This document shows positions 1 to 64,000 of a DNA stretch of 64,000 bases, piece by piece. A model generated the notes under the pieces. It did not search any database. It saw nothing but the letters and a program-made list of their open reading frames with translations, and had not been told where the DNA came from. The stretch is taken from IMG/VR virus record IMGVR_UViG_3300046007_007003, one strand, 5' to 3'. Position 1 is the first letter of the stretch, and the number at the start of each line of letters is the position of its first letter. Origin of the DNA: an uncultured virus (IMG/VR IMGVR_UViG_3300046007_007003). Its lineage: Duplodnaviria; Heunggongvirae; Uroviricota; Caudoviricetes. The translations under genes were made by a program, and so were the position numbers.

Positions 1-63
1 GAGCGCAGTCAACGGCGTCTCGACAAAGGCCAAGCGCGGCTTTGGGTCTTTCTTCTTGGTCAT
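1..63 (-). CDS. Hypothetical protein, partial (runs off left edge); paralog of 60047-60250
   Basis: MTKKKDPKPRLAFVETPLTA identical to the N-terminus of 60047-60250. Confidence 0.6.
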   Translation of the reverse strand, partial: MTKKKDPKPRLAFVETPLTAL

Positions 64-311
64 CTCAGCGGCCTCATCGGTGGCACCGGCACGGGAACGT
101 AGCGCGGCTTCAGGTTGTCAGGTCTCGGCGGCGGCACGGGCACAGGCTCATGCAGCACCACATTCTCACAGCGGATCACAGCGCCGGGGTCGTCCTCGGC
201 GATCAGATCCTGCATCGCTCGGCAGTGCGCCGGGTCAGCGTACATCCCAACGTACCCGCTCCACGACGGAGACAGCGTCACGCTCAGAATAGTCACAGTC
301 AGTAAGGACAA
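60..311 (-). CDS. Hypothetical protein with Pro-rich C-terminus
   Basis: TTG start after GGAGGGGAG; near-identical copy at 60247-60498. Confidence 0.6.
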   Translation of the reverse strand: MSLLTVTILSVTLSPSWSGYVGMYADPAHCRAMQDLIAEDDPGAVIRCENVVLHEPVPVPPPRPDNLKPRYVPVPVPPMRPLR

Positions 312-451
312 TCTTCTCCCCTCCCATACGCCGCCTTCGACGGCTCCCGCTTCGGTTGCTTCGGTGCTTGTACCACGGGCCTCGGACCTAGGGCCTGTGC
401 CCTCAACTCCGCCTCCAGCCACGCGGGCAGCGGTTCTTCATGCGTCGCCAT
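299..451 (-). CDS. Small hypothetical protein (MATHEEPLP...GEDCPY)
   Basis: ATG after AAGGA; conserved in copy at 60486-60638. Confidence 0.6.
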   Translation of the reverse strand: MATHEEPLPAWLEAELRAQALGPRPVVQAPKQPKREPSKAAYGRGEDCPY

Positions 452-641
452 CCTTCCTAGCCTCCTGTTCGTTGAACAACTGAGCCCGAAGATCGACAAT
501 CTCGTCCATCGCCTCGTGGATCAGGTCGGCTACGCCCTCGGCCCGCATCATGCGGAACTCCTGCACAAAGGTCTTCGAAGTCTCCGCTCTCACGGCCAAT
601 CTCTCCAGCCTTGCAACGATGTCGTCCCCATCACTTCCCAT
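438..641 (-). CDS. Hypothetical protein
   Basis: Overlaps both neighbours; DIVARL...IHEAMDEIVDLR is typical of small phage coiled-coil proteins. Confidence 0.6.
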   Translation of the reverse strand: MGSDGDDIVARLERLAVRAETSKTFVQEFRMMRAEGVADLIHEAMDEIVDLRAQLFNEQEARKDGDA

Positions 642-825
642 TGTCCAACGGCCCTTGCACCATGCGCGCAGCCATCTGCGCCAGTTCCTTGATCTCGTTC
701 GCACGGGCAACGTTCCACTGGTGCCCACCCGTCCTGTCGTTCGAGATGATGTCCGCCACGCGCTCAATTCGATGCAGCGCAGCCAACAGGTCCCCGGTCC
801 GCGGTTCAGCCCACTTTGCCATCAC
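631..825 (-). CDS. Hypothetical protein, homolog of 60794-60985
   Basis: 41 of 63 residues identical to 60794-60985 by manual alignment. Confidence 0.7.
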   Translation of the reverse strand: MMAKWAEPRTGDLLAALHRIERVADIISNDRTGGHQWNVARANEIKELAQMAARMVQGPLDNGK

Positions 826-1013
826 GGTCCCTCATACTCTTCAACCAACAGCCACGGCATCTTGTCCCTCCTCTCCAACTCCGCCTTGTACATCTTCAGG
901 TCCAGCAGCAACTCCGCCTTCTCCACCGACAGCCGAGCCACCACCTGCTCCAATCGCGCAATCTCACTGCGCTGTTTCACAACCTTCGACCTCAGTGCGT
1001 CTATCTCGGCCAT
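822..1013 (-). CDS. Small coiled-coil hypothetical protein
   Basis: RSKVVKQRSEIARL resembles RSKLAKQRSELARM in 60978-61145. Confidence 0.65.
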   Translation of the reverse strand: MAEIDALRSKVVKQRSEIARLEQVVARLSVEKAELLLDLKMYKAELERRDKMPWLLVEEYEGP

Positions 1014-1821
1014 CGGCCCTCGCTCCTATCCTCGGTGCATACACCGCCCTCTTGATCCCATACGCAGGATGACCAGACCAGAATCCGTCCACCCATGTGT
1101 GCCACCCCCTGCCCGGCAGAAGCACAGCCTTGCCACGCCCCTCCTCCGACCGCCGCCAGTGCCCGCGCGTGTAGTGCAGCGGCATGTGCCAGCCCTTGCC
1201 AAGACGCTCGCCACGCTCAACCTTCGGCTTCGTCAGGTCCCACTCGACACGATGCCACCGCTCACCACCCGCACCAACCCGACGCTGCATCGCACGACGA
1301 GACTGCCGAGTGCCCGCCACCACACGCTTCGTGATCCTCGGCTCGTTGATCACAGCCAATACCGCCGACGCCATCACCACCATCTGCGCACGAACCGGAA
1401 GCGTCAGCTGCTTGTGTTCCTCATGCACCGCCTCCGACTGGTTGATCGCCGCCTCCACACTGCCCGGGATGAAGTCCCCCAGCGGCAGAGCAGGCATGTA
1501 CGACGACAGCACAGACACCCGGATCTCGCCCGTCTTCTCACCCTCCGGAGGCCGGTGACACATCAGCACGTTGTCCCTCAACTCCGAGAACCACAGGATC
1601 GTCACCTCCGAAGGCAGGCGAGAACCCTCCGGGATCATCCCATGCCCCATGTCGTCGCGCGTCGTCGTGATTTCACGCGCAAGATCATCCACCGCACCCA
1701 TCACCGTGTCCGATACCTCGAAGTATTGAGCACGGTCCAAGTACCCACGAACACGGCTACCGTTGAACGCAACAACCCGGTCGATCACGCTGAAGATGTC
1801 ACTCGTCGTCTGCGTCATCAT
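964..1821 (-). CDS. Hypothetical phage protein
   Basis: 285 aa ORF with C-terminal LHYTRGHWRR...WVDGFWSG motif. Confidence 0.65.
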   Translation of the reverse strand: MMTQTTSDIFSVIDRVVAFNGSRVRGYLDRAQYFEVSDTVMGAVDDLAREITTTRDDMGHGMIPEGSRLPSEVTILWFSELRDNVLMCHRPPEGEKTGEIRVSVLSSYMPALPLGDFIPGSVEAAINQSEAVHEEHKQLTLPVRAQMVVMASAVLAVINEPRITKRVVAGTRQSRRAMQRRVGAGGERWHRVEWDLTKPKVERGERLGKGWHMPLHYTRGHWRRSEEGRGKAVLLPGRGWHTWVDGFWSGHPAYGIKRAVYAPRIGARADGRDRRTEVEGCETAQ

Positions 1822-1978
1822 CCACCTCGATTTCCCCGCGTCCGTTGCACTGATCGCAGGTGTCCCACTTCGTTGTCAGGTATCCGTATGGGTTAGAGAA
1901 CCCCATGGGGACGGCGACTTCGTACTCGACTTCGCCGCGCCCGTTGCACTCTGGGCAGGTAATAATCTTGTCTGACAT
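1799..1978 (-). CDS. Small DnaJ-type zinc-finger protein
   Basis: Two CxxCxGxG motifs (CPECNGRG, CDQCNGRG). Confidence 0.75.
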   Translation of the reverse strand: MSDKIITCPECNGRGEVEYEVAVPMGFSNPYGYLTTKWDTCDQCNGRGEIEVDDDADDE

Positions 1979-1999
1979 GGCCCGTGATCCGTGATACGT

Positions 2000-2037
2000 T
2001 ATGCGAACAGACTGGTCCAAGTATGCGATATTGTCAA
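2000..2037 (-). promoter_or_regulatory. Sigma70-like promoter overlapped by two TATGCGA boxes
   Basis: TTGACA (2037-2032), 17 nt, CAGTCT; TATGCGA at 2000-2006 and 2022-2028. Confidence 0.55.
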
Positions 2038-2046
2038 GAGGTCACG

Positions 2047-2319
2047 ATGGGGAAAAAGATGAAATCTCGTTCGGTGGATCGGATGCGCCGGGATGCTGAC
2101 GAGTGTGTGGAGCTTTTGGAGGGGTTGGTTGGCTGGTGTGAGATGAACAAGTTGAACATGGGCGCCGTTTTGACGGCGGGTTTGACGTACATGGCGATGC
2201 AGGTTCTGGGTCGGAGCGTGTCGCGGGCCGCGGGCCGTGAGTTGGTAGCTTCGTGCTTGAACAATGCGGAGGATTTTTTGGACTCGAAGCGTGCTCGGGA
2301 TTCGAACCGGCTGCATTGA
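2047..2319 (+). CDS. Hypothetical protein
   Basis: GAGGT RBS before ATG at 2047; 90 aa. Confidence 0.6.
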   Translation: MGKKMKSRSVDRMRRDADECVELLEGLVGWCEMNKLNMGAVLTAGLTYMAMQVLGRSVSRAAGRELVASCLNNAEDFLDSKRARDSNRLH

Positions 2320-2435
2320 GGCTTCGGGCAGGGCTTGGAACGCATCAGCCCCGGACTTTCGCCCGGGGCTGACTGGAGTGCCCTACCAAGACACGACGCT
2401 GATGTAGCAGGCCCGAGGGCCGTTGTCAATGCGCT

Positions 2436-2633
2436 TCAGCGCATATCTGACGAAGAATCTTCGCTGGCCTTGGATGTCGAAGCCGTTGCGCGCCACTTGG
2501 TTTTGGCTTTGTAGGCATCGTGCATGACGCGCAGTTGCCCGGAGATGGTCCTTCCGTTTTTGGAGGCCATTTCCTTGACTTCGAGGTACATCTCTCGTGG
2601 CACGAGGATGGATTTCCAGCGTGTGAGGTCCAT
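2436..2633 (-). CDS. Ribbon-helix-helix (Arc-like) DNA-binding protein
   Basis: WKSILVPREMYLEVKEMASKNGRTISGQL strand-helix-helix pattern. Confidence 0.6.
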   Translation of the reverse strand: MDLTRWKSILVPREMYLEVKEMASKNGRTISGQLRVMHDAYKAKTKWRATASTSKASEDSSSDMR

Positions 2634-2659
2634 GTCTTGCCTGCTCTGTTGCGCGCTGT

Positions 2660-2716
2660 CTGCGACAATATATGGTGCCGCTTATAGATGCAAGCACTTT
2701 ATCTAGATTGTCGCAG
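2660..2716 (-). promoter_or_regulatory. Promoter flanked by a 10-bp inverted repeat
   Basis: TTGCAT (2693-2688), 17 nt, TATTGT (2670-2665); CTGCGACAAT 2660-2669 and ATTGTCGCAG 2707-2716. Confidence 0.6.
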
Positions 2717-2728
2717 CAGGCTTTGTTT

Positions 2729-5479
2729 TTATTCCGCTTCGCCCCAAGACGGCCCGATTTCGACGTCACACTTGCTCGGCACTTCGAGCGGCACGGCGGT
2801 TTCCATGATCTGGGCCACGGTCCGCGCTTCGTCGGCGTCGGCCACGGATATGGCGATTTCGTCGTGGATCTGGATGAGCGGCACGCGGCCTGTCTTGTAG
2901 ATGTTGACCATGGCCTGCTTTGTCATGTCTGCGGCAGAGGCTTGGATCAGGCGGTTGAGCGCCTTGTAGGTGTAGGCTCGGCGCAGTCTGGTGGTTGGCC
3001 CGTATGTATCGACGGCTTCCTTGTAGGACATGGCCTTGTTCATGCCGAAGGTGTCGGGCTCCCAGAGATCGAAGCGCAGTTGGCGACCGAGCAGCGAGCG
3101 CAGTGTGCCGCGCGACGAGGTCTCGTTGAGGCGGTTCATCACGCCTTTGGTCAGGCCTTTGACGAAAGGGACGCGCTCGTCGTATTGGGCGAGCAGGGCC
3201 TTGGCTTCCTCTTTGCCGATGTCGAGTTGGTCGGCCAGTTTCTCGACGCCCATGCCGTACATCACGCCGAGGTTGATCGTCTTGGCCTGCTTGCGGGGGA
3301 TGGATGCCATCTCGGCGACCATGGTGTGGAAGTCTGTCGACGGGTCGCTGCGGTAGCGCTCGACGAACTCCGGCGCGCCGAGCAGGTTTGACCCGCGCGA
3401 CTTGCCGTAGACGTAGGCGTAGTGGACCAAGATCCGCGGTTCTTGCTGCGAGAAGTCGATTGCGGCCCACTGTTGCCCTTCTTCTGGCAGGAAGAGCGAG
3501 CGGATCATCGGCCCGAACTCTGGGTCGCGGGCTGGGATTTGCTGGAGGTTTGGCGAGTTGTAGCTGTTGTGGTGAATCAGGCCGTGGGCGACGAACGAAT
3601 GGTCGTCCTCTACTTCAATATCCCATACACATGCTTTTCCCATGGGCTCAATTTTCGCCACGGGGACGCTGCGTGCAAACGCCTGTGGCCCGCCATGGTG
3701 ACTAGCGCCAAGTTCTCTAACCGGTTGTTCGTAGGATCCTCGTCTATGTGGTGAACTTGAAAGCCTGCGGGAATTTCCGTCAGCCCCAAGGACTCGCACA
3801 TTACGACCTGATGCTCGAAAACATGCTTGCTGCGCGTCCGGCCCGTAAACCATTTCGGCTTCAGCACCAACACATACCCCTTCCCATCGGAGCATTGGCC
3901 TTTGTAGTTGTGGTGCCTTTCCGAGAATTTTCCCGTCATGGGGTTGCGGTCGCCGGTTTTCGATCTCGACAACCGAAGAATGCGCTCCCGTTCTCGCTCC
4001 TCGGGAGACAAGACGGCTTTTATCATTGCCTGCGCGGTATGCAAAGAAATCTGGAACCGAGAGGCTACTTCCGAGATGATCGGCTTCTCGTCCGCCGCAT
4101 AGGCTTGCACGATTTTCCGACACAGCGCCTCGTCCTTCAACTGCGTTTTGTTTACAGACATGGTAAACCTCGTCCCCAACGCGCAGATCCCCCGCTGGGA
4201 TCCATCCCCGCGATGATAGGACTCGGTGCCCTCGGGTACAAGTTACCGAGTCTCCTGTTGCGACCGTCACGCGGATCATGTTCTCGACGCCCTTGAAATA
4301 CCTGCGCACGACCCGCTTCCATTCCCCTGTGTGCGTCTTGATTTTTTCTTTCCCAGTCGGCTCGTACGAGCCTATCTCTACGGGGCCGATGTCCAGCTCT
4401 AAAACCGTGTGCCCGTGAAGGCACATCCTGCCGGAGACAGTGCCTCCTTCGTCGGATCGAATCTGGTTGATATGGGCATGAATGCGGCCGTCTGAGCCGC
4501 AGTGCCGGTTTATCGTATTGATAAAGGTGCCGGAGGTCTTGTTGAGGTTCCGCGCTTCGACGATCAATTTTGCAACGGGATCGTCGCTGTTGGCGAGAAA
4601 GTTCTTGGTGAAGGACGGGGCGCCTTTCTCCGTTTTCGGAAAGGCGATGCCGAGTTCTTCGAAGGCTTTGGCGAGCGACTGCGCTGCCCAGATCTCGACG
4701 TCCCACCCGATCTTGCGTCGCAGTTCGGCGAGGACGGCCTTCTCGCGTTTGAGCAGGGCATCGCGCGTGCGCTCGACGCGGTCCTGATCGACGCGGACGC
4801 CGCGCCACGTCATGTCAACGAGGCAGGGCAGGAGGTCGAGTTCGAGGGCCGTGATCTGTTGCAGGCCTTCCGTTTCGATTTTGGCTGCGAAGTGCTGCCA
4901 GAGTTCGAGGGTGAGGACAGCGTCGGCTTCGGCATAGGGCCCGACGTACATGGCGGGCATCTTCCACATTTCGGCCTTGGGGTCGATGCCGAAGGACCGA
5001 GCCGCTTCGATCAGTTCCTTTTCGGACTTGGTCTTGTTGAGGTAGTCGTAGGCGATGGAGTTCAGGCTGTAGGAGAAGCGGTTTTCGTCGAGCAGGGACG
5101 CGATGACCATCGTGTCGATGACGCGGCCGTTGATGGTGAAGCCCATGCGCCGGATCCAGCCCATGTCGTACTGGGCGTTGTGCATGATTTTGTCGGCGGG
5201 GCACTCGAAGACCTTTTTGAGCCAGCGGTTGACGATGCGCTCGTCCAGATTGCCGCCGCCCTTGTGCCGGACGGGGATGTAACCGGACCAGCCGTCCGTC
5301 GCGATGGCGTAGCCGACAACGAATCCGTCCCCGCGCGCCCACCCGGGGCCGAGTTCCTTGAGGTTGGGATCGCAGGTTTCGACGTCGACCGCGATCTTGG
5401 ACGCGGAAGTGATGTCCGGAAGCTCCAGCGGGGGAACCCACTCGCTCTTTGGGGCGAACATGGCCAGTTGCAGGCTCAT
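2729..5479 (-). CDS. polA: Family A DNA polymerase (3'-5' exonuclease + polymerase) containing an intein; 630 aa after splicing
   Basis: Exo motifs DVET, HNAQYD, YAEAD; Pol motifs DFSQQEPR, RKQAKTINLGVMYG, QIHDE; spliced junction SGRM/SYNSPNLQQIP. Confidence 0.95.
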   Translation of the reverse strand: MSLQLAMFAPKSEWVPPLELPDITSASKIAVDVETCDPNLKELGPGWARGDGFVVGYAIATDGWSGYIPVRHKGGGNLDERIVNRWLKKVFECPADKIMHNAQYDMGWIRRMGFTINGRVIDTMVIASLLDENRFSYSLNSIAYDYLNKTKSEKELIEAARSFGIDPKAEMWKMPAMYVGPYAEADAVLTLELWQHFAAKIETEGLQQITALELDLLPCLVDMTWRGVRVDQDRVERTRDALLKREKAVLAELRRKIGWDVEIWAAQSLAKAFEELGIAFPKTEKGAPSFTKNFLANSDDPVAKLIVEARNLNKTSGTFINTINRHCGSDGRIHAHINQIRSDEGGTVSGRMCLHGHTVLELDIGPVEIGSYEPTGKEKIKTHTGEWKRVVRRYFKGVENMIRVTVATGDSVTCTRGHRVLSSRGWIPAGDLRVGDEVYHVCKQNAVEGRGAVSENRASLCGGREADHLGSSLSVPDFFAYRAGNDKSRLVSRGARTGAHSSVVEIENRRPQPHDGKILGKAPQLQRPMLRWEGVCVGAEAEMVYGPDAQQACFRASGRNVRVLGADGNSRRLSSSPHRRGSYEQPVRELGASHHGGPQAFARSVPVAKIEPMGKACVWDIEVEDDHSFVAHGLIHHNSYNSPNLQQIPARDPEFGPMIRSLFLPEEGQQWAAIDFSQQEPRILVHYAYVYGKSRGSNLLGAPEFVERYRSDPSTDFHTMVAEMASIPRKQAKTINLGVMYGMGVEKLADQLDIGKEEAKALLAQYDERVPFVKGLTKGVMNRLNETSSRGTLRSLLGRQLRFDLWEPDTFGMNKAMSYKEAVDTYGPTTRLRRAYTYKALNRLIQASAADMTKQAMVNIYKTGRVPLIQIHDEIAISVADADEARTVAQIMETAVPLEVPSKCDVEIGPSWGEAE
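3610..4161 (-). CDS. HNH homing endonuclease nested in the +1 frame of the intein
   Basis: GY..., FEHQVVM, VHHIDEDPTNNRLENLALVT...H motifs; GAGG RBS 6 nt before ATG at 4161; 183 aa. Confidence 0.88.
   Translation of the reverse strand: MSVNKTQLKDEALCRKIVQAYAADEKPIISEVASRFQISLHTAQAMIKAVLSPEERERERILRLSRSKTGDRNPMTGKFSERHHNYKGQCSDGKGYVLVLKPKWFTGRTRSKHVFEHQVVMCESLGLTEIPAGFQVHHIDEDPTNNRLENLALVTMAGHRRLHAASPWRKLSPWEKHVYGILK
4213..4241 (-). promoter_or_regulatory. Predicted internal sigma70 promoter for the nested HNH gene
   Basis: TTGTAC (4241-4236), 17 nt, TATCAT (4218-4213), about 50 nt upstream of the HNH ATG. Confidence 0.6.
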
Positions 5480-5769
5480 TCCTTTGCCCCGCTATGCTGG
5501 AACTCTGCACCGAGGGCCGAGTACGCCGTTTTGTCCACCCAGCTATCGGCATGGTTGAGCGTGACGAGCAGGCGAGATGTCTTCAGCCAGTCCATCATCA
5601 GCGCGACGTGCGAAGCGGTGATGCTGCCGTGCGTCCGCATGGCACTGGCGACGATGATATTCCACCCGTCGGCAATGCGCGTGTGCATTTCCAAGGCGTC
5701 GCCGTAGTCGCGTGCCCGGTCTCCGTTGATGAGGGCCTTGGCTGTTTCGAGCACGTCATCTCGCTTCAT
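5476..5769 (-). CDS. DUF6378-like phage protein
   Basis: LINGDRARDYGD...RIADGW...VALMM..LK.SR...DSWVD..AYSALG pattern. Confidence 0.7.
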   Translation of the reverse strand: MKRDDVLETAKALINGDRARDYGDALEMHTRIADGWNIIVASAMRTHGSITASHVALMMDWLKTSRLLVTLNHADSWVDKTAYSALGAEFQHSGAKE

Positions 5770-7292
5770 AGGTCGTATCCCCTTGTCCTGTCTTCTGCCT
5801 CAACGATGTAAAGATTTTGCTTGGCCCGCGTCACGCCGACATAGAAAACGCGGTGCATGTCGTCGGGCCTGTTCTGCATTTCGGACGAGGCCGCGGGGCT
5901 GAGGTCCGTGAACAGCACGACGTTGTCGGCTTCTCCGCCCTTTGATCCGTGGATCGTGGAGATCGTGATGCGGGGCGCGGCATTGAATTTCTCGCCTCTG
6001 CGGAGGAGTGCGGTGATGTAGGCTCGGTCTGCTTGTGGGATGCGGTCGAGGGCTTCGGACCAGATCATGTCCTTGTTGGCGAGAAGCCCGTGGTCCGCGA
6101 TGAGCATTTCGAGATGGACGGTATCAGAATCCTCAAGTCCCGGCAACTTCTTGAAACCACGTTTGATTCTGTCCATCGACATGAGGCTGTAGATGGTGCG
6201 GGCAGTGTCGACGGTGATGGTGCGCCCTTTACGCAACTGCTCCCACCCGTTGACGGCAGCGCTGATGCGCTCGGAGATGGACCGATGGCCGCGATAGTTG
6301 AACAGGTAGCCGCTGGATTTCAGGTCTAGGGCAACGGGCGCCAGCATGTACCCGGACTGCGCGAGGACGAGCCAGTTCCCGCTGTCGAGCAGGCCCTGCT
6401 TCAGGAGCGTTTCGACGTCGTGGATACGAGAGACGCTACCCTCTTCTGGGCGTGGGTCGTAGCGCTTTGGGAAGCGGCGGTAGATCCGAGAGGCCACGTT
6501 TTCCGCGACGCGATGCACGGCCCGCGGCACGCGGAAGGATTGGTGGAGCGTTTCGCTACCTCCGGGCAGGTTGATGAAGTGATCTACGTCGGCGCCTGCC
6601 CATGCGTAGATCGCTTGGTCGTCATCGCCCGCGACGTACATGCGCGAGGAGTTGTCGTCTAGGATGTGGGCAATGTCCCACTGGAGCGGGCTCAGGTCTT
6701 GGGCTTCGTCGACGAAGGTGAGTTGGAAGCGCGGGCAATAGGTGCTGGCCTCCTTGACGAAGGTTTCGAGCATGTCGGTGAAGTCAAAAAGCCCGAAGCG
6801 GTTTTTGTAAGCTGTGATGGTGCGGTCAACGTAGGCCACGACGTTCCAAGGTATGTCAACGTTGCTCGCATTGTACTGCACCCGCAGGGGAACCTTGCGA
6901 AGCCGGGCTAGGTTGATGAGGCCGAGGATGGGGTCCTTGGACGAGGCTATGGTTGGCAGGTCCTCTTCGAAATCAGGCAGGGCTGTATCGCCGAGTGATA
7001 CGCCGCAGTGGTGGCCGATCTCCTTGTAGTGTTCCTGCTGCATGATCTGGTCGGCGCGGATTGTAGACAGTGCCAGCGCGAGACTGTGGATGGTCCGGAA
7101 GTAGACGAGGTCCTTCTTCGGGTCCAAACCAAAACGAGCCGAAGCGCGTTCCTTCGCTTCGGTCGCGGCCTTCCGGGTATAGGCAAGGAAGGCGATCTGT
7201 GTCGGAGCGACGCCCGATGAGAGGGCGTCGTCGACCATGTTAAGCAGCGTTGTTGTTTTCCCTGTCCCGGGCGGTCCAAAGATTCGCAGCAT
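5766..7292 (-). CDS. UvrD/Rep-like SF1 helicase
   Basis: GPPGTGKTT, VDEAQD, GDDDQAIY, STIHGSKGGE, YVGVTRA. Confidence 0.92.
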   Translation of the reverse strand: MLRIFGPPGTGKTTTLLNMVDDALSSGVAPTQIAFLAYTRKAATEAKERASARFGLDPKKDLVYFRTIHSLALALSTIRADQIMQQEHYKEIGHHCGVSLGDTALPDFEEDLPTIASSKDPILGLINLARLRKVPLRVQYNASNVDIPWNVVAYVDRTITAYKNRFGLFDFTDMLETFVKEASTYCPRFQLTFVDEAQDLSPLQWDIAHILDDNSSRMYVAGDDDQAIYAWAGADVDHFINLPGGSETLHQSFRVPRAVHRVAENVASRIYRRFPKRYDPRPEEGSVSRIHDVETLLKQGLLDSGNWLVLAQSGYMLAPVALDLKSSGYLFNYRGHRSISERISAAVNGWEQLRKGRTITVDTARTIYSLMSMDRIKRGFKKLPGLEDSDTVHLEMLIADHGLLANKDMIWSEALDRIPQADRAYITALLRRGEKFNAAPRITISTIHGSKGGEADNVVLFTDLSPAASSEMQNRPDDMHRVFYVGVTRAKQNLYIVEAEDRTRGYDL

Positions 7293-7719
7293 CTGGGGCT
7301 ATTTCCTCCAACGCCTTGAAAAGCGTCATAAAGTGTGTCCTGCCCATGCCCTTGACCTTGATGACGTCTAGGATGGTGAAGGTCGTCACGAACTCCTCTG
7401 GCGTCATTCGCAGGGCTTCCAGACGTTTCAAGGCGTAGTAGCAGGTTGCGGACAGGGGCATGTTTTCCATCCTCAGAGGAACGTCCCCTCGCTCCATCCG
7501 CCGCTTCAACTGCTTGCGCTTGGTCTCGGCCCTGTGCGCCTTGGCAACAAGCTGCCGAATGCGCTCCTTGCTCACTCCGTAGATTGGGGCCATAGCACGA
7601 AGCGTCATCTTGTCGACCTTCCTCCTGCGGTAAATCTCCCAAATGCGGTCCCGCGTTTCCTCGCTGAAGTCGAAGAAACGGAGGTTCACGCCGGGTATTT
7701 CAGTCGGTATTGTCGTCAA
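7240..7719 (-). CDS. Sigma-70 region 4-like HTH fused to an RNAP alpha-CTD-like domain
   Basis: TLRAMAPIYGVSKERIRQ; MPLSATCYYALKR...VIKVKGMGR; TTG start overlaps the upstream stop. Confidence 0.6.
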   Translation of the reverse strand: MTTIPTEIPGVNLRFFDFSEETRDRIWEIYRRRKVDKMTLRAMAPIYGVSKERIRQLVAKAHRAETKRKQLKRRMERGDVPLRMENMPLSATCYYALKRLEALRMTPEEFVTTFTILDVIKVKGMGRTHFMTLFKALEEIAPDAANLWTARDRENNNAA

Positions 7720-9254
7720 AACGGGATCTCCTTTCCGTTTCCAAACATGGGCGCAGCTATGTCGACGTCGGCCACTTCGAAGGCCGGAATCTGCCAGACG
7801 CGGACCGCGCGGCCTTTGATCTTGAGGACGATACTTTCGCCGTTGATGTCCCGCAGGCGCTGGGCAATCTTGTGGCTCTTGTATTCGAAGAACTTGTTCT
7901 TCTTGAGGAAGCCTTCCAAGTCCTTGAGTCGGAAGTAGGTCAGGCCGCGATCTTCGTCTGTCCACGGGCGGCGAAGCAGGATTTCTTCCCTGTCCTGCGC
8001 CTGTTGCAGGTGTCGGCAGAACTCTTCAAGGAAGTCGTAGAACTGGCCGGACACGCTGGCATCCTGCGCCACTTCGATGATGGCGCTTTCGTTGTCGCGC
8101 ATCTCCGACAGAAGGCGGCTGATTTGTCCCTCCCACGTCGACTTGTTGACCGTGCGCGGCATGAAGTTGAGTTGCTCGGTGCAGGCCTTCTGAAACGCCC
8201 CTTGGTTCATCAGCGCTTCCGTGTCGATCTCCAGCGGCTCTCCGTTGACGTCGAGGAACCAGACCGGAGGCGTCGAGTTGTACTTTCTCAGGTTGGCGAT
8301 GGTCGCCCCTTGCACGGCAGAGTTGACGCCAAACTTCTTCGTGCGGCAGAGTTCCTTGTTGCAGTACGCCTTGATGGGCGCGTCACTGCACTTGTAGGTG
8401 TAGTCTTTCTTGTTCAGTTGCTTGGCGACTGTGTTGACCTCATTCAAGGGCAACGGCGGGTCGATGTACTCCATGTTGTAACGCAGGATCTCGCTCTCCC
8501 ACGTTTCGACGTACGCTTGGCGCAAAAACACTCCAAAGTCGAACAGGCCGTTGTTGCGCGCGCCCTCTCCGACCTTGATCCTCATCAGCGCCTGCAAACA
8601 CGGCGGTGCGTGCTCAATCATCGGGTCGCTGATGCTGTCGGTATTCTGCAAACGAAGGATCTGCTCCGGCGTCTGTACATACTGCTGGTATAGCCCGACG
8701 AACTCTTCCAGCGTGGCGGAAGTGCCATCGTCGTGGAAGGCGTAGCGCAGCCCGTCCTCCGCGTCGTAGTACGGCAGGTTCAGGAAGTTGCCGACGTCCC
8801 CGCGCTCAAGGTTGAGTTTGACCTGCTTGGGGAAGATTTCGCTGTCGCTGTACCCAAGCGTGGAGGCAAGGCATTGCAGGGAGTTCTGCATGTCTCGCGC
8901 TTCGATCCACTCTGTGGCGAACAGGAAGCAGTGCGCCCCGCCGCTCTTTGAACGGCAGACGACGAGCGGCAGCTTTTGCCGCCGGATGCTCTGCATCAGC
9001 GCCGCGTGGTCCAGCGGATATTGGTCGATGTCGATGCAGCCCCACTTGCACATGTTCTGCGCGTTGATGGGGATGATGCCAAGGGAGGCGCCCTTGCCCG
9101 ACAGGTGGTTTTCCCACAGGGCCGTGGTCCGCGGTTCGCGGAGTATGCCTGCCTTGCCTTTGTTCTTGCCGTTGGCTTCTAGTTTTTCGATTTTGTAGTA
9201 GCCATAGGCTTCTTCTAGGCCATCGAAGATGGCCATGAATTTCTGCGTCAGCAT
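7716..9254 (-). CDS. AEP-type primase with PriCT-like domain
   Basis: WGCIDID, RSKSGGAH, GNFLNLPY, PPCL...GEGARN. Confidence 0.8.
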   Translation of the reverse strand: MLTQKFMAIFDGLEEAYGYYKIEKLEANGKNKGKAGILREPRTTALWENHLSGKGASLGIIPINAQNMCKWGCIDIDQYPLDHAALMQSIRRQKLPLVVCRSKSGGAHCFLFATEWIEARDMQNSLQCLASTLGYSDSEIFPKQVKLNLERGDVGNFLNLPYYDAEDGLRYAFHDDGTSATLEEFVGLYQQYVQTPEQILRLQNTDSISDPMIEHAPPCLQALMRIKVGEGARNNGLFDFGVFLRQAYVETWESEILRYNMEYIDPPLPLNEVNTVAKQLNKKDYTYKCSDAPIKAYCNKELCRTKKFGVNSAVQGATIANLRKYNSTPPVWFLDVNGEPLEIDTEALMNQGAFQKACTEQLNFMPRTVNKSTWEGQISRLLSEMRDNESAIIEVAQDASVSGQFYDFLEEFCRHLQQAQDREEILLRRPWTDEDRGLTYFRLKDLEGFLKKNKFFEYKSHKIAQRLRDINGESIVLKIKGRAVRVWQIPAFEVADVDIAAPMFGNGKEIPF

Positions 9255-9307
9255 TGTGTCCTCGCGGGGTGTGTAGGGCGCCCCTGTGCGGGACGCCCTT
9301 GTCGCGA

Positions 9308-10090
9308 TCAGAACGGGATATCTGCTTCGTTCCGGTCTTCTTCGTCAACGTGACGGACGACGACATCGCCAGCGAGGATGGAGTTCGCGAAGTCTCTGGC
9401 GCGTTTGTAGAGGCTTGCGTCGGTTACGGGGCCTTCGAGGGCGACCTCCCATCCGTGCCACGAGCCTTTGGAGTTCTCCTCTGCCACGGATTTGAGCAGG
9501 TAGACGTGTGAGAAGCGCGGCGGCGTGAAGGGGCCGTTCTTCCCGACCATGGAGCGGCTCTGGATCATGGAGTTCCACTTCCGCGACTTCTTGAGTTGCG
9601 TGGACTTCATGGCGATGAGCGCCGTTTCCGCCGAGCCATCCGGGTTGAGCACGATGACGAAGTGCTGGTGCGTCTCGTCGATATAATCGCCGTTTCCGCC
9701 AACGACGTACTCGCGATTGTCCTCGGCGCTACGCTGCGTTTTCGGACGCTCTTGGTCGGGGTCGTAGATCGCGCGCGGTGCGCCAGTTCCGGATCCGCGC
9801 GGTGCCCACTGGATGAACCTGCGCTGGTAGGCGCATGGGATGACGCGGATGCCTTCCTTGCCCTTGTACGCCTGACCGGACACGGTGTTGAGAATGTCGC
9901 CCTTGCGGACGTCTTCGCGGGTGTCGAGGATCGTATCTAGGCCGGATACGATCTTGAGGAACGGGAGGGCGAGATCTTCCTGCCCCATGTTCTCCATGCC
10001 GCGCCCTGCGTCGGCTTCGAACATCGACGGATCGAAAGCGGCGACGGCCGTCTCGTTCGCGGTAGCCACCGCTGTGCTGGGTTTTGCCAT
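9308..10090 (-). CDS. Probable single-stranded DNA-binding protein
   Basis: DLALPFLK, MKSTQLKKSRKWNS, acidic DIPF tail; lies in the replication block. Confidence 0.6.
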   Translation of the reverse strand: MAKPSTAVATANETAVAAFDPSMFEADAGRGMENMGQEDLALPFLKIVSGLDTILDTREDVRKGDILNTVSGQAYKGKEGIRVIPCAYQRRFIQWAPRGSGTGAPRAIYDPDQERPKTQRSAEDNREYVVGGNGDYIDETHQHFVIVLNPDGSAETALIAMKSTQLKKSRKWNSMIQSRSMVGKNGPFTPPRFSHVYLLKSVAEENSKGSWHGWEVALEGPVTDASLYKRARDFANSILAGDVVVRHVDEEDRNEADIPF

Positions 10091-10091
10091 T

Positions 10092-10679
10092 TCACTTGTC
10101 CTTCTTGACGGTTGCATTCTTGATGACGGCGCGCTGTCCAACAAAGGCGCCGAAGAGGTCCATGGGCAGTTCGTCGCCCGTTTCCACGCGCTCGCGGACG
10201 AACGCCTTGAGCGTCATTGCGTGGACCTCGGTCTTGGTGTCCGGCGCAAGACCCATGCGACGGATGCTGTCAGTGAATTTCGCGGCCTTATCATCCTCCC
10301 CGCGCCCGAAGGAACAGGCGACGGTGTTCTTGATGATGTCGTCATAGCCGTTCTCGCGCAGCCAAGCGAAGGCCTCTTCCCGGCGGTCGACGGGGATGGA
10401 CGCGCCGTAGATCTGCGTCAGCTTGATCTTGCTGCCGTCGTCGAGCTTCATCTCGGCGATGCCGAGTTCCTCCAGAACTGCGGGCAGTTCTTCGTCAGTC
10501 AACTTCAAGTACTGCTTCTTGAGCGAACTCAGCGCTGCCTCCGCCGTTTCGATCTCCTGTTCCATGTCGCGCATCTTGCGTGCAAGGATGGAGACTGCGG
10601 ACAGGGCAGACCCTCCGAGGTTCTGCGCGGCGACGGAGGGCGCTTCGTCCTCCATCATGGCAAGTATGTCGTTGTTCAT
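10092..10679 (-). CDS. Conserved phage replication-module protein
   Basis: AFAWLRENGYDDIIK and VHAMTLKAFVRE motifs; AAGGA RBS. Confidence 0.7.
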   Translation of the reverse strand: MNNDILAMMEDEAPSVAAQNLGGSALSAVSILARKMRDMEQEIETAEAALSSLKKQYLKLTDEELPAVLEELGIAEMKLDDGSKIKLTQIYGASIPVDRREEAFAWLRENGYDDIIKNTVACSFGRGEDDKAAKFTDSIRRMGLAPDTKTEVHAMTLKAFVRERVETGDELPMDLFGAFVGQRAVIKNATVKKDK

Positions 10680-10723
10680 CAGACGTCCTTTCGTGCTTCG
10701 TGTGTCGTGCCAGCCCGTCGGGG

Positions 10724-10765
10724 TTGACAAGTTCGCATAAGATCCGATACGTTCCCCCGTGTCAA
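10724..10765. promoter_or_regulatory. Divergent promoter region
   Basis: TTGACA on + (10724-10729) and on - (10765-10760), with TCGCATA (10733-10739) between, at the switch in gene orientation. Confidence 0.55.
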
Positions 10766-10777
10766 GGGAGAATTTCG

Positions 10778-12229
10778 ATGCTCAGATACAGCTACAAGAC
10801 CACCCCGTACGCTCACCAGAAGGACGTGCTCGAAAAATCGTGGGACGCAGAGTACTGGGGCCTGTTCATGGAAATGGGCACGGGCAAGACGAAGGTCGCC
10901 ATCGACAACATGGCCGCGCTGTTCTTCGCGGGCAAGGTCAGGGCGGCACTCATCTTGGCACCGAAAGGCGTGTACGACAACTGGGCAAAAGGCGAAATCC
11001 CCGCCCACCTCCCGGACAGCGTTCCGCGGCGCGTGGTCCGTTGGGAGCCCAAAGAGAGCAAGGCCTATCTCAAGGAACTGACCGCCCTGATCGACGAAGA
11101 CATGGCGGCTCTGAAGATCCTCGTTATGAACATCGAAGCGATGTCCACGGCCAAGGGAACCAAGGTTGCGGAACTCTTCCTGCGCCGGAACCCCGCCAAC
11201 ATCATGGTCGTCGACGAGAGCACGACCATCAAGAACCGCACCGCCGCGAGAACCAAGGCCGTGGTCCGCGTAGGCCGAGCCTTCGCCCGCTATCGGCGGC
11301 TTCTGACAGGCTCTCCCGTCACCAAGAACCCTATGGACCTCTACAGCCAGTGCATGTTCTTGGAGGACAAGGCTCTGGGCTTCTCATCCTACTTCTCCTT
11401 CCAGAACCGCTACGCCCATGTCGTCCGGCGGACGATGGGGCACAGGTCGTTCCAAGAGATCGTCGGCTACCAGCGCCTCGACGAGTTGTCCAAGAAGCTG
11501 GCCAAGTTTTCGTCTCGCGTGCTCAAAGAGGACTGCCTCGATATACCCGAAAAGGTGTATATGCGACGAGATGTCGCGCTCACCCCGGAACAGGACAGCG
11601 CGTACCTCCAGATGAAGAAGCTCGCCCTCGCCCAACTGGCCAGCGGCGAACTCGCAACTACCGCCAGCGTCCTCACGCAGATCATGCGGCTCCAGCAAAT
11701 CTGTTGCGGATTCCTGACAGACGACAACGGCACCATGCACCAACTGCCAAGCAACCGCCTGTCAGAACTGCTCGACGTCGTCGAGGAAATCGACGGGAAG
11801 GCCATCATCTGGGCAACGTGGACCGCGGATCTCCTTCGAATCACCGAGGCCCTGCGCAAGCGCTTCGGGCCCGAATCGGCCGCAACCTACTACGGCGCAA
11901 CCGTTCAGGACGAACGGCAGGCCACCATCCAACGGTTCCAAGATCCGCAGAACCCCCTGCGATTCTTCGTCGGGCAACCAAAGACAGGCGGCTACGGCAT
12001 CACGCTGACCGCCGCCAGCACCGTCATCTACTACTCAAACAGCTACGACCTCGAAATCAGGCTACAGTCCGAGGACCGCGCACACCGAATCGGGCAGAAG
12101 CGTAACGTCACCTACGTCGACCTTGTCGCACCGGGGACCATCGACGAGAAGATCCTCAAGGCCCTGCGCGACAAGATCGACATATCCAGCCAAGTGCTGG
12201 GGGAGCAGGCTAGGCAGTGGCTACTCTGA
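10778..12229 (+). CDS. SNF2-like SF2 helicase
   Basis: EMGTGKT, VDES, LTGSP, GGYGITLT, QSEDRAHRIGQ. Confidence 0.92.
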   Translation: MLRYSYKTTPYAHQKDVLEKSWDAEYWGLFMEMGTGKTKVAIDNMAALFFAGKVRAALILAPKGVYDNWAKGEIPAHLPDSVPRRVVRWEPKESKAYLKELTALIDEDMAALKILVMNIEAMSTAKGTKVAELFLRRNPANIMVVDESTTIKNRTAARTKAVVRVGRAFARYRRLLTGSPVTKNPMDLYSQCMFLEDKALGFSSYFSFQNRYAHVVRRTMGHRSFQEIVGYQRLDELSKKLAKFSSRVLKEDCLDIPEKVYMRRDVALTPEQDSAYLQMKKLALAQLASGELATTASVLTQIMRLQQICCGFLTDDNGTMHQLPSNRLSELLDVVEEIDGKAIIWATWTADLLRITEALRKRFGPESAATYYGATVQDERQATIQRFQDPQNPLRFFVGQPKTGGYGITLTAASTVIYYSNSYDLEIRLQSEDRAHRIGQKRNVTYVDLVAPGTIDEKILKALRDKIDISSQVLGEQARQWLL

Positions 12230-15200
12230 CGACAGCCATCCCGGTCCCGCCAACCCGAGGATGCCAGCACTTTGTTGAGACTGGATCAGTGGCGAGACAA
12301 TGTCGGACGGGAATAAGGCAGAGTAGGCGGACCTCGTCTGTTGGGTGGGTGCCGCCGCCCGTCCAACGGGAGGAGATGTAACGGGCGGCGGCGGTCCCGC
12401 GGGCGCTGCGGGAGGGGCTGGAGGAGGAGGGGGAGCAACTCTTGTTCCAGCAGCAGGCGCGGGCGGGACAGGGGTAGTCGGGACAACCTGTTCTTCTTCG
12501 ACGGGGATCTCATACTCAGGACGAGCGATTTCACGAGCGACCCCCGGCACCGCGCGACGAACAGGCGCGAACCCGGCATCAACGAAGAAATTGGAAATTC
12601 TTTCCGCGAGGCGCATACTTTCGCGCTCGGTTCGCGGCTTACGCATCATGGCAGCGAGAAGTTCCGGATTTCGCATCATCTCAGACATGACGTCAGTCTT
12701 GAGCGCCGCAGGCATCTGGGAGAATAGGCGGCGCATTGTTTCGGCGCCCTTCCCAGCAGCGATCAGTGATCCGGGGCCCCCACCACCTGAAATCAAAGCC
12801 TGCGCTCTAGTACCAATCGCAGAACCCGTGATCGCAAGGTAGAAGTCTAGGATCGGGCCAGCTTGCTCAACAAGTTGACCTATATTTCCGGATGCCTCGG
12901 CAGCCTCCAGTTTCACCATTTCTTGAAGGAAGGACTGAATCCTGTCTACCTCTTCCTGCGAAGAGACGCCTTTGGACACCATCCATTCCGAGAGTTTTAC
13001 CCTGTTCTCGGAGCCGGGAAGCGGCATGAACATCGCTTCGTACATGGCAGACGGGCTGAAGGTTTGTTTGCTCGTCCCACCCGCCCGAGTTGTAGCCCAC
13101 TCAACGATGGCCGATTTCAATCCCGTCATCGCCGGGCCGCGAAGGTCTTCCGGAGCGCTTTCGACATAGCCAAGAAGTGTGTTCAGCGAACTGATCGGCC
13201 TCTTGTTGCCGGAGGACAGCGCACGAGCAATCGCGGCCGTCGGACTTTCCGGTCCACCCGCGGACGGCGGCAGGATGTCCATAAAACTGACCTGCCCACG
13301 AAGTTCGGCAAGACGCTCCTTGTTTTGCTGTAGGGTGTCACCAAGAAGAAGGTTGGCTTTCCCTGCGTCCTCAAGATCCGCGCGAACTGCCGGGAACATG
13401 TCCAGCAATTCCTTGTTTTGCTCCATCCACCGCACCAAAGAACGGCGATTCACCGTTCCGGCTTCTGGATCAAAAGCCGCGGCGCGTGCATTACGGATCA
13501 GTTTTTCCGTGACGCCCATGATGCTGTTGGCTACACGATCCGCCTCTGGAAGTTCTTCGCGAAGGGCAAACTGGCCAATCTCGTTGATCTGCTCAATGCG
13601 GAGATATGTCGGATCGTTGCCGCCTTGGAATAGACGAGTAGCAAGAAGTTCCGGAGCGATCCTTTCCGCCCCTGTCCGTTCCGTTTGGAGGGCTTTCCCC
13701 CCAAACGCACGGGTGAAGGTGTCGTTTAGAGAACGGGAATAAGACCGCGCGATGGAATATGAAGTATCCGGGCTGTCCCCAAGCGCGTTCTCAAGATCGA
13801 GAAGCATGGCGTCTGCCATGTCGAAGGCCACCCGTGCTTCATTCGTCTTTCCGACGGCGTTCAGCGCCCGGCCCCTCCTTAAAGCAAGCGAGCGCATTTC
13901 GACGAGTTCCTCTGTCGTCAAAACTCCCGGTTGCGTAGGCGGATTGGCACCAAGACCAAGTTCGTCCGTCTTACGCTTGACGAAAGCGCCAAGTTCTGGA
14001 GTCCCCATTTCCGACAAAAGGTTGGTTCTGGCTTCCGGAGTAGCAGGAAGAAGCCTGTTCCACGTCGTAATGAAGTTTGGAGCGTTGACGACGTTTCCAT
14101 CAGCATCCATGAACGTCGACACAACCGCGGTTGGAACACTGTTCCAGAGGCGACGCTCTTTCAACCGCGCTTGCGCCAGTTGCTCCGAGGTCACGTCAAA
14201 CAGCTTTTCAGACAGCTGCATGTTCGTTTCAGGGCTTTCCCCGCGAACTCGGTCAAATGCCGCAAGGACGTTGTCCGTCGCCGTTGTGAGATTGCTAGAC
14301 AGTTCAGCGTCAAAAATGTCTTTTGACAGCGAACCAACTTGCTGAAGAGCTTGCTGGTCGCCAGTCTGAGCCATTGCGATGATGACATTGCGCAGAGCCT
14401 TGATGCCCTGCTGACTGGCAGCAGTCCTCTCCCTACCTAGCGTCGAACCAAGTTGATCCAACGAGGCTTCAATGGCAAGAAGCGCAGGACTACCGGCCTT
14501 CATTCCCGCAGTAAGGGGAATCGGTTTCCCGTCTGCGTCAACAAGATACTGTGAGATCTCGTTAGATGAGAGGCGCTCTATAATAGCATCAACGTCCTCA
14601 CCCTCTGCTTCGAGAACAGAGATGATCTTGTTAACGGCTTCCCGCTGGCGAGCCTCTGCCATCGGGGAAAGAGCCGCTCCGACCTTTTCGGCCATGCCCG
14701 GCCCCGCCGCACGATACCGTTCGCGCGCAGCGACAAAAGCGTTTCGGAGGTCTCCGTTCGTAATCGCCGTCCCAAACGTAGAAAACGGGGCCGATACAGC
14801 CGTCGCGCCAAGACCCCCCGCAATTTCAGACACTACCCGTGGTATTGGTTGGCCGGGAAACTGCTGCTCTGCAAATCCGGCTCCAGCGACTTGACCTGCC
14901 CCCGCAAGAGTTTCCAAAGCAAGCGTCGTCTTCGGTGCTCCGCGGGCCGCGGAACCCGTCCTGTCAAGCAGGCGCTCCATGCCTTGAACGATGCGCACGC
15001 TTCGCGGGCCAGCCGCTCCTGTCGTTTTGGCGAGGTTGTCGAGATATTGAGCCGCGCCAAACTGCACCCCTTTGCCGATGACAAAGGGCGTCGGAAGAAA
15101 TCCTATGACGCCTGCCGCAGTCTTGCCTTGCTCGTATTCTGCCGTGTGGCCCGGAAGAAGTGGGCGCTCTGGTCCAACAAGCGCTTCCGTTACGGCTTCC

Positions 15201-15703
15201 CCCGCAGCCATTCCGCCGAACATTCCAACGATTCCGGAGACGACAGGTATGGCGGCTTTGATGCCAATGGCGACAGGTCCCGCCGGGGGTATGGGCTGCT
15301 GCATGGCAAAGCCCGCCTTAGCCCCGCCAACCATACCGGCGAATCCGCCTGCCGCAGGTGCGATGCCGCGTCCAAAACCGGCGGCAAACGTACCCGCTTG
15401 GATCGGGTCTCCCTGCTCATCAACAGCGAAAAGGGAGATGATTTGGTCGTCGGACAACGCGCGCTCGGCCGGGGGAAGACCTTTATTTTGCGGGTCAAGA
15501 TCAAAAAGACGCGCCGTGCCATTCCGAAGGCTTTCATAGGTAAACAGGTCCCCCTGATCTACCCCGACCTCTTCTGCCAAAGTTCTTGCAATCGCGGCAT
15601 TCGGTTGAGAAGTACCTTCCTCGCGAAGTGCTCTAGCATATGCCTCGAAGGCCGGTTTGCTGAACGTGACGGGAGGAATGTAGGGAACGCTCTGGTCAGC
15701 CAT
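12221..15703 (-). CDS. Large internal virion / DNA ejection protein
   Basis: 1160 aa Ala/Gly-rich helical protein with hydrophobic segments at the end of the structural operon. Confidence 0.6.
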   Translation of the reverse strand: MADQSVPYIPPVTFSKPAFEAYARALREEGTSQPNAAIARTLAEEVGVDQGDLFTYESLRNGTARLFDLDPQNKGLPPAERALSDDQIISLFAVDEQGDPIQAGTFAAGFGRGIAPAAGGFAGMVGGAKAGFAMQQPIPPAGPVAIGIKAAIPVVSGIVGMFGGMAAGEAVTEALVGPERPLLPGHTAEYEQGKTAAGVIGFLPTPFVIGKGVQFGAAQYLDNLAKTTGAAGPRSVRIVQGMERLLDRTGSAARGAPKTTLALETLAGAGQVAGAGFAEQQFPGQPIPRVVSEIAGGLGATAVSAPFSTFGTAITNGDLRNAFVAARERYRAAGPGMAEKVGAALSPMAEARQREAVNKIISVLEAEGEDVDAIIERLSSNEISQYLVDADGKPIPLTAGMKAGSPALLAIEASLDQLGSTLGRERTAASQQGIKALRNVIIAMAQTGDQQALQQVGSLSKDIFDAELSSNLTTATDNVLAAFDRVRGESPETNMQLSEKLFDVTSEQLAQARLKERRLWNSVPTAVVSTFMDADGNVVNAPNFITTWNRLLPATPEARTNLLSEMGTPELGAFVKRKTDELGLGANPPTQPGVLTTEELVEMRSLALRRGRALNAVGKTNEARVAFDMADAMLLDLENALGDSPDTSYSIARSYSRSLNDTFTRAFGGKALQTERTGAERIAPELLATRLFQGGNDPTYLRIEQINEIGQFALREELPEADRVANSIMGVTEKLIRNARAAAFDPEAGTVNRRSLVRWMEQNKELLDMFPAVRADLEDAGKANLLLGDTLQQNKERLAELRGQVSFMDILPPSAGGPESPTAAIARALSSGNKRPISSLNTLLGYVESAPEDLRGPAMTGLKSAIVEWATTRAGGTSKQTFSPSAMYEAMFMPLPGSENRVKLSEWMVSKGVSSQEEVDRIQSFLQEMVKLEAAEASGNIGQLVEQAGPILDFYLAITGSAIGTRAQALISGGGGPGSLIAAGKGAETMRRLFSQMPAALKTDVMSEMMRNPELLAAMMRKPRTERESMRLAERISNFFVDAGFAPVRRAVPGVAREIARPEYEIPVEEEQVVPTTPVPPAPAAGTRVAPPPPPAPPAAPAGPPPPVTSPPVGRAAAPTQQTRSAYSALFPSDIVSPLIQSQQSAGILGLAGPGWLSSE

Positions 15704-15705
15704 TA

Positions 15706-18700
15706 TTACCTCTGCCCGCGAATGAAGTTTCGAAGCGAGTCAACTGTTGCCGACGATGCGCCTTCTCCCTTACGAGGAACTCCGGCGAGCAAGTTTAACA
15801 GCCGCTCAAGTTCATGGTTGTTTGCCAGAACAGCCATCTGAGTTGCATCGTCAAGAATGCGTCCCTCGGACAGGTTGGTCAAGTTTGCCGATAGTTGCTC
15901 TTCGGCGAGAGCCTTTAGCTCAACGAGTTTGTTCGCTTCGGTGCGCGGGTTACGCCAAACAACGTCTGGATTCGGGAATAGTTCCGCCACGCGCTCCATT
16001 TCTGCAACAGGGAACCGCGGGTTGACGACAAGGGCCGATCTCCCAAGAACAGAAATCGCCCTCAGGAACTGCCGGTTTTCCTGTGTGTCTTGGAAGGTTT
16101 CTCTTAGTGCCGGGATTGCGCCGCCGAGCATGGAGTCCATACCCGACGCAAGGGCCGACCACGGGCCAGTGCCGTTGAGAGCGGCTTCCGCAGCATTTCG
16201 CACGAGCGCCTGATCCTCCGGAGAGACGGGCTGCGGGTTGCCGGGATCTCCTGCACGAAGACCACGACCAAGTCGAGCGTTAAGCTCATCCAATTGATCC
16301 CCAGCGGCAGCGCGCAGTCGAGCGCTCTTTTGAACATCCGCAGCAATCGTGTCGCTAAGCGGAACCGCATCCGCGGGCATCGGGGAAATGACCCCTGTTT
16401 CGGACACATACGTCCGTCCCCCGTCGAAGCTGTTGTAGGTGCGGTTTCCGACGAGGAATGCCTTTGCCGTCGGAGTGGCGTCGGTCGGCATGTTGCCGAC
16501 TTCGACGATGGTTGTTCCAGCACTGGCGTTGTCGGCATTCGCTTTTGCGATTGCCGCACGACCTTCCTCTGTCGTGGCGTCGATGGTCGTCGTAAGGCCT
16601 GTACGATTGTCACGAATGACCTTGTAGTCAGGAGTTTGCGCAGGTGGCGCCCCAAACAGAACTTCGGCCTGTTTGGTGACGGGGTCAACGAGGAGCAGTT
16701 GATTGTTAACCTCCCGAAGTTCCCGGGTAGGAGTTTGATATACAACGCGAGCATTTCTTGGATCGGAAACGTCGATCACCGCGCCTTCGACAGTCAGAAG
16801 CCGTGCATCCTCGCCCTTCGGATTTGTGACAAGGACATTGCCTTTTTCATCGTAGACCGTTTGTCCCGGCGAAAGAGTAAACGTCTTCGGCTCGCTGCTC
16901 TTGATGTTTTGGGCGACAAGTCTGCCGCTTTCATCGAACGCCACGGCACCTTCGCCAAGCACAAGCGGAGCGCGCGGGGCTTCGGCGATCACTTCCGCGG
17001 TATCTTGGTCGATAACCTTTTGGCCGGGGGACAGCGTGACGACGTTGCGGACGACCTGACCGGCCGCGACGACGTTGTTGTTCTCGTCCACAAGAACCTG
17101 ATTGGGTCCAAGCAGGTGCTTTTTTGCTTCGGCCGGAGGGCCTTCCGCGATTACGGCGCCTTGTGCATCTTTGACAACCTGCCCAGCGGAAAGCGTGTAG
17201 GTCTGCGGCCTGTCAGGAGACGCCGCGATTACCTCCCCCGTCCGCGCATTGACGACAGTCTGGCCGGGGGACAAAGTGATTGTCTGTGCGGGCAGCGGCG
17301 GGCCTTCCGCGAGGGTCTGGCCTTGCCTGTTAACCACGATCTGACCGGGGGACAGAGTGATTGTCGACTCTTGCGGAGCCGGGCCCTGCGCAATGGTTTG
17401 TCCGGTATTCTGGTCAACTACTATCTGACCGGGGGACAGTGTGAGCGTTTGAGGACGATCCGGAGACGCCGCCACGACACTTCCAGTGCTTGGATTGACG
17501 ACGATTTGACCGGGAGACAACGTAACCATCTGAGGTCGGTCAGGGGCGGAGGCGATCATACGGCCTGTCGCGGCGTCGATCACGGATTCGCCCGCAGAAA
17601 GCTGGACTGTTTTTCTGTCGGGGGCAGGGCCAGCCGCAATCTGTCGCCCGGAGGCGTCGAAGGCTATTTCGCCGACACCTAGAACAAGCGGCTTTTCTGT
17701 AGAAGTGGTGTTCTGCGCAAGAATGTTCCCGCTGGAGTCAGTCAAAACGGCCCCAGACGGAAGAACAACAGGCTTTTCCGCCTCTGCCCCTAGACCAAGG
17801 ACGCCACGTTGTTCTTCTGGCGTAAGTTGCCCGAAGACGCTCATCGGGATGCCCTTGACGGTTTCGGCGGTCTCACTACCAAAAAGCACCCTGCGCTGTT
17901 CTTCAGGCGTAAGTTGCCCGAAGACGCTCATCGGAATGCCCTTGATGTCCGCCTCTGCCCGAGACTGACGAGCCGCAGCCCGCTCCGCACTATATTCCTG
18001 CTGCGCCCCTTGCAGGGCCGCGAGCCGTAAAGCGCGCTCCTCCTGCGCTCGTGCGGCGGCTTGCTGCTGGAGCGACCCGCTCAGACCGCCGAGGTTTGCG
18101 GCGAAGGCCGCTGCTGGCGATGCGCCGCGAAGATCCTCGCCTTGCGGACCACGACCTGCCGCAAATTGCCCGGCCGCTTGCGCGATGGCAAAGAGCGCTT
18201 GTGCTTTGGCCTCTTCGCTACCGCCCGGCCCGAGGACGCTTTGGTACACGGGCAGCATCTCGGAGTAGATTTGACCAAGACGGCCCTGCGCTTCGCCTCC
18301 GACTTGGAAGCGCTGGACAAGACCGCCGTTCCTAAAATTTTGGACGGGCGGCTGCCCAACCTCCGCTTGCGGGGCGCCTGCCATCATAAGCGACCCAACG
18401 CCGCCAGCCATGGGCGTCGGTGCGCCGCCCTCGGTCTCCATTTCGACCTGCCCGACGATGTTCTGCATGAGCTCGCCGATACCACTATCGACAGCGCCCT
18501 GCTCCGTCATCATCAGCGTGGGCTGCACGAGAGCGAGCACACTTTCCGGCGTCTGACGAGCGTCTTGCTCGCCAACGAACTGTGCGAGTTCCGCGTACCG
18601 CGCTTCGATGGGCTTGCTATTGCCGCGCAGTGCGTCGATCAGGCCTTTCGCGTCGGTGGCAGCGTCGATACCGCCCATGGTCTGGGCGAGGTAGTCGATG

Positions 18701-18834
18701 CCGACGCGCTCCATGCCTGCCGATGCCTCGGCCTCGGCCTGACCGACAGCGACTTCGGGAGCGGCCCTTTGCGGCTGCATCTGGGCAACGGGGCCCCCGG
18801 CTTGGCGAAAGAGAGGACGCTGGTAGACGTTCAT
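15706..18834 (-). CDS. Internal virion protein with tandem ~19-aa repeats
   Basis: 1042 aa; repeated TLSPGQxVV...G.VIA units. Confidence 0.6.
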   Translation of the reverse strand: MNVYQRPLFRQAGGPVAQMQPQRAAPEVAVGQAEAEASAGMERVGIDYLAQTMGGIDAATDAKGLIDALRGNSKPIEARYAELAQFVGEQDARQTPESVLALVQPTLMMTEQGAVDSGIGELMQNIVGQVEMETEGGAPTPMAGGVGSLMMAGAPQAEVGQPPVQNFRNGGLVQRFQVGGEAQGRLGQIYSEMLPVYQSVLGPGGSEEAKAQALFAIAQAAGQFAAGRGPQGEDLRGASPAAAFAANLGGLSGSLQQQAAARAQEERALRLAALQGAQQEYSAERAAARQSRAEADIKGIPMSVFGQLTPEEQRRVLFGSETAETVKGIPMSVFGQLTPEEQRGVLGLGAEAEKPVVLPSGAVLTDSSGNILAQNTTSTEKPLVLGVGEIAFDASGRQIAAGPAPDRKTVQLSAGESVIDAATGRMIASAPDRPQMVTLSPGQIVVNPSTGSVVAASPDRPQTLTLSPGQIVVDQNTGQTIAQGPAPQESTITLSPGQIVVNRQGQTLAEGPPLPAQTITLSPGQTVVNARTGEVIAASPDRPQTYTLSAGQVVKDAQGAVIAEGPPAEAKKHLLGPNQVLVDENNNVVAAGQVVRNVVTLSPGQKVIDQDTAEVIAEAPRAPLVLGEGAVAFDESGRLVAQNIKSSEPKTFTLSPGQTVYDEKGNVLVTNPKGEDARLLTVEGAVIDVSDPRNARVVYQTPTRELREVNNQLLLVDPVTKQAEVLFGAPPAQTPDYKVIRDNRTGLTTTIDATTEEGRAAIAKANADNASAGTTIVEVGNMPTDATPTAKAFLVGNRTYNSFDGGRTYVSETGVISPMPADAVPLSDTIAADVQKSARLRAAAGDQLDELNARLGRGLRAGDPGNPQPVSPEDQALVRNAAEAALNGTGPWSALASGMDSMLGGAIPALRETFQDTQENRQFLRAISVLGRSALVVNPRFPVAEMERVAELFPNPDVVWRNPRTEANKLVELKALAEEQLSANLTNLSEGRILDDATQMAVLANNHELERLLNLLAGVPRKGEGASSATVDSLRNFIRGQR

Positions 18835-19982
18835 CAGAAAAGCCCCGCTTTTTGAGCGCCCGCTGCCGCGGACAAGCCACTGATACCAAGACCGATAGCC
18901 GTCTGGAACGGCGAAACGGAGGGCGCTGTTGACGCCGTCATAACCGACGACGCCGTCGGGATGCCGGAGTAGATGTCGGACAGATACCCGTACTGCTGGA
19001 GCGGGAAGGTCTGCCGCTGGAGGTTCGACATCCGCACCGCTTCGAGTGCCGACTGGTTGATGCCCCTCTCCAGACCGCCCGCAGCGAGGGCATTCTGGAG
19101 TTGCGAGGACATGATGTTTTGGCCGATCTCGCCGATGCCAGCTTGCTGCACACCAAGCTGACCCATCTGCGTGCCAAACTGCCCGTACTGACCGGCGAGC
19201 GAGCCGATGCCCTGACCAAGCTGCCCGACAAGACCGACGCCGGTAAGTTGGCGACCAAGCGCCTGCTCGAAAGCCTGTTGAGCACGCTGCGCCGCAGACT
19301 CGTAACCGGCCGCACGCATCTGACCCGCCGTGCGGCCCTGCTGTTCAAGCACGTTCCGCTGGAGTTCCTGCTCGGCAATGGCCTGCCGAGAACCCCCAAA
19401 CGCCCCCTGCCCAACAGCTTGTGCCCGCACACCCTGCTGGGCAATGTCGCCAGAGCGCTGGATGTCCGACATGGCCTGCTGAACAGCCGCCGTCTCGTAG
19501 GGGTTCATAAACCCAGCGGCGCGCGTCGGGTCGAAGGTCGCCCCCGTACCAGCCAGCGAACTCAGACCCCCGCCGAGCGTGGCGATGCCCTGTTGCAGCG
19601 CAGGAACAGCCCCCGCCGTCAGGATGTTCTGACCGCCCTGAATGGCCGCTTCGCCCGCCGACAGAAACGGCTGGAACGCCCCAATGCCCCCGCGCGCGGC
19701 AGCAATCGCTTCCCGCTCCGCGCCAGACATAGGGGCAATGCGGTAGTCCAGTTGTTCCGGATACCCGCGCTCAATCGCCCCCGGCACTCGCTCGGTCTTG
19801 GGAAGACCCGTGACAGGGTCCATGACGGGCTGTCCGGACGCATCCAGAACAGGGCGGTCAAACCCCCGGAAGTAGGTCGACACGTCGCGCAGAAGGCCAC
19901 GACGTAGCGCCTCAACCTCGGGATCGACACGGCTGATCTGTGTCGAAACTTGGCCCGCGTAACTCGGATCGGTGACGGCCAT
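18834..19982 (-). CDS. Gln/Gly/Ala-rich ejection (DNA transfer) protein
   Basis: FMNPY..., GAFGGSR motifs typical of podovirus ejection proteins. Confidence 0.6.
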   Translation of the reverse strand: MAVTDPSYAGQVSTQISRVDPEVEALRRGLLRDVSTYFRGFDRPVLDASGQPVMDPVTGLPKTERVPGAIERGYPEQLDYRIAPMSGAEREAIAAARGGIGAFQPFLSAGEAAIQGGQNILTAGAVPALQQGIATLGGGLSSLAGTGATFDPTRAAGFMNPYETAAVQQAMSDIQRSGDIAQQGVRAQAVGQGAFGGSRQAIAEQELQRNVLEQQGRTAGQMRAAGYESAAQRAQQAFEQALGRQLTGVGLVGQLGQGIGSLAGQYGQFGTQMGQLGVQQAGIGEIGQNIMSSQLQNALAAGGLERGINQSALEAVRMSNLQRQTFPLQQYGYLSDIYSGIPTASSVMTASTAPSVSPFQTAIGLGISGLSAAAGAQKAGLF

Positions 19983-21262
19983 CAGACGGCTCCCCCTTCA
20001 AAAGCGCGCATCATCTGGTACATCTTGCGCACTCCTTTTTCCCTGCTTCCGTTTCCAGCGCCACGAACAGCGCGGGCCGTCATCACAAACTCACCGTCCG
20101 AAAGCATGGCCGGGATACTATCTGAGGTGCCCGTCCCGGGCCCAGCAATCGCACCCGTCTTGCGGGGGAAGTTCATCGGGCCACCCTTGGCCGCATACTG
20201 CGGGGACAGGTACATGCTGTAAAAGTCCGTTGGCGGCGCTATGATGTCCGAGGGGCTTACAAAGGTGGGCGCTGGAGCAACCCCGACGCGCGCCGCTTCG
20301 ATCTCTTCCTCCGTCGGCGGACGGAACGGAGACTCGGCCTTGACGGACGGCGTTTCAAACGCACCCAGTGCGCCCGCAGCCAATGTGCCCGCCGCGATCA
20401 GCGGACCGTAATTCCTCAGAGCTGAAGGCGTTGCCATCTCCAGCGCCTTTTCGGCGGAGATCGTCAGGCCGCGGTCCGCGAAGCTCTTTGTGATTTCCGC
20501 GGCCCGCGTTGCGACGGCCTCGGGGGCCGTGCTCTGCGGCAGCAGGCGCTCGAAGAAACCGCGTTCGGCCTGCGGTGCTGCACCTGCGGGAGTCGCCGCG
20601 GCGCTTAGAACAGGAGCCTCTGGCCGGAAGGCCGCAGGAAGCCCTGCCTTCACGCCCTCCATGAAGCCCTGACCGCTCAAAGCCCCGCTGACGCCAGAGT
20701 AAAGACCACCCATCGCGCCGCCGAGCAGCGCATTCTTCAGGGCATCCTTCGCGCTTCCGCCTTGAACAAGCGTGCCGATACCGGCGCCGAGCGCACCGGA
20801 AGCAATCGAACCGAGACCCGGGAACAGCGCATTCAGCGCCACCGGCAGGATGACCGTGGCCGCGCGCTTGAACAGATTCTTGATGCCAGAGATGAGCTTC
20901 TTGAGAAAGAACTCCCGCTGGCCCGTGTATGGGTTGATCGAGTTCGACGGGCTACCGACAACATAGGCGTCAGGGTCGGCACCCTCCTCCGCAATCGCTT
21001 CGCGGATCATGCCCATCATCTGCGGGTTCTTTTCCGCAACCTCGCGAGGAACCATGACTTCGCGTTCGGAGGCGTGGACAACGTAGCTGTCCCCGTTGCG
21101 GCCCATCTGGGCCATCCGATTGCCAATGTCTGAAAACGAGTTGATACCGGCCGGGGCACCGAATGCCAGCACGTTGTCGTCAATCTCGTCCATGTTGGAA
21201 GTCAGAAACGATCCGATGCCCCCCATGGGCATCTCGATCACGCGCTGGCCGGAAGTTTGCAT
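19982..21262 (-). CDS. Internal virion protein
   Basis: GRNGDS..H, SINPYTGQREF, GPGTGTSDSIPAMLSDGEFV motifs; hydrophobic segment. Confidence 0.65.
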   Translation of the reverse strand: MQTSGQRVIEMPMGGIGSFLTSNMDEIDDNVLAFGAPAGINSFSDIGNRMAQMGRNGDSYVVHASEREVMVPREVAEKNPQMMGMIREAIAEEGADPDAYVVGSPSNSINPYTGQREFFLKKLISGIKNLFKRAATVILPVALNALFPGLGSIASGALGAGIGTLVQGGSAKDALKNALLGGAMGGLYSGVSGALSGQGFMEGVKAGLPAAFRPEAPVLSAAATPAGAAPQAERGFFERLLPQSTAPEAVATRAAEITKSFADRGLTISAEKALEMATPSALRNYGPLIAAGTLAAGALGAFETPSVKAESPFRPPTEEEIEAARVGVAPAPTFVSPSDIIAPPTDFYSMYLSPQYAAKGGPMNFPRKTGAIAGPGTGTSDSIPAMLSDGEFVMTARAVRGAGNGSREKGVRKMYQMMRAFEGGAV

Positions 21263-21362
21263 CCGCTCGTCCCTCTGTCGATGCTGGCGCAGACGATAGA
21301 TTCGGTGCTGCGAGGCCCGGCGCCGAGGACGGCGTGTCAGCCGCTATGCGGCGTATGACGGC

Positions 21363-21391
21363 ACTTTAGCAGAAGTCGTTTTGGGTTTCCA
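21363..21391 (-). promoter_or_regulatory. Candidate promoter upstream of the internal virion genes
   Basis: TGGAAA, 17 nt, TAAAGT with a TG extended -10. Confidence 0.4.
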
Positions 21392-21394
21392 TAC

Positions 21395-21691
21395 TTAGGT
21401 AATGCTTACCGTCACGCTGCCCACGGAGCCGGTGGCCGATACCCCTCGGACATGCGGCGTGTTCGATTCGCTGATCTTGAGGTAGCCGCCGTGGTTGAAC
21501 ACCGTCCCCGGCTCAACCCCGACATCATCCGTTTGCAGCGCCGTCAGGACAATGAAGGTATTCCGCCCCTCACCCGGATTCTGCATTTGCTCAAGATATA
21601 CGGAGAACGACCGCACGACCTCTTGGATGTACCACTGTTGGTAATCTGCGGGCGGAACCGGGAAGAACGGTCTGACGAGATTGCGGCTCAT
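21395..21691 (-). CDS. Small tail-associated protein
   Basis: ATG overlaps the upstream stop; ends ATGSVGSVTVSIT like other structural ORFs here. Confidence 0.65.
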   Translation of the reverse strand: MSRNLVRPFFPVPPADYQQWYIQEVVRSFSVYLEQMQNPGEGRNTFIVLTALQTDDVGVEPGTVFNHGGYLKISESNTPHVRGVSATGSVGSVTVSIT

Positions 21692-23805
21692 CGCATGCCA
21701 TCCGGCTGAACTTCGACACGCGGAGAGCCCAGCCGCCACGTCACCCCAAGCCCGTCGCTGTCGATGCGGAAGGCGAAGGACCGACCTCGCAACCGCACGA
21801 ACACCTGATTGGTGAACTGCTCAATCGGGATGCTGGCCGTCTTGGTGACGTTCTGCGAGTCCGTTTGCAGGTAAGTTCCACCGGGAAAGTTGCGCGTCTT
21901 GAGCGTGAACGTGGCCATCGGAGATGCGGCAGTGCTGTCTCGGAAAGTCAAGTCCGGGATCAGACGGCGCAGGAACACAAACTGGTCCCCCTCTGCGATG
22001 CTCATCTGAGAACTTTCGATGTAGGCCGCGATGGGCAACGCAGGCTCCACGCTGCCGTCGTCGAAACCCGTCTCGTGGAAGTAGAGCGAGTGGTCCGTGG
22101 ACGCAGCAACGGGAATCGCCTCGACCCCACGGTCGAGCCAGCAGGTGCGCGAGAGCGTGCCGTAGTACCAGACCTGCTGCTGGTAGTTGAACACGACATA
22201 GCGGTCGCACTCGTCGCTGTTGGCGCTGGGGTAGAACCACCAGACCTCGGAGAACGCCGTGTTGGTTGCCGCCGTCACCTTCTCCATCTGGTCTGTGTTC
22301 ATGTTGCTGAAGACGTAGTCACGCACCGTGCAGGGGAGAACCTGCACCGCACCTGTGTAGATGTAGAACTCCTCTTGTCCCATCCAGAAGACGTTGTCCT
22401 CGACCGCAATCGCAGCCAGCGGACCCGCGATGGTGACATTCTCAGAGATCGTGTTGATCCCGAAGGTGAATGGCGGACCAAGGAACTGCATCGCATAGAG
22501 CGACGTGTCCGTGAACACCACGATCTGCTGGCGCGTTTCGATGGCGTTGACGATCTGCGATCCAGATCCGAGGCGCAAGTCCCCTGCTGTGTTGGTCGCG
22601 GTCGCAGCCCAGTCCGTCACGCTTTCTTGGCTGGAGAACCGGATGAGCAACGGATCCTGTGTGCCGATGGCGCCCTCGGGGTCGCAGCCGAAGGCGATGA
22701 CGTGCCGGTCGCGGTCAGACACCAGCACCTTCTTGGCGATGGTCGGCGCAGCATTCGCACCCGCCAACGCACTCAAGGCCACGGCCCGCGTGCTCAGGCT
22801 GTTGGTCTTGTCCCAATAGTAAATGCCGCCGTCTCGGACGTTGATGAGCAGGTCCTCGCCGAAGTTGTCGTGCGACCAGATGCGCAGCGTCTGGCCCGCG
22901 ACGTTCAGCGCAAAGCCCGAGCCCCACGTTCCTCGGCTCCATGATCCTGCACCCCAGCCGTTGCCGGTGATGGTGGTGTCGAGGCCCGTGTTGATCTGAT
23001 AGGTGCCGACGACACTCGCCCCGCCACTGCCGCTGTCGCTGGACGTCGCAAACACATAGGTCGAGTTGATGCCGCTCGACGTCGTGATGCTGGAAATGGT
23101 GCTGACGGTCCGCGCTTCGATCTGGTAAGTGTTGGAGTTGACGACAGCCGTGATCTGGTATTCCTGATTCAGCACGTTGGCCGTGATCTGATCACCAAGC
23201 GTCGAGGCCCCGGAGAAGGTCACGAAGTCGTTGTCCAGCGCGCCGTGGTTTGCGTCCGTCACCGTCAGCGTCGCGCACGTCACCGCGTCCGTAGACGAAT
23301 GCGCCGCCGCCGTGGTGCCATTCTGCCCCCGCAGGCACCCAACCAGATTGTTTCCTGAAACGGCTGCGTAGGTGATGATCTCGCTGTTGATCTTGATCCG
23401 ACCGCCGGACGTGGGAAAGTTCGTCGTACTGGTCAGCGGGATTGTCGTGTCGCCAATGGCTACATTGGCGGAGAGCGTGTTCGCAGCCGCCTGAAACGTC
23501 ACGTCCCCCGCCGTCGTCGTCGCTCGGATCGGCGTGATGTCGTTGTATGCACCGCCCTCGTTGATGTAGTACTTGAGGTGCGTGCCAACACCCAAGTACC
23601 GGTCCCCGCCCAGCGAAACCCACGGGTGCAGCGCCCGGCACGTCCCCAGAAAGTAGGTGGCAGAGGTCTTCAGCCAGCCGCCGATCTTCTCCGGCAGACC
23701 AAACCGAAAGCGCACCTTGTCGATGTCAAACCACCCGCCTTCGTTCGTATAGGAGGTGGTCTCTCGGTTCACGCCGGGGCGAAACTGGAGTTTGGCTAAC
23801 GGCAT
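21688..23805 (-). CDS. Tail nozzle / stabilization (P22 gp10-like) protein
   Basis: 705 aa beta-rich; GGW..DKVRFRFG.PEKIGGW N-terminus, DGMR end. Confidence 0.65.
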   Translation of the reverse strand: MPLAKLQFRPGVNRETTSYTNEGGWFDIDKVRFRFGLPEKIGGWLKTSATYFLGTCRALHPWVSLGGDRYLGVGTHLKYYINEGGAYNDITPIRATTTAGDVTFQAAANTLSANVAIGDTTIPLTSTTNFPTSGGRIKINSEIITYAAVSGNNLVGCLRGQNGTTAAAHSSTDAVTCATLTVTDANHGALDNDFVTFSGASTLGDQITANVLNQEYQITAVVNSNTYQIEARTVSTISSITTSSGINSTYVFATSSDSGSGGASVVGTYQINTGLDTTITGNGWGAGSWSRGTWGSGFALNVAGQTLRIWSHDNFGEDLLINVRDGGIYYWDKTNSLSTRAVALSALAGANAAPTIAKKVLVSDRDRHVIAFGCDPEGAIGTQDPLLIRFSSQESVTDWAATATNTAGDLRLGSGSQIVNAIETRQQIVVFTDTSLYAMQFLGPPFTFGINTISENVTIAGPLAAIAVEDNVFWMGQEEFYIYTGAVQVLPCTVRDYVFSNMNTDQMEKVTAATNTAFSEVWWFYPSANSDECDRYVVFNYQQQVWYYGTLSRTCWLDRGVEAIPVAASTDHSLYFHETGFDDGSVEPALPIAAYIESSQMSIAEGDQFVFLRRLIPDLTFRDSTAASPMATFTLKTRNFPGGTYLQTDSQNVTKTASIPIEQFTNQVFVRLRGRSFAFRIDSDGLGVTWRLGSPRVEVQPDGMR

Positions 23806-23836
23806 ACCGGGGCCTCGGTTGCTGGGTGGCTACACT

Positions 23837-24607
23837 TTACCCCGAATTGATGTCCTCGGGAAGATGGCTCTCAGCGCGCTCGATGTCATCCTCGACACAG
23901 CGCTCGCCGTACTGGATCTCGATGACCCGGAGCGGAGTCGTACCGGGGTTGTGCAGACAATGCCACGAACCGACGCCTATTTCTACACTGTCGTGAGGGG
24001 CAAGGTCCAAGAGCACACCCTCGACGTACACCTGACCTTGGCCCTCGGCGACGTGCCAATGCTCGGAGCGGTAAGCGTGGCGCTGCATACTCAGCTTCTG
24101 CTGCGGCTCGACCACCAGTTCCTTGACCTTCACCCCCGGTGCCTCGTGCAGCACTCGGTAGTGGCCCCACAACCGCTCTGTTGTCGGCGCCTGCCATTCC
24201 TGCAAGATCCACGAGGACGAGTTCAGCTTCTCCTCGCCGCCGACGCCGAAGACGAACGTGACGCCACGGGCGGTCATCTCCGGGATGTTGTCCCGCGTCC
24301 TGTCGCCGCCGTTGGCAAAGATCAGGCGGTCCTCCGGGTGCAGCGCCCGGACATCCTCGATCAGCTTGCACGCCGTCCCGTCGCTGTCGTCGAACGAGAC
24401 GGCCGCGTCCACGCAGCCCAGCGCGCGGATGACCGCGAGCCGCTCCTTCAGCGGCATGAAGAAGCGGCCCTTCTTCGTGATGAGCCACGCGTCCGAGTTG
24501 ACGCCCACCACCAGCCTGTCGCCCAGCTTCGCCGCCGCTTGCAGATATGCGATGTGGCCCGAGTGCAGAGGATCGAAGCCGCCCGAGACGATGACCGTTC
24601 TAGGCAT
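23837..24607 (-). CDS. HxGH nucleotidyltransferase fused to a mannose-6-phosphate isomerase-type cupin
   Basis: SGGFDPLHSGH, FANGGDR, EKLNSSS; LSMQRHAYRSEHW, WHCL.NPG..PL.VIEIQYG...EDDIER. Confidence 0.85.
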   Translation of the reverse strand: MPRTVIVSGGFDPLHSGHIAYLQAAAKLGDRLVVGVNSDAWLITKKGRFFMPLKERLAVIRALGCVDAAVSFDDSDGTACKLIEDVRALHPEDRLIFANGGDRTRDNIPEMTARGVTFVFGVGGEEKLNSSSWILQEWQAPTTERLWGHYRVLHEAPGVKVKELVVEPQQKLSMQRHAYRSEHWHVAEGQGQVYVEGVLLDLAPHDSVEIGVGSWHCLHNPGTTPLRVIEIQYGERCVEDDIERAESHLPEDINSG

Positions 24608-24962
24608 AGGACTTCTCCTCGATGAGCGCCGAGCCGGTGGCCTCATTAATCCGACGCTTGATCTCGGCGCGTCGGTCGTTGGTGATGTAGACCGCACGGG
24701 CAAGTTCGATGAACTCGGCGTCGAACTCTTGGCGCTTTTCCTTCTCCCGCAGGCGGTCTTCGATTTCCCAGAGGGACTTGTTCACCGCAAGCAGGTCGGC
24801 TTCATAGGCTGGGCTGCGGTAGCCCCGTGCGGCATCTGTGAGATGCTCGAGTTCCTTCCGCACGTTCGCCAGCTTGCTCGCGTCGGTGATGCGCTCAGAC
24901 TTGATCTGAAGGATGCTGATCTTGTCCAGCACCTCACCGACGCTCACAGGAACCTCAAGCAT
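24600..24962 (-). CDS. DUF6165-like protein
   Basis: VSVGEVLDKISILQIK...LWEIED.LR...FIELARAVY.TND.RA.IK..IN...EEKSY. Confidence 0.75.
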   Translation of the reverse strand: MLEVPVSVGEVLDKISILQIKSERITDASKLANVRKELEHLTDAARGYRSPAYEADLLAVNKSLWEIEDRLREKEKRQEFDAEFIELARAVYITNDRRAEIKRRINEATGSALIEEKSYA

Positions 24963-25161
24963 GGGCAGCGATGGCGTCGTTGAACGGCTTGAGATCGTAG
25001 CCCGCAGGCCAGTCCTTCGCCACGATGATCTTGAGATGATCGACGTTGCGCTGGACGGTGCCCGCCCAGTCCTCATCGCTGTCGCCAGCGGGCTTGCCCT
25101 TGTTGAGCAGGTTGACGCTGTCCATCGCAGCGTTGTAGGTGCCTTGCCAGTTCTCTTCCAT
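24955..25161 (-). CDS. Small hypothetical protein (possible fibre assembly factor)
   Basis: 68 aa with GGAG RBS; AAMDSVNL...RNVDHLKI. Confidence 0.65.
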   Translation of the reverse strand: MEENWQGTYNAAMDSVNLLNKGKPAGDSDEDWAGTVQRNVDHLKIIVAKDWPAGYDLKPFNDAIAAHA

Positions 25162-25170
25162 GTTCGACTC

Positions 25171-26076
25171 CTAAGCGGTTAGACAGTAGACGTTGACGGG
25201 CTTGCCTTTGCCCTTCGTCGTCAGTTTCAGATATGCCTCAACGACGGTCTCCGGATCAACCATCACGTTGCGCGGATCGCTGTCGCTGAAGCGGCTTTCG
25301 TCCCACTTGCCCTTCATGTGGAAGTGCAAGTTGATGTTGTGGCCGTAGCCGAATTGCGTCCACCGCGTGCTGCCCCAGATGACAACTCCGGGCTTCTGCG
25401 CGCTGGCCGAGAAGTGTTGCAGGCTGCTGTCGATGCCGACGAAGCCTTCTGCGCGCTTGAGCAGTTCGTGGACCACGGCCCAATGCTCGGTGCACTTGAT
25501 GCTGCCAGCAAAGGCAGGCTCGTTGGGCAGCGTGCAGTCGATGATGGCGACGTTGGGCATCGCAGCCTTGAGTGCCGAGATGACCTGCTGTGCCAGATAG
25601 GGCGGATAGTTTCGGCCCGGATTGTGGCTGGCGTAGTGGTTGTTCGGAGACCAGCCGACAGGGGTCTGGCCGCCGCTGAACTGCACCATCATGTATTTGC
25701 CGGTAATGCCGTTCTTTTCCAGAAAGTCAGTGGCCCGATCTCTCAAATGCCCCGTATATAGCTTCGGAGCCATAGTCGGCTCGTAGGCCACGCCGAAGAG
25801 TTCGCAGTAGGACTCGATCAGGTGCTGCTTGCCCAGCGCGAAGTTCGACTTGTAGGGCTCGCAGTAGAAGATGTTGTCCGAGCGCATGATGCGCGGATCG
25901 GCAAGCGGCAGCGACTGCTCGTAGGCCATCTCCACATCAGGGTTGAAGGCGAAGCAGTCGATGTAGGGCGTGTAGATTTGGATCGGCTGTCCTGCCTTCT
26001 CGGCCAGCTTAGGGATCAGGGCTGTGAAGGCGGTGCACTTTCCGATGCCGCCTTCGATGACGTAGGTGTTAAGCAT
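25171..26076 (-). CDS. GT-B glycosyltransferase (GT9 / heptosyltransferase-like)
   Basis: IEGGIGK N-terminus; FVGIDSSLQHFSA...GVVIWGST...FGY. Confidence 0.75.
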   Translation of the reverse strand: MLNTYVIEGGIGKCTAFTALIPKLAEKAGQPIQIYTPYIDCFAFNPDVEMAYEQSLPLADPRIMRSDNIFYCEPYKSNFALGKQHLIESYCELFGVAYEPTMAPKLYTGHLRDRATDFLEKNGITGKYMMVQFSGGQTPVGWSPNNHYASHNPGRNYPPYLAQQVISALKAAMPNVAIIDCTLPNEPAFAGSIKCTEHWAVVHELLKRAEGFVGIDSSLQHFSASAQKPGVVIWGSTRWTQFGYGHNINLHFHMKGKWDESRFSDSDPRNVMVDPETVVEAYLKLTTKGKGKPVNVYCLTA

Positions 26077-29000
26077 TCTCCAGCGCCTCCAAGCGCGCGG
26101 TCAGGGCATCGACCTGAGCCGATAGGTCTTGTATCGCCTTCACCAGCACCGGGATCAAGTGCGCTTCGGTGTATTGCAGCTTGTCCGGGTTGTCGGCGCT
26201 GATGATGACGGGGTTATCACCTTCGAGCGGCAGGACTTCTTGTGCAAGGAAGCCGTAGCGGCGCTTGCCGTCTGTCTCGTCGCTCTCGCGGCCCTTGCGG
26301 AACTGATACTCGGTCGGCTTGAGAGCGCGCACAAAGTCCAGCCCGTGCGCGATGGGGCGGAAGCATGTCTTATCGCGGCAGTCCGATGTAGCCGTCCACG
26401 CGATCTTGATGAGAGCGCAAGTGTGGTCGTCATTCCCCATGACGATATAGTTGCTCTCGGTGGTGATGTTGCAGATGCCTGCGGGCGTAGAGCCTGTGCG
26501 GCCTGCGTTGCGCCCGATGCCGATGTTGTTGTTGCCTGTGGCATTGAAGAATGCCGCACTGCCGATGGCGACGTTGTTAGATCCGGTTACAACCGCGCCA
26601 AGGGCTGAGTTACCAACGGCGACGTTTTGGCACCCTGTTGTGTTGCAGGACATCACAGAACTGCCTAATGCCGAGTTGTTAGGCCCTGTTGTAGTTACAT
26701 TAAGCGCAGCGTTGCCGACAGCCACATTGCCATCTGCTGTTGTACTAGAGGAAAGTGCCGATCTCCCAAGCGCAGTATTACCCGTACCTGTCGTGCTAGA
26801 GGTTAGTGCGCCTTGCCCTGTTGCTGTGTTATTACATCCCGTCGTATTCAGCCTCAGACTGCAAGCCCCAACCGCCGTATTACTCGTCCCCGTCGTCGTA
26901 CACAGCGCAGCCTGAAAGCCCACAGCCACGTTGTTCATGTCAGCGTTGCCGACAGGGTTTTGGTTGCGGAGGGCGTCGTGGCCCACAGCAGTAGACTGAT
27001 CCCCGGCGACGTTTTCGCGAAGGGCGTTGCAGCCAACAGCTATGTTCAATACGCCTGTGGTGTTGCAGCGAGATGCGCTAACACCCAGCCCGATGTTGTC
27101 GTTGCCCGTAGTGTTGCAAAGCAACGATTGAAAACCAAGAGCCGTGTTGCAGCACCCTGTTGTGTTAAGCTGAAGCGCACTCAGGCCAATCGCGGTGTTG
27201 TTTAGCCCGGTGGTGTTACATTGAAGGGCAAAAGTGCCGAGAGCGGCGTTGTTGTTACCTGTTGTGTTAGACTGAAGCGCTTGCGCCCCAACAACCGTAT
27301 TACACACCCCCGTCGTCGTGCACAACGCAGCCTGAAAGCCTACGGCTACGTTGTTCATGTCGGCGTTGCCGACAGGGTTTTGGTTGCGGAGGGCGTCACG
27401 ACCGACGGCCACACTCTGGTCGCCTTCGACGTTAAGCGCGAGTGCTTCCCTACCTACGGCGACGTTGTGGATGCCCGTAGTGTTGCAGAAGAGCGCGCAA
27501 AAGCCAACAGCCACAAGATCGGGCGCAGTTGTATTGCTGCACAACGCATTAGCCCCAACCGCGACGTTGTTGCCGCCTGTGGTATTGTTGAATAGTGCTT
27601 GATATCCGATTCCCGTATTGAAAGACGCTGTGGTGTTGCACTGAAGCGCGCTAATACCAAATGCGCTGTTGTTGCCGCCGGTTGTGTTGCCGTTGAGGGC
27701 GTTTACGCCGACACCTGTGTTTGCGCAACCCGTGCTGTTATTGAGAAGGGCAAAGCGGCCTAATGCTGAGTTGTTAATACCTGTGGTGTTAGCACCTAAT
27801 GCCTGCAAGCCTACAGCGGTGTTCTGGCAACCTGTGTTGTTCAGCCTCAGACTGCAAGCACCCACCGCAGTATTGCTGGCCCCCGTCGTCGTAGCACAGG
27901 CAGCCTGAAAGCCTACGGCGACGTTGTTCATGTCTACGTTGCCGACGGGGTTTTGGTTTAGAAGCGCGGAGTGGCCGACGGCTACGGAGTTGTCGCCTTC
28001 TTGGTTAGCGCAGAGGGCATCACGTCCTACGGCCACGTTAAAGACGCCAACAGTATTTGAACAAAGGGTGTTATTACCCACAGCTACGTTTTGATTCCCT
28101 GTAGTGTTATTCCGAAGTGCTGCAGACCCGATAGCTGTGTTGAAGTTGCCTGTTGTATTCGCCGCCAGCGCGCAATGACCAGCCGCGACCCCAAAACAAC
28201 CGCTCGTATTCGCCGACAACGCACAAGCCCCAACCGCTGTATTGTTTGCCCCAGTCAGCCCAGCATCATCCAGCGCCGCATCCCCCAGCGCCACGTTCCC
28301 CGAGCCAACAGGATAGTTCCCGTCCAGCTTGATCGTGCCGCCGTCGAACGAGACGTTCCCCGTCGCCGTGAGCGTCGTGAACGTACCAGCAGCGGCTGTG
28401 CCGCCACCGATAGTGGTGCCGTCAATCGTCCCGCCGTTGATGTCAACGGTTGTGACCGTGCCTAAATTGGCAATCGTTCCACTAAAACTCTGTCCATTGC
28501 TTGTGACTGTTCCCCCCAGCGTAAATGCAGGCAGGGTCCATGTCGCCGCCGCTGTCCACGTTCCGCCCGCTGCAATCGGGCCATTTATAGTCCCCGTTGC
28601 TTGCGTCGTCCCGTCAATCGTCCCGCCGTTGATGTCCACCTTCGAGATGTCCACCTCGCCCGTCCCATTCGGCGTCAGCGCGATGTTGCCGTTGGTGTTC
28701 GTGGACGAGATCGTATTGCCATCAAGCCGCAGGTTGTCCACGTTGACGATAGTGGCAGCAACGCTATTGCCAATCGAAACGCCGTCAATCGTCCCGCCGT
28801 TGATGTCCGTCGTCGTCAGTACCGACGACCCAATCGTCATGACCCCGGTCGAATCCGCAATCGTCGCCGACGCCGTCCCGTCCTTCGCCTTGATGTTCGT
28901 GACCTCAAGGTTCGTCATGTCAAACGTCGTCGCGTTGACCGTCGTCGCGTTGACCGTCGTCGCCGACAGCGTCCCAATGGTCGCCGCATCCAGCGCCAGA

Positions 29001-29449
29001 TCCGCAAGAACCGCCGAAGCTACAGCCCCGGCCCCCGCACCGTCGAACTTGACAATCGCGTCCTTGCCCGCCGCAAGCACGAAGTCGTTCGCCGAGTTGT
29101 ACGTCCCCTGAAACAGGATCAAGTTCCGAGAACCGGACAGCGAGTTCCGCACGAACATGATCTTCTTCGCGTCGTTCGGCGTCAGCTGAACGTAGACGTC
29201 AGCCCCAAGATCCCCGCCATCCGTGAAGATGATCGCGCGGTTCCGACCATTGGAACTCGATCCGTCCGTGATCGGCAGCGTGTTCGGCGAGCCGCTCGTG
29301 CCCGCCGTGGCCAGCGTCACCGACAGGTGCCCGTCAAGCGAGGTGTCGATGAACGTCAGGTTGTTGTTCGTCGTCGAACCCCAAGTACCGGACTGCTCGC
29401 CGGTAGCGATAAGCTCGATGCCGTTGTTCGTGGTATATGTGCTGGGCAT
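26069..29449 (-). CDS. Tail fibre with Cys-rich beta-helical repeats and a C-terminal S74-type intramolecular chaperone
   Basis: TGEQSGTWG N-terminus; 14-aa NTAVG..AL..NTTG repeats; SD.R.K, YGFLAQEV, LIPVLVKAIQDL. Confidence 0.88.
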   Translation of the reverse strand: MPSTYTTNNGIELIATGEQSGTWGSTTNNNLTFIDTSLDGHLSVTLATAGTSGSPNTLPITDGSSSNGRNRAIIFTDGGDLGADVYVQLTPNDAKKIMFVRNSLSGSRNLILFQGTYNSANDFVLAAGKDAIVKFDGAGAGAVASAVLADLALDAATIGTLSATTVNATTVNATTFDMTNLEVTNIKAKDGTASATIADSTGVMTIGSSVLTTTDINGGTIDGVSIGNSVAATIVNVDNLRLDGNTISSTNTNGNIALTPNGTGEVDISKVDINGGTIDGTTQATGTINGPIAAGGTWTAAATWTLPAFTLGGTVTSNGQSFSGTIANLGTVTTVDINGGTIDGTTIGGGTAAAGTFTTLTATGNVSFDGGTIKLDGNYPVGSGNVALGDAALDDAGLTGANNTAVGACALSANTSGCFGVAAGHCALAANTTGNFNTAIGSAALRNNTTGNQNVAVGNNTLCSNTVGVFNVAVGRDALCANQEGDNSVAVGHSALLNQNPVGNVDMNNVAVGFQAACATTTGASNTAVGACSLRLNNTGCQNTAVGLQALGANTTGINNSALGRFALLNNSTGCANTGVGVNALNGNTTGGNNSAFGISALQCNTTASFNTGIGYQALFNNTTGGNNVAVGANALCSNTTAPDLVAVGFCALFCNTTGIHNVAVGREALALNVEGDQSVAVGRDALRNQNPVGNADMNNVAVGFQAALCTTTGVCNTVVGAQALQSNTTGNNNAALGTFALQCNTTGLNNTAIGLSALQLNTTGCCNTALGFQSLLCNTTGNDNIGLGVSASRCNTTGVLNIAVGCNALRENVAGDQSTAVGHDALRNQNPVGNADMNNVAVGFQAALCTTTGTSNTAVGACSLRLNTTGCNNTATGQGALTSSTTGTGNTALGRSALSSSTTADGNVAVGNAALNVTTTGPNNSALGSSVMSCNTTGCQNVAVGNSALGAVVTGSNNVAIGSAAFFNATGNNNIGIGRNAGRTGSTPAGICNITTESNYIVMGNDDHTCALIKIAWTATSDCRDKTCFRPIAHGLDFVRALKPTEYQFRKGRESDETDGKRRYGFLAQEVLPLEGDNPVIISADNPDKLQYTEAHLIPVLVKAIQDLSAQVDALTARLEALENA

Positions 29450-29461
29450 GGCCCTGATCCT

Positions 29462-30229
29462 CTATGCTGCGATCTCGGTCCAACCGGGATCTTGTGACGG
29501 TGTTGTCTGCGCATATCCCGGGGACTGAGACGGACTCGTCGTAACGTAACCAGCCACTTGACTGGGAGTCGTCGTCGCATATCCGGCGGACTGCGATGGT
29601 GTAGTCGGAGAATACGACGGATTCTGGTTCGGAACAATCCTGCCCCACACCAAAACCTCGCCGACCGACGCCGTGGCCACAAGGCCAACCACGGTGATAC
29701 TCGCGCTCCCGGTAACCGTAACGGCACCAACCGCGCTCGATGCGGAAACGCCAGCCACGATAACGTTGGCATCCGCCGTGGTCACAACAGAACCAACCGA
29801 GCCTGTCGCGGCAACGCCCGTCACCGAGACGTTCGCCGTGCCAACCACCGCAACGTCGCCAACCAAACCCGTCGCGCTGAGCCCGGTCACAACGACGTCG
29901 GCATTCGCCGTCACCGTCACCGACCCGACCGACGCCGTCGCCCCAAAGCCCGTGACCGTGACGTTCGCGTCCGCCGTCACCGCGACCGAGCCAACCGCCC
30001 CAGTCGCCGCAACGCCCGTCACGCTTACATCTGCATTACCAGTGACCGTCACGCTGCCCACAACAGCAGACATGCCAAAACCCGTCACAACGACGTTCGC
30101 GTCCGCCGTAACGGTGACCGTGCCTACCTGACCTTGGGCCCCGGCGTTGGTGACAGACCCTTCGCCATAAGCGAGGTCGCCCCAACCTCCCCGGCCCCAG
30201 CCGGTGAAGGGGACGACGACGTCCGTCAT
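29462..30229 (-). CDS. Val/Thr/Gly-rich repeat structural protein
   Basis: About eight ~21-aa VTGV.ATG.VGSVTVTADANV repeats. Confidence 0.7.
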   Translation of the reverse strand: MTDVVVPFTGWGRGGWGDLAYGEGSVTNAGAQGQVGTVTVTADANVVVTGFGMSAVVGSVTVTGNADVSVTGVAATGAVGSVAVTADANVTVTGFGATASVGSVTVTANADVVVTGLSATGLVGDVAVVGTANVSVTGVAATGSVGSVVTTADANVIVAGVSASSAVGAVTVTGSASITVVGLVATASVGEVLVWGRIVPNQNPSYSPTTPSQSAGYATTTPSQVAGYVTTSPSQSPGYAQTTPSQDPGWTEIAA

Positions 30230-30230
30230 G

Positions 30231-30668
30231 TCATGCGATCCTTATGATCGCAGTGGAAGCATCCGCCACAGGGAAGATCACCGTGAAAGTGCCGCTCGTC
30301 GAGGTCTTAGCCCCGCCAAAGTCCAGCACGCACACCGTTGGATTGCCCGCCGCCGTGTCGTTGTAGATCAGCGCGCCATAGGCGGTGATCGTCGCCGACG
30401 TGAACGAGATGTCCGCGAAGTCGGTGAACGCCGTCGTGCCGCTCGTCGTCGGGTCAACCCGCGTCAGCGACCCACCACCCGCAACATACGACCCCGACGC
30501 AGCAACCTCGTTGGTCGCCGTGTACGCCGTCGTCGCAGCAGTGAAGGACGCGCTGTTGTCATAGAGCGCCAGCTTGAAGTCATCTCCGCCCGAGTTGCGG
30601 AAATCGTGGATTCCCTCAAGAAGCTCCTTCTTGAAGGACGTACACAAAAAATTGCCCGAGAAGCTCAT
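30231..30668 (-). CDS. Virion structural protein
   Basis: CTSFKKELL.G.HDF...FKLALY, GALIYN...LDFG..KTS...FP motif. Confidence 0.7.
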   Translation of the reverse strand: MSFSGNFLCTSFKKELLEGIHDFRNSGGDDFKLALYDNSASFTAATTAYTATNEVAASGSYVAGGGSLTRVDPTTSGTTAFTDFADISFTSATITAYGALIYNDTAAGNPTVCVLDFGGAKTSTSGTFTVIFPVADASTAIIRIA

Positions 30669-31240
30669 GAGATTTTCCTTTCAACCTCAATGGGTTGCGA
30701 TAGTTTTCTGGCCGCCCACCACGCCGTCATGCGAACCGACTGTTCTTCCCGAAGCCGTTGCTGCGTTGCGCGCATTCGGGCTATTGTCTCCTCTGAGTGG
30801 CGCTTACCAAACCGATGCGATTTTTCCACCGGCAGTCCTTTGTTCCACGGAACCAGCCCCTTCTTAAACTCTGTGGCTGGGGAGTTTCTCCCCCTTTTCT
30901 CCGCAGAAGCTGACATTTTTTTCTTGGCTTCCTCGGTGTACCGAAACTCTTTACGAAGCTGTTTTACCCGTATACGCTCCGACTCAAAAATCTTGGACTT
31001 GTACTGTACCAATCTTCCCATAAGAATTAGAGCAAACCAGAGCCCACGGTTTTGAGGGTAGATCCGGACAAGCAGCTTGTGCGCAAAGAGATGTTCCCTA
31101 GGGGTCAACAAAACGAGATTTTCTTTCCCACACGAACCCCCCACACACTTCGGGATAATGTGGTGCCGTTCAAAAACAGGAGGCTTGGGACGAATCTTCG
31201 CCCTCTCCACAAGCCTGCGGTAAACGACGGCATAATCCAC
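30665..31240 (-). CDS. Free-standing HNH homing endonuclease with NUMOD3-like repeats
   Basis: ERHHIIPKCVGG...NLVLLTPREHLFAH; PWNKG, FGKRHSEET; more AT-rich than flanks. Confidence 0.85.
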   Translation of the reverse strand: MDYAVVYRRLVERAKIRPKPPVFERHHIIPKCVGGSCGKENLVLLTPREHLFAHKLLVRIYPQNRGLWFALILMGRLVQYKSKIFESERIRVKQLRKEFRYTEEAKKKMSASAEKRGRNSPATEFKKGLVPWNKGLPVEKSHRFGKRHSEETIARMRATQQRLREEQSVRMTAWWAARKLSQPIEVERKIS

Positions 31241-31241
31241 G

Positions 31242-31538
31242 TCAGAGTCTCCTTACCAGTTCGGCCAGCTCAGGATGACCCGCATCCACCAGCGCAGTAT
31301 ACACCGTCACCCGGTCGTTTTGAACAGCCTGTTTCAGATACTGCGTCACGACCGCCTCAACACGGCCCTTGAACGCACGCGCTTGATCCCGGATGACCGG
31401 AGGCGCGCTGTCCGAGACCGCCACGATCTTGTCGCTGCACATCGCAGCCAGCTCCTCGGGCGTCAGGCCCCGGTTGTCGGTCGTCTTCACGCCAACACTG
31501 AACCCGGGGGCGAAGTCGATGCTCATCGCGGCGATCAT
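31242..31538 (-). CDS. Hypothetical structural-region protein
   Basis: TTDNRGLTPEE...SDSAPPVIRDQARAF; overlaps the upstream stop. Confidence 0.65.
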   Translation of the reverse strand: MIAAMSIDFAPGFSVGVKTTDNRGLTPEELAAMCSDKIVAVSDSAPPVIRDQARAFKGRVEAVVTQYLKQAVQNDRVTVYTALVDAGHPELAELVRRL

Positions 31539-32182
31539 GTTCTCTGCCTCTGAACGCGGCCCATCCTGTACTCGTCGATTGTCTCTTGCGCTTCGCCAAG
31601 GTTCTTCAGACGCGCGATGCCCTCGGCAAACCGGGACATGTACATCTGCATCAGGTTCATGTCGCCCTTCATGTACGTATACGCCTCGATCAACGCCCCA
31701 TAAAGCAGGGTGATTTCCGCGTTCTCGCTCAGCCAACTCGTCCCGCTGTCACTGCCTGCCGTCAGGCTGGCAGGGCGGTACAGGTAGTGGATATCTACGA
31801 CATAGTTGGCGTTGGGCGTCGGCGCGATGATGAAGTTGTCCACATCGAACTGAGCGTAGTACCTCGGTTGGCCCGTCGTCGCCGCGTTCGGAGTGTAACT
31901 TTGGACAAAGTCCAGATCCTTGAATAAGAGGAACTCCTTATTATTGCTGACCTCGATAGACAACGAGAACGGCGCAAGGAAGTCCGACGGCGCCGCCAGA
32001 TACTGGTTACCGCTCGTCATGTTCCCGAACTGGTTCTTCTGAAACAGGTTGAGCTGCACATTCTTCAGAATGCGCTCCTCCGCCAGCCGGATGAACAGCG
32101 GCAGGTTCGCGACGAAGCTCGTCTCGTTGTTCTCCGTGTAGTCGAGAATGGCTTGCTTCAACTGCCCATAGGTCATCGTCAT
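31535..32182 (-). CDS. Head-tail adaptor-like protein
   Basis: FIRLAEERI, G.PRYYA, PTP...Y, LLYGALIEA. Confidence 0.65.
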   Translation of the reverse strand: MTMTYGQLKQAILDYTENNETSFVANLPLFIRLAEERILKNVQLNLFQKNQFGNMTSGNQYLAAPSDFLAPFSLSIEVSNNKEFLLFKDLDFVQSYTPNAATTGQPRYYAQFDVDNFIIAPTPNANYVVDIHYLYRPASLTAGSDSGTSWLSENAEITLLYGALIEAYTYMKGDMNLMQMYMSRFAEGIARLKNLGEAQETIDEYRMGRVQRQRT

Positions 32183-32487
32183 GACGTCACCACCGTAACG
32201 GAGCCAACAAGCCCCACGCCCCAAACAGGCCCGAGATTGGGATCCTCAACCAGAGGGACGCCGACAAAGACGAACAAAGGCTCCGTCACATCCGGCCGTG
32301 CGTCCTTCAGAGCCTGCGGGTCAGACACCCTCCGACGAGGCTCAAGTTGCGGATGTTTGGGCTCATACTCGTCCGGTCCGACAAGAAAGCCCGTCCACTC
32401 CTTCTTCATCCGGTTCAACCTGTAACGAAAGCCGGACCTGTCGGAGATGCCGTAGGCGTATTTCCCGGAAGCAAACTTGCCCATCAC
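32179..32487 (-). CDS. Hypothetical structural-region protein
   Basis: SDRSGFRY...KEWTG.LVG.DEYEPKHPQL...DPQAL.DARP. Confidence 0.7.
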   Translation of the reverse strand: MMGKFASGKYAYGISDRSGFRYRLNRMKKEWTGFLVGPDEYEPKHPQLEPRRRVSDPQALKDARPDVTEPLFVFVGVPLVEDPNLGPVWGVGLVGSVTVVTS

Positions 32488-33152
32488 ATGCCCCAGCTAT
32501 AAGAGACGCTTGGCTGGATGATGAATGAAGCGCGGTCGCGGTCCTCCTCCATCGCGCGAGCCATCTCTTCCTCGTAGAGGATCTTCAGAACTTCCGTGCG
32601 CGCGGGAGCCTTCTTGAGCGAAATGTAATAGGCCAGACCTGCGGCCAGCGCCGGGTAGAACCGGAAAGGGATTTGCAGGGTGTTGGTCTGCGCCGCAGCG
32701 TCGTCCATCCGCACGAGGCGGTCAAAGATGATCTGGTCTGTGCTGTTGTCGGGCGTCGGCCATACCTTCAGCACAGGCGTGATCTGACGGTCGACGTAGA
32801 ACTGCATGACTCTCGCCTGCGTCGTTTTGTCAGGAATAGTCAAGAAGTCATCCCGACTGATCCGATCAAGGGAGTAATCCGTACCATCTCGACGAACTAC
32901 CGCAGATAGAATGTCGATGGTCTCTGCGCCAAGGTTGTACGATGCCGTCCCCTGTGTCACCGTCTGCGTCGTCTGCGCAATCGTCCAACGGTTGATGCCC
33001 CTATTGGCCCAGTCGTTCAGCATCAGGTTCAACGACCGCTTGGCCGTCCGAAGGTCGTACCCGGTCCGCGCCTCCAAGCCACAACGCTCGTAGGCTTCTT
33101 CGATGTACTCGGTCACGTCGAGTTCGAAGGTTTTGGTTCCGGATACGGTCAT
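32484..33152 (-). CDS. Head completion / tail tubular A-like protein
   Basis: IEEAYERCG, ARRSLN-like motif, VWPTPD, GLAYY. Confidence 0.65.
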   Translation of the reverse strand: MTVSGTKTFELDVTEYIEEAYERCGLEARTGYDLRTAKRSLNLMLNDWANRGINRWTIAQTTQTVTQGTASYNLGAETIDILSAVVRRDGTDYSLDRISRDDFLTIPDKTTQARVMQFYVDRQITPVLKVWPTPDNSTDQIIFDRLVRMDDAAAQTNTLQIPFRFYPALAAGLAYYISLKKAPARTEVLKILYEEEMARAMEEDRDRASFIIQPSVSYSWGM

Positions 33153-33424
33153 TTTTTCCTCCGCAACGACTCAACACGCCGTGGAGAACCCGCCGGTTGC
33201 CCAAGCGCCTTTTTTTGCGCAACGCGGCTCTTTTTCTCCGAAGCGGTCATCTCAGATGCTGTTTTCGGTGTCTCGGAACTTACACGACGCGAAGGCCGAC
33301 AGTAAGGGGTGCCACGAGACTCCCCCTCCTGTCTGCCACAGGGCTTACCTGTCCGAACGTCGGTCCATTTTTCCTTGAACCAACGCTTGAGGTTTGCCCC
33401 CGCCTTTGTCTTCCGAACAGCCAT
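33149..33424 (-). CDS. Small basic protein
   Basis: LKRWFKEKWTD...CGR...PYCRP; K/R-rich. Confidence 0.65.
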   Translation of the reverse strand: MAVRKTKAGANLKRWFKEKWTDVRTGKPCGRQEGESRGTPYCRPSRRVSSETPKTASEMTASEKKSRVAQKKALGQPAGSPRRVESLRRKK

Positions 33425-33654
33425 TAGATGCCCTTCGTAACCTTCCGACGTTCTTCCAGAACCTGACCACAGCCGCGAGCAATCGCACCGCCCTGAGCCT
33501 TTTTCAAAACAGGGCGCTTGCGCGGGCCCTGCGAAACGCCCCAGTTGGATGCCCCGACCTTGCGGCACTTGGCAATAGCACCGGATGCGTACGCCGAAGG
33601 GAATACCTTGTAGCGGGCTTTAACCTTTTGGTAGCACGCATCCTTTGCCATCAC
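33424..33654 (-). CDS. Small basic protein
   Basis: KDACYQKVK.RYKVFPSAYASGA. Confidence 0.65.
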   Translation of the reverse strand: MMAKDACYQKVKARYKVFPSAYASGAIAKCRKVGASNWGVSQGPRKRPVLKKAQGGAIARGCGQVLEERRKVTKGI

Positions 33655-33935
33655 TTCTTACCTTTCTTCGCCGCACCACCCTTTGCCATCCGCTTGGGTC
33701 GCATGGGCGGGACAGGAACACGCCCGCCGGGCTTGGGCTTTGTGGGCATCGGCGTCATCGGTCGCGCCGGAGGCGTGGGGACTGGGCGCGTCCGAATCTC
33801 TTTTTCAAGATCCTCGCCCTGAAAGCGCGTCTGCGCTTCCGAACTCTGGCGAACTCGCGTCATTTCTCCAAGTTCACGAGCGCCTGCCGCCGCGCGCCCA
33901 CGCGAGATGGAGTTTACCGTTTTACGGGCCATCAC
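33651..33935 (-). CDS. Small basic Pro-rich protein
   Basis: Overlaps both neighbours; ends MAKGGAAKKGKK. Confidence 0.6.
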   Translation of the reverse strand: MMARKTVNSISRGRAAAGARELGEMTRVRQSSEAQTRFQGEDLEKEIRTRPVPTPPARPMTPMPTKPKPGGRVPVPPMRPKRMAKGGAAKKGKK

Positions 33936-34090
33936 ATCTTCTCCTTCTTCGCCATGCCGCCGCCGCGCATTTTCTTGACCATGCCGCCGCCGCGCATCTT
34001 CATCGCCATGCCGCCGCCGCGCATCTTCATGGGCTTTTTCTTACCCATGTCGCCGCCCATGGCCATCTTCTTACGAGGGCTCATTGCCAT
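33932..34090 (-). CDS. 52-aa Met/Lys/Gly-rich repeat peptide (not in ORF track)
   Basis: AGGAG RBS; MAMSPRKKMAMGGDMGKKKPMKMRGGGMAMKMRGGGMVKKMRGGGMAKKEKM. Confidence 0.75.
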   Translation of the reverse strand: MAMSPRKKMAMGGDMGKKKPMKMRGGGMAMKMRGGGMVKKMRGGGMAKKEKM

Positions 34091-34658
34091 CTTTCAGTCT
34101 CCTGTAAAACGCCGCCCGCTTTTCGAAGAGTTCCGCGGCATCATACTCTTCGAGATACTGGTCATAATAACCCAGTTCTTTCAGTTTGTCTGCGGCTTCC
34201 TGTATTTTCGACAGGCGCTGGACAAAGATCATCGAGTAGCGGGTGTCCGTCAGCGGCTCGAACGTGCTGTCATCAATCAACTCGTTTTGGCCGTCGTCGG
34301 GATGAAACCCCATGACCCACAGGTCGCGCTGACCAAAGATGTTTTCAGAAATCGCGACGTTCAGTTGGTCAAGATAGTCGTGATAGGCGTCAGGCTCCTG
34401 ACGCTCATGGTGGTTGACGACAATAACGAGGTCAAAACTGTCGTCAAACCCAGCAAGAACCGAGTACAGGGCTTGGTTCCCACCGTACTTGAAGACAATC
34501 GCCACACGGTCGTTTTGCCACGCATTTCGTGCATACGGGCATGCCGGAAGCCCCGCGAAGTAAGGATTCGGCACCTCAAGGGCATAGGCTGACCATGCGC
34601 GGATCTCGTCGCAAATCTTCCGCTCCTCGTCGATGTAGAGCGCTGTCAGCACTTCCAT
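34071..34658 (-). CDS. DUF1415-like protein
   Basis: ACPYAR...MGFHPD...FVQR motifs. Confidence 0.55.
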   Translation of the reverse strand: MEVLTALYIDEERKICDEIRAWSAYALEVPNPYFAGLPACPYARNAWQNDRVAIVFKYGGNQALYSVLAGFDDSFDLVIVVNHHERQEPDAYHDYLDQLNVAISENIFGQRDLWVMGFHPDDGQNELIDDSTFEPLTDTRYSMIFVQRLSKIQEAADKLKELGYYDQYLEEYDAAELFEKRAAFYRRLKDGNEPS

Positions 34659-34921
34659 CTCCGACGCGCCTGACGAAGCCTGCTGTTCGGGTCTTTAGCT
34701 GCCTCCGGAAAATCCTTCATCTGACCAGCAGAACGCGCACAGTAACTCTTCCTCCGCGCCGCGCGCTTGCCCGTCGGATTGTCCTCCGTCACGGCTGTCT
34801 GCAACTTGCTGCCGGGGTTCTTGCGGCGGTATGCTTTTACCCCAGCCTCCGTCATTCCAGCACCCGCTTTTGTGGGGCGGAAGTTCTTCTTGTTGCGCGG
34901 GGGCATCTCACCTTTAGACAT
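34646..34921 (-). CDS. Small basic protein (DUF6321-like)
   Basis: GMTEAGV.AYRR.NPGSKL...RRKSYCAR...DPNSR...RRWKC. Confidence 0.65.
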   Translation of the reverse strand: MSKGEMPPRNKKNFRPTKAGAGMTEAGVKAYRRKNPGSKLQTAVTEDNPTGKRAARRKSYCARSAGQMKDFPEAAKDPNSRLRQARRRWKC

Positions 34922-35706
34922 CAGTAAGCATCCGCATCCTGAATGACGACAATCTGGAAGTAGGACGACACGGTGTTGTTTGAGCCAGAACCCTGCGCAG
35001 TGGCAGTGATGCACTCCCCCGCGTTGATCTTGATCGGGTAGTCAAACGGGTAAGACACCTCGCCCTGAGAGATGGTCGCCTTGGCGGCTGTAAGGATGAT
35101 GCCAGAGTTCTGCCGCAGCTTGAGACGACCAAGAACATAGTTGTTGCCCGATGTCGGGCCGACCGTCAGTTTGCCGTACACAAGATAGCCGGTGTACCCC
35201 GCAGGGCACGTCCAGTGTCCAACCAGCGAAATGTTCTCGCCGATACCCATCGCGCTGTACGGGACAGCAGGAACGCCCGCAGTGACAGTGCCCGTACCCG
35301 CATAGATGATGCCCGCGTTCTTCCCGCCAGAGCCCGCCGTCAGCACCACCATGCGCTCAATGGCGTCGTAGGTGTTTACGGTGTTGACCTCTGTCTGGCC
35401 GTCGAGCGTCACGATCTCCGTGGCAAGGCCTCCCGTTCCGTTGACACCCTCGATGAAGACAGTCCTCGCACCCGTGCCGGTGGCGTCATCGTCCGCGCTC
35501 GTCGAACTGATCTTCATCACGGTTGGAGATGAGGGATGACCAAGGATACCGTCAATCGGCCAGACAGTCTCTTCATCCGTGTCCACATCCGGGTTGAAGC
35601 CGAAGACATGGGTGACGCTGTGGCCAGTAATCTGGCCACGGCCAACCTGCAACTCAAACGGCTCCGTTCGTCCGATTCGACTGATGGACGACAGTTCGCG
35701 CGCCAT
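34921..35706 (-). CDS. Virion structural protein
   Basis: 261 aa beta-rich; FGFNPDVD..EETVW, TGARTV.IEG. Confidence 0.6.
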   Translation of the reverse strand: MARELSSISRIGRTEPFELQVGRGQITGHSVTHVFGFNPDVDTDEETVWPIDGILGHPSSPTVMKISSTSADDDATGTGARTVFIEGVNGTGGLATEIVTLDGQTEVNTVNTYDAIERMVVLTAGSGGKNAGIIYAGTGTVTAGVPAVPYSAMGIGENISLVGHWTCPAGYTGYLVYGKLTVGPTSGNNYVLGRLKLRQNSGIILTAAKATISQGEVSYPFDYPIKINAGECITATAQGSGSNNTVSSYFQIVVIQDADAY

Positions 35707-35717
35707 GGTAGACCCCT

Positions 35718-36344
35718 TTACGAGAAGAAGGCCGTCATCGAAGTGAAGGCCGGGGCGTTGGCAGCATAGGCGACGTAGGCTCCGTCAGGGAAAAGAATGC
35801 CCTGCTCGCGCATCTCGACGTCAGAGATGACCAGAGCATCCGCAACAGTCCCCAACTGGACGCCAATGGCACCAGAAGCGCTCCCGTTCCGAACGGCAAC
35901 CGTCCCCGCCGCCGCAGCATGGACGAAGTATAGCCCGCGGATCCTGACGCGGCCCGCGAAGATCACCTCGACCGCGCTGTTTGCCATGCCGACCGTGATC
36001 GCGCCTGCCGTATTTGCGTCCACGCTTACCTGCGTCACCGTCCGGAAGTACTTCGTGCCCGTGACCGTCGTAGTCGCCGGACCCGTAATCGCTTCCGTCT
36101 GTGCCGCACCGTTTACGTCCGTGCCAGTAACCGTAAAGGTTCTGCCACTGTCCGCACCCGCTGAAGTGATCGTAATCAGACGAGCCGCCGAGAAGGTCGC
36201 CACGCCGCCAGAGGCCAGCGCACCGTTGATGGTCAGATTCTGCACACCGCCAGCAGCCGGGGTCTGCGATTGGCAGACCCCGTCAGCGTCGGCTACCGTC
36301 GTGTCGGCAGCAAAATACTTTGACCGGATGTCAGAGTTGGCCAT
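35718..36344 (-). CDS. Virion structural protein
   Basis: 208 aa Ala/Thr/Gly-rich; GGAGG RBS. Confidence 0.6.
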   Translation of the reverse strand: MANSDIRSKYFAADTTVADADGVCQSQTPAAGGVQNLTINGALASGGVATFSAARLITITSAGADSGRTFTVTGTDVNGAAQTEAITGPATTTVTGTKYFRTVTQVSVDANTAGAITVGMANSAVEVIFAGRVRIRGLYFVHAAAAGTVAVRNGSASGAIGVQLGTVADALVISDVEMREQGILFPDGAYVAYAANAPAFTSMTAFFS

Positions 36345-36356
36345 AAGGCCCTCCTA

Positions 36357-36953
36357 TCAGGCGTAGCCGTAGATCTCGATCAGAAGGCGACCAGCAGTGT
36401 AGGCGGCGTTCGACGTGCCCTGACCAACTAGATACAGATACTGGTTCGCAGCGATATCCGTGCCGAACACCGTAGTGCCAAGCGCCAGAGTGCCAGAGTT
36501 GATGATCTGGGTCTCGGTCAAAGCCGTAATCGCGCTGTCCTCCACGCCCGTGCCCTCGGTCGCCGAGTAAAGGTCGATGTCGGTGTCGCCGCCCGCCGGA
36601 ACCTCGTAACAGGTCATCTTGACGCCGAACACCGTGCCGTTATCGGCCGTGGTAATGCGAGCGATGTACGCCACGCCAGAGCCGTTCTTGCCGATGATGT
36701 CGCCCGCCGTGCCGCCAGACTGAAGGCCGGTCAGGTCAATCATGATCGAGGTGGTGACGATGCCGTTCTCGGTCTTCACCGAGGTCTCGTACACCGCAGC
36801 GGCGCCCTCGATCCCCGCGCCGGTAGCGGCAGGGTTGGCAATGGCAGCGGCGCTTTCACTGACGATTGTGATCGCGCCGGTAGTGGCGTTTTTGTTTACG
36901 GTTTGGAACCCGTTTTGGGATTGTACGGGACCGGTGAAAAAAGTTGTAGCCAC
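36357..36953 (-). CDS. Virion structural (capsid-associated) protein
   Basis: GTG start with AAGGAG RBS; MATTFFTGPV N-terminus. Confidence 0.6.
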   Translation of the reverse strand: MATTFFTGPVQSQNGFQTVNKNATTGAITIVSESAAAIANPAATGAGIEGAAAVYETSVKTENGIVTTSIMIDLTGLQSGGTAGDIIGKNGSGVAYIARITTADNGTVFGVKMTCYEVPAGGDTDIDLYSATEGTGVEDSAITALTETQIINSGTLALGTTVFGTDIAANQYLYLVGQGTSNAAYTAGRLLIEIYGYA

Positions 36954-37540
36954 GGCAGTGTCTCCTTCTGTGGGCTGTACTGGAGCGCAAGCTTACGGGC
37001 ACTGCTTGTGTCCGTTCCCACAACACGCCCGCGCTCCGCGTATGACATGTGTGGATTATCCACGATGAACCGCACTTTTGCAATGAACTCTGGGTCGTTG
37101 TGCCATCTTTTTCTCTGGGCAGCAGCCAGCCGAGCTCGATACTCTTCCGTCACATGATCCGTCCGACCAACCTTTTTCCGACTGATCTGCTGTTTGGTGG
37201 CCTCCGAGTGCTTCTTCCCGCGCATCGGAACCTTCGCCTCGTTCGCTATGTTGTAGGCTAGTGGTTCATTGAACCATGCCTCTCCGCACAAAAAGGCGTT
37301 TTCAATGGTGTCTAGATCGCTTGGGTCAACGCACTCAACCTCAACCTCCCACCGAAAAGCCTCTTCGCCATGTTTGTTGAAAGAGCGCTGTAGGTGCTGA
37401 TTGGGGTGCTTACCTAGGCGAAGCAGCCTAAAGTGTTCACCAACCCGCTTTTTGATCCGAAGAGATTGTCCGACATACGCCTTGTTCGAGATCGTATTAA
37501 CGATCTTATAGATCCCCATGATTTCGTCGGCGTATGGCAT
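36896..37540 (-). CDS. GIY-YIG homing endonuclease with NUMOD3
   Basis: GIYKIVN...YVGQS..IKKR..EH...H.N..LQ..FNKHG; MRGKKHSEAT. Confidence 0.88.
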   Translation of the reverse strand: MPYADEIMGIYKIVNTISNKAYVGQSLRIKKRVGEHFRLLRLGKHPNQHLQRSFNKHGEEAFRWEVEVECVDPSDLDTIENAFLCGEAWFNEPLAYNIANEAKVPMRGKKHSEATKQQISRKKVGRTDHVTEEYRARLAAAQRKRWHNDPEFIAKVRFIVDNPHMSYAERGRVVGTDTSSARKLALQYSPQKETLPWLQLFSPVPYNPKTGSKP

Positions 37541-37578
37541 TCTCGACTCCTTTGGTCCACGGTACCATCCTTCGCGGC

Positions 37579-37608
37579 AAAAAGAAAGACCCCCGCTACG
37601 CAGGGGCC
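37579..37608 (-). terminator. Rho-independent terminator
   Basis: GGCCCCTGC-GTA-GCGGGGGTC stem followed by TTTCTTTTT. Confidence 0.7.
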
Positions 37609-37646
37609 TAGTTTGTCAGTCAGGGAGGTAGTGTCCGAAGACTACC

Positions 37647-38486
37647 CTAGACGTACTCAAAGCGCCAGCCCTTGTAGGGGCCTTTTGCCAAAGGTTTTCC
37701 GCTTCTGACGGACCGCTGCACTGTCGGCAAAAAGATCCCCAACTGCTCCTTGATCGCGGTCGTCCTCGGGAACACCGTGACTTCTCCATCCGGAGAGATC
37801 ATGCGAACAGGCTGGCCCATCTTGGCCTTCGACTCTTCGCTGTGGCTCTTTCCCGCCCAATGCTTGTTCCCCTTCTGAGCGTCAGACAACTTTCTCCGGT
37901 GCTCCTCAGAGCGAATGTGCCCTTTGGCATTCTTGTTGCCCTTTAGTGCCAAAGACATCTTGGCGCGGGTCTCCTCCGAAGGGATAAACCTCCCGCCACG
38001 GCCCTCGGCCAGCGCGGCTTGGACCTTGGCACGGATCTTCTCCTTCGCTTCTTCGCTGTGTTTGTGTCCGGTTCGTGGGTCCGACACCTCCCACTGACGA
38101 GTCGTAGCCTCGCTCAGAAGAGCCTTCTGTTCGTCGGAGATGGATCGGCCAGTTAAGGGCGACAGCCCAGTCCCTTTGGTGCCGCGCCACGGGGCACGAG
38201 CGCTACGGCCATGGTTGTAGCACTCGGGCGTGCCGACGTACTTTAACAGCCAGCCATCTTCCGCACTTTCCAACAATTCTCTGCTGGGCACTTGTTCTAC
38301 AACCTCAAACTTGAAGACGTCTTCACCGTACTTGTTCCACGCGTTCTGCAAATGCTTGCAGTGGTGCGTGCCGTTCCGAAGAAGCCTTCGGTGTCGCCGA
38401 AACCGCGTGCGCGTATCAACTGCGCTTCCAACGTAAAACTTACCATCCACGACGTTTCGAATTTTGTAGATCACGTTTTGGGACAT
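37647..38486 (-). CDS. GIY-YIG homing endonuclease with several NUMOD3 repeats
   Basis: VIYKIRN...FYVGSA...RF..H; GHKHSEE, GHIRSEE, GKSHSEE. Confidence 0.88.
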   Translation of the reverse strand: MSQNVIYKIRNVVDGKFYVGSAVDTRTRFRRHRRLLRNGTHHCKHLQNAWNKYGEDVFKFEVVEQVPSRELLESAEDGWLLKYVGTPECYNHGRSARAPWRGTKGTGLSPLTGRSISDEQKALLSEATTRQWEVSDPRTGHKHSEEAKEKIRAKVQAALAEGRGGRFIPSEETRAKMSLALKGNKNAKGHIRSEEHRRKLSDAQKGNKHWAGKSHSEESKAKMGQPVRMISPDGEVTVFPRTTAIKEQLGIFLPTVQRSVRSGKPLAKGPYKGWRFEYV

Positions 38487-38545
38487 CGTTTCGCTCCGTT
38501 ATAACTGTATGTATCAATACAGTCTCGTGGCACGACTTGTCAACC

Positions 38546-38575
38546 AAAAAGAAAAGGCCCGCCGAAGCGGGCCTT
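38546..38575 (-). terminator. Rho-independent terminator after the major capsid gene
   Basis: GGCCCGC-TTCG-GCGGGCC followed by TTTTCTTTTT. Confidence 0.85.
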
Positions 38576-38600
38576 GTCCGGGCGTAAGCCCTTGTTTTTA

Positions 38601-39512
38601 TTAGGCAGCGCCCTCGGTCCCGAACACGCAGCGCCAGTCGCTCACGCCGAAGCTGTAACGCTCTCGCGCTTTAAAACGCATGTTCCCAGAATCAAAATCA
38701 CCCTCCATGCCCGTCCGGATGGGCGTGCGCTGGAAGTATTTGAACCCGTTGGGAGCGTCGGTCTTGATGAAGTAGGCGTCAGGGTCCGTGAGGAAGTGGT
38801 TGACCACCGCCCCATCCGGGATCATCCCCATCGACTTCATCGCGTTGATATCATTGTCCGCGGACCCCGGGCGGAGGTTCGAGTTAATGATACGCTCGGC
38901 GATGAACTGAAGCTCCTTCGGAATGATGAGCTTCATGCCACGAACGGCGATCTTGAGCCCACGCTCGTCCGTGAACCCTGCGATGTCAATGAGCATCTGC
39001 TCAAGCGACGTTTCGTTGAGGTCCGCAGGAGTTCCGAGCGTGTTGCTCTTGTTGCCGGTGAGCGTCGGGTGCGAAGCCGAGCAGAGCGCGGCGCCGTCGC
39101 CGATGGCAGAAGCGCCAGCGGTGAAGGCGTTGTTGAGGATGGCTGCGGCCTTGATCTGCTTGGTCTGAGCCATCGAACGAGCGAGAGCACGGGTGTACCG
39201 AGCCGCGAGACGGTCGTAGAGGTTGTCCTCGATTGCTTCCTCGGTGATCGAGAAAGCGAGGGCAATCGTCTCGTGGGTGTAGCGAGCCGTGTAGGTCTCT
39301 TGCGCATCGTCGTAGGAGATCGCCTGACCTTCGTTCTTGACAGGTGCTGTCGAGAAGCCCCCGAGCATAACTTCTTCTTCGAACGCACGATCCGAGGATT
39401 CCTGCTCGAAGATTTCGGCATGTTCGTTGTCGTAACGGTCATACTCCAGACCAAACAGCGCGTTAAGGCCGGGTTCCAGCTCTTTCGCAAGTTGTGCGCG
39501 CGAAATGGGCAT
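38601..39512 (-). CDS. Major capsid protein
   Basis: ISRAQLAKELEPGLNALFG...KARERYSFG.SDWR; downstream of scaffold, followed by a terminator. Confidence 0.88.
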   Translation of the reverse strand: MPISRAQLAKELEPGLNALFGLEYDRYDNEHAEIFEQESSDRAFEEEVMLGGFSTAPVKNEGQAISYDDAQETYTARYTHETIALAFSITEEAIEDNLYDRLAARYTRALARSMAQTKQIKAAAILNNAFTAGASAIGDGAALCSASHPTLTGNKSNTLGTPADLNETSLEQMLIDIAGFTDERGLKIAVRGMKLIIPKELQFIAERIINSNLRPGSADNDINAMKSMGMIPDGAVVNHFLTDPDAYFIKTDAPNGFKYFQRTPIRTGMEGDFDSGNMRFKARERYSFGVSDWRCVFGTEGAA

Positions 39513-39528
39513 TTTTCAGGTCCCTTCC

Positions 39529-40185
39529 TTAGATACCCGTCGAATCCGCAGTGGTCTGCGAATCGAACGAGCGAGTGGCTGCATTGAAGTGGGCGTTGAT
39601 GCGGACGAGGAGGTGCGCCCCAGCCGAGGCGTAGTCGTTGTTCGCGTCGTCATCCACCAGACCGACGATGCGCAGAGGAAGAGTAGCCGTGGTGTCGATG
39701 GACGAAACGCTGAGTTGCGCCGTCGAACGACCCGTGGCAGTCGAACCGCTGCGAGCCGAGGTGCCGAGAGAAGCGTTCGCAAAGACCGCAGCGAGCGCAG
39801 TGGCCCGGTTGGTCAGCGAAGCATCCGCAGCAACCACGAAAAGCTGGTCGGGGTTGTCCGCGACCATGGCTTTGATGGGGTAGTTGGTGTTGACACTGAC
39901 GCTACCCGAGCCCGGCCAGTAGTTCTTCCAGACAGGCTTGTTCGTGACGTTGTCAACATATTCCACGCCGATCAGAACACCGAGAGCCGCCGTCGTCCCA
40001 CCAGACGTCGCACCCGCATAGTCGATGACGCCGTTGGCAGTGGGCGTCACAAGACCAAACTGGTAGATCGCGTTGGTGTTGTTCGAAGCAATCTCATAGG
40101 TGGTCAGGCCAGTGCTGTTGGTGGCACTGCCCGCAAGTCCGACCGGACGAAGACCGAAGGAAGTTTCGGCGTTAGCCATTTCCAT
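39529..40185 (-). CDS. Capsid decoration/cement-like protein
   Basis: MAN...FGLRPVG N-terminus; immediately upstream of the major capsid gene. Confidence 0.6.
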   Translation of the reverse strand: MEMANAETSFGLRPVGLAGSATNSTGLTTYEIASNNTNAIYQFGLVTPTANGVIDYAGATSGGTTAALGVLIGVEYVDNVTNKPVWKNYWPGSGSVSVNTNYPIKAMVADNPDQLFVVAADASLTNRATALAAVFANASLGTSARSGSTATGRSTAQLSVSSIDTTATLPLRIVGLVDDDANNDYASAGAHLLVRINAHFNAATRSFDSQTTADSTGI

Positions 40186-40207
40186 TCTCCGTCGTCAGGG
40201 AGGAGCG

Positions 40208-40693
40208 TCAGTTCCGACGCGATCCCCCAAAGGTTACACGAGATTGACGATCAGGGTTGGTGATCGTCATGCTTTGATGTGCGTTCTCGCGTAGCATATC
40301 GTTGTCCACGGCCCGTAGCTGGTCGGTGTTCCGATCAGCATAGTAAGCATTGCGCTGTTTGACCGTTTCAACGGGAATGCGTGCAAGAAGCAGTCCGCCA
40401 ACACCAAAGACGCCCTCATACTTCCCCGAATCAATCACCGGAGCTTCAAAATCGGGGTACTCATCCTTGCGAACAAGTTCGTAACCCTCTCGAAGCCGAG
40501 CAGAGATGTTCTTGCGGTCATCAAAACCACGCACTTCTGCTCTGATCCAGCGATGCTTGAACCCTTCAGGCGCGGGGGGAGCATCCAAGGTAGACGGAGG
40601 AGCCCACGGACGACGCTGGGCCGTCTTTTCGCGGGTTTTGCTGGAGCGAGGGGCACGATCAATGCCCTGAAAGCCGTTTTCTGCTTCGGACAT
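40208..40693 (-). CDS. Conserved head-module protein
   Basis: WAPPSTLDAP.APEGF.HRWIR...LREGYELVR...GVGGLLLARIP. Confidence 0.7.
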   Translation of the reverse strand: MSEAENGFQGIDRAPRSSKTREKTAQRRPWAPPSTLDAPPAPEGFKHRWIRAEVRGFDDRKNISARLREGYELVRKDEYPDFEAPVIDSGKYEGVFGVGGLLLARIPVETVKQRNAYYADRNTDQLRAVDNDMLRENAHQSMTITNPDRQSRVTFGGSRRN

Positions 40694-40697
40694 CGTC

Positions 40698-41603
40698 TTA
40701 CTCCTTCACATACTTTGCATAAAGTTCCAGCGGCACACCCAGTTTTTTAGCCACGGCGACTTGGGTCGGGGTGAGTCGAACCTTCTTACTGCGTGCAGGT
40801 GTAGTTACCGAGTTGGCGCGGGATACTCCAACAACCGTCTGCACGGCACGCTTGCTGGACCCGGATAGTTTGTGCGGAAACTCCTCGCGAAGCCTCCGAT
40901 CCAGTTCAGTATAATACTCATCACTTTCTGGGTCAAACCCTTCTTCAGCGACGAGCTTTTTGTGCAGGCCAAAGGTGGCAAACGTCATCACCTCGTCTTG
41001 GCCAAACCACGTGTTTCGCTGCGCCCATTGCTCGGCCTTCGGATCAGGCCTGCGGGCAGGCGCCTGTTGAGGCTGCTGAACCGGCGTCTCCTGCGAAAGG
41101 ATTTGAGCACCCTGCGCCGCCTTTACCTGCTCGGCATAAGCCTCCTGTTGCTGCTTTGCGGTGGTATACTTCTCCGCCGCAGCATAGAGTTGAGCAAGCC
41201 TACGCTGAGATTCGACAACCTTGGCCGAGTCGCCGATTTCAACCGCCCGCTTCATCTCGGCTTCGGCAATCTGCGTCTCAGTGGCCAGACGACTGCCATA
41301 CTCTTGCAGATATCCTTGGTCGACCTGCGTCATCCGCGTGCGAAGTTGCTCGGCCTCCGCTTGCACCTGCTTTGCGTAAGACAGGGCTTCCTGCTCACGC
41401 CGCTGTGCATCGCGCATCTTTTTGGTAAGGCGATTGATGCGCGCCTGAGCAGACTCACTTACACGCTCATGCTCTGACGTTTCCCGGGGCTCTGATTCCG
41501 CCGGAGACTCGGCTTCCGCAATCTCGACTTCAACCGCCTCGGCATCCCCGACGTCGAGTTCGATCTCGCCAGTGTTCGGCTCGTACACTTTTTGCTCGCT
41601 CAT
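40698..41603 (-). CDS. Capsid scaffolding protein
   Basis: Acidic N-terminus, coiled coil, C-terminal VRLTPTQVAVAKKLGVPLE.YAK. Confidence 0.75.
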   Translation of the reverse strand: MSEQKVYEPNTGEIELDVGDAEAVEVEIAEAESPAESEPRETSEHERVSESAQARINRLTKKMRDAQRREQEALSYAKQVQAEAEQLRTRMTQVDQGYLQEYGSRLATETQIAEAEMKRAVEIGDSAKVVESQRRLAQLYAAAEKYTTAKQQQEAYAEQVKAAQGAQILSQETPVQQPQQAPARRPDPKAEQWAQRNTWFGQDEVMTFATFGLHKKLVAEEGFDPESDEYYTELDRRLREEFPHKLSGSSKRAVQTVVGVSRANSVTTPARSKKVRLTPTQVAVAKKLGVPLELYAKYVKE

Positions 41604-41610
41604 CTGCTCC

Positions 41611-42054
41611 TCACATGCTCAAGATGTCGTCGGGATCAAGGATCGTTGCGATGATCTCATCGTCGTTCAGAACCCGAACCTCCCCGCCGTCAATGCGGAA
41701 ACGAGATCCAGCATACCGCGCAAAGATCACCCAGTCCCCCGCCTTGCACCACGGACCGTCCGGAAACTTGGCCGTGTCAGCATAACACAGCGGGCCCGTT
41801 TTCAGAACGTAGCCGACAACCGTCGCAAGTTGGCTGTTATCGACAACTTGATCCGGCAGAAGAACCCCTCCCGAGGTCCTGTTCTTGCCGCGGTAGGGCA
41901 GAATCATCAGTCGCCACCCAGTCGGGTCGGGCATCCTGTCCAAAAGAGACTTGTCGATCTTGGTAGGATCTAAAACGCGCTCTTCCGGGGCAACGTACAG
42001 GTCTACAAGACCCTTTGCCACCTCCTCCAAGTCAGTTTTAGCTATCTTAGTCAT
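41611..42054 (-). CDS. groES: Co-chaperonin GroES-like protein
   Basis: PTGWRL.I.P...TSGGVLLP...VLKTGP...GDWVIF.RYAG......LNDDEI. Confidence 0.85.
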   Translation of the reverse strand: MTKIAKTDLEEVAKGLVDLYVAPEERVLDPTKIDKSLLDRMPDPTGWRLMILPYRGKNRTSGGVLLPDQVVDNSQLATVVGYVLKTGPLCYADTAKFPDGPWCKAGDWVIFARYAGSRFRIDGGEVRVLNDDEIIATILDPDDILSM

Positions 42055-42244
42055 CAACCAGCTCCCGCTTCTCCAAAAAGTCATTGAGCGCTTGCGCGGT
42101 GTAGTTCAGCGAAGCCAACTCCCCCATCAGGTAGCGATAGTGCTCCATACTGGTCAGACCGTTCAATTCGAGCACTTCCATAATGTGCTCTCGACGGTCC
42201 CGAAGCGCTTTCTGGAGATGTTGGGCAAGCTGAAGAACGTCCAT
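42047..42244 (-). CDS. Small hypothetical protein
   Basis: 65 aa; MEHYRYLMGE; overlaps the GroES start. Confidence 0.7.
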   Translation of the reverse strand: MDVLQLAQHLQKALRDRREHIMEVLELNGLTSMEHYRYLMGELASLNYTAQALNDFLEKRELVDD

Positions 42245-42424
42245 TCGCAGATACCCGCATCAGATCGTATTCTGTGTGGGTATTTATCTAGCACGTCTGA
42301 AAATATCGCACAACATGCTTAAGAGGTATATTGACCTCCACTCGAATATGCGATTTACTGCGCCTTTTCGCTTCTTTTCTGGCTGGCGGGAAGGGGACAG
42401 GGGATGGAAAAAGTGCTCCATCCC

Positions 42425-43345
42425 CTACTTCCCAAGTAGTTTTGCAAGCGTCTTGGGCCCGGCAACGCCGTCAGGCGTCAGCCCTTGGCTTTGCTGCCAC
42501 GCGCGGAGGGCTTTTTCGGTGCCGGGGCCGAAGCTGCCGTCGGCTGCGATGCCGAGGGCTTTTTGGAGGGCGGCGACTTCTTCACCACGGCTTCCAACGC
42601 GGAGGACTTGAGATCCTCCACCTTGTCCTTCACCGCTTCCTCCACCTTGTCCTCGATCTTGTCGAGAACCTTCCCCGCCACTGCTTCCACCACCATTCCC
42701 TGCGGTGTTTTGCCCAGCAAGGATCGCAAGAGCTTCATCATAGCGTTTTCTCCTATCCGGCAGGCCAATGTCCCCGCCGTTGATGATCTTGGTGACGCGC
42801 GCAACATCGCCCGTGTCCGCCACTTCGTTGAGGCCGCGGGACTGCCAAAACCATAGTGCAGATACCAACGCCCCTTCCTTGGTCTCCAGATACGCAGCAA
42901 CCTCTTCGGCAGTCTTGCCGATTGCCTTCCCGAACGTCGTATAGTTCGAGCGACCCGTGACCTGCTTCAAGCCACGACCGCGAAACCGCCAGCCGTCGCC
43001 CTCTTGAACGTTCCCAAGCGCACCGCTCGAAGAACGATTCTTATCCATGTAAACGTAGTTAGCGATCTTCTCAGGATTTTTGGCGTACTCGGCAGCATTT
43101 GCCTTGCCCGGGCCAAAGTAGCGCGGGAAGACGCGGAGCAACGTCTCTTCCTTGTAGTTCAGGTTCTCTTCGAGGAGCTTGAAATCGGCGCTCTCGTGGG
43201 CACACTGACTCAAGAAGGACGCAACCCGACGCGGCGAAGTAATGCCGTACTTCGGCAACAGGTCGTTAAGGACCGCACACCACTCCGCAGCGTCCTTATT
43301 GGTCGATAGGATCTTCGCAAGTTGGGCTTCCGTCAGAAGTGTCAT
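42425..43345 (-). CDS. Endolysin: GH19 domain, Gly-rich linker, peptidoglycan-binding domain
   Basis: FLSQCAHES, EENLNY, GDGWRFRGRGLKQVTGR, INGG; LQ.ALG..ADG.FGP.T...DGVAGP.T. Confidence 0.9.
   Translation of the reverse strand: MTLLTEAQLAKILSTNKDAAEWCAVLNDLLPKYGITSPRRVASFLSQCAHESADFKLLEENLNYKEETLLRVFPRYFGPGKANAAEYAKNPEKIANYVYMDKNRSSSGALGNVQEGDGWRFRGRGLKQVTGRSNYTTFGKAIGKTAEEVAAYLETKEGALVSALWFWQSRGLNEVADTGDVARVTKIINGGDIGLPDRRKRYDEALAILAGQNTAGNGGGSSGGEGSRQDRGQGGGSGEGQGGGSQVLRVGSRGEEVAALQKALGIAADGSFGPGTEKALRAWQQSQGLTPDGVAGPKTLAKLLGK
42478..42741 (-). CDS. 87-aa protein nested out of frame in the endolysin gene
   Basis: AGGAG-8nt-ATGATG; MMKLLRSLLGKTPQGMVVEAVAGKVLDKIEDKVEEAVKDKVEDLKS is protein-like. 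Confidence 0.6.
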   Translation of the reverse strand: MMKLLRSLLGKTPQGMVVEAVAGKVLDKIEDKVEEAVKDKVEDLKSSALEAVVKKSPPSKKPSASQPTAASAPAPKKPSARGSKAKG

Positions 43346-43354
43346 TCTCTCTAC

Positions 43355-43807
43355 CTACTCACACCACGAAGATTTTTTCTCGCCCTTGTACGGCCGGGCG
43401 TGGCCGTTCTCGATCAGCAGGTCTGACAAGCTCTTGCCGTCAAGGAAGACGTAACCCAAAACCCTGCCGCCGTACTTGTCCCATTCCTTGATCTGCACGT
43501 CGATCACCGTGGCGCTGGCGATTGCGGCCTTGGTGAACGCGCTCGCCTCAAGTGCCTTACCCGCCTCGGCGGGGCACAGAGCTCGCGGTGCCTTCTCTGG
43601 GGTGTCCACCCCCAATACACGAATGGACAGCTTGGGCGGCAGTGGGGCTGGCAAGAACCCCACTGCGATCTCTATCGTGTCGCCGTCTATGATGCGGTTG
43701 ACCTTGTACGGTTCAGCAGACGCGCTAAAGCCGAGGAAGATGAGTATCAACGACTTGGTCAAGATGGCGATGACCGCCATCCAGTGGGGTATCCAGTGGG
43801 CCATCAT
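43355..43807 (-). CDS. Thermonuclease (SNase-like) with N-terminal hydrophobic segment
   Basis: IIDGDT, IRVLGVDTPE, DKYGGRVLG, LIENGHA. Confidence 0.85.
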   Translation of the reverse strand: MMAHWIPHWMAVIAILTKSLILIFLGFSASAEPYKVNRIIDGDTIEIAVGFLPAPLPPKLSIRVLGVDTPEKAPRALCPAEAGKALEASAFTKAAIASATVIDVQIKEWDKYGGRVLGYVFLDGKSLSDLLIENGHARPYKGEKKSSWCE

Positions 43808-44082
43808 TCGGAGCCGCCAGCCGGGGGTTCAGGCGCCTTTTCCTGCCCGCGACGTGTGGCGAGCATGATGCCCGACAGCGTTCCGGTGAGGAACGTCGCG
43901 ATGGGCTGGATCAGTTCGAAGAACTTCTCGTCGTTCGGAGCGCTGCCATTCATCGGCTGGGTCACGAAGATCAGGCTGTAGAGAACAGCGAAGATCGTGC
44001 CGGTCAGCGTCAGCGCAAGGCAGATGCCGACAAAGAAGCGCAGTTTGGCCTCCAAGGCATCGGCGTAGTCGTCAACCTTCAT
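43804..44082 (-). CDS. Two-TM membrane protein (holin candidate)
   Basis: Two hydrophobic segments; lysis region. Confidence 0.55.
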   Translation of the reverse strand: MKVDDYADALEAKLRFFVGICLALTLTGTIFAVLYSLIFVTQPMNGSAPNDEKFFELIQPIATFLTGTLSGIMLATRRGQEKAPEPPAGGSE

Positions 44083-44311
44083 TTGTCACTCCTCCCCTCT
44101 CAATGAGGTAATCAGTACAGGTTCCAGACGCCTCACACACGGGAGGCATACACTGAGGATCCGACCACATCTCCGGATCTTGGCACTGATAGCGGTAGAA
44201 TCCGTCACCAGCCACATAGACCATGTAGCTGAACACAGATACGGCAAACGCCAAGGCAACGAACGGACCATAGGTGATTAGGCCCCAAGCGGCGCGGATC
44301 ATGCGTCTCAT
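44072..44311 (-). CDS. Membrane protein with Cys-rich C-terminus
   Basis: TM segment then YRYQCQDP..W...C.PP.C..SG.C. Confidence 0.6.
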   Translation of the reverse strand: MRRMIRAAWGLITYGPFVALAFAVSVFSYMVYVAGDGFYRYQCQDPEMWSDPQCMPPVCEASGTCTDYLIERGGVTNEG

Positions 44312-44787
44312 CAGTACCCCTCATTGTTGGCATAGTACAGGAAGACGATCAGGCCAATCATGCCAGCAATCGAAGATACCATCAAGAAAATCAAAAGTAC
44401 ACTTACCAACATCTCCTTAACTTCGGCCTGACGGTGCTCGTGAGCCTGACGACGCTTGCGGATGTCCGCTTCCATCTTCAAGAACTCGTTCCAGCCGCTT
44501 TGCCCGTAGCTGTACTGGATGTAGGTGCGCAACTCATTGCGCTGCGCTTCAATCCGCTTCTTCGCCGCGAAGACCTCCATGGCCTCCGCCTGCGCATTAC
44601 CCCCAAACGCCTTGTACCAAGGAGGGTCCGAAGCCTTCTTTTCGTGAAACTCCAGATCGGAAATCGCGCTGGCCCACTGCGAAAGCTGGCCACCCATGTC
44701 CTGAAGTTCCCGCCCAATCTCAATGCCTTTCTTGAGGGCATTGTAGGCGCTGCTCGCAAGAGCTATCGCGCTGATTGGGTCGAGCAT
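44311..44787 (-). CDS. Membrane-anchored hypothetical protein
   Basis: MLDPIS N-terminus, coiled coil, C-terminal TM. Confidence 0.7.
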   Translation of the reverse strand: MLDPISAIALASSAYNALKKGIEIGRELQDMGGQLSQWASAISDLEFHEKKASDPPWYKAFGGNAQAEAMEVFAAKKRIEAQRNELRTYIQYSYGQSGWNEFLKMEADIRKRRQAHEHRQAEVKEMLVSVLLIFLMVSSIAGMIGLIVFLYYANNEGY

Positions 44788-44791
44788 GGCA

Positions 44792-45016
44792 TCATTTCCT
44801 CAATGCCTGCTCTATACTGTCGAGCTTCGCAAACACGGCCTTGAAACCCTCCCGGATCTCCTTGAACTCGCGGTCATGCGCCTGCTTCGTCGTCTCGACA
44901 ACAGCCTTCAAAACCGCAATTTCCGTGCTCTGCTGCTGAACGCGGCTGTGCAAAAGCCAGACAAAGCCAGCTACAGGCGCAACAACCCACTGCATGATCG
45001 CGTTCAGAACGTCCAT
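44792..45016 (-). CDS. Small TM + coiled-coil protein
   Basis: 74 aa; hydrophobic N-terminus; KLDSIEQALRK. Confidence 0.6.
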   Translation of the reverse strand: MDVLNAIMQWVVAPVAGFVWLLHSRVQQQSTEIAVLKAVVETTKQAHDREFKEIREGFKAVFAKLDSIEQALRK

Positions 45017-45018
45017 TC

Positions 45019-45189
45019 TCAGCCCCGACGCCTCGACTTTCCGGCCTGAGACAGCGCAATCGCAATCGCCTGATCCCGACTCTTCACAACAGGAGCCTTC
45101 TTCGGACCCTTCGGATCGCGGCCCGCGTGCAACGTCCCGCGCTTGAACTCGCCCATGACCTTGGCGACCTTGTCCTTTTTCTTCGCCAC
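45019..45189 (-). CDS. Small basic protein, DUF6496-like (not in ORF track)
   Basis: GTG start; KVAKVMGEFKRGTLH...VKSRDQAIAIALSQAG. Confidence 0.7.
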   Translation of the reverse strand: MAKKKDKVAKVMGEFKRGTLHAGRDPKGPKKAPVVKSRDQAIAIALSQAGKSRRRG

Positions 45190-45191
45190 GG

Positions 45192-45392
45192 TCACACACT
45201 CACATACCGGCCACCGCGCTCGGCAGCACCCATGCCACGCTTCTTGCCCACGGTCCGCGAACCGCGGCTCGTGTTCGGCGTCGCCATGTCCTCAAGCGAC
45301 GCATAGGGAATGCTCCCCTGCCGCTCAATCACCGCAACCTTGCTCGGCTTCGGCGCCGGACCAGCCGGAGCGCCCTGAAACTTGACCTTCAT
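45192..45392 (-). CDS. Small basic protein
   Basis: Overlaps the portal stop; ends RGMGAAERGG. Confidence 0.6.
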   Translation of the reverse strand: MKVKFQGAPAGPAPKPSKVAVIERQGSIPYASLEDMATPNTSRGSRTVGKKRGMGAAERGGRYVSV

Positions 45393-47908
45393 ACCGGCCT
45401 CCTATTCGGTAGTGCAGGCGGACGCTGCGCCGCTACACGGAGTTGCATCTGTGCGCGCATTGTCTCACGTTCCGCGGCCGCACGCAACTTTTCACGCGCC
45501 AATTCCTCGGTTTGGCGCATCCTCGCGTTGAACTCGCGAGCCCGCTCGTCCAGCTTCTGACGCTCCAGTTGCAGATCCGCGCGATCCTTCTGAATAGACG
45601 CCTCGGCCTGCATCCGGCGAATGCCAAGCTCCTCCTGCTTGAGCGCAACCAACGGATCAGGGCCCTCGCCTTCCCCAGTAGAAGCAATCTGGGCGGTCAG
45701 AACCTTCAGGTTCTGCATCTCCTCGGCAATGTATTGCGCAACCAACCCGTCAATCTGCGCCATCATGTCAGGGCTAAGTTGCGGAGCACCCTGCGGACCC
45801 ATCATCTGCGGGCCAAGCATCTGCATCGCCTCCGCCATCGCACGCTCCTGCGCCTTGAACTTGGCGTGCTCCATGACATGCTTCTGCAACGACACCGCAA
45901 CAGGAATGGATTGCGCCACAAGCGCCGACGACCCGAAAACAAGATGCGCCATAATGTGCGCGTCGTGGTTCTGGCCCTCAAACGCCATCAACTGCACCTG
46001 ATTGAGCGCGTCGATGTTCTCCTGAGCAGGGTCCTTCGGCTGCGGCTGACCCTCGTCCTTCGGCTTCAACAAACGGTCGACGTCGCGCACACCAAGCGCG
46101 TCGTACATCCGATAAAACGCCTCGTACACGTCGTGCAGGTCCGGCGCCTGCATCGCCATCTGCAACTGAGCCTGCGCCAAGGCAATCCGTTGCGACTGAC
46201 TGAAGATGTTCGGGTCAGAAACAGGAACAATGTCCACACGGTCGTCAAAATCCGCCGCCATAACCGTCTGATCCGCACCCGCAATCGAATACGGATACAC
46301 AGGAGGCAGCGTTTCCGCCATCACACGCGCCAGAATCTTGAACTCCTGACGCATCGCGTAGTGCAGGCGCTTGTGGATCGCACTCATCACCCGAGTGCCC
46401 TGCTCCAACAGCGCAATCGTCGTCCCAACAGCCGCCTGCTCGTTGCTGTCGCCAACCTTCAGGTCCGTAATCGTCGCAAACCGCTGACCCGCCTGAACCA
46501 CAAAACCCAACAGGTTCATCAGCGTCGCAGACGGCTCCTTGAACGGCAACGGCATCAATCCGTCCCGAATAGCCCCGCCCGGACTGTCTACATCCCGAAA
46601 TTCACCCGGCTGGATCGGCGACTCGTCGTCCCTGATCCGTAGGCCGCGGATCTTGAACCCCGCAGGAAGGTTGGACAGCGTCCCAGCGTCAATCAACTGC
46701 CGCAAAGCCGCCGTCGCCGTCCGCGACAACCCACCAATCGTGTGGATCAAGCCCAAACCGTAGAAACCAAAACCCGGCAGGAACTTGTAATGCACGAAAT
46801 AGTGGATCTTCCGACGCATCGGATCGTCCTCGCGGTAGTTCCGACGTATCGCCAAAACCTTCCCGCTATCCTCAACCACCGTCACAATGTACGGCAGCCG
46901 AATCCCAGTCTCCTCGTCATCCTCTCCACGGTCCTCGAACCCCGGAAGGTCCAAATCGACGTGAAATTCTAGCAAAGTCACGTCATAGTCGATGTTCGTC
47001 GGGCTCTGACCCTTAATCAGGTCCTCAATCTCGGTCGTGTCGTCCGCACGAGCCGCCGCAGGCTGAACAGGAACGTCCAAATAGAAGCCCGAAACCTGCA
47101 TCTTGCGGACGTCGTTCCACGGCAGACGGACCATCTGCGCCACAAACGGCGCCGTGGCCAGATCCGAGGCGTCATACGGCACAACCAAGTTCTCAGCAGG
47201 CACGAACCGCGAGACAGGACGCCCCAAACTCTCGTCAAAGTAGACTTTTTTGAAGGAACTACCAGCAAGAGGCAAGTGGAAGAGCAACTGATCGAACTCC
47301 GGAGTGTACTCCTCCATCTCGTTCATCAGGTAGTAGTTCATAAAGTCCTTGACGCGCCGCCCTTGGGCCTCTTTTTCCCGCGTCCGATCCCCCAAAACCT
47401 GCGTCCGAACCGGACCCTCCGCCGGAAGAAGCTCGTTGAAGGCCTGTGCCTGAAATTGTGTCGCAGCCTCGGCCAAAAGCGGATGCGTCACACCCGTCGC
47501 ACCACGGAAAGGCTGCGTCCGCTCCTCGTATTTGAAGCCCAGAAGCTCCAAACCCTTGGAATATTCCTCCTCCCAGTCCCCACGACTGCCCTTTGCCGCG
47601 TCAAATTGCGCCATCAGGTCGTTCGCAAGCACCCCAAGGTCGGAATCGGTCATAAATTCAGCCAAGTTGGCCGAAAACTCCGCCCCCGCCGCGTCATCGC
47701 GTTCGTCAGCGTCAAACTCGACGGTCACGCTACCGTCGTCCTCCATCTCAATCTCAATGCCCGGAGGCAACGGACGCTCAAGGTCCACCGCCGTTCCGGG
47801 CATCTCGATCTCAAGATCCGCCATCATGTCGGCGCGCATCTCTTCCGACTCAGGGCTCCGAGAACGCTCGACAAAGGAAACAGGCGTATTGCGGGGAGGT
47901 ATGGCCAT
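45389..47908 (-). CDS. Portal protein
   Basis: 839 aa; HPLLAEA..QFQA, LPLAGS.FKKVY, GFYGLG, LRQLIDAG. Confidence 0.85.
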   Translation of the reverse strand: MAIPPRNTPVSFVERSRSPESEEMRADMMADLEIEMPGTAVDLERPLPPGIEIEMEDDGSVTVEFDADERDDAAGAEFSANLAEFMTDSDLGVLANDLMAQFDAAKGSRGDWEEEYSKGLELLGFKYEERTQPFRGATGVTHPLLAEAATQFQAQAFNELLPAEGPVRTQVLGDRTREKEAQGRRVKDFMNYYLMNEMEEYTPEFDQLLFHLPLAGSSFKKVYFDESLGRPVSRFVPAENLVVPYDASDLATAPFVAQMVRLPWNDVRKMQVSGFYLDVPVQPAAARADDTTEIEDLIKGQSPTNIDYDVTLLEFHVDLDLPGFEDRGEDDEETGIRLPYIVTVVEDSGKVLAIRRNYREDDPMRRKIHYFVHYKFLPGFGFYGLGLIHTIGGLSRTATAALRQLIDAGTLSNLPAGFKIRGLRIRDDESPIQPGEFRDVDSPGGAIRDGLMPLPFKEPSATLMNLLGFVVQAGQRFATITDLKVGDSNEQAAVGTTIALLEQGTRVMSAIHKRLHYAMRQEFKILARVMAETLPPVYPYSIAGADQTVMAADFDDRVDIVPVSDPNIFSQSQRIALAQAQLQMAMQAPDLHDVYEAFYRMYDALGVRDVDRLLKPKDEGQPQPKDPAQENIDALNQVQLMAFEGQNHDAHIMAHLVFGSSALVAQSIPVAVSLQKHVMEHAKFKAQERAMAEAMQMLGPQMMGPQGAPQLSPDMMAQIDGLVAQYIAEEMQNLKVLTAQIASTGEGEGPDPLVALKQEELGIRRMQAEASIQKDRADLQLERQKLDERAREFNARMRQTEELAREKLRAAAERETMRAQMQLRVAAQRPPALPNRRPV

Positions 47909-47966
47909 CAGATCTTCTCCAAGAAGCCAGACAAACCTAACACACAGGCTCTCAACTGGCTAGGCT

Positions 47967-49940
47967 TCACCGCCGGAACATGTCCCTCGCGATTGACGAC
48001 AAAGACGCAACGCCGCCCTCCGAGAAATACGGAACACGAGGCACCATTACAGGCGTCGGCATGAACCCAACACCGCGCGCGAACTGCGAACCGCGAGCCG
48101 CGATGTCGTAAAGGTCGGGAAGACCAATCATCCCGGGTGTGGGAGCCATGAACGGGTTATACGTCTCAGGGGCATAGGCCACAGGCGGAGGTGCAGTGCC
48201 GGGCCCGACAGGAGTAGGACCAACCGGAGTGGGGCCGACAGGCGTCGGACCGACCGGCGTGGGGCCGACCGGAGTAGGACCAACCGGGGTGGGACCAACC
48301 GGGGTGGGACCAACCGGAGTGGGACCAACCGGAGTGGGACCAACCGGAGTGGGACCGACCGGCGTCGGAGTAGGCGTAGGAGTAGGCGTCGGAACGGGCG
48401 TAGGAGTAGGCGTCGGAACGGGCGTCGGACGAGGGGGAGGAACAGGAATAACCTCCGGCGTCGGCGCAGGTACCGGGCGCGGGGGAGGGACGGGGACAGG
48501 CTGACGAACAGGGTCCCTTACCGGCGTCGGACGAGGGGGAGGAACTGGAACAGGCTCCCTTACCGGCGTCGGACGCGGCGGCGGTACAGGGACAGGCTGA
48601 CGAGCAGGCGCCGCGGGCAGCGCTCCGGGCTCATAAATGGGCGGGGTAACGACGATAGTACCCGGGCGTGGCGCCGCGGGAAGGGTACCCACCGGAACCT
48701 CGGGCCTACCAGCAACGACAGGCGAAGGAGAAGCCGCAGGAAGACTGCCCACCGGAACGTTGGGCCTACCAGCAACGACAGGCGAAGGAGAAGCCGCAGG
48801 AAGACTGCCCACCGGAACGTTGGGCCTACCAGCAACGACAGGCGAAGGAGAAGCCGCGGGAAGGGTACCCACCGGAACCTCGGGCCTACCAGCAACGACA
48901 GGCGAAGGAGAAGCCGCAGGAAGACTGCCCACCGGAACGTTGGGCCTACCAGCAACGACAGGCGAAGGAACCTGTGCGTTCTTGATCGTCGAGGGCTTGG
49001 GCGTGGTAGTGAACGTCGGCGCAGGAACAGTGATCGTTCCAAGGTCGATGACCGGGGGAGCCGCAGGAAGAGATCCCACAGGAACGTCGAACCTTCCCGC
49101 AGAAACAGGCGACGACACAGACGGAGCCTGCGTAAACGACCCAATGCCCGCCTCAAGATCCCCAAGACTCGGAGCAGGACCCGCATCCGTAGACGTCGAC
49201 GTCTTGAAACGGTCCAAGGCCCTCGTCACAGCGTTCGATGCCCTGATAGAAGCGTTGAGAATCGGATTGCCCGAGAGCGCCGTTTGAGTCGGCGACAGAG
49301 TCGGACCCGCCAAAACGCCAGCGCCTAAAAGATTAAGAAGCGCGGACCCCGCTCCGCCAACCACGGACGGCGCTGCCGGCAAGTTCGCCGCAACCGACGG
49401 AGCAAGAGATGTCACCCCAGCCCGCGCAGCGTTCATAATCACAGGAGCCGCAACCGCCAGCGCAGGAACAGCCGCCTCCGCCGTCCCAATCGGGCTCAAA
49501 GAAACCCGGCCACCGCCGGGCCCCGGGCCGACGTCCGCGGGCCCCGCAAATGGCGACGTTGCCTGAATGCTGCCAACAGGACGCATCGGCGGCGTGACAA
49601 CGGTCGGACGGGCAGGGGATACAGGTGCGGAGACAGGGGCCCGGTCATCCCGAGCCACGGAAGGGGTGGTCGTTTTTGCAGGGGTGGTCTTGGCGGGGGT
49701 GGATGCCGCAGGCTTTGCAGGCGTCGCCTTGGCCGGAGTCGACGGGGCCCGGTCATCCCGAGCACTAGAGGGGGCCGGGGTGGCCTTCGCTGGGGTGGCC
49801 TTCGCTGGGGTGGCCTTCGCTGGGGTGGCCTTCGCTGGGGTAGATGCGGCGGGTTTCGTAGGCGTGGACTTCGCCGGAGCCGAAGACGAGGACTTCGGCC
49901 CAGCCTGCCCTCCAGACTTCGCTATTTCTCTTGGAGGCAT
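47967..49940 (-). CDS. Pro-rich low-complexity repeat protein
   Basis: 657 aa ORF coupled to neighbours; TPAKA, 20-aa and GPTPV tandem repeats. Confidence 0.65.
   Translation of the reverse strand: MPPREIAKSGGQAGPKSSSSAPAKSTPTKPAASTPAKATPAKATPAKATPAKATPAPSSARDDRAPSTPAKATPAKPAASTPAKTTPAKTTTPSVARDDRAPVSAPVSPARPTVVTPPMRPVGSIQATSPFAGPADVGPGPGGGRVSLSPIGTAEAAVPALAVAAPVIMNAARAGVTSLAPSVAANLPAAPSVVGGAGSALLNLLGAGVLAGPTLSPTQTALSGNPILNASIRASNAVTRALDRFKTSTSTDAGPAPSLGDLEAGIGSFTQAPSVSSPVSAGRFDVPVGSLPAAPPVIDLGTITVPAPTFTTTPKPSTIKNAQVPSPVVAGRPNVPVGSLPAASPSPVVAGRPEVPVGTLPAASPSPVVAGRPNVPVGSLPAASPSPVVAGRPNVPVGSLPAASPSPVVAGRPEVPVGTLPAAPRPGTIVVTPPIYEPGALPAAPARQPVPVPPPRPTPVREPVPVPPPRPTPVRDPVRQPVPVPPPRPVPAPTPEVIPVPPPRPTPVPTPTPTPVPTPTPTPTPTPVGPTPVGPTPVGPTPVGPTPVGPTPVGPTPVGPTPVGPTPVGPTPVGPTPVGPGTAPPPVAYAPETYNPFMAPTPGMIGLPDLYDIAARGSQFARGVGFMPTPVMVPRVPYFSEGGVASLSSIARDMFRR
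48200..48365. repeat. 15-bp coding tandem repeat (GPTPV, about 11 copies)
   Basis: GGACCAACCGGAGTG-like units. Confidence 0.85.
48673..48969. repeat. 60-bp coding tandem repeat, 5 copies of two variants
   Basis: GGGCCTACCAGCAACGACAGGCGAAGGA recurs every 60 bp; order A-B-B-A-B. Confidence 0.9.
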
Positions 49941-50929
49941 CAGACAAACCCCTGACGAAGACCAAACGGATCATCCTGCTGACCCAGTGGGGGCAACCCA
50001 AACATCGGCGGCGGAAGTGCCCCTTGCTGACCCTGAGCCATCCCAAACTGCGGGGCACTCGGCATCGGCGAAGGCATGAACGCACCCGCCGCACCAACCG
50101 GCTGGATCGGCGTGAACGCAGGATACTGCGTGATCGGCGGCTGAACAGGCGGCTCTGGCGTAGGCGGCTGAACAGGCTGCTGACCCACAGTGCCAATCAC
50201 AGGCATGACAGGCGGAGCCGCAGGCAGTTGCAGCGCCTCGAAAATCTTCGGCAGATACTCGGCAAAGTTCGTAACGCCACGACCCCGCAAGTACTCCATA
50301 ATCATCGGCTGAAGCGACTGCTGCGTCTGACCCGTCAGGTCCTTGCCCTCGGCAAACGCACGCGCCAACTCCTCCGCGGACAAAGCCTGCGAAGCCTGCG
50401 AAGCCGCCGGTGCCACAACCTCGCTCCGGTCAATGCCGCGACCCGCATTCTCCGCAGCCATCCGCTCCATCGTCGCGTCCGTCCGCGCAAAGTAGTCGTC
50501 AATCTCCGCCTGCGAGTAACCACGCTCCGCAAGATTCTCACGCTGAGCGTCACGGTTGGCAAAAGGATTCGCGGAAAAACCCATGCTGACGTCACGAACA
50601 ATCCCACTGGGAATTGACTTCACCGCCTCAATGAAGCCCCTACCCGTGTTCGCGGCACTCGAAACGACGTTCCGCGCCCCAGACGAGGCGTTGCTTCCAG
50701 AACCACCCGAAGCCGCAGCACTCTTCTGGGCCATGCTCCTGTCATAAGAACTGTCCGCAAACGAAACCTTCTGAACGCCCTTGCCCTCAATGTTCACAGA
50801 CTTGCCGTGATACCCAGCCTCCGCTGCCTCCCGCAAACTTCCAAAAGTAGGCGAACTACTCGACGCCGCCCCACCGTTCCTCAAACGGACAACGCCATAG
50901 TCCGCACCAAGACGCCCACGGTCGATCAT
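49940..50929 (-). CDS. Hypothetical low-complexity protein between terL and portal
   Basis: 329 aa, Ser/Gly- then Pro/Gln-rich; stop overlaps next start. Confidence 0.6.
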   Translation of the reverse strand: MIDRGRLGADYGVVRLRNGGAASSSSPTFGSLREAAEAGYHGKSVNIEGKGVQKVSFADSSYDRSMAQKSAAASGGSGSNASSGARNVVSSAANTGRGFIEAVKSIPSGIVRDVSMGFSANPFANRDAQRENLAERGYSQAEIDDYFARTDATMERMAAENAGRGIDRSEVVAPAASQASQALSAEELARAFAEGKDLTGQTQQSLQPMIMEYLRGRGVTNFAEYLPKIFEALQLPAAPPVMPVIGTVGQQPVQPPTPEPPVQPPITQYPAFTPIQPVGAAGAFMPSPMPSAPQFGMAQGQQGALPPPMFGLPPLGQQDDPFGLRQGFV

Positions 50930-51000
50930 CGACTACCCCCGCCAACAGCAAGACTGACAAACCTTACACCACTTCCGACACACATTCTAGCCGTAGTAAC

Positions 51001-52452
51001 CTACCCATAATACACAACACGCTGCGAAGGCCCCGCATCCTCCCGACCCCAGTCGTCCGTCGGCAACTGAACAAAATTCCCCTGACGATACCGCATCAAC
51101 GCCTGCGTCATACTGTCCACATAGTCGTCATGCTCCCCGTTCGGAAATGCCGCACACTCCTCAATCACCTCGTGCGCCCACTGCTCGTCCGGAGCCCAAA
51201 TCATCCCAGCCTCAAACAACGGCGCTATACTGTGCGCCCGGCTGATCTTGTCCTTCCCACGCGACGGCGTAAAATTCACCACAGGTATCCCCATCTGCCT
51301 CAACTCATGCGTCAACGGCGTACCCGTCGCCTTCGCCTCCACAATCACCGTCTCAGGCTCCCAAAACTTGTACTTCTCCCACGCCACACGCTTCAACTCA
51401 GGGAAATCCCACCGACCCTTCTCCGCATCCAATAACATCAAACTCGGCATCCCAGCCTCGTTCACCTGAAACACACCCCACGTCGTGATCGCAGAATAAT
51501 CCGCTAACTCAGACTTCGAAAACGCCGTGTCATAACTCTGTATCACATACTGCAACTCCGGGACCTTCGATCCCTCCCAAATCTTCCACCACTCACGCTT
51601 CAGTATCGCATTCTCCTCACCCGTCGGATTCTGCTGATACTGCGCATTCCACTTGCTCGGCGGAATCGACGCACGAACCTTCTCTAACTCACCAACAGGC
51701 CAATACTCAGGCCAGCAACTCCGCCCACTCGGCAAAATAGCAGGTAACTCCAAAACCTCCCAAACATCAGCCCGCGGATCACGAGCCTGAGCCTTCAACA
51801 ACTGACCCGTCAGATCCTTCTCACTCCACCGCGTCATCACCACAATAATCGAACCACCCGGCTGCAAACGCTGCCGAGGTCCACCCGTGTACCAGTCCCA
51901 AGCATCCTCAAAACCAGAACTGCTCATCGCAGTCTGTTCTGAATGTGGGTCATCGATGATCACCAAGTCACCACCACGACCCGCCAAGTTCGACCCAACA
52001 CCAACAGCATAATACATCCCACCACGGTCCGTGTCCCACCGACCACTCGCCTTACTGTCCGCCGCCAACCGCACATCAAACACGTCCTTGTAATCATCCC
52101 GGTCCAGCAAATTCTTGACCTTCCGGCCAAAACCTACCGCCAACTCCGTCGTGTGCGTCGCCTGAATGATCTTCATCGACGGGTTCCGACCCATCATCCA
52201 AGCCGGAAACAAGTAACTCGCAAACTCACTCTTCGTGTGCCGCGGGGCCATGTTCACAATCAAACGCTTCAGCTCACCCCTCGCTACACGCTCCAACCTC
52301 TCCGCAATCAAACGATGATGCTCGCCAGCAATGAACTCAGGCCAAACAGACCTCACAAACGACAGAAAATCACCCTGAGAACGCTCCCTACGCTCCAACT
52401 GCGCAAGCCTCAGTTGAAGTTTCAGAAGTCTCTCGTCACGGCCCTCGGACAT
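51001..52452 (-). CDS. terL: Terminase large subunit
   Basis: NMAPRHTKS, IIDDPH, VMTRW, QYQQNP, QSYDTA, FPNGEHDDYVD; AGGAGG RBS. Confidence 0.93.
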   Translation of the reverse strand: MSEGRDERLLKLQLRLAQLERRERSQGDFLSFVRSVWPEFIAGEHHRLIAERLERVARGELKRLIVNMAPRHTKSEFASYLFPAWMMGRNPSMKIIQATHTTELAVGFGRKVKNLLDRDDYKDVFDVRLAADSKASGRWDTDRGGMYYAVGVGSNLAGRGGDLVIIDDPHSEQTAMSSSGFEDAWDWYTGGPRQRLQPGGSIIVVMTRWSEKDLTGQLLKAQARDPRADVWEVLELPAILPSGRSCWPEYWPVGELEKVRASIPPSKWNAQYQQNPTGEENAILKREWWKIWEGSKVPELQYVIQSYDTAFSKSELADYSAITTWGVFQVNEAGMPSLMLLDAEKGRWDFPELKRVAWEKYKFWEPETVIVEAKATGTPLTHELRQMGIPVVNFTPSRGKDKISRAHSIAPLFEAGMIWAPDEQWAHEVIEECAAFPNGEHDDYVDSMTQALMRYRQGNFVQLPTDDWGREDAGPSQRVVYYG

Positions 52453-52472
52453 CGGGATACCTCCTGTATGCT

Positions 52473-52501
52473 AAGATATACGACTAAACGCTGGCTTACA
52501 A
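52473..52501 (-). promoter_or_regulatory. Promoter of terL
   Basis: TTGTAA (52501-52496), 17 nt, TATCTT (52478-52473). Confidence 0.6.
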
Positions 52502-52546
52502 AAATACAATACCCGGGGGTAGGGGACCCATGAAGCCCTTCGTACA

Positions 52547-52562
52547 CGTTTCACGTGAAACA
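52547..52562. promoter_or_regulatory. parS: parS-like palindrome
   Basis: cGTTTCACGTGAAACa; perfect 14-bp palindrome matching the bacterial chromosomal parS consensus. Confidence 0.75.
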
Positions 52563-52952
52563 TACGACGGATCGCATACCGTTGGTAGAATTTAGGTACC
52601 ATTTTTATTTTGGAACGTGATTGTTTGTAACGAACATGGCCCAAGCGCCCGTTCGCTCGGCCACCCGGCCGCGCTGCGCGGCTCGCATCGCGCCGTCACC
52701 GGCTGCGCGCCGGTAGCCTCTATTGCGGCCGGGGCCCCGTGCGCCGGGCGGCGCGGGGCGCGCGCCGGGCGGGGCGGATCGCGGATCGCGGATCGCGTGC
52801 CGGTTGCGCCAGGTCGAGATCCTGGCACAACTGCCGGTTGGGCGCGGCGCGCTCGATCTCGGCACCGGGATCCAGCTGGCCGGGATCCAGCAAGCGAAAG
52901 CCCCGCCCGGCGGACCGGACGGGGCGAGGGCAGGCCAGCGGATCGCGGCGCG

Positions 52953-53126
52953 TCAGGCGGGGCGCGCGGGCTCGAGCAGGCGGGCGGCGCGCGCCTGCGC
53001 GATGTAGCTGCGGGCGGCGGCGATGGCCGCGCGCCGAACGCCCGGGTTGCGGGCGGCGGCGGCGTAGCGGCGACGGGCGGCGGCGCACGAAAGATCGAGC
53101 GCGGACCAATATCCAAGCCGGTTCAT
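52953..53126 (-). CDS. Small Ala/Arg-rich hypothetical protein
   Basis: ATGA overlap with the upstream ORF. Confidence 0.4.
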   Translation of the reverse strand: MNRLGYWSALDLSCAAARRRYAAAARNPGVRRAAIAAARSYIAQARAARLLEPARPA

Positions 53127-53365
53127 GCCGCGCCCCCGACGTTGAAGGCCGCCGCCTGACGCGCGGACCAAGGCCCGCGCTCGAGCGCCGCGATCTCGGC
53201 CGCGCGCAGCGGATAGGACCGGCCGCTAGCGTCGATCCGTTCCCCGTCGACGATATAGGCGAGTGATCCGCCCGGGGCGCGGGGATCCCCGCACCACCAC
53301 GCGGAAAAGCGGGAGCGTCGGCCGGGGATCCGGATGCCGTGATAAACGTGTGTTGCGTTTGCCAT
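53123..53365 (-). CDS. Hypothetical protein
   Basis: AGGAG RBS; preceded by the conserved leader hairpin. Confidence 0.6.
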   Translation of the reverse strand: MANATHVYHGIRIPGRRSRFSAWWCGDPRAPGGSLAYIVDGERIDASGRSYPLRAAEIAALERGPWSARQAAAFNVGGAA

Positions 53366-53547
53366 TGGTAGAGTCTCCTGCGGGCGGGATTGCCCGCCCC
53401 CACCCTCGCATATCTTCGCAGCATCGGGCAAGCGTTATTTCCAACAAAATAAGGGGCGCGGAGGGCGGGTTTCACGGGGCGCGGATCGCTGCCCTCGGGG
53501 CGCGGATCGCGGGGGCCGGTTTCAGCAAAGCAGGGGCGGAGGTTGCC

Positions 53548-53600
53548 GTTGTTTATCACTCGATAAATAAGAGGAGGTTGTTTATCACTCGATAAATAAG
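53548..53600. repeat. Two 24-bp direct repeats with internal dyad
   Basis: GTTGTTTATCACTCGATAAATAAG at 53548-53571 and 53577-53600. Confidence 0.9.
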
Positions 53601-53607
53601 GGCGCGG

Positions 53608-53642
53608 CAAAGAAAAACCCCGCCCGGCTGAACCGGACGGGG
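53608..53642 (-). terminator. Rho-independent terminator
   Basis: CCCCGTCCGG-TTCAG-CCGGGCGGGG followed by TTTTTCTTT. Confidence 0.75.
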
Positions 53643-53673
53643 CGCGGCGCGCGGCAAGCTCGAGCGGGGCGCG

Positions 53674-54294
53674 CTACTCGGCAGCCATGCGGGCGGCGGC
53701 GCTGGCCTTGCGCGTCATATCCGCGACCATCGATTTAAGCTCGGCCGGGTCGCGCTTGTCCGCGTTTCGGTATGGCATGCAGAGCCCGAAAATATCGGAC
53801 CGGCCGTAAAAGGTCACAAGCGCGGGGGAGTGTCCGCAATGGTGAACCTGCGGCTTGCTGAGCTTGTCGCCGAGCATGACAGCCGCCTTGCGGAAGCCTT
53901 CAAGATAGGCGGGGTCGTATTGCGCCAGCGTGCCAAGCTCGGCCATGTCCGGCATGACGCGGGACCAGTCGGGGAAGCTGCCATCGACGGGGCGGAAGAG
54001 GATATCCCCAAGAGTGTAAGCACCGCCGCGCCGGGCGAGACCGATACCGGGGGCCTTGTGCCCCTTCAAAGCCCGGGCGATAATCTCGGCCGGGATGATA
54101 AATTTTTCGCCGGGGATGATTTCGGGCACGCGCGCGACCATCAGGCGGTGCCCGTCAGTTGCGACAAGGTGCAGGGTCGCGCCGTCAGGCTCGACCGAGA
54201 CGCCTTGCAGGTAGTAGCGCGTCTCTTCGGTCGATACGGCAAGCGCGACGGCGCGCAGGATATCGCAGGGCAGAGTAACGTCGAAGTCGGACAT
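53674..54294 (-). CDS. Short DNA polymerase III beta-clamp-like protein
   Basis: AVSTEETRYYLQGV, LVATDGHRL, VDGSFPDWSRVMP; only 206 aa. Confidence 0.75.
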   Translation of the reverse strand: MSDFDVTLPCDILRAVALAVSTEETRYYLQGVSVEPDGATLHLVATDGHRLMVARVPEIIPGEKFIIPAEIIARALKGHKAPGIGLARRGGAYTLGDILFRPVDGSFPDWSRVMPDMAELGTLAQYDPAYLEGFRKAAVMLGDKLSKPQVHHCGHSPALVTFYGRSDIFGLCMPYRNADKRDPAELKSMVADMTRKASAAARMAAE

Positions 54295-54377
54295 TGGCAG
54301 GGCTCCTAAAGCAAGCGGGGCGGGATTGCCCCGCCCCGTGTATCGCATACGCTCGGCCGCGAAGGCAAGCGGTAATT

Positions 54378-55571
54378 TTATGCGACCTTATCCAGCATCG
54401 CCCCGGCGCGCTTTTCCAGCTCCACCCGGTCGTCCTGATGCGGGACGTCCCGCGCAACGGCGGTAATCGCCTGCGCGACGTCCCATACTGACGCGACCGG
54501 GCGGCCTTCCTCTTCAAGGTGCCGGGCGGCGGCGGCCTTCGCCATCCGCTGCGAAAGCCCGGCGCGCTTAGTCAGGAAATCGAGCCGATCATCGTCATCC
54601 TTGGCGATGATCGCGTCCCGCGCCGCCTTCACCCCGTCGAGGAATTTTGCGGTCGCACCCTGCGCGAAGGATTGCAGCGCCGGGCGGGCTTCCGCCGCGA
54701 AGCGGTCCGGGGCGAATTTTGTATGCCGGATCTTGATTTCCTGAAAATTCTCCACGCCCCAGAGGTTGCGGTTCATACAGACGCCGCGGAGATACATTGC
54801 CGCAATTCCGGCGGTTTTGCTGCCCGTCTCACTGTTCCAAGCGTAGAAGCCCCGGAAAACAAGGTCCGGCTCGCCGTTTGCAAGTTTCCCGATCTCGATC
54901 GGGTTGCGATCATCGACGAGGAAAACGAAAACGTCGCGGTCGCTGGCGAAAAGGGTTGTGGTTTCCATGCTAACCGGGATTTCGGGATCATACACGGCCA
55001 AGCCGTTGCGGCTGCCAACCATCATGCCCGGCACTTTCCAGCGGCCTTCGCTGGCATCGACAAGCCGCTTGATCGGCTCAATGATTTCCCAATCGTGGAT
55101 GCGGCCATAGTCGGGGCCGGTGGCGGCGCGCAACTCGCCCGGCACGGCCCCCGCTTCGCTGTCGTAGAGCTTCACCAGTTCTTTGCCGCGATTATAGCGC
55201 AGGCCCCATTGCAGGCAGTCAGCGGCCAGAGGGGCCGGGAGGTCGCGCAGGTAGCCCGCCGGAGCACCGGCCAGCGTCGCGACCTGTGAGAAGGACCAGT
55301 GCGTCGGGGCCGTCATGTTCTCGGCGCGGTTCTCGTCGGTGTATTCGATCAGGACGGAGCCGGTCGTCGGGTTGGCCTCGTCGATCTCACCGACCACCTT
55401 GATCTTGTGGGTGTTGACGATGCGGCTGTCGAGGCGGCGCGCGTCGGCTTTCTTGTGCGTCAGCATCGCATCCAACGACAGGAATTTTTCGTCGGCCGGG
55501 CGGCTCCACCATTGCGCGGAAACCGCGCCGTTGCCGATCCCGTGAGCGAAAGCGTTGGTCTGGTAGGTCAT
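54378..55571 (-). CDS. DUF932-like protein
   Basis: QWWSRPADEKFLSL, THWSFSQ, YGRI.D, ASDRDVF.FL, WNSE.G, R.VCMNR. Confidence 0.75.
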   Translation of the reverse strand: MTYQTNAFAHGIGNGAVSAQWWSRPADEKFLSLDAMLTHKKADARRLDSRIVNTHKIKVVGEIDEANPTTGSVLIEYTDENRAENMTAPTHWSFSQVATLAGAPAGYLRDLPAPLAADCLQWGLRYNRGKELVKLYDSEAGAVPGELRAATGPDYGRIHDWEIIEPIKRLVDASEGRWKVPGMMVGSRNGLAVYDPEIPVSMETTTLFASDRDVFVFLVDDRNPIEIGKLANGEPDLVFRGFYAWNSETGSKTAGIAAMYLRGVCMNRNLWGVENFQEIKIRHTKFAPDRFAAEARPALQSFAQGATAKFLDGVKAARDAIIAKDDDDRLDFLTKRAGLSQRMAKAAAARHLEEEGRPVASVWDVAQAITAVARDVPHQDDRVELEKRAGAMLDKVA

Positions 55572-55659
55572 GTCACTTGCTCCAAAAGTGAAGGGGCGGG
55601 ATTGCCCCGCCCCCTCTGTCGCATAACCTCGCACAGTGTGCAAGCGGTTTTTTCGGAAA

Positions 55660-55956
55660 TTATCGGCCCGCCTCGACGACGGACGCCTCGGCCTCTAGCG
55701 CCCGCTCGATCTGCCGCACCGCGTGCAGTCGTGCGAAGTGGACCGCGCAGTCACGCCGGTAGGTGTCGGGCTGTCCGGGATAGTCGCGCCCGTTGGGGAC
55801 CAAGATGCCGAGACGCTCCTGCAAGAGGCGCAGCGCATCCAAGGCGCTGATTCGGTCCTCGATCAAGTGCGCCCGCGCCGACCCGTTGAGGTTGAAAATC
55901 GGGCGCATCGGCTCGTCGAGCATGGGCGGGCAGTAAATCGGGCTTTGCTGGTTCAT
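55660..55956 (-). CDS. Hypothetical protein
   Basis: GGAGG RBS; NLNGS...PNGRDY motif. Confidence 0.65.
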   Translation of the reverse strand: MNQQSPIYCPPMLDEPMRPIFNLNGSARAHLIEDRISALDALRLLQERLGILVPNGRDYPGQPDTYRRDCAVHFARLHAVRQIERALEAEASVVEAGR

Positions 55957-55958
55957 TC

Positions 55959-56084
55959 TTACCTCCTCCGGTTGCCGTTCCGAAAACCACCCCGCCGCGC
56001 CTTGGGCATGGGGCGTCGGGACACATCGTCCCACACTTCGCGGCCGTATAGCAGGCGGCCGATCCAGTCGATCAGGAAGAACAT
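55959..56084 (-). CDS. 41-aa hypothetical peptide (not in ORF track)
   Basis: TAATG coupling; MFFLIDWIGRLLYGREVWDD... Confidence 0.5.
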   Translation of the reverse strand: MFFLIDWIGRLLYGREVWDDVSRRPMPKARRGGFRNGNRRR

Positions 56085-56335
56085 TAGGCGGCGTCCTCTG
56101 CCAGAGCATAATGCGCGGCGATCTCATAACAGTTGATCTCGCCCAGCGCACAGTTGATCAAGTCAGAGAACAGCCCCCACTGCGGCGGCAAATCCGCCAG
56201 CATATTGTTGAGCGTATCCTTGATATGCGCGGCGCAAATGGTCTGCCCTTCGTCAATCTCCTGCTGGAAATAATCGCCCAGCCACAGGTTTACGAGCCAC
56301 GTTTCCTTGTTCGGCCATCCGTTGTAGTTGGCCAT
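56084..56335 (-). CDS. Hypothetical phage protein
   Basis: YNGWPNKETWLVNLW motif; GGAGG RBS; upstream TTGACC-17-TACCTT. Confidence 0.7.
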   Translation of the reverse strand: MANYNGWPNKETWLVNLWLGDYFQQEIDEGQTICAAHIKDTLNNMLADLPPQWGLFSDLINCALGEINCYEIAAHYALAEDAA

Positions 56336-56389
56336 TGGTAGGTCCTCCAAAGCACCGCCGCACCATCGCGGCCCGCAGAAGGTATGCGA

Positions 56390-56815
56390 TCATCCGCGAC
56401 AGGTCAAGGCCAAAACATCTTCCCATGGCGGCGGCCACTGCCAGAGGCCGACAGGCTCGACCGCGTCGACCCCGTCCATCCTCAGGGCGACCGCGTCGCG
56501 GCCGTGGAAAAGATAGAGCGACCTCGGACGATCCTTGCCCGCCGACCTCTCGACCAGAACCCAAACGCTCGCGTGCCCGTGCCGGGTCAACCATGCGACC
56601 TGATGGGGACTCAGCGCGACCGCCCTCGTGCCGGTCGTCTTGAGTTCCAGAAAGTGGAACCGGCCCGCCTCGTCACAGAGCAGGACGTCCGGGACGCCCG
56701 GCATGGCCCAAGTCTCAATCCTCGTCGTCGTCCACTGCGTCGGCATCTTCGATAGTGCCTGCCGGAGGGACGCCCAGAGTTTGCTTTCCGGGGTTTTCGT
56801 TGGGCGTGACGTCAA
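56390..56815 (-). CDS. PD-(D/E)xK nuclease (VRR-NUC / resolvase-like)
   Basis: PESKLW, RIE....GVPDV, FLELK, LSPHQVAW. Confidence 0.8.
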   Translation of the reverse strand: MTSRPTKTPESKLWASLRQALSKMPTQWTTTRIETWAMPGVPDVLLCDEAGRFHFLELKTTGTRAVALSPHQVAWLTRHGHASVWVLVERSAGKDRPRSLYLFHGRDAVALRMDGVDAVEPVGLWQWPPPWEDVLALTCRG

Positions 56816-57350
56816 TCACCGATCCTCCCAGTTCTTGAATGGCCCGCAGCACTTCTTCCTTGCTCATCGAGTCGATGCTGCCGTGCCGGATTTCAGATTT
56901 GCTGACGTAGATGTTCCCGTGCGCCATGCCGCGCCGGACCTCGGCCTGCACGGCGGCAGAATACTTTCCATTCGCCAGCGCCTCGTCGCGGATGATCTGC
57001 AAGTCGCGCAGGTGCCGCTCGAAGGTGATTCCATACATCTCATCGAGCTCAGACCGATATTCCCGAATCTTCTTGGCGATGTTGGGATACAGACGAGGAT
57101 TCATCATCCTGTGGGCGGATTGGTGCGCCGAGGCGGGGGCAAAGCCTGCGTTGATCGCGGCCTGTCGGGCCGTGATCTGCCCGTCCTTCGACACAATCTC
57201 CTTGACGAAAAGCTCCTGCTTTCTGGTCAGGGCCTTCGTCACAGGGGCCATCGGCATGTCTTTGGGCCTTTTGGCCCGGTAGGCAACGCTTGAGTCGCGT
57301 TTCTGGATCTTCAAGGCAAGCTGCACTTGCTTCTCGACTTCATCGCTCAT
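56715..57350 (-). CDS. terS: Terminase small subunit-like protein
   Basis: LTRKQELFVKE...ARQAAINAGF HTH; SAAVQAE..RG; IDSMSKEEV. Confidence 0.7.
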   Translation of the reverse strand: MSDEVEKQVQLALKIQKRDSSVAYRAKRPKDMPMAPVTKALTRKQELFVKEIVSKDGQITARQAAINAGFAPASAHQSAHRMMNPRLYPNIAKKIREYRSELDEMYGITFERHLRDLQIIRDEALANGKYSAAVQAEVRRGMAHGNIYVSKSEIRHGSIDSMSKEEVLRAIQELGGSVIDVTPNENPGKQTLGVPPAGTIEDADAVDDDED

Positions 57351-57752
57351 GGTCTTGTCCCCGCTTATCGCATACGGCTGGAAGGTTCCAAAAGGCTCTA
57401 TGTATATATGGCTGGAAAATCCGAGAGGCTCGAAAATTTTTTTGAACCCCCTTAAGGCACTTTTCGTTTTTTGCCCCGCGGCCCCCTTGGACGGCCTTCC
57501 CCGGCCTTCCCGGCCCCATTCGGGAGGGGATACATCGGTTACATATTTCAAAAACATCACTTAGCTACTTAGTGAAACTACTAACCCTATATATATAAAG
57601 GGAAAAACAGTGGTGGTTAACGGAAAAACATCGGTTACGGTCATTTTCATTTCATTCACCTCGTTAGAGTTTGGCTCCATATATATACAGGGCCGTGATC
57701 CGCGAACCGCGTCCCGTGATCCGCGTCCCGTGATCCGCGTCCCACCCCCCTT

Positions 57753-58367
57753 TCACCTCGCCCCATCCTTTCTGACGACCCACACTGCTTTGAGTGACGC
57801 GCCGTAGGACTGTCGTTGTGAGTATGGGATTTCCTTGACTGGGATGGGTTTGACGAGGGCTTTTCGGGTGAGTCTATCGAGTGCGCCTTTGGTTGCTTGT
57901 CTAGAGATGGAGAGTTTGTGTGCGATATCGACGATGGCGAGTCCTGTTGGGTATGCTGTCAGGATTTTCATGATGAGTTCGTCTGTGGGGTTTGTCCCTC
58001 CGGGTTGGTATCGTGCGTAGGCTGCTTTGATGATGAGGTCTGGCCCCGGGTCGGCCCCCATCCCTGCGCTGCCCTCTGCGCCCCGCTGGGGCCCATCCCC
58101 GGCATTCGGCTGGGTTGGTGCCTGAATTCCTTCCCTGCCTGCCCACGGCCTTCCTAGGCGCGCTGACGGGGTGCGCGGGGCGGCGTCGTCTATGTCCCGC
58201 GGTGCTTGTCGGCGTTGCGGGTTAGCGGTCAAGGTCCGTGGTCCGTGGTCTATTTTGAGTGCTTCGAGTTCTTCGGCTCTATGTCTGTGGATAGCGTCGG
58301 CGATTTGGGCTTCGTATTTTGTGGCGAGTTTGGCGTTGAGGTTGTAGGCTGGGATGAGGAGGTTCAT
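57753..58367 (-). CDS. Hypothetical protein with C-terminal winged HTH
   Basis: LAIVDIAHKLSISRQATKGALDRL..KALV. Confidence 0.55.
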   Translation of the reverse strand: MNLLIPAYNLNAKLATKYEAQIADAIHRHRAEELEALKIDHGPRTLTANPQRRQAPRDIDDAAPRTPSARLGRPWAGREGIQAPTQPNAGDGPQRGAEGSAGMGADPGPDLIIKAAYARYQPGGTNPTDELIMKILTAYPTGLAIVDIAHKLSISRQATKGALDRLTRKALVKPIPVKEIPYSQRQSYGASLKAVWVVRKDGAR

Positions 58368-58401
58368 TTTTGGGGTTCCTGTATTTTGGCGGGGATCAGG
58401 A

Positions 58402-58596
58402 TCATCGGTTGCTCCGTGGATAATACTCGTCGAGTTTGCCGTCTTCGACGGCGCAGCGCAGTAGCTCACGGGCTACATCTGAGAAGGGACGGTTAACGAG
58501 GAGGGCGTGTATGTTAACCGCGTCGAAGACATGCTGGTCCATCGTGATGACGATGCGTGGATCGCTGTCCTCGGTCAGGTAGTGGCCCTCGGCCAT
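58402..58596 (-). CDS. Small RHH-like protein
   Basis: RIVITMDQHVFD...RPFSDVARELL. Confidence 0.5.
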   Translation of the reverse strand: MAEGHYLTEDSDPRIVITMDQHVFDAVNIHALLVNRPFSDVARELLRCAVEDGKLDEYYPRSNR

Positions 58597-58841
58597 CACA
58601 CATTCTTCCACGGGTTTGACTCCGGGCGGGAGTCGCGGGCTGGGTTGTCGCTCGACAACCGGCGCTCCAGTTTCCGCAGCTCCTCGGCCACGGTCTCGTT
58701 GGGCTCGTTGAATGCGGGGTCCACCTGCATCAGGCGGTTCGCGGTCCTCGACCATAGGTCCCGCCAATACTCGGCGCGCTCCTTCCAGTAGGCAGCCTGC
58801 CGCGCCTGCTCTTGCAGTTGGATGCGGAGGTCGTCGGTCAT
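58596..58841 (-). CDS. Hypothetical protein
   Basis: AAGGAG RBS; coupled to neighbours. Confidence 0.6.
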   Translation of the reverse strand: MTDDLRIQLQEQARQAAYWKERAEYWRDLWSRTANRLMQVDPAFNEPNETVAEELRKLERRLSSDNPARDSRPESNPWKNV

Positions 58842-59149
58842 GGCTTGTCTCCTTTCAGGGCCGCGATTATCAAGCGCGTAGCATCCTTGGCAGTCATCGG
58901 TTGGGCTTCATCTCGCAGTCCGCGACACGCCTTCTCAATCTCTTTCGCCACAGACAGGCCGCGTTCAATATCACCCCGCAGCCTCTCGATCTCGGCGGCT
59001 TGGGCTTCGATGCTGTCGGAAGCTGCATCCAGCGCAGGCGGCTTTACGGCGGGCAGAGCGTCGATGGCGTCGTGCGCTTCATAACGATGCACGGACTGGC
59101 GACAGGCATTAATCGCATCGCCCCTGCGGATCAGGTCGTTATCACTCAT
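58838..59149 (-). CDS. Modular small protein (DLIRRGDA / AQAAEIERL)
   Basis: GGAGG RBS; shares a DNA block with the two upstream genes. Confidence 0.65.
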   Translation of the reverse strand: MSDNDLIRRGDAINACRQSVHRYEAHDAIDALPAVKPPALDAASDSIEAQAAEIERLRGDIERGLSVAKEIEKACRGLRDEAQPMTAKDATRLIIAALKGDKP

Positions 59150-59612
59150 CCTTGCCTCCTGTAAGTTCTGCGAGGGTGGCGCGGGCATCAGAAACCCAAT
59201 CGCCTTGCATGTTGTATCCATGCTTGTTGTGGTCATCCCAACAAATCAAAGCCCAATCAATGACATTTACCGCCTTCGCCAGCTTGTCCTCAAGATCACG
59301 CACTGCCTGCGTCCCGATCCTGCCCATCTCGTCGTAGGCGTCACGGTATTTCTCGCAGGTGGTCAGCGCACCCCGCAGCCTCTCGATCTCGGCGGCTTGG
59401 GCTTTGATCAGGTCTTCGTGCAGTTTGCGCTCCGCTTCCATTGCATTGGCGTAGCCCCGCTGTTCCGCTGCCTGCACCAGATCGGCTCGGACGTATTCCA
59501 CTGTGCTCATCGGCTCATCTTCATGCTGCCAAGTCTGCTCTTGCCAAACACTGTCGGCCAGCCAACCCCAAGCCCATATCCGCTCAGGCGCTTCGTGTGT
59601 AATGTCAGTCAT
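59142..59612 (-). CDS. Modular small protein (APERIW / EYVRADL / AQAAEIERL / ARATLAEL)
   Basis: 156 aa; shared DNA blocks. Confidence 0.65.
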   Translation of the reverse strand: MTDITHEAPERIWAWGWLADSVWQEQTWQHEDEPMSTVEYVRADLVQAAEQRGYANAMEAERKLHEDLIKAQAAEIERLRGALTTCEKYRDAYDEMGRIGTQAVRDLEDKLAKAVNVIDWALICWDDHNKHGYNMQGDWVSDARATLAELTGGKDE

Positions 59613-59967
59613 CGTCCTGTCCTTTCAGTTCTGCGAGGGTGGCGCGGGCTTTGTTGCACCGTTCACAGTCGCACCCGTCATCCATCGTTTTTCCCGCCTC
59701 CAACGCCATCGCCAGCTTGGCCTCTGCCGACTTTGCTCGCTGATAATTCGACTGCGACACTTCGGCCCACTCGGCGCACGCTTTCTCCAGCCTCTCGATC
59801 TCCGCGGCTTGGGCTTCAATGCGGTCGGCTAATACCTTCAGGGCTTCGGCACTGTCACACTCGCAGTCAGGATCGCGCAGACCTCTGCCTGTGTAGGCTG
59901 GATGGCAACGGCATTTCACAAGGTCTTGAAGTTCTGCCAGAGCCTGCTCCACTGGGTCGTCGGTCAT
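59605..59967 (-). CDS. Modular small protein with Cys motifs
   Basis: GGAG RBS; CRC...DCEC, CDCERC; shared DNA blocks. Confidence 0.65.
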   Translation of the reverse strand: MTDDPVEQALAELQDLVKCRCHPAYTGRGLRDPDCECDSAEALKVLADRIEAQAAEIERLEKACAEWAEVSQSNYQRAKSAEAKLAMALEAGKTMDDGCDCERCNKARATLAELKGQDDD

Positions 59968-60046
59968 CACTTCTCCTCCCTCTTCCACTTCCTGAACACG
60001 ATCTTGAAAGCCTCGGTCACGGCGCGCTCGACTTCTTCTTCGGTGA

Positions 60047-60250
60047 TCATGACTTCCCCTCCAGCGCCGCGATCCGATCACGTAACTCCTTGAACAGCCG
60101 GAACTGCCGCAGCCAGTTCCTGTTTCCAGCAAGCGGGCTCGTGTCGAAACCCAACTCGCGCATCAACTCCACGCGCTCGGCTTCCTCTTCCGCAGTCAAC
60201 GGCGTCTCGACAAACGCCAAGCGCGGCTTTGGGTCTTTCTTCTTTGTCAT
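60047..60250 (-). CDS. Hypothetical protein
   Basis: 67 aa; N-terminus duplicated at 1-63. Confidence 0.65.
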   Translation of the reverse strand: MTKKKDPKPRLAFVETPLTAEEEAERVELMRELGFDTSPLAGNRNWLRQFRLFKELRDRIAALEGKS

Positions 60251-60498
60251 TTCATCGGCCTCATCGGTGGCACCGGCACGGGAACGTAGCGCGGTTTCAG
60301 GTTGTCAGGTCTCGGCGGCGGCACGGGCACAGGCTCGTGCAGCACCACATTCTCACAGCGAACCACAGCGCCGGGGTCATCCTCGGCGATCAGGTCCTGC
60401 ATCGCTCGGCAGTGCGCCGGGTCAGCGTACATCCCAACGTACCCGCTCCACATCGGAGACAGCGTCACGCTGAGAACAGTCACAGTCAGTAAGGACAA
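60247..60498 (-). CDS. Paralog of 60-311
   Basis: Near-identical protein; TTG start. Confidence 0.6.
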   Translation of the reverse strand: MSLLTVTVLSVTLSPMWSGYVGMYADPAHCRAMQDLIAEDDPGAVVRCENVVLHEPVPVPPPRPDNLKPRYVPVPVPPMRPMK

Positions 60499-60638
60499 TC
60501 TTCTCCCCTCCCATAGGCCGCCTTCGACGGCTCTCGCTTCGGTTGCTTCGGTGATTGTACCACGGGCCTCGGAGCTAGGGCCTGCGCCCGCAGCTCCTGC
60601 TCCAGCCACTTGGGCAGCGGCTCCTCATGCGTCGCCAT
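60486..60638 (-). CDS. Paralog of 299-451
   Basis: MATHEEPLPKWLEQELRAQ...GEDCPY. Confidence 0.6.
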   Translation of the reverse strand: MATHEEPLPKWLEQELRAQALAPRPVVQSPKQPKREPSKAAYGRGEDCPY

Positions 60639-60792
60639 CTTCACTCGCCTCCTTCCGTCTGGCGTCGAGGTGTTCAGCTACCCACCACGCCCAGAACGAC
60701 ACGGCCTCCGCGTCTTCGTCGGGTTTTTCAAAATCGAAGTGACGAAGAAGTTCTTTCATCGCTGCGATTGCTGCTTTTTCTTTGAACGTCAT
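60625..60792 (-). CDS. 55-aa hypothetical protein (not in ORF track)
   Basis: GGAG RBS; MTFKEKAAIAAMKELL...DGDA; occupies the same slot as 438-641. Confidence 0.55.
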   Translation of the reverse strand: MTFKEKAAIAAMKELLRHFDFEKPDEDAEAVSFWAWWVAEHLDARRKEASEDGDA

Positions 60793-60793
60793 C

Positions 60794-60985
60794 TTATTCT
60801 CCATTGTTGATCGGCTCCTGCACTATCCTCGCCGCGATCTGCGCGAGGGTCTTGATCTCGTTGGCACGCTCGACATTCCAGTATGCGCCCGCTGTCTTGT
60901 CGTTGGCGATCAGTTCAGCCACCCGCTCGATGCGGTTGAGCGTGGCGAACAGGTCTTTGATATTCGGTTCAGTCCACTTAGCCAT
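60794..60985 (-). CDS. Homolog of 631-825
   Basis: 41 of 63 residues identical. Confidence 0.7.
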   Translation of the reverse strand: MAKWTEPNIKDLFATLNRIERVAELIANDKTAGAYWNVERANEIKTLAQIAARIVQEPINNGE

Positions 60986-61145
60986 TGCTCCCTCCGATCA
61001 CCTTCCTCAGTCGCTCCAAGTCCAGAACCAGCTTCCTCTTGTCCTCGGAAAGCTGCTTGATCAGTTCTGTCATCCTAGCCAGTTCGCTCCGTTGCTTGGC
61101 TAGCTTGCTCCGCATGATCGCGTTCTCGTCTTCATCACGCTGCAT
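60978..61145 (-). CDS. Homolog of 822-1013 (not in ORF track)
   Basis: RSKLAKQRSELARM...LVLDL. Confidence 0.55.
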   Translation of the reverse strand: MQRDEDENAIMRSKLAKQRSELARMTELIKQLSEDKRKLVLDLERLRKVIGGSNG

Positions 61146-61326
61146 CAGAAAAGTTCCCTTGCACTTTCTTCAGTCGGCCATCCCGGTATGTGATGCCGAA
61201 CTTCTTTGCTGCGTTGAACACTGCCTGAATGCTGACGCCGAGAGCAGCCGCTGCTTCTGCCTTGCTCATCCCTGCGTTGGCGCACTCGATGTATTTGTTC
61301 ACGCCCACCATCTTCTTCGTTGCCAT
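61135..61326 (-). CDS. Small HTH protein
   Basis: GMSKAEAAAALGVSIQAV. Confidence 0.65.
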   Translation of the reverse strand: MATKKMVGVNKYIECANAGMSKAEAAAALGVSIQAVFNAAKKFGITYRDGRLKKVQGNFSDAA

Positions 61327-62085
61327 TCAGCCCTCCATCTGTGCTGCGATTACTTTGAACAGGCGCTCCTGCGCCCTGCGAAACCCTGTGTCGAACGCCG
61401 TTGCGAACGAGGGTTCGAATGTGTTGTGAACGCTGCCATCCTTCATGAAGGTCTGGGCGAAGACATAGCCTTGCGTCCTCAGCAGTTGCTTCTTGTAGTA
61501 GTAGAGCGCCTCGACCTCGAAGGCTTGCATCCTTACGTCCTCAACCGCAGCCGACTGGATGCGGCGCGCCTTGGTGATGGCGTAGTTTCGCCTCGGATCG
61601 CTGGCGAACTCAAGCCCAGCCTTCTTCACAGACCGGGTCCAGTTGGGAGAGACATAGACGACAGGGGTCTTGGCTACGATGGCTTCCTCGTGCCTGTTGA
61701 ACGTGACCTTGATGCTGACCGTCTTGACGAAGGTCTTGATGGTCTCGACTATATCAGGCACAACCTTGTTCATCGCTATCTGGACGCCAGACATGCCGCC
61801 ATCATCATAGCACATGTCGTCTCTTCTGTCTCTGATGCTGACTATCGAGGATCGCACTGTGTTCACGATGCTATGCGATCCCATTGTGCTTCTTATCTTT
61901 GCTGAACTCCCCTTCAACTCGGTCGGTATGTCGTATCGGTTATATGCAATTGCCTCCACCTCATCTGGAGACAAGTATCTTCCGCAGATTTGCTTGATGA
62001 TGCCCATCATCTGAGCGGTCAGGTCACATTGCACCTTGACCATCTTGTAGGTTGCGACCAATTCCTCTCTGGTTTTCTTTCTCAT
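61327..62085 (-). CDS. Hypothetical protein
   Basis: 252 aa; AAGGA RBS. Confidence 0.6.
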   Translation of the reverse strand: MRKKTREELVATYKMVKVQCDLTAQMMGIIKQICGRYLSPDEVEAIAYNRYDIPTELKGSSAKIRSTMGSHSIVNTVRSSIVSIRDRRDDMCYDDGGMSGVQIAMNKVVPDIVETIKTFVKTVSIKVTFNRHEEAIVAKTPVVYVSPNWTRSVKKAGLEFASDPRRNYAITKARRIQSAAVEDVRMQAFEVEALYYYKKQLLRTQGYVFAQTFMKDGSVHNTFEPSFATAFDTGFRRAQERLFKVIAAQMEG

Positions 62086-62088
62086 CCG

Positions 62089-63184
62089 CTATCCTTTCAT
62101 GTTGAACTTGATGACCTGACCGAACGGCGCATGGCGCAGGCCGCACGACACCCAGAGGACGGGGTAGTCGGGCGCATCTTTTGGGAAGTCGTTGATCTCA
62201 AGGTCGGTGAAGCTGATGAAGTGATCGACCTCGATCTGATTGTCTTCGATGTAGTCAAACACCGGCCTGACGAGGGTGCCGCCCCGGCCCTTGGCGTTGA
62301 GCATGGTGATCGGTTCGCCCTCTTCGTATCGGGTGACCGACTGGATCGAGTAGTCGCAGGCGATGACTGTGATGCTGGCGGGGCGCAGTTCCTCTGCCAG
62401 TGCGTTCATGGCACCGAGAAAGTAGGTCAGTGCCTTGTCGCTCACCGAGCCGCTGGTGTCGTTGTGGATGACGATGTGCCCGACACCCTTGCGGTCTGAG
62501 GTGGGGGCGATGATCCGGCTGAGGTGATACATCTTCCGGTTGGGTCGACGCATACTGTAGTCGTCTGGCTGGTCGCCTGTGAGGTGGCGACGGATCGCAT
62601 CCTCGAAGTTTATCTCGGGGTCTTGCATCTCGCGGATCATTTCATACGCCCACCCCGGCAGCTTGCCGCGACCCTTGGCTATTGCCGACGCCATGATCAC
62701 GCGCTGCTGGACCTTGATTTCCTCTTGCTTCTTCTCCTCTTCGGACATCTCAGGCTCGAACACCAAGCCCCATGCTGGGGGGGGCTATGTCGTCCGGCAG
62801 GAGATCGTAGATTTTCTCTGCCGAGTATTCCGCGAACAGCGGCATATCGATGCCGCCATCCGGCAATTCGAAACCATCCGCCTTCAGGATGTTGTTGATC
62901 GCCGCATCGCAGGCGATGTTCCACTTGTCGTGGTTGCGGTTGCCCTTGCGGAGATGATGTCGCAGGGCGATGTGCAGAACCTCGTGCGCGATGAGGCCGA
63001 GGGTCTTCGGCTCTGTCAGGGTGTCGATGAAGGGACCGGACCACTTGATCCAGTCGCCATTCGTTGCTGCTGTCCCCATGGTGTCGTCGCGGCTAACGTC
63101 GGAGCCCATCGCGAGCGAACCATAGAAGGGGTGATGCAGGACGAGCCGGGTCATAGCCCGGCTGACCTTGAGTTCTGGTGTCAT
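62089..63184 (-). pseudogene. DUF2201-type metallopeptidase + vWA gene split by a frameshift in a C8 run
   Basis: N half TAATNG, AHEVLH, WNIACD..IN; C half DTSGSV, GRGGT, FTD; deleting one C at 62777-62784 fuses the two ORFs. Confidence 0.75.
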
Positions 63185-63191
63185 GTTGCCC

Positions 63192-64000
63192 TCAGAGTAC
63201 GAGTTTTGAACCATCGTGCAGCGCCCACTCGCGGACGGCTGCATTCTTCTTGAGGCTGGGATCACGGGACCATGCGTCCTTGATCGTGAACGCTGCCAGT
63301 TCGCGGTTGGGCAGTCGCTTGAGGTAGGCGATGATCTTCGAGACGTTCCTGTCTGTCGCTCGGTTCGAGAGGGAAGCACACAGGGCATACCGGATCGCGG
63401 AACTGGTCGGGATGGGCGCTTTGTCCGGGTCTGCGATGACCATGTCAGGGTCTGGGCATTCCTTGGCGTTCTCAAGGTAGCCCATGAAATCGATGGCAGC
63501 AGGCTCGCCGATCTGGCCCATCAGTGCCTGCATCGATGCCTTCGGCGACATGCCGAGGTTGATGATCACCGACGCGCGCTGCCATGAGCGGGGCGAGGGG
63601 CACGAGTCAACGTCCCGGTCGAACTTGTGCAGGAACTCAGGGCGGAAGCGCAGGAAGGAGCGGATGCGGGTGTCCACACCGACCATCGAGAAGTAGGCGA
63701 TGGTGTCTTCGAGGTCGGCCTCGACCGGAACGAAGGTCAGTCGGTCGCGCAGATGGGTGGGCATGGTGTTGGCACCGGCACGATCCGATGTGCGGTTGCC
63801 AGCGGTCACGACAACCCAGCCATCCGGCAGGTAGTGGGGTCCGACGCGCCGCTCGTTGACGATCTGGGCGGCGATGTTCTGGCAGGGGACGGGGCCTTGC
63901 ACCAGTTCATCGATGAACAGGACACCCTTGCCCTCGCTCGGCATCCAGTCGGGGCGCATCCGCTGCATGGTCGTGCCATCAGCAGACGGCACAGGCCAGC
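63192..64000 (-). CDS. MoxR-like AAA+ ATPase, 5'-truncated by the window edge
   Basis: Walker B VLFIDEL, TAGNR..D, LRDR, PSPRSW; adjacent to vWA partner. Confidence 0.8.
   Translation of the reverse strand, partial: WPVPSADGTTMQRMRPDWMPSEGKGVLFIDELVQGPVPCQNIAAQIVNERRVGPHYLPDGWVVVTAGNRTSDRAGANTMPTHLRDRLTFVPVEADLEDTIAYFSMVGVDTRIRSFLRFRPEFLHKFDRDVDSCPSPRSWQRASVIINLGMSPKASMQALMGQIGEPAAIDFMGYLENAKECPDPDMVIADPDKAPIPTSSAIRYALCASLSNRATDRNVSKIIAYLKRLPNRELAAFTIKDAWSRDPSLKKNAAVREWALHDGSKLVL

What the first reader, a model, noticed from the sequence alone, without database searches (positions are those of the whole stretch)
42478..42741. Second overprinted gene inside the endolysin linker and PG-binding domain
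Seen: the linker GNGGGSSGGEGSRQDRGQGGGSGEGQGGGS is the shifted reading of MMKLLRSLLGKTPQGMVVEAVAGKVLDKIEDKVEEAVKDKVEDLKS..., an amphipathic K/E/D/V-rich 87-aa ORF. Its ATGATG lies 8 nt after AGGAG, which is formed by AGG AGA Arg codons in the lysin frame. Established: lysis genes are often nested (Rz/Rz1), but this ORF has no lipobox Cys or TM. Inference: a real nested lysis accessory protein, or a formerly downstream gene read through to join the PG-binding domain to the GH19 domain.
Basis: partly seen in the sequence, partly recalled or inferred. Interest (0 to 1): 0.7.

Follow-up and report, generated by a model that had tools for sequence, protein, structure and literature searches.

The report
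Real hidden gene inside endolysin linker
A freshwater phage's cell-wall-cutting enzyme gene carries a second, genuinely selected small gene, read one base out of step across the enzyme's floppy linker, and this hidden gene appears to stand in for a separate small lysis gene that related phages keep next door.

Summary
An 87-codon ORF (42478..42741, minus strand) lies in the +1 frame of a GH19-linker-PG_binding_1 endolysin (42425..43345). AGGAG sits 8 nt before its ATG and is made of the lysin's only two AGR arginine codons.

It is more than chance. In 13 distinct related lysins the selection signal changes frame exactly at that ATG. dN/dS for lysin frame / +1 frame is 0.08 / 2.3 in the GH19 domain and 5.4 / 0.19 across the linker. 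Parsimony steps at lysin codon positions 1/2/3 go from 107/75/534 to 95/41/12 (Fisher 5e-54). SD and ATG are present in 13 of 13.

The product is a cationic, helical protein with no TM segment, no Cys and no known family. Every relative found is nested in this lysin clade.

Sister phages with a short linker lack the nested ORF. Instead, 64 of 68 loci carry a free-standing 57-92 aa cationic helical gene ("S") between the holin-like gene and the nuclease or lysin. The nested-ORF clade has lost S. Similarity between the two families is weak but collinear.

Best reading: a real overprinted lysis-cassette gene that replaces S. Its biochemical role (disruptin-like or holin-regulating) is inferred, not shown.

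The parts
42425..43345 (-). Endolysin gene, 306 aa: GH19 catalytic domain (aa 1-213), G/S/E/Q-rich linker (about aa 214-247), PG_binding_1 domain (aa 254-303).
   Evidence: phrog_181 endolysin 5e-73 over aa 1-213. Pfam PG_binding_1 4e-14 over aa 254-303. Glyco_hydro_19 is weak, 20.5 bits against a cutoff of 25.5. dN/dS 0.08 in nt 1-600.
42478..42741 (-). Nested +1-frame gene, 87 codons plus TGA. Predicted short N-terminal basic helix, one long amphipathic helix (aa 13-53) and a basic disordered tail.
   Evidence: Open in 13 of 13 distinct relatives, and in every partial locus as far as its DNA reaches. +1-frame dN/dS 0.19-0.22. AF2 model is helical but of low confidence, pLDDT 56. Net charge +2 to +8.
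42577..42741 (-). Constrained core of the nested gene (its codons 1-55). Here the lysin's wobble positions are almost invariant.
   Evidence: Per-codon map: lysin position-3 diversity is 0-0.15 at codons 202-248 (one exception, codon 204) and at codons 251-253 and 255-256, against 0.33-0.50 elsewhere. Parsimony steps 95/41/12 against 107/75/534.
42749..42754 (-). Shine-Dalgarno AGGAGA of the nested gene, built from lysin Arg codons 198-199 (AGG AGA), 8 nt before the ATG.
   Evidence: Invariant at all six bases in 13 of 13 distinct relatives. These are the only AGR codons among the lysin's 19 Arg codons. AGR makes up 14% of Arg codons in 16 long genes of the window. The short-linker clade has CGN CAR at this place and AGGAG in 0 of 56.
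42605..42706 (-). Lysin interdomain linker (aa 214-247). It is about 18-20 aa longer than in sister phages, has no indels in 12 of 13 relatives, and evolves as if non-coding in the lysin frame.
   Evidence: Alignments. Lysin-frame dN/dS 5.4 across nt 604-741. Sister lysins have 12-25 aa A/P-rich linkers.
43804..44082 (-). Holin-like 2-TM gene (92 aa). Its end overlaps the start of the next gene, so the slot that sister phages fill with the free-standing S gene is empty here.
   Evidence: phrog_25359. Two hydrophobic segments by inspection. The 2-TM gene abuts the SNase gene or the lysin in 19 near-clade loci. Sister loci have the order 2-TM, S, (SNase), lysin.
43355..43807 (-). SNase-family nuclease gene (150 aa) with a hydrophobic N-terminus, lying between the holin-like gene and the lysin.
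   Evidence: Pfam SNase 2e-10 and phrog_452 7e-21.

Best explanation
The 87-codon ORF is a genuine, separately initiated protein-coding gene overprinted on the endolysin gene.

Shown by comparison:
- Selection keeps its SD, its ATG and the amino-acid sequence of its first ~55 residues.
- Over the same bases the lysin linker drifts freely.
- The arrangement is reciprocal. The nested protein's ordered helix overlaps the lysin's disordered linker, and its disordered basic tail overlaps the lysin's ordered PG-binding domain.
- The geometry makes this cheap. The second base of each nested codon is the wobble base of a lysin Gly/Ser codon, and the nested wobble base is the first base of a linker codon.

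Inferred: ribosomes start at the internal AGGAGA-N7-ATG on the late lysis mRNA and make a ~9 kDa cationic helical protein alongside the lysin.

Inferred from phyletic pattern: it does the job of the free-standing small cationic helical gene (S) that sister phages carry between the holin-like gene and the nuclease or lysin, and that this clade has lost.

Most speculative step: the protein acts on membranes at lysis, either weakening the outer membrane like a disruptin or tuning the holin. Which of the two cannot be told from sequence.
For: Frame-specific selection, 13 distinct lysins. dN/dS for lysin / +1 / +2 frames:
- GH19: 0.081 / 2.32 / 2.64.
- nt 604-741: 5.42 / 0.186 / 1.62.
- nt 742-864: 0.305 / 1.74 / 1.35.

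Parsimony steps at lysin positions 1/2/3 are 107/75/534 in GH19 and 95/41/12 in nt 604-741, Fisher 5e-54.

Six-frame test on 12 sequences: only the lysin and +1 frames are open in 12 of 12, and only the +1 frame has low dN/dS (0.22). The antisense frame with dN/dS 0.38 has stops in 7 of 12.

The switch begins exactly at the ATG. Codons 198-199 (the SD) are invariant at all positions.

SD and ATG are present in 13 of 13 near-clade lysins. Among 56 short-linker lysins, AGGAG is present in 0 and ATG in 34.

The linker has no indels in 12 of 13. The one deletion is 12 nt, in frame for both genes.

An independent data source agrees. In Logan contigs of three DNA runs, a variant contig differs at 11 places inside nt 604-741: 9 at lysin position 1, 2 at position 2, 0 at position 3. 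All 5 differences just outside are at position 3.

Evidence that it replaces S:
- S was found in 64 of 68 short-linker loci. In 21 its stop overlaps the lysin start, and in 43 the SNase gene follows it.
- S was found in 0 near-clade loci, 0 of 5 near-clade records (four of them 82-92% complete) and not in the window. The positive control gave 4 of 4.
- The nested clade is monophyletic inside S-bearing lineages.
- Both families are 57-92 aa, net positive, helical and free of TM segments.
- The S HMM aligns collinearly to nested residues 3-61 at 5.6-15 bits. Empirical p is <0.0005 to 0.007 against whole-sequence and segment-preserving shuffles.
Against: - There is no direct evidence of translation. 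No isolate, proteome or ribosome profile exists.
- The loss of S and the gain of the nested gene map to one branch. That is one evolutionary event, so the complementarity could be coincidence.
- Profile-profile comparison does not support full-length homology: hhalign aligns only 14 columns, with probability 18-25%.
- The resemblance to S was noticed before it was tested, so the shuffle p-values are post hoc.
- Two short-linker loci (L055, L071) have neither S nor a nested ORF.
- S co-occurs with a lipobox protein in about 20 sister loci. This argues against S being simply a spanin substitute.
- Both AF2 models are of low confidence, pLDDT 56 and 58.
- 3 of the 14 nested proteins have net charge of only +2 to +3.
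Confidence: 0.7

Rival explanations
1. The +1 frame is reached by programmed +1 ribosomal frameshifting at the tandem AGG AGA codons, not by internal initiation. This would give a second lysin isoform: GH19 catalytic domain fused to a cationic amphipathic C-terminal helix in place of the linker and PG-binding domain.
For: - AGG AGA is invariant, and the +1 frame is open for 20-75 codons upstream of the ATG in all 13 relatives.
- SD-like sequences and tandem rare Arg codons are known stimulators of +1 shifting (recalled: prfB; AGG-AGG in E. coli).
- Cationic amphipathic C-termini on Gram-negative phage lysins are discussed as an outer-membrane-crossing device in the spanin review (PMC6139136, passage read).
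Against: - AGR codons are not rare in this phage: 83 of 591 Arg codons in 16 genes.
- There is no stop codon or slippery motif after the site.
- SD-to-ATG spacing of 8 nt is what initiation needs, and ATG is kept in 13 of 13.
- The two +1 codons just before the ATG are unconstrained.
- The putative functional counterpart S is a free-standing protein.
Confidence: 0.1
2. The nested gene is real, but its function has nothing to do with lysis or with S. The absence of S in this clade is coincidental.
For: - Only one evolutionary transition links the two traits.
- hhalign support is weak.
- No family or structural match gives a function.
- The lysin sits inside the head-morphogenesis module, between portal and capsid genes.
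Against: - It is co-transcribed with, and physically inside, the lysin.
- S occupies the slot between the holin-like gene and the lysin in 64 loci, overlapping the lysin start in 21.
- It shares size, charge pattern and helical character with S, and shows collinear weak similarity to it.
Confidence: 0.15
3. There is no second protein. The conserved wobble bases reflect an RNA structure, a regulatory site or repeat homogenisation in a low-complexity linker, and the ORF is a by-product of GGN-rich coding.
For: - GGN-rich linkers read in +1 necessarily give V/A/E/G-rich, stop-poor frames (inference from the code).
- The segment contains a near-duplicate GACAAGGTGGAGGA.
Against: - The variability pattern is that of coding in +1: +1 position 3 > position 1 > position 2 = 0.30 / 0.16 / 0.04.
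- Replacements in +1 are conservative (V/I/L, K/Q/R, D/E), while lysin-frame changes are radical.
- The RNA fold z-score is only -1.34.
- SD and ATG are conserved.
- The constraint begins at the ATG to the codon.
Confidence: 0.03

Closest known systems
[quoted passage not shown] I saw only the title, in the reference list of PMC4353335. The details are recalled.
   Same: A second lysis-cassette gene lies wholly inside an endolysin gene in another reading frame on the same strand, with its own start.
   Different: hol187 encodes a membrane protein with TM segments, and is recalled to lie under the catalytic 5' part of the gene in a Gram-positive phage. The ORF here has no TM segment. It lies under the interdomain linker and the start of the binding domain of a GH19 lysin, in phages whose only host clue is one relative on a Pseudomonadota MAG contig. 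Its reality rests on comparative selection, not on experiment.
Rz/Rz1-type embedded spanin genes (PMC6139136, passages read)
   Same: An out-of-frame gene is nested within another lysis gene. One partner is rich in disorder-promoting residues where it overlaps the other's structured part, which is the Rancurel principle cited in that paper.
   Different: Rz1 is an outer-membrane lipoprotein with a lipobox Cys, and its host gene is the i-spanin. The ORF here has no Cys at all, and its host gene is the endolysin.
Disruptin gp28 of phage phiKT (Holt et al., bioRxiv 10.1101/515445, abstract and passages read)
   Same: Small, strongly cationic (gp28 is +7), with basic clusters at the N-terminus and C-terminus, predicted amphipathic helix, no TM segment or signal sequence, encoded with the lysis genes. 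An ad hoc scan found no plausible lipoprotein (spanin) ORF on the gene strand of this 64-kb window.
   Different: 87 aa against 56 aa. The middle of the protein is net acidic (-2 to -4). No sequence relationship was tested or known. Outer-membrane disruption is untested. The counterpart S co-occurs with a lipobox protein in about 20 sister loci.
In-frame secondary translation products of endolysin genes: CTP1L (PMC4777826) and LysIME-EF1 (PMC7098653). I saw only the search listing and abstract starts.
   Same: An internal ribosome-binding site and start inside an endolysin gene near the linker yield a second polypeptide from the same mRNA.
   Different: Those products are in frame and are the lysin's own binding domain. 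Here the product is out of frame and unrelated in sequence to the lysin.
Free-standing S family of sister phages
   Same: Lysis-cassette position, size (57-92 aa), net positive charge, basic N-terminus and basic tail, helical prediction, and weak collinear similarity.
   Different: S is a separate gene upstream of the nuclease or lysin. It has a conserved LPDP helix break and three predicted helices. Homology to the nested gene is not established: hhalign probability is 18-25%.

Membership tests
Overprinted (overlapping) protein-coding gene | Alternative frame open in all relatives that keep the host gene | tested here: met
   Open in 13 of 13 distinct full-length near-clade lysins and in all 12 further loci examined (one cut by a contig end). 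In a six-frame check, only the lysin and +1 frames are stop-free in 12 of 12.
Overprinted (overlapping) protein-coding gene | Purifying selection specific to the alternative frame | tested here: met
   +1-frame dN/dS is 0.19 against 5.4 for the lysin frame across nt 604-741, and the reverse in GH19. Parsimony 95/41/12 against 107/75/534, Fisher 5e-54.
Overprinted (overlapping) protein-coding gene | Conserved own translation start signals | tested here: met
   AGGAG, 8 nt and ATG in 13 of 13. AGGAG in 0 of 56 short-linker lysins.
Overprinted (overlapping) protein-coding gene | Product detected (ribosome profiling, mass spectrometry, tagged protein) | not testable with these tools
   The phage is uncultivated. 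The one RNA-library run that was laid gave two tiny contigs, one bounded on both sides by adapter-like sequence, which says nothing.
Embedded holin (hol187 type) | One or more transmembrane segments | tested here: not met
   No hydrophobic stretch. The highest 11-residue mean hydrophobicity is 0.50, and that window contains an Glu. The AF2 secondary structure is an amphipathic helix.
Spanin (o-spanin / u-spanin) | Lipoprotein signal with lipobox Cys | tested here: not met
   The protein contains no Cys.
Spanin (i-spanin) | N-terminal transmembrane anchor | tested here: not met
   The N-terminus MMKLLRSLLGK is basic and amphipathic, not a TM segment.
Disruptin (phiKT gp28 class) | Small, net cationic (the authors' screen was <80 aa and >= +4), predicted amphipathic helix, no TM segment or signal | tested here: inconclusive
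   87 aa, slightly over the authors' arbitrary cut. Net charge is >= +4 in 11 of 14 family members and +2 to +3 in 3. Helical in a low-confidence model. Criteria taken from passages of 10.1101/515445.
Disruptin (phiKT gp28 class) | Phage lacks spanins | tested here: inconclusive
   Two ad hoc lipobox scans of the 64-kb window found no plausible candidate on the gene strand. The rules were my own, and the window may not be the whole genome.
Disruptin (phiKT gp28 class) | Disrupts the outer membrane / complements a lambda Rz-Rz1 defect | not testable with these tools
   Needs the complementation assay described in 10.1101/515445.
S family (free-standing small lysis-cassette gene of sister phages) | Significant sequence or profile similarity | tested here: inconclusive
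   The HMMER S profile scores nested proteins at 5.6-15.0 bits, collinear, with shuffle p from <0.0005 to 0.007. hhalign aligns only 14 columns at probability 18-25%. The seed HMM did not report the nested ORFs at E <= 10 among all ORFs.
In-frame secondary translation product of an endolysin (CTP1L type) | Internal start in the lysin's own frame, giving its C-terminal domain | tested here: not met
   The start is in the +1 frame: offset 604 from the lysin ATG, and 604 mod 3 = 1.
GH19 + PG_binding_1 endolysin (the host gene) | Catalytic and binding domains recognised | tested here: met
   phrog_181 at 5e-73 and PG_binding_1 at 4e-14. Pfam Glyco_hydro_19 is below its cutoff, 20.5 against 25.5 bits.

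The most novel reading that the evidence does not exclude
A free-standing lysis gene has in effect been moved into the interdomain linker of the endolysin. Either a fragment of about 100 nt of an S-like gene was captured, or the function was re-invented there from a Gly-rich linker. The shifted reading of K/E/V/A/D-rich helical coding DNA is a stop-free G/E/S/Q linker, and the reverse also holds. Linkers of modular lysins would then be natural landing pads for small amphipathic lysis proteins. S (911 clusters) together with the nested form would make up a widespread, unrecognised class of non-TM cationic lysis proteins in freshwater phages, acting like disruptins or as holin regulators.
Probability: 0.3. 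Interest if true: 0.8.

Novelty: new variant of a known kind. Interest (0 to 1): 0.68.

Why it matters
Same-strand overlapping genes with long overlaps are routinely missed by annotation. None of the related public records examined annotates this gene or S. For example, S is unannotated in MW202675.1.

This is an unusually clean case. The frame of selection flips at a single codon. It illustrates how a disordered linker can host an ordered protein in another frame at almost no cost to either gene.

If the product, or its free-standing counterpart S, proves to be a lysis effector, that would add a new and abundant class of small lysis proteins. It would also give a lysin-silent genetic handle (TAT to TAC; AGG AGA to CGN CGN) for testing it.

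There is a practical caution for people who engineer or express modular lysins: a linker may encode something else.

Tried and rejected
Searches that gave nothing for the nested protein:
- Pfam and PHROGs: nothing below E 0.03.
- tblastn against 50,697 GenBank phage records: no match.
- Word-based search of 5.8 billion proteins: 6 hits, all of the 83-87 aa nested type.
- Profile search of 1.84 billion representatives: 4 hits. These were one nested type, one 77-aa variant (P0009), and two long repeat proteins that I take as spurious.
- ESM Atlas: no usable hit for the nested protein, and only unnamed clusters under 0.9 for S.
- A search for DNA encoding the P0009 variant found no locus with its different C-terminus.

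Structure:
- AF2 models of the nested protein and of S both have pLDDT under 60, so no fold search was run.
- Complex prediction was not used, because the report claims no binding.

Homology between the nested gene and S:
- hhalign gave only a weak local match.

Other checks:
- RNA structure as an explanation: z-score -1.34.
- Promoter and terminator scan of 42200..45400: nothing on the gene strand.
- Expression: the RNA run X17 gave two short contigs, one bounded on both sides by adapter-like sequence. This is no evidence for or against transcription.
- The window's own assembly is not held, so only related records were searched.
- A careful IQ-TREE run did not return, so the tree is FastTree only.
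- The search of earlier findings returned nothing.

Literature: two searches found no paper describing an out-of-frame gene in an endolysin linker. The library lacks most subscription journals.
Full report
**What is there**

The window is phage DNA. It carries DNA polymerase, helicases, primase, tail spike, capsid, portal and terminase genes, almost all on the minus strand.

At 42425..43345 (-) lies a 306-aa endolysin with three parts:
- a GH19-type catalytic domain, aa 1-213 (phrog_181, 5e-73; Pfam Glyco_hydro_19 only 20.5 bits against a cutoff of 25.5);
- a G/S/E/Q-rich linker, about aa 214-247;
- a PG_binding_1 domain, aa 254-303 (4e-14).

- It spans 42478..42741 (-), 87 codons, in the +1 frame of the lysin (offset 604).
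- It starts ATGATG. AGGAG lies 8 nt upstream and is formed by lysin codons 198-199, AGG AGA.
- The protein has no Cys and no hydrophobic segment.
- An ORF of this length in an alternative frame is common in this window: one search lists 227 ORFs of 90 aa or more. The ORF alone therefore proves nothing.

**Relatives**

Searching IMG/VR with the lysin gave 161 related stretches, of which the best 80 were kept. One further relative lies on a Pseudomonadota MAG contig. They fall into two groups.
- The "near clade" comprises L001-L012, the truncated L021 and further loci. Identity to the window lysin is 78-100%. All keep the long linker and the +1 ORF.
- The "short-linker clade" comprises 68 loci, L013-L081 without L021, at 61-67% identity. 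These have 12-25 aa A/P-rich linkers, and the +1 frame is broken by stops.

Searching directly with the nested protein, or with a profile of it, found only nested copies:
- 6 proteins among 5.8 billion;
- 13 viral and 14 metagenome loci.

I examined the 12 loci from these scans that were new, and in each the ORF lies inside a GH19-PG_binding_1 gene.

A profile search of 1.84 billion representatives added only a 77-aa variant, P0009, which has the same first ~40 residues and a different C-terminus. It also returned two long repeat proteins that I regard as spurious. There is no free-standing close homologue.

**Is it a gene?**

Thirteen distinct full-length near-clade lysins align without gaps, apart from one 12-nt deletion and the last codon.

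Pairwise Nei-Gojobori dN/dS:

| Region | Lysin frame | +1 frame | +2 frame |
|---|---|---|---|
| GH19, nt 1-600 | 0.081 | 2.32 | 2.64 |
| nt 604-741 (nested codons 1-46) | 5.42 | 0.186 | 1.62 |
| nt 742-864 | 0.305 | 1.74 | 1.35 |

- The selected frame flips from the lysin frame to the +1 frame, and then flips back.
- Fitch parsimony on a FastTree tree gives 107/75/534 steps at lysin codon positions 1/2/3 in GH19, against 95/41/12 in nt 604-741 (Fisher 5e-54).
- A per-codon map shows where the switch falls. The lysin wobble base varies normally up to codon 201. Codons 198-199 (the SD) are invariant at all three positions. From codon 202, whose TAT supplies the AT of the ATG, to codon 248 the wobble base is almost frozen, and again at codons 251-253 and 255-256.
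- In a six-frame test on 12 sequences, only the lysin and +1 frames are stop-free in all 12, and only the +1 frame shows purifying selection (0.22). The antisense frame with the expected artefactually low ratio (0.38) has stops in 7 of 12.
- No other part of the lysin shows suppressed wobble variation. Position-3 diversity is 0.33-0.50 in every 45-nt window of nt 1-585, so I see no "first" overprinted gene in this lysin.
- The RNA fold of the segment is unremarkable, z -1.34.
- Logan contigs of three DNA runs show the same pattern. One variant contig differs from the window at 11 places within nt 604-741: 9 at lysin position 1, 2 at position 2 and none at position 3. The 5 differences just outside are all at position 3. 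This variant may belong to a lineage already in my alignment, so it is supporting evidence rather than independent proof.

**Start signals**
- All 13 distinct near-clade lysins have Tyr as TAT followed by a G-initial codon (giving ATG), with AGGAG 8 nt upstream.
- Among 56 distinct short-linker lysins, the ATG is present in 34, since TAT+G arises easily there. AGGAG is present in none, and a weaker GGAG/GAGG in one. The equivalent codons there are CGN CAR.
- In the window lysin, AGG and AGA occur only at these two of its 19 Arg codons. AGR makes up 14% of Arg codons in 16 long genes.

**The protein**
- AF2 on the 14-sequence alignment gives a low-confidence model (pLDDT 56): helix 2-9, one long helix 13-53 and a disordered tail.
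- Net charge is +2 to +8. The N-terminus carries +3, the helical core -2 to -4 and the tail +1 to +7.
- The conserved part is residues 1-55. The tail, which overlaps the PG-binding domain, follows the lysin's constraints instead.
- The overlap is therefore reciprocally partitioned: ordered over disordered, then disordered over ordered. This is the pattern noted for overlapping genes generally in the abstract of PMC9119678 (seen in the search listing) and in the Rancurel reference discussed in PMC6139136 (passage read).
- The geometry explains the low cost. The second base of each nested codon is the wobble base of a linker codon, which is free for Gly. The nested wobble base is the first base of a linker codon, which toggles G/S/D/R/E/Q/N in a linker that tolerates it. 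This is inference from the code together with the alignments.

**The neighbouring gene that is missing**

In the short-linker clade a free-standing gene of 57-92 aa ("S") lies between the 2-TM holin-like gene and the SNase gene or the lysin. Its consensus is MIGRxIGMxxGRKxKEKAVDAVLDKVxLPDPVExAIK...KKxPxKRxKK.
- An HMM built from four seeds found S in 64 of the 68 loci.
- Of the four without it, L029 and L050 have only 292 and 107 nt of upstream DNA. L055 and L071 carry different membrane-protein genes there and have neither S nor a nested ORF.
- The stop of S overlaps the lysin start in 21 loci, and the SNase gene follows it in 43.
- No near-clade locus has S. In the 19 that contain the junction, the 2-TM gene abuts the SNase gene or the lysin directly. 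In the window, 43804..44082 overlaps the start of 43355..43807.
- Whole-record searches found S in 0 of 5 near-clade records, four of them 82-92% complete. As a positive control they found it in 4 of 4 short-linker records.
- On a lysin tree (FastTree, linker columns removed, rooted on the S-bearing record MW202675.1), the nested-ORF clade is monophyletic and sits among S-bearing lineages, with L048 and L041 nearest. That is one gain of the nested gene and one loss of S on the same branch.
- S is abundant, with 911 clusters at E <= 0.001. It has no meaningful name in any source, no PHROG and a low-confidence three-helix model. It is unannotated in MW202675.1.

**Are S and the nested gene related?**

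They share size, net positive charge (S: +1 to +7), a basic N-terminus, a basic tail, helicity and lack of TM segments.
- The S profile aligns collinearly to nested residues 3-61 at 5.6-15.0 bits.
- Against 2000 whole-sequence shuffles, p is below 0.0005 to 0.0025, with reciprocal p of 0.0005-0.0025.
- Against 3000 shuffles that preserve the three compositional segments, p is 0.0003-0.007.
- hhalign, however, aligns only 14 columns at probability 18-25%.
- I also chose this comparison after seeing the resemblance.

I therefore leave homology open, at roughly even odds against convergence.

One point favours local origin of at least the N-terminus. In short-linker lysins, the +1 reading of the same GH19 C-terminal helix is already M-x-R-L-W-R-H-W-V-A-R.

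One point favours capture of an S fragment. The replaced and expanded linker, about 100 nt, encodes just the part of the nested protein (residues 12-46) that aligns to the S core. Reading K/E/V/A/D-rich DNA one base back gives exactly a G/E/S/Q linker. No intermediate form was found.

**How it most likely works**

Shown: a selected +1-frame coding sequence with its own conserved SD and ATG inside the lysin gene.

Inferred: internal initiation on the lysis mRNA yields a ~9 kDa cationic helical protein together with the lysin.

Inferred from distribution: it substitutes for S.

Speculative: the biochemical role. Two known kinds of small non-TM lysis protein are candidates.
- One is the disruptin gp28 of phiKT: 56 aa, +7, basic clusters, amphipathic helix, no TM segment, and able to replace spanins (bioRxiv 10.1101/515445, passages read).
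- The other is a cytoplasmic holin regulator such as T4 RIII (recalled).
- For the disruptin idea: my ad hoc lipobox scans found no plausible spanin ORF on the gene strand of the window.
- Against it: S co-occurs with a lipobox protein in about 20 sister loci, and the helical core is net acidic.

**Rivals**
- A +1 frameshift at AGG AGA would give a GH19-amphipathic-helix isoform. It cannot be excluded by stops, because the +1 frame is open 20-75 codons upstream. It is disfavoured by the ordinary use of AGR codons, by the optimal SD-ATG spacing with a conserved ATG, and by the free-standing nature of S.
- A purely non-coding constraint is very unlikely given the +1 periodicity and the conservative +1 replacements.

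**Comparison and novelty**

Out-of-frame genes inside lysis genes are known: Rz1 in Rz, and hol187 in ply187 (title seen, details recalled). In-frame internal starts in endolysins are known as well (listing).

What differs here:
- the product is not a membrane-anchored protein;
- it sits under the interdomain linker;
- the constraint partition is reciprocal;
- it is complementary in distribution to a free-standing cassette gene.

Two literature searches found no description of such a case, but the library lacks most subscription journals. I rate it a new variant of a known kind.

**Limits**
- There is no translation evidence.
- The phage is uncultivated. Sixteen DNA runs, labelled mostly freshwater or lake and also biofilm, subsurface and wetland metagenomes, from at least 12 studies hold 83% or more of the sampled words.
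- The tree is FastTree only, and recombination among these phages could distort the parsimony counts. The pairwise statistics do not depend on the tree.
- The S/nested complementarity rests on a single evolutionary event.

Noticed in passing
L013:2370-2585, L024:2774-3004, L028:2744-3004, L077:2359-2586; also MW202675.1 3279-3503 (locus L111): The free-standing 57-92 aa cationic helical gene (S) lies between the holin-like gene and the nuclease or lysin in sister phages. It has 911 clusters in the large protein collection, and its only source names are 'hypothetical' or plainly wrong ones such as 'pyruvate carboxylase'. It is not annotated in the GenBank record.
   Followed up: yes
window 43355-43807 (-): A staphylococcal-nuclease-family gene with a hydrophobic N-terminus sits inside the lysis cassette, between the holin-like gene and the lysin. 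It is present in some relatives and absent in others, which suggests a secreted or membrane-anchored nuclease released at lysis.
   Followed up: partly
window 44072-44311 (-) and 44311-44787 (-): Two conserved small membrane proteins of unknown role lie upstream of the holin-like gene. One is a 79-aa N-terminal-TM protein with a Cys-rich motif (GDGFYRYxCQDPE...C..PPxC) conserved across both clades. The other is a 158-aa protein with a C-terminal TM segment (phrog_32327).
   Followed up: no
L024:139-575, L055:15-451; window 44792-45199 (-): Some sister phages have a 74-aa N-terminal-TM coiled-coil protein followed by a 71-aa lipobox protein (LLVAGC), which looks like a possible two-component spanin. 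The window keeps a homologue of the first as the C-terminal half of the 135-aa ORF, but has no homologue of the lipoprotein. Homologues of the lipoprotein were found in 22 short-linker loci and in no near-clade locus.
   Followed up: partly
protein P0009 (no DNA held): A 77-aa protein shares the first ~40 residues of the nested protein but has an unrelated C-terminus. This suggests a lysin variant with a different C-terminal domain, or an assembly artefact. No encoding locus was found.
   Followed up: partly
L055 and L071, upstream of 3001: Two short-linker lysins are preceded by a different pair of membrane-protein genes (128-142 aa and 150 aa). They have neither S nor the nested ORF, so the lysin travels with at least two kinds of cassette.
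   Followed up: no
window 30665-31240, 36896-37540, 37647-38486, 62089-62766 (all -): Four homing or HNH endonuclease genes are scattered through the structural and replication modules. Two of them are adjacent GIY-YIG-like genes just downstream of the major capsid gene.
   Followed up: no
window 42400-42424 (-): A perfect 9-bp GC-rich hairpin (GGGGATGGA ... TCCATCCCC) starts directly after the lysin stop codon and has no following U-run. It is followed by a gap of about 180 nt before the next gene.
   Followed up: no
window 41611-42084 (-): A GroES/Cpn10-like gene (Pfam Cpn10 4e-8) lies in the head module, between the lysin and the putative scaffold gene.
   Followed up: no
L028:2352-2747: One sister phage has an extra recognised holin (phrog_3427, 1.5e-32) between the 2-TM gene and S. 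This supports the view that this stretch is the lysis cassette.
   Followed up: no
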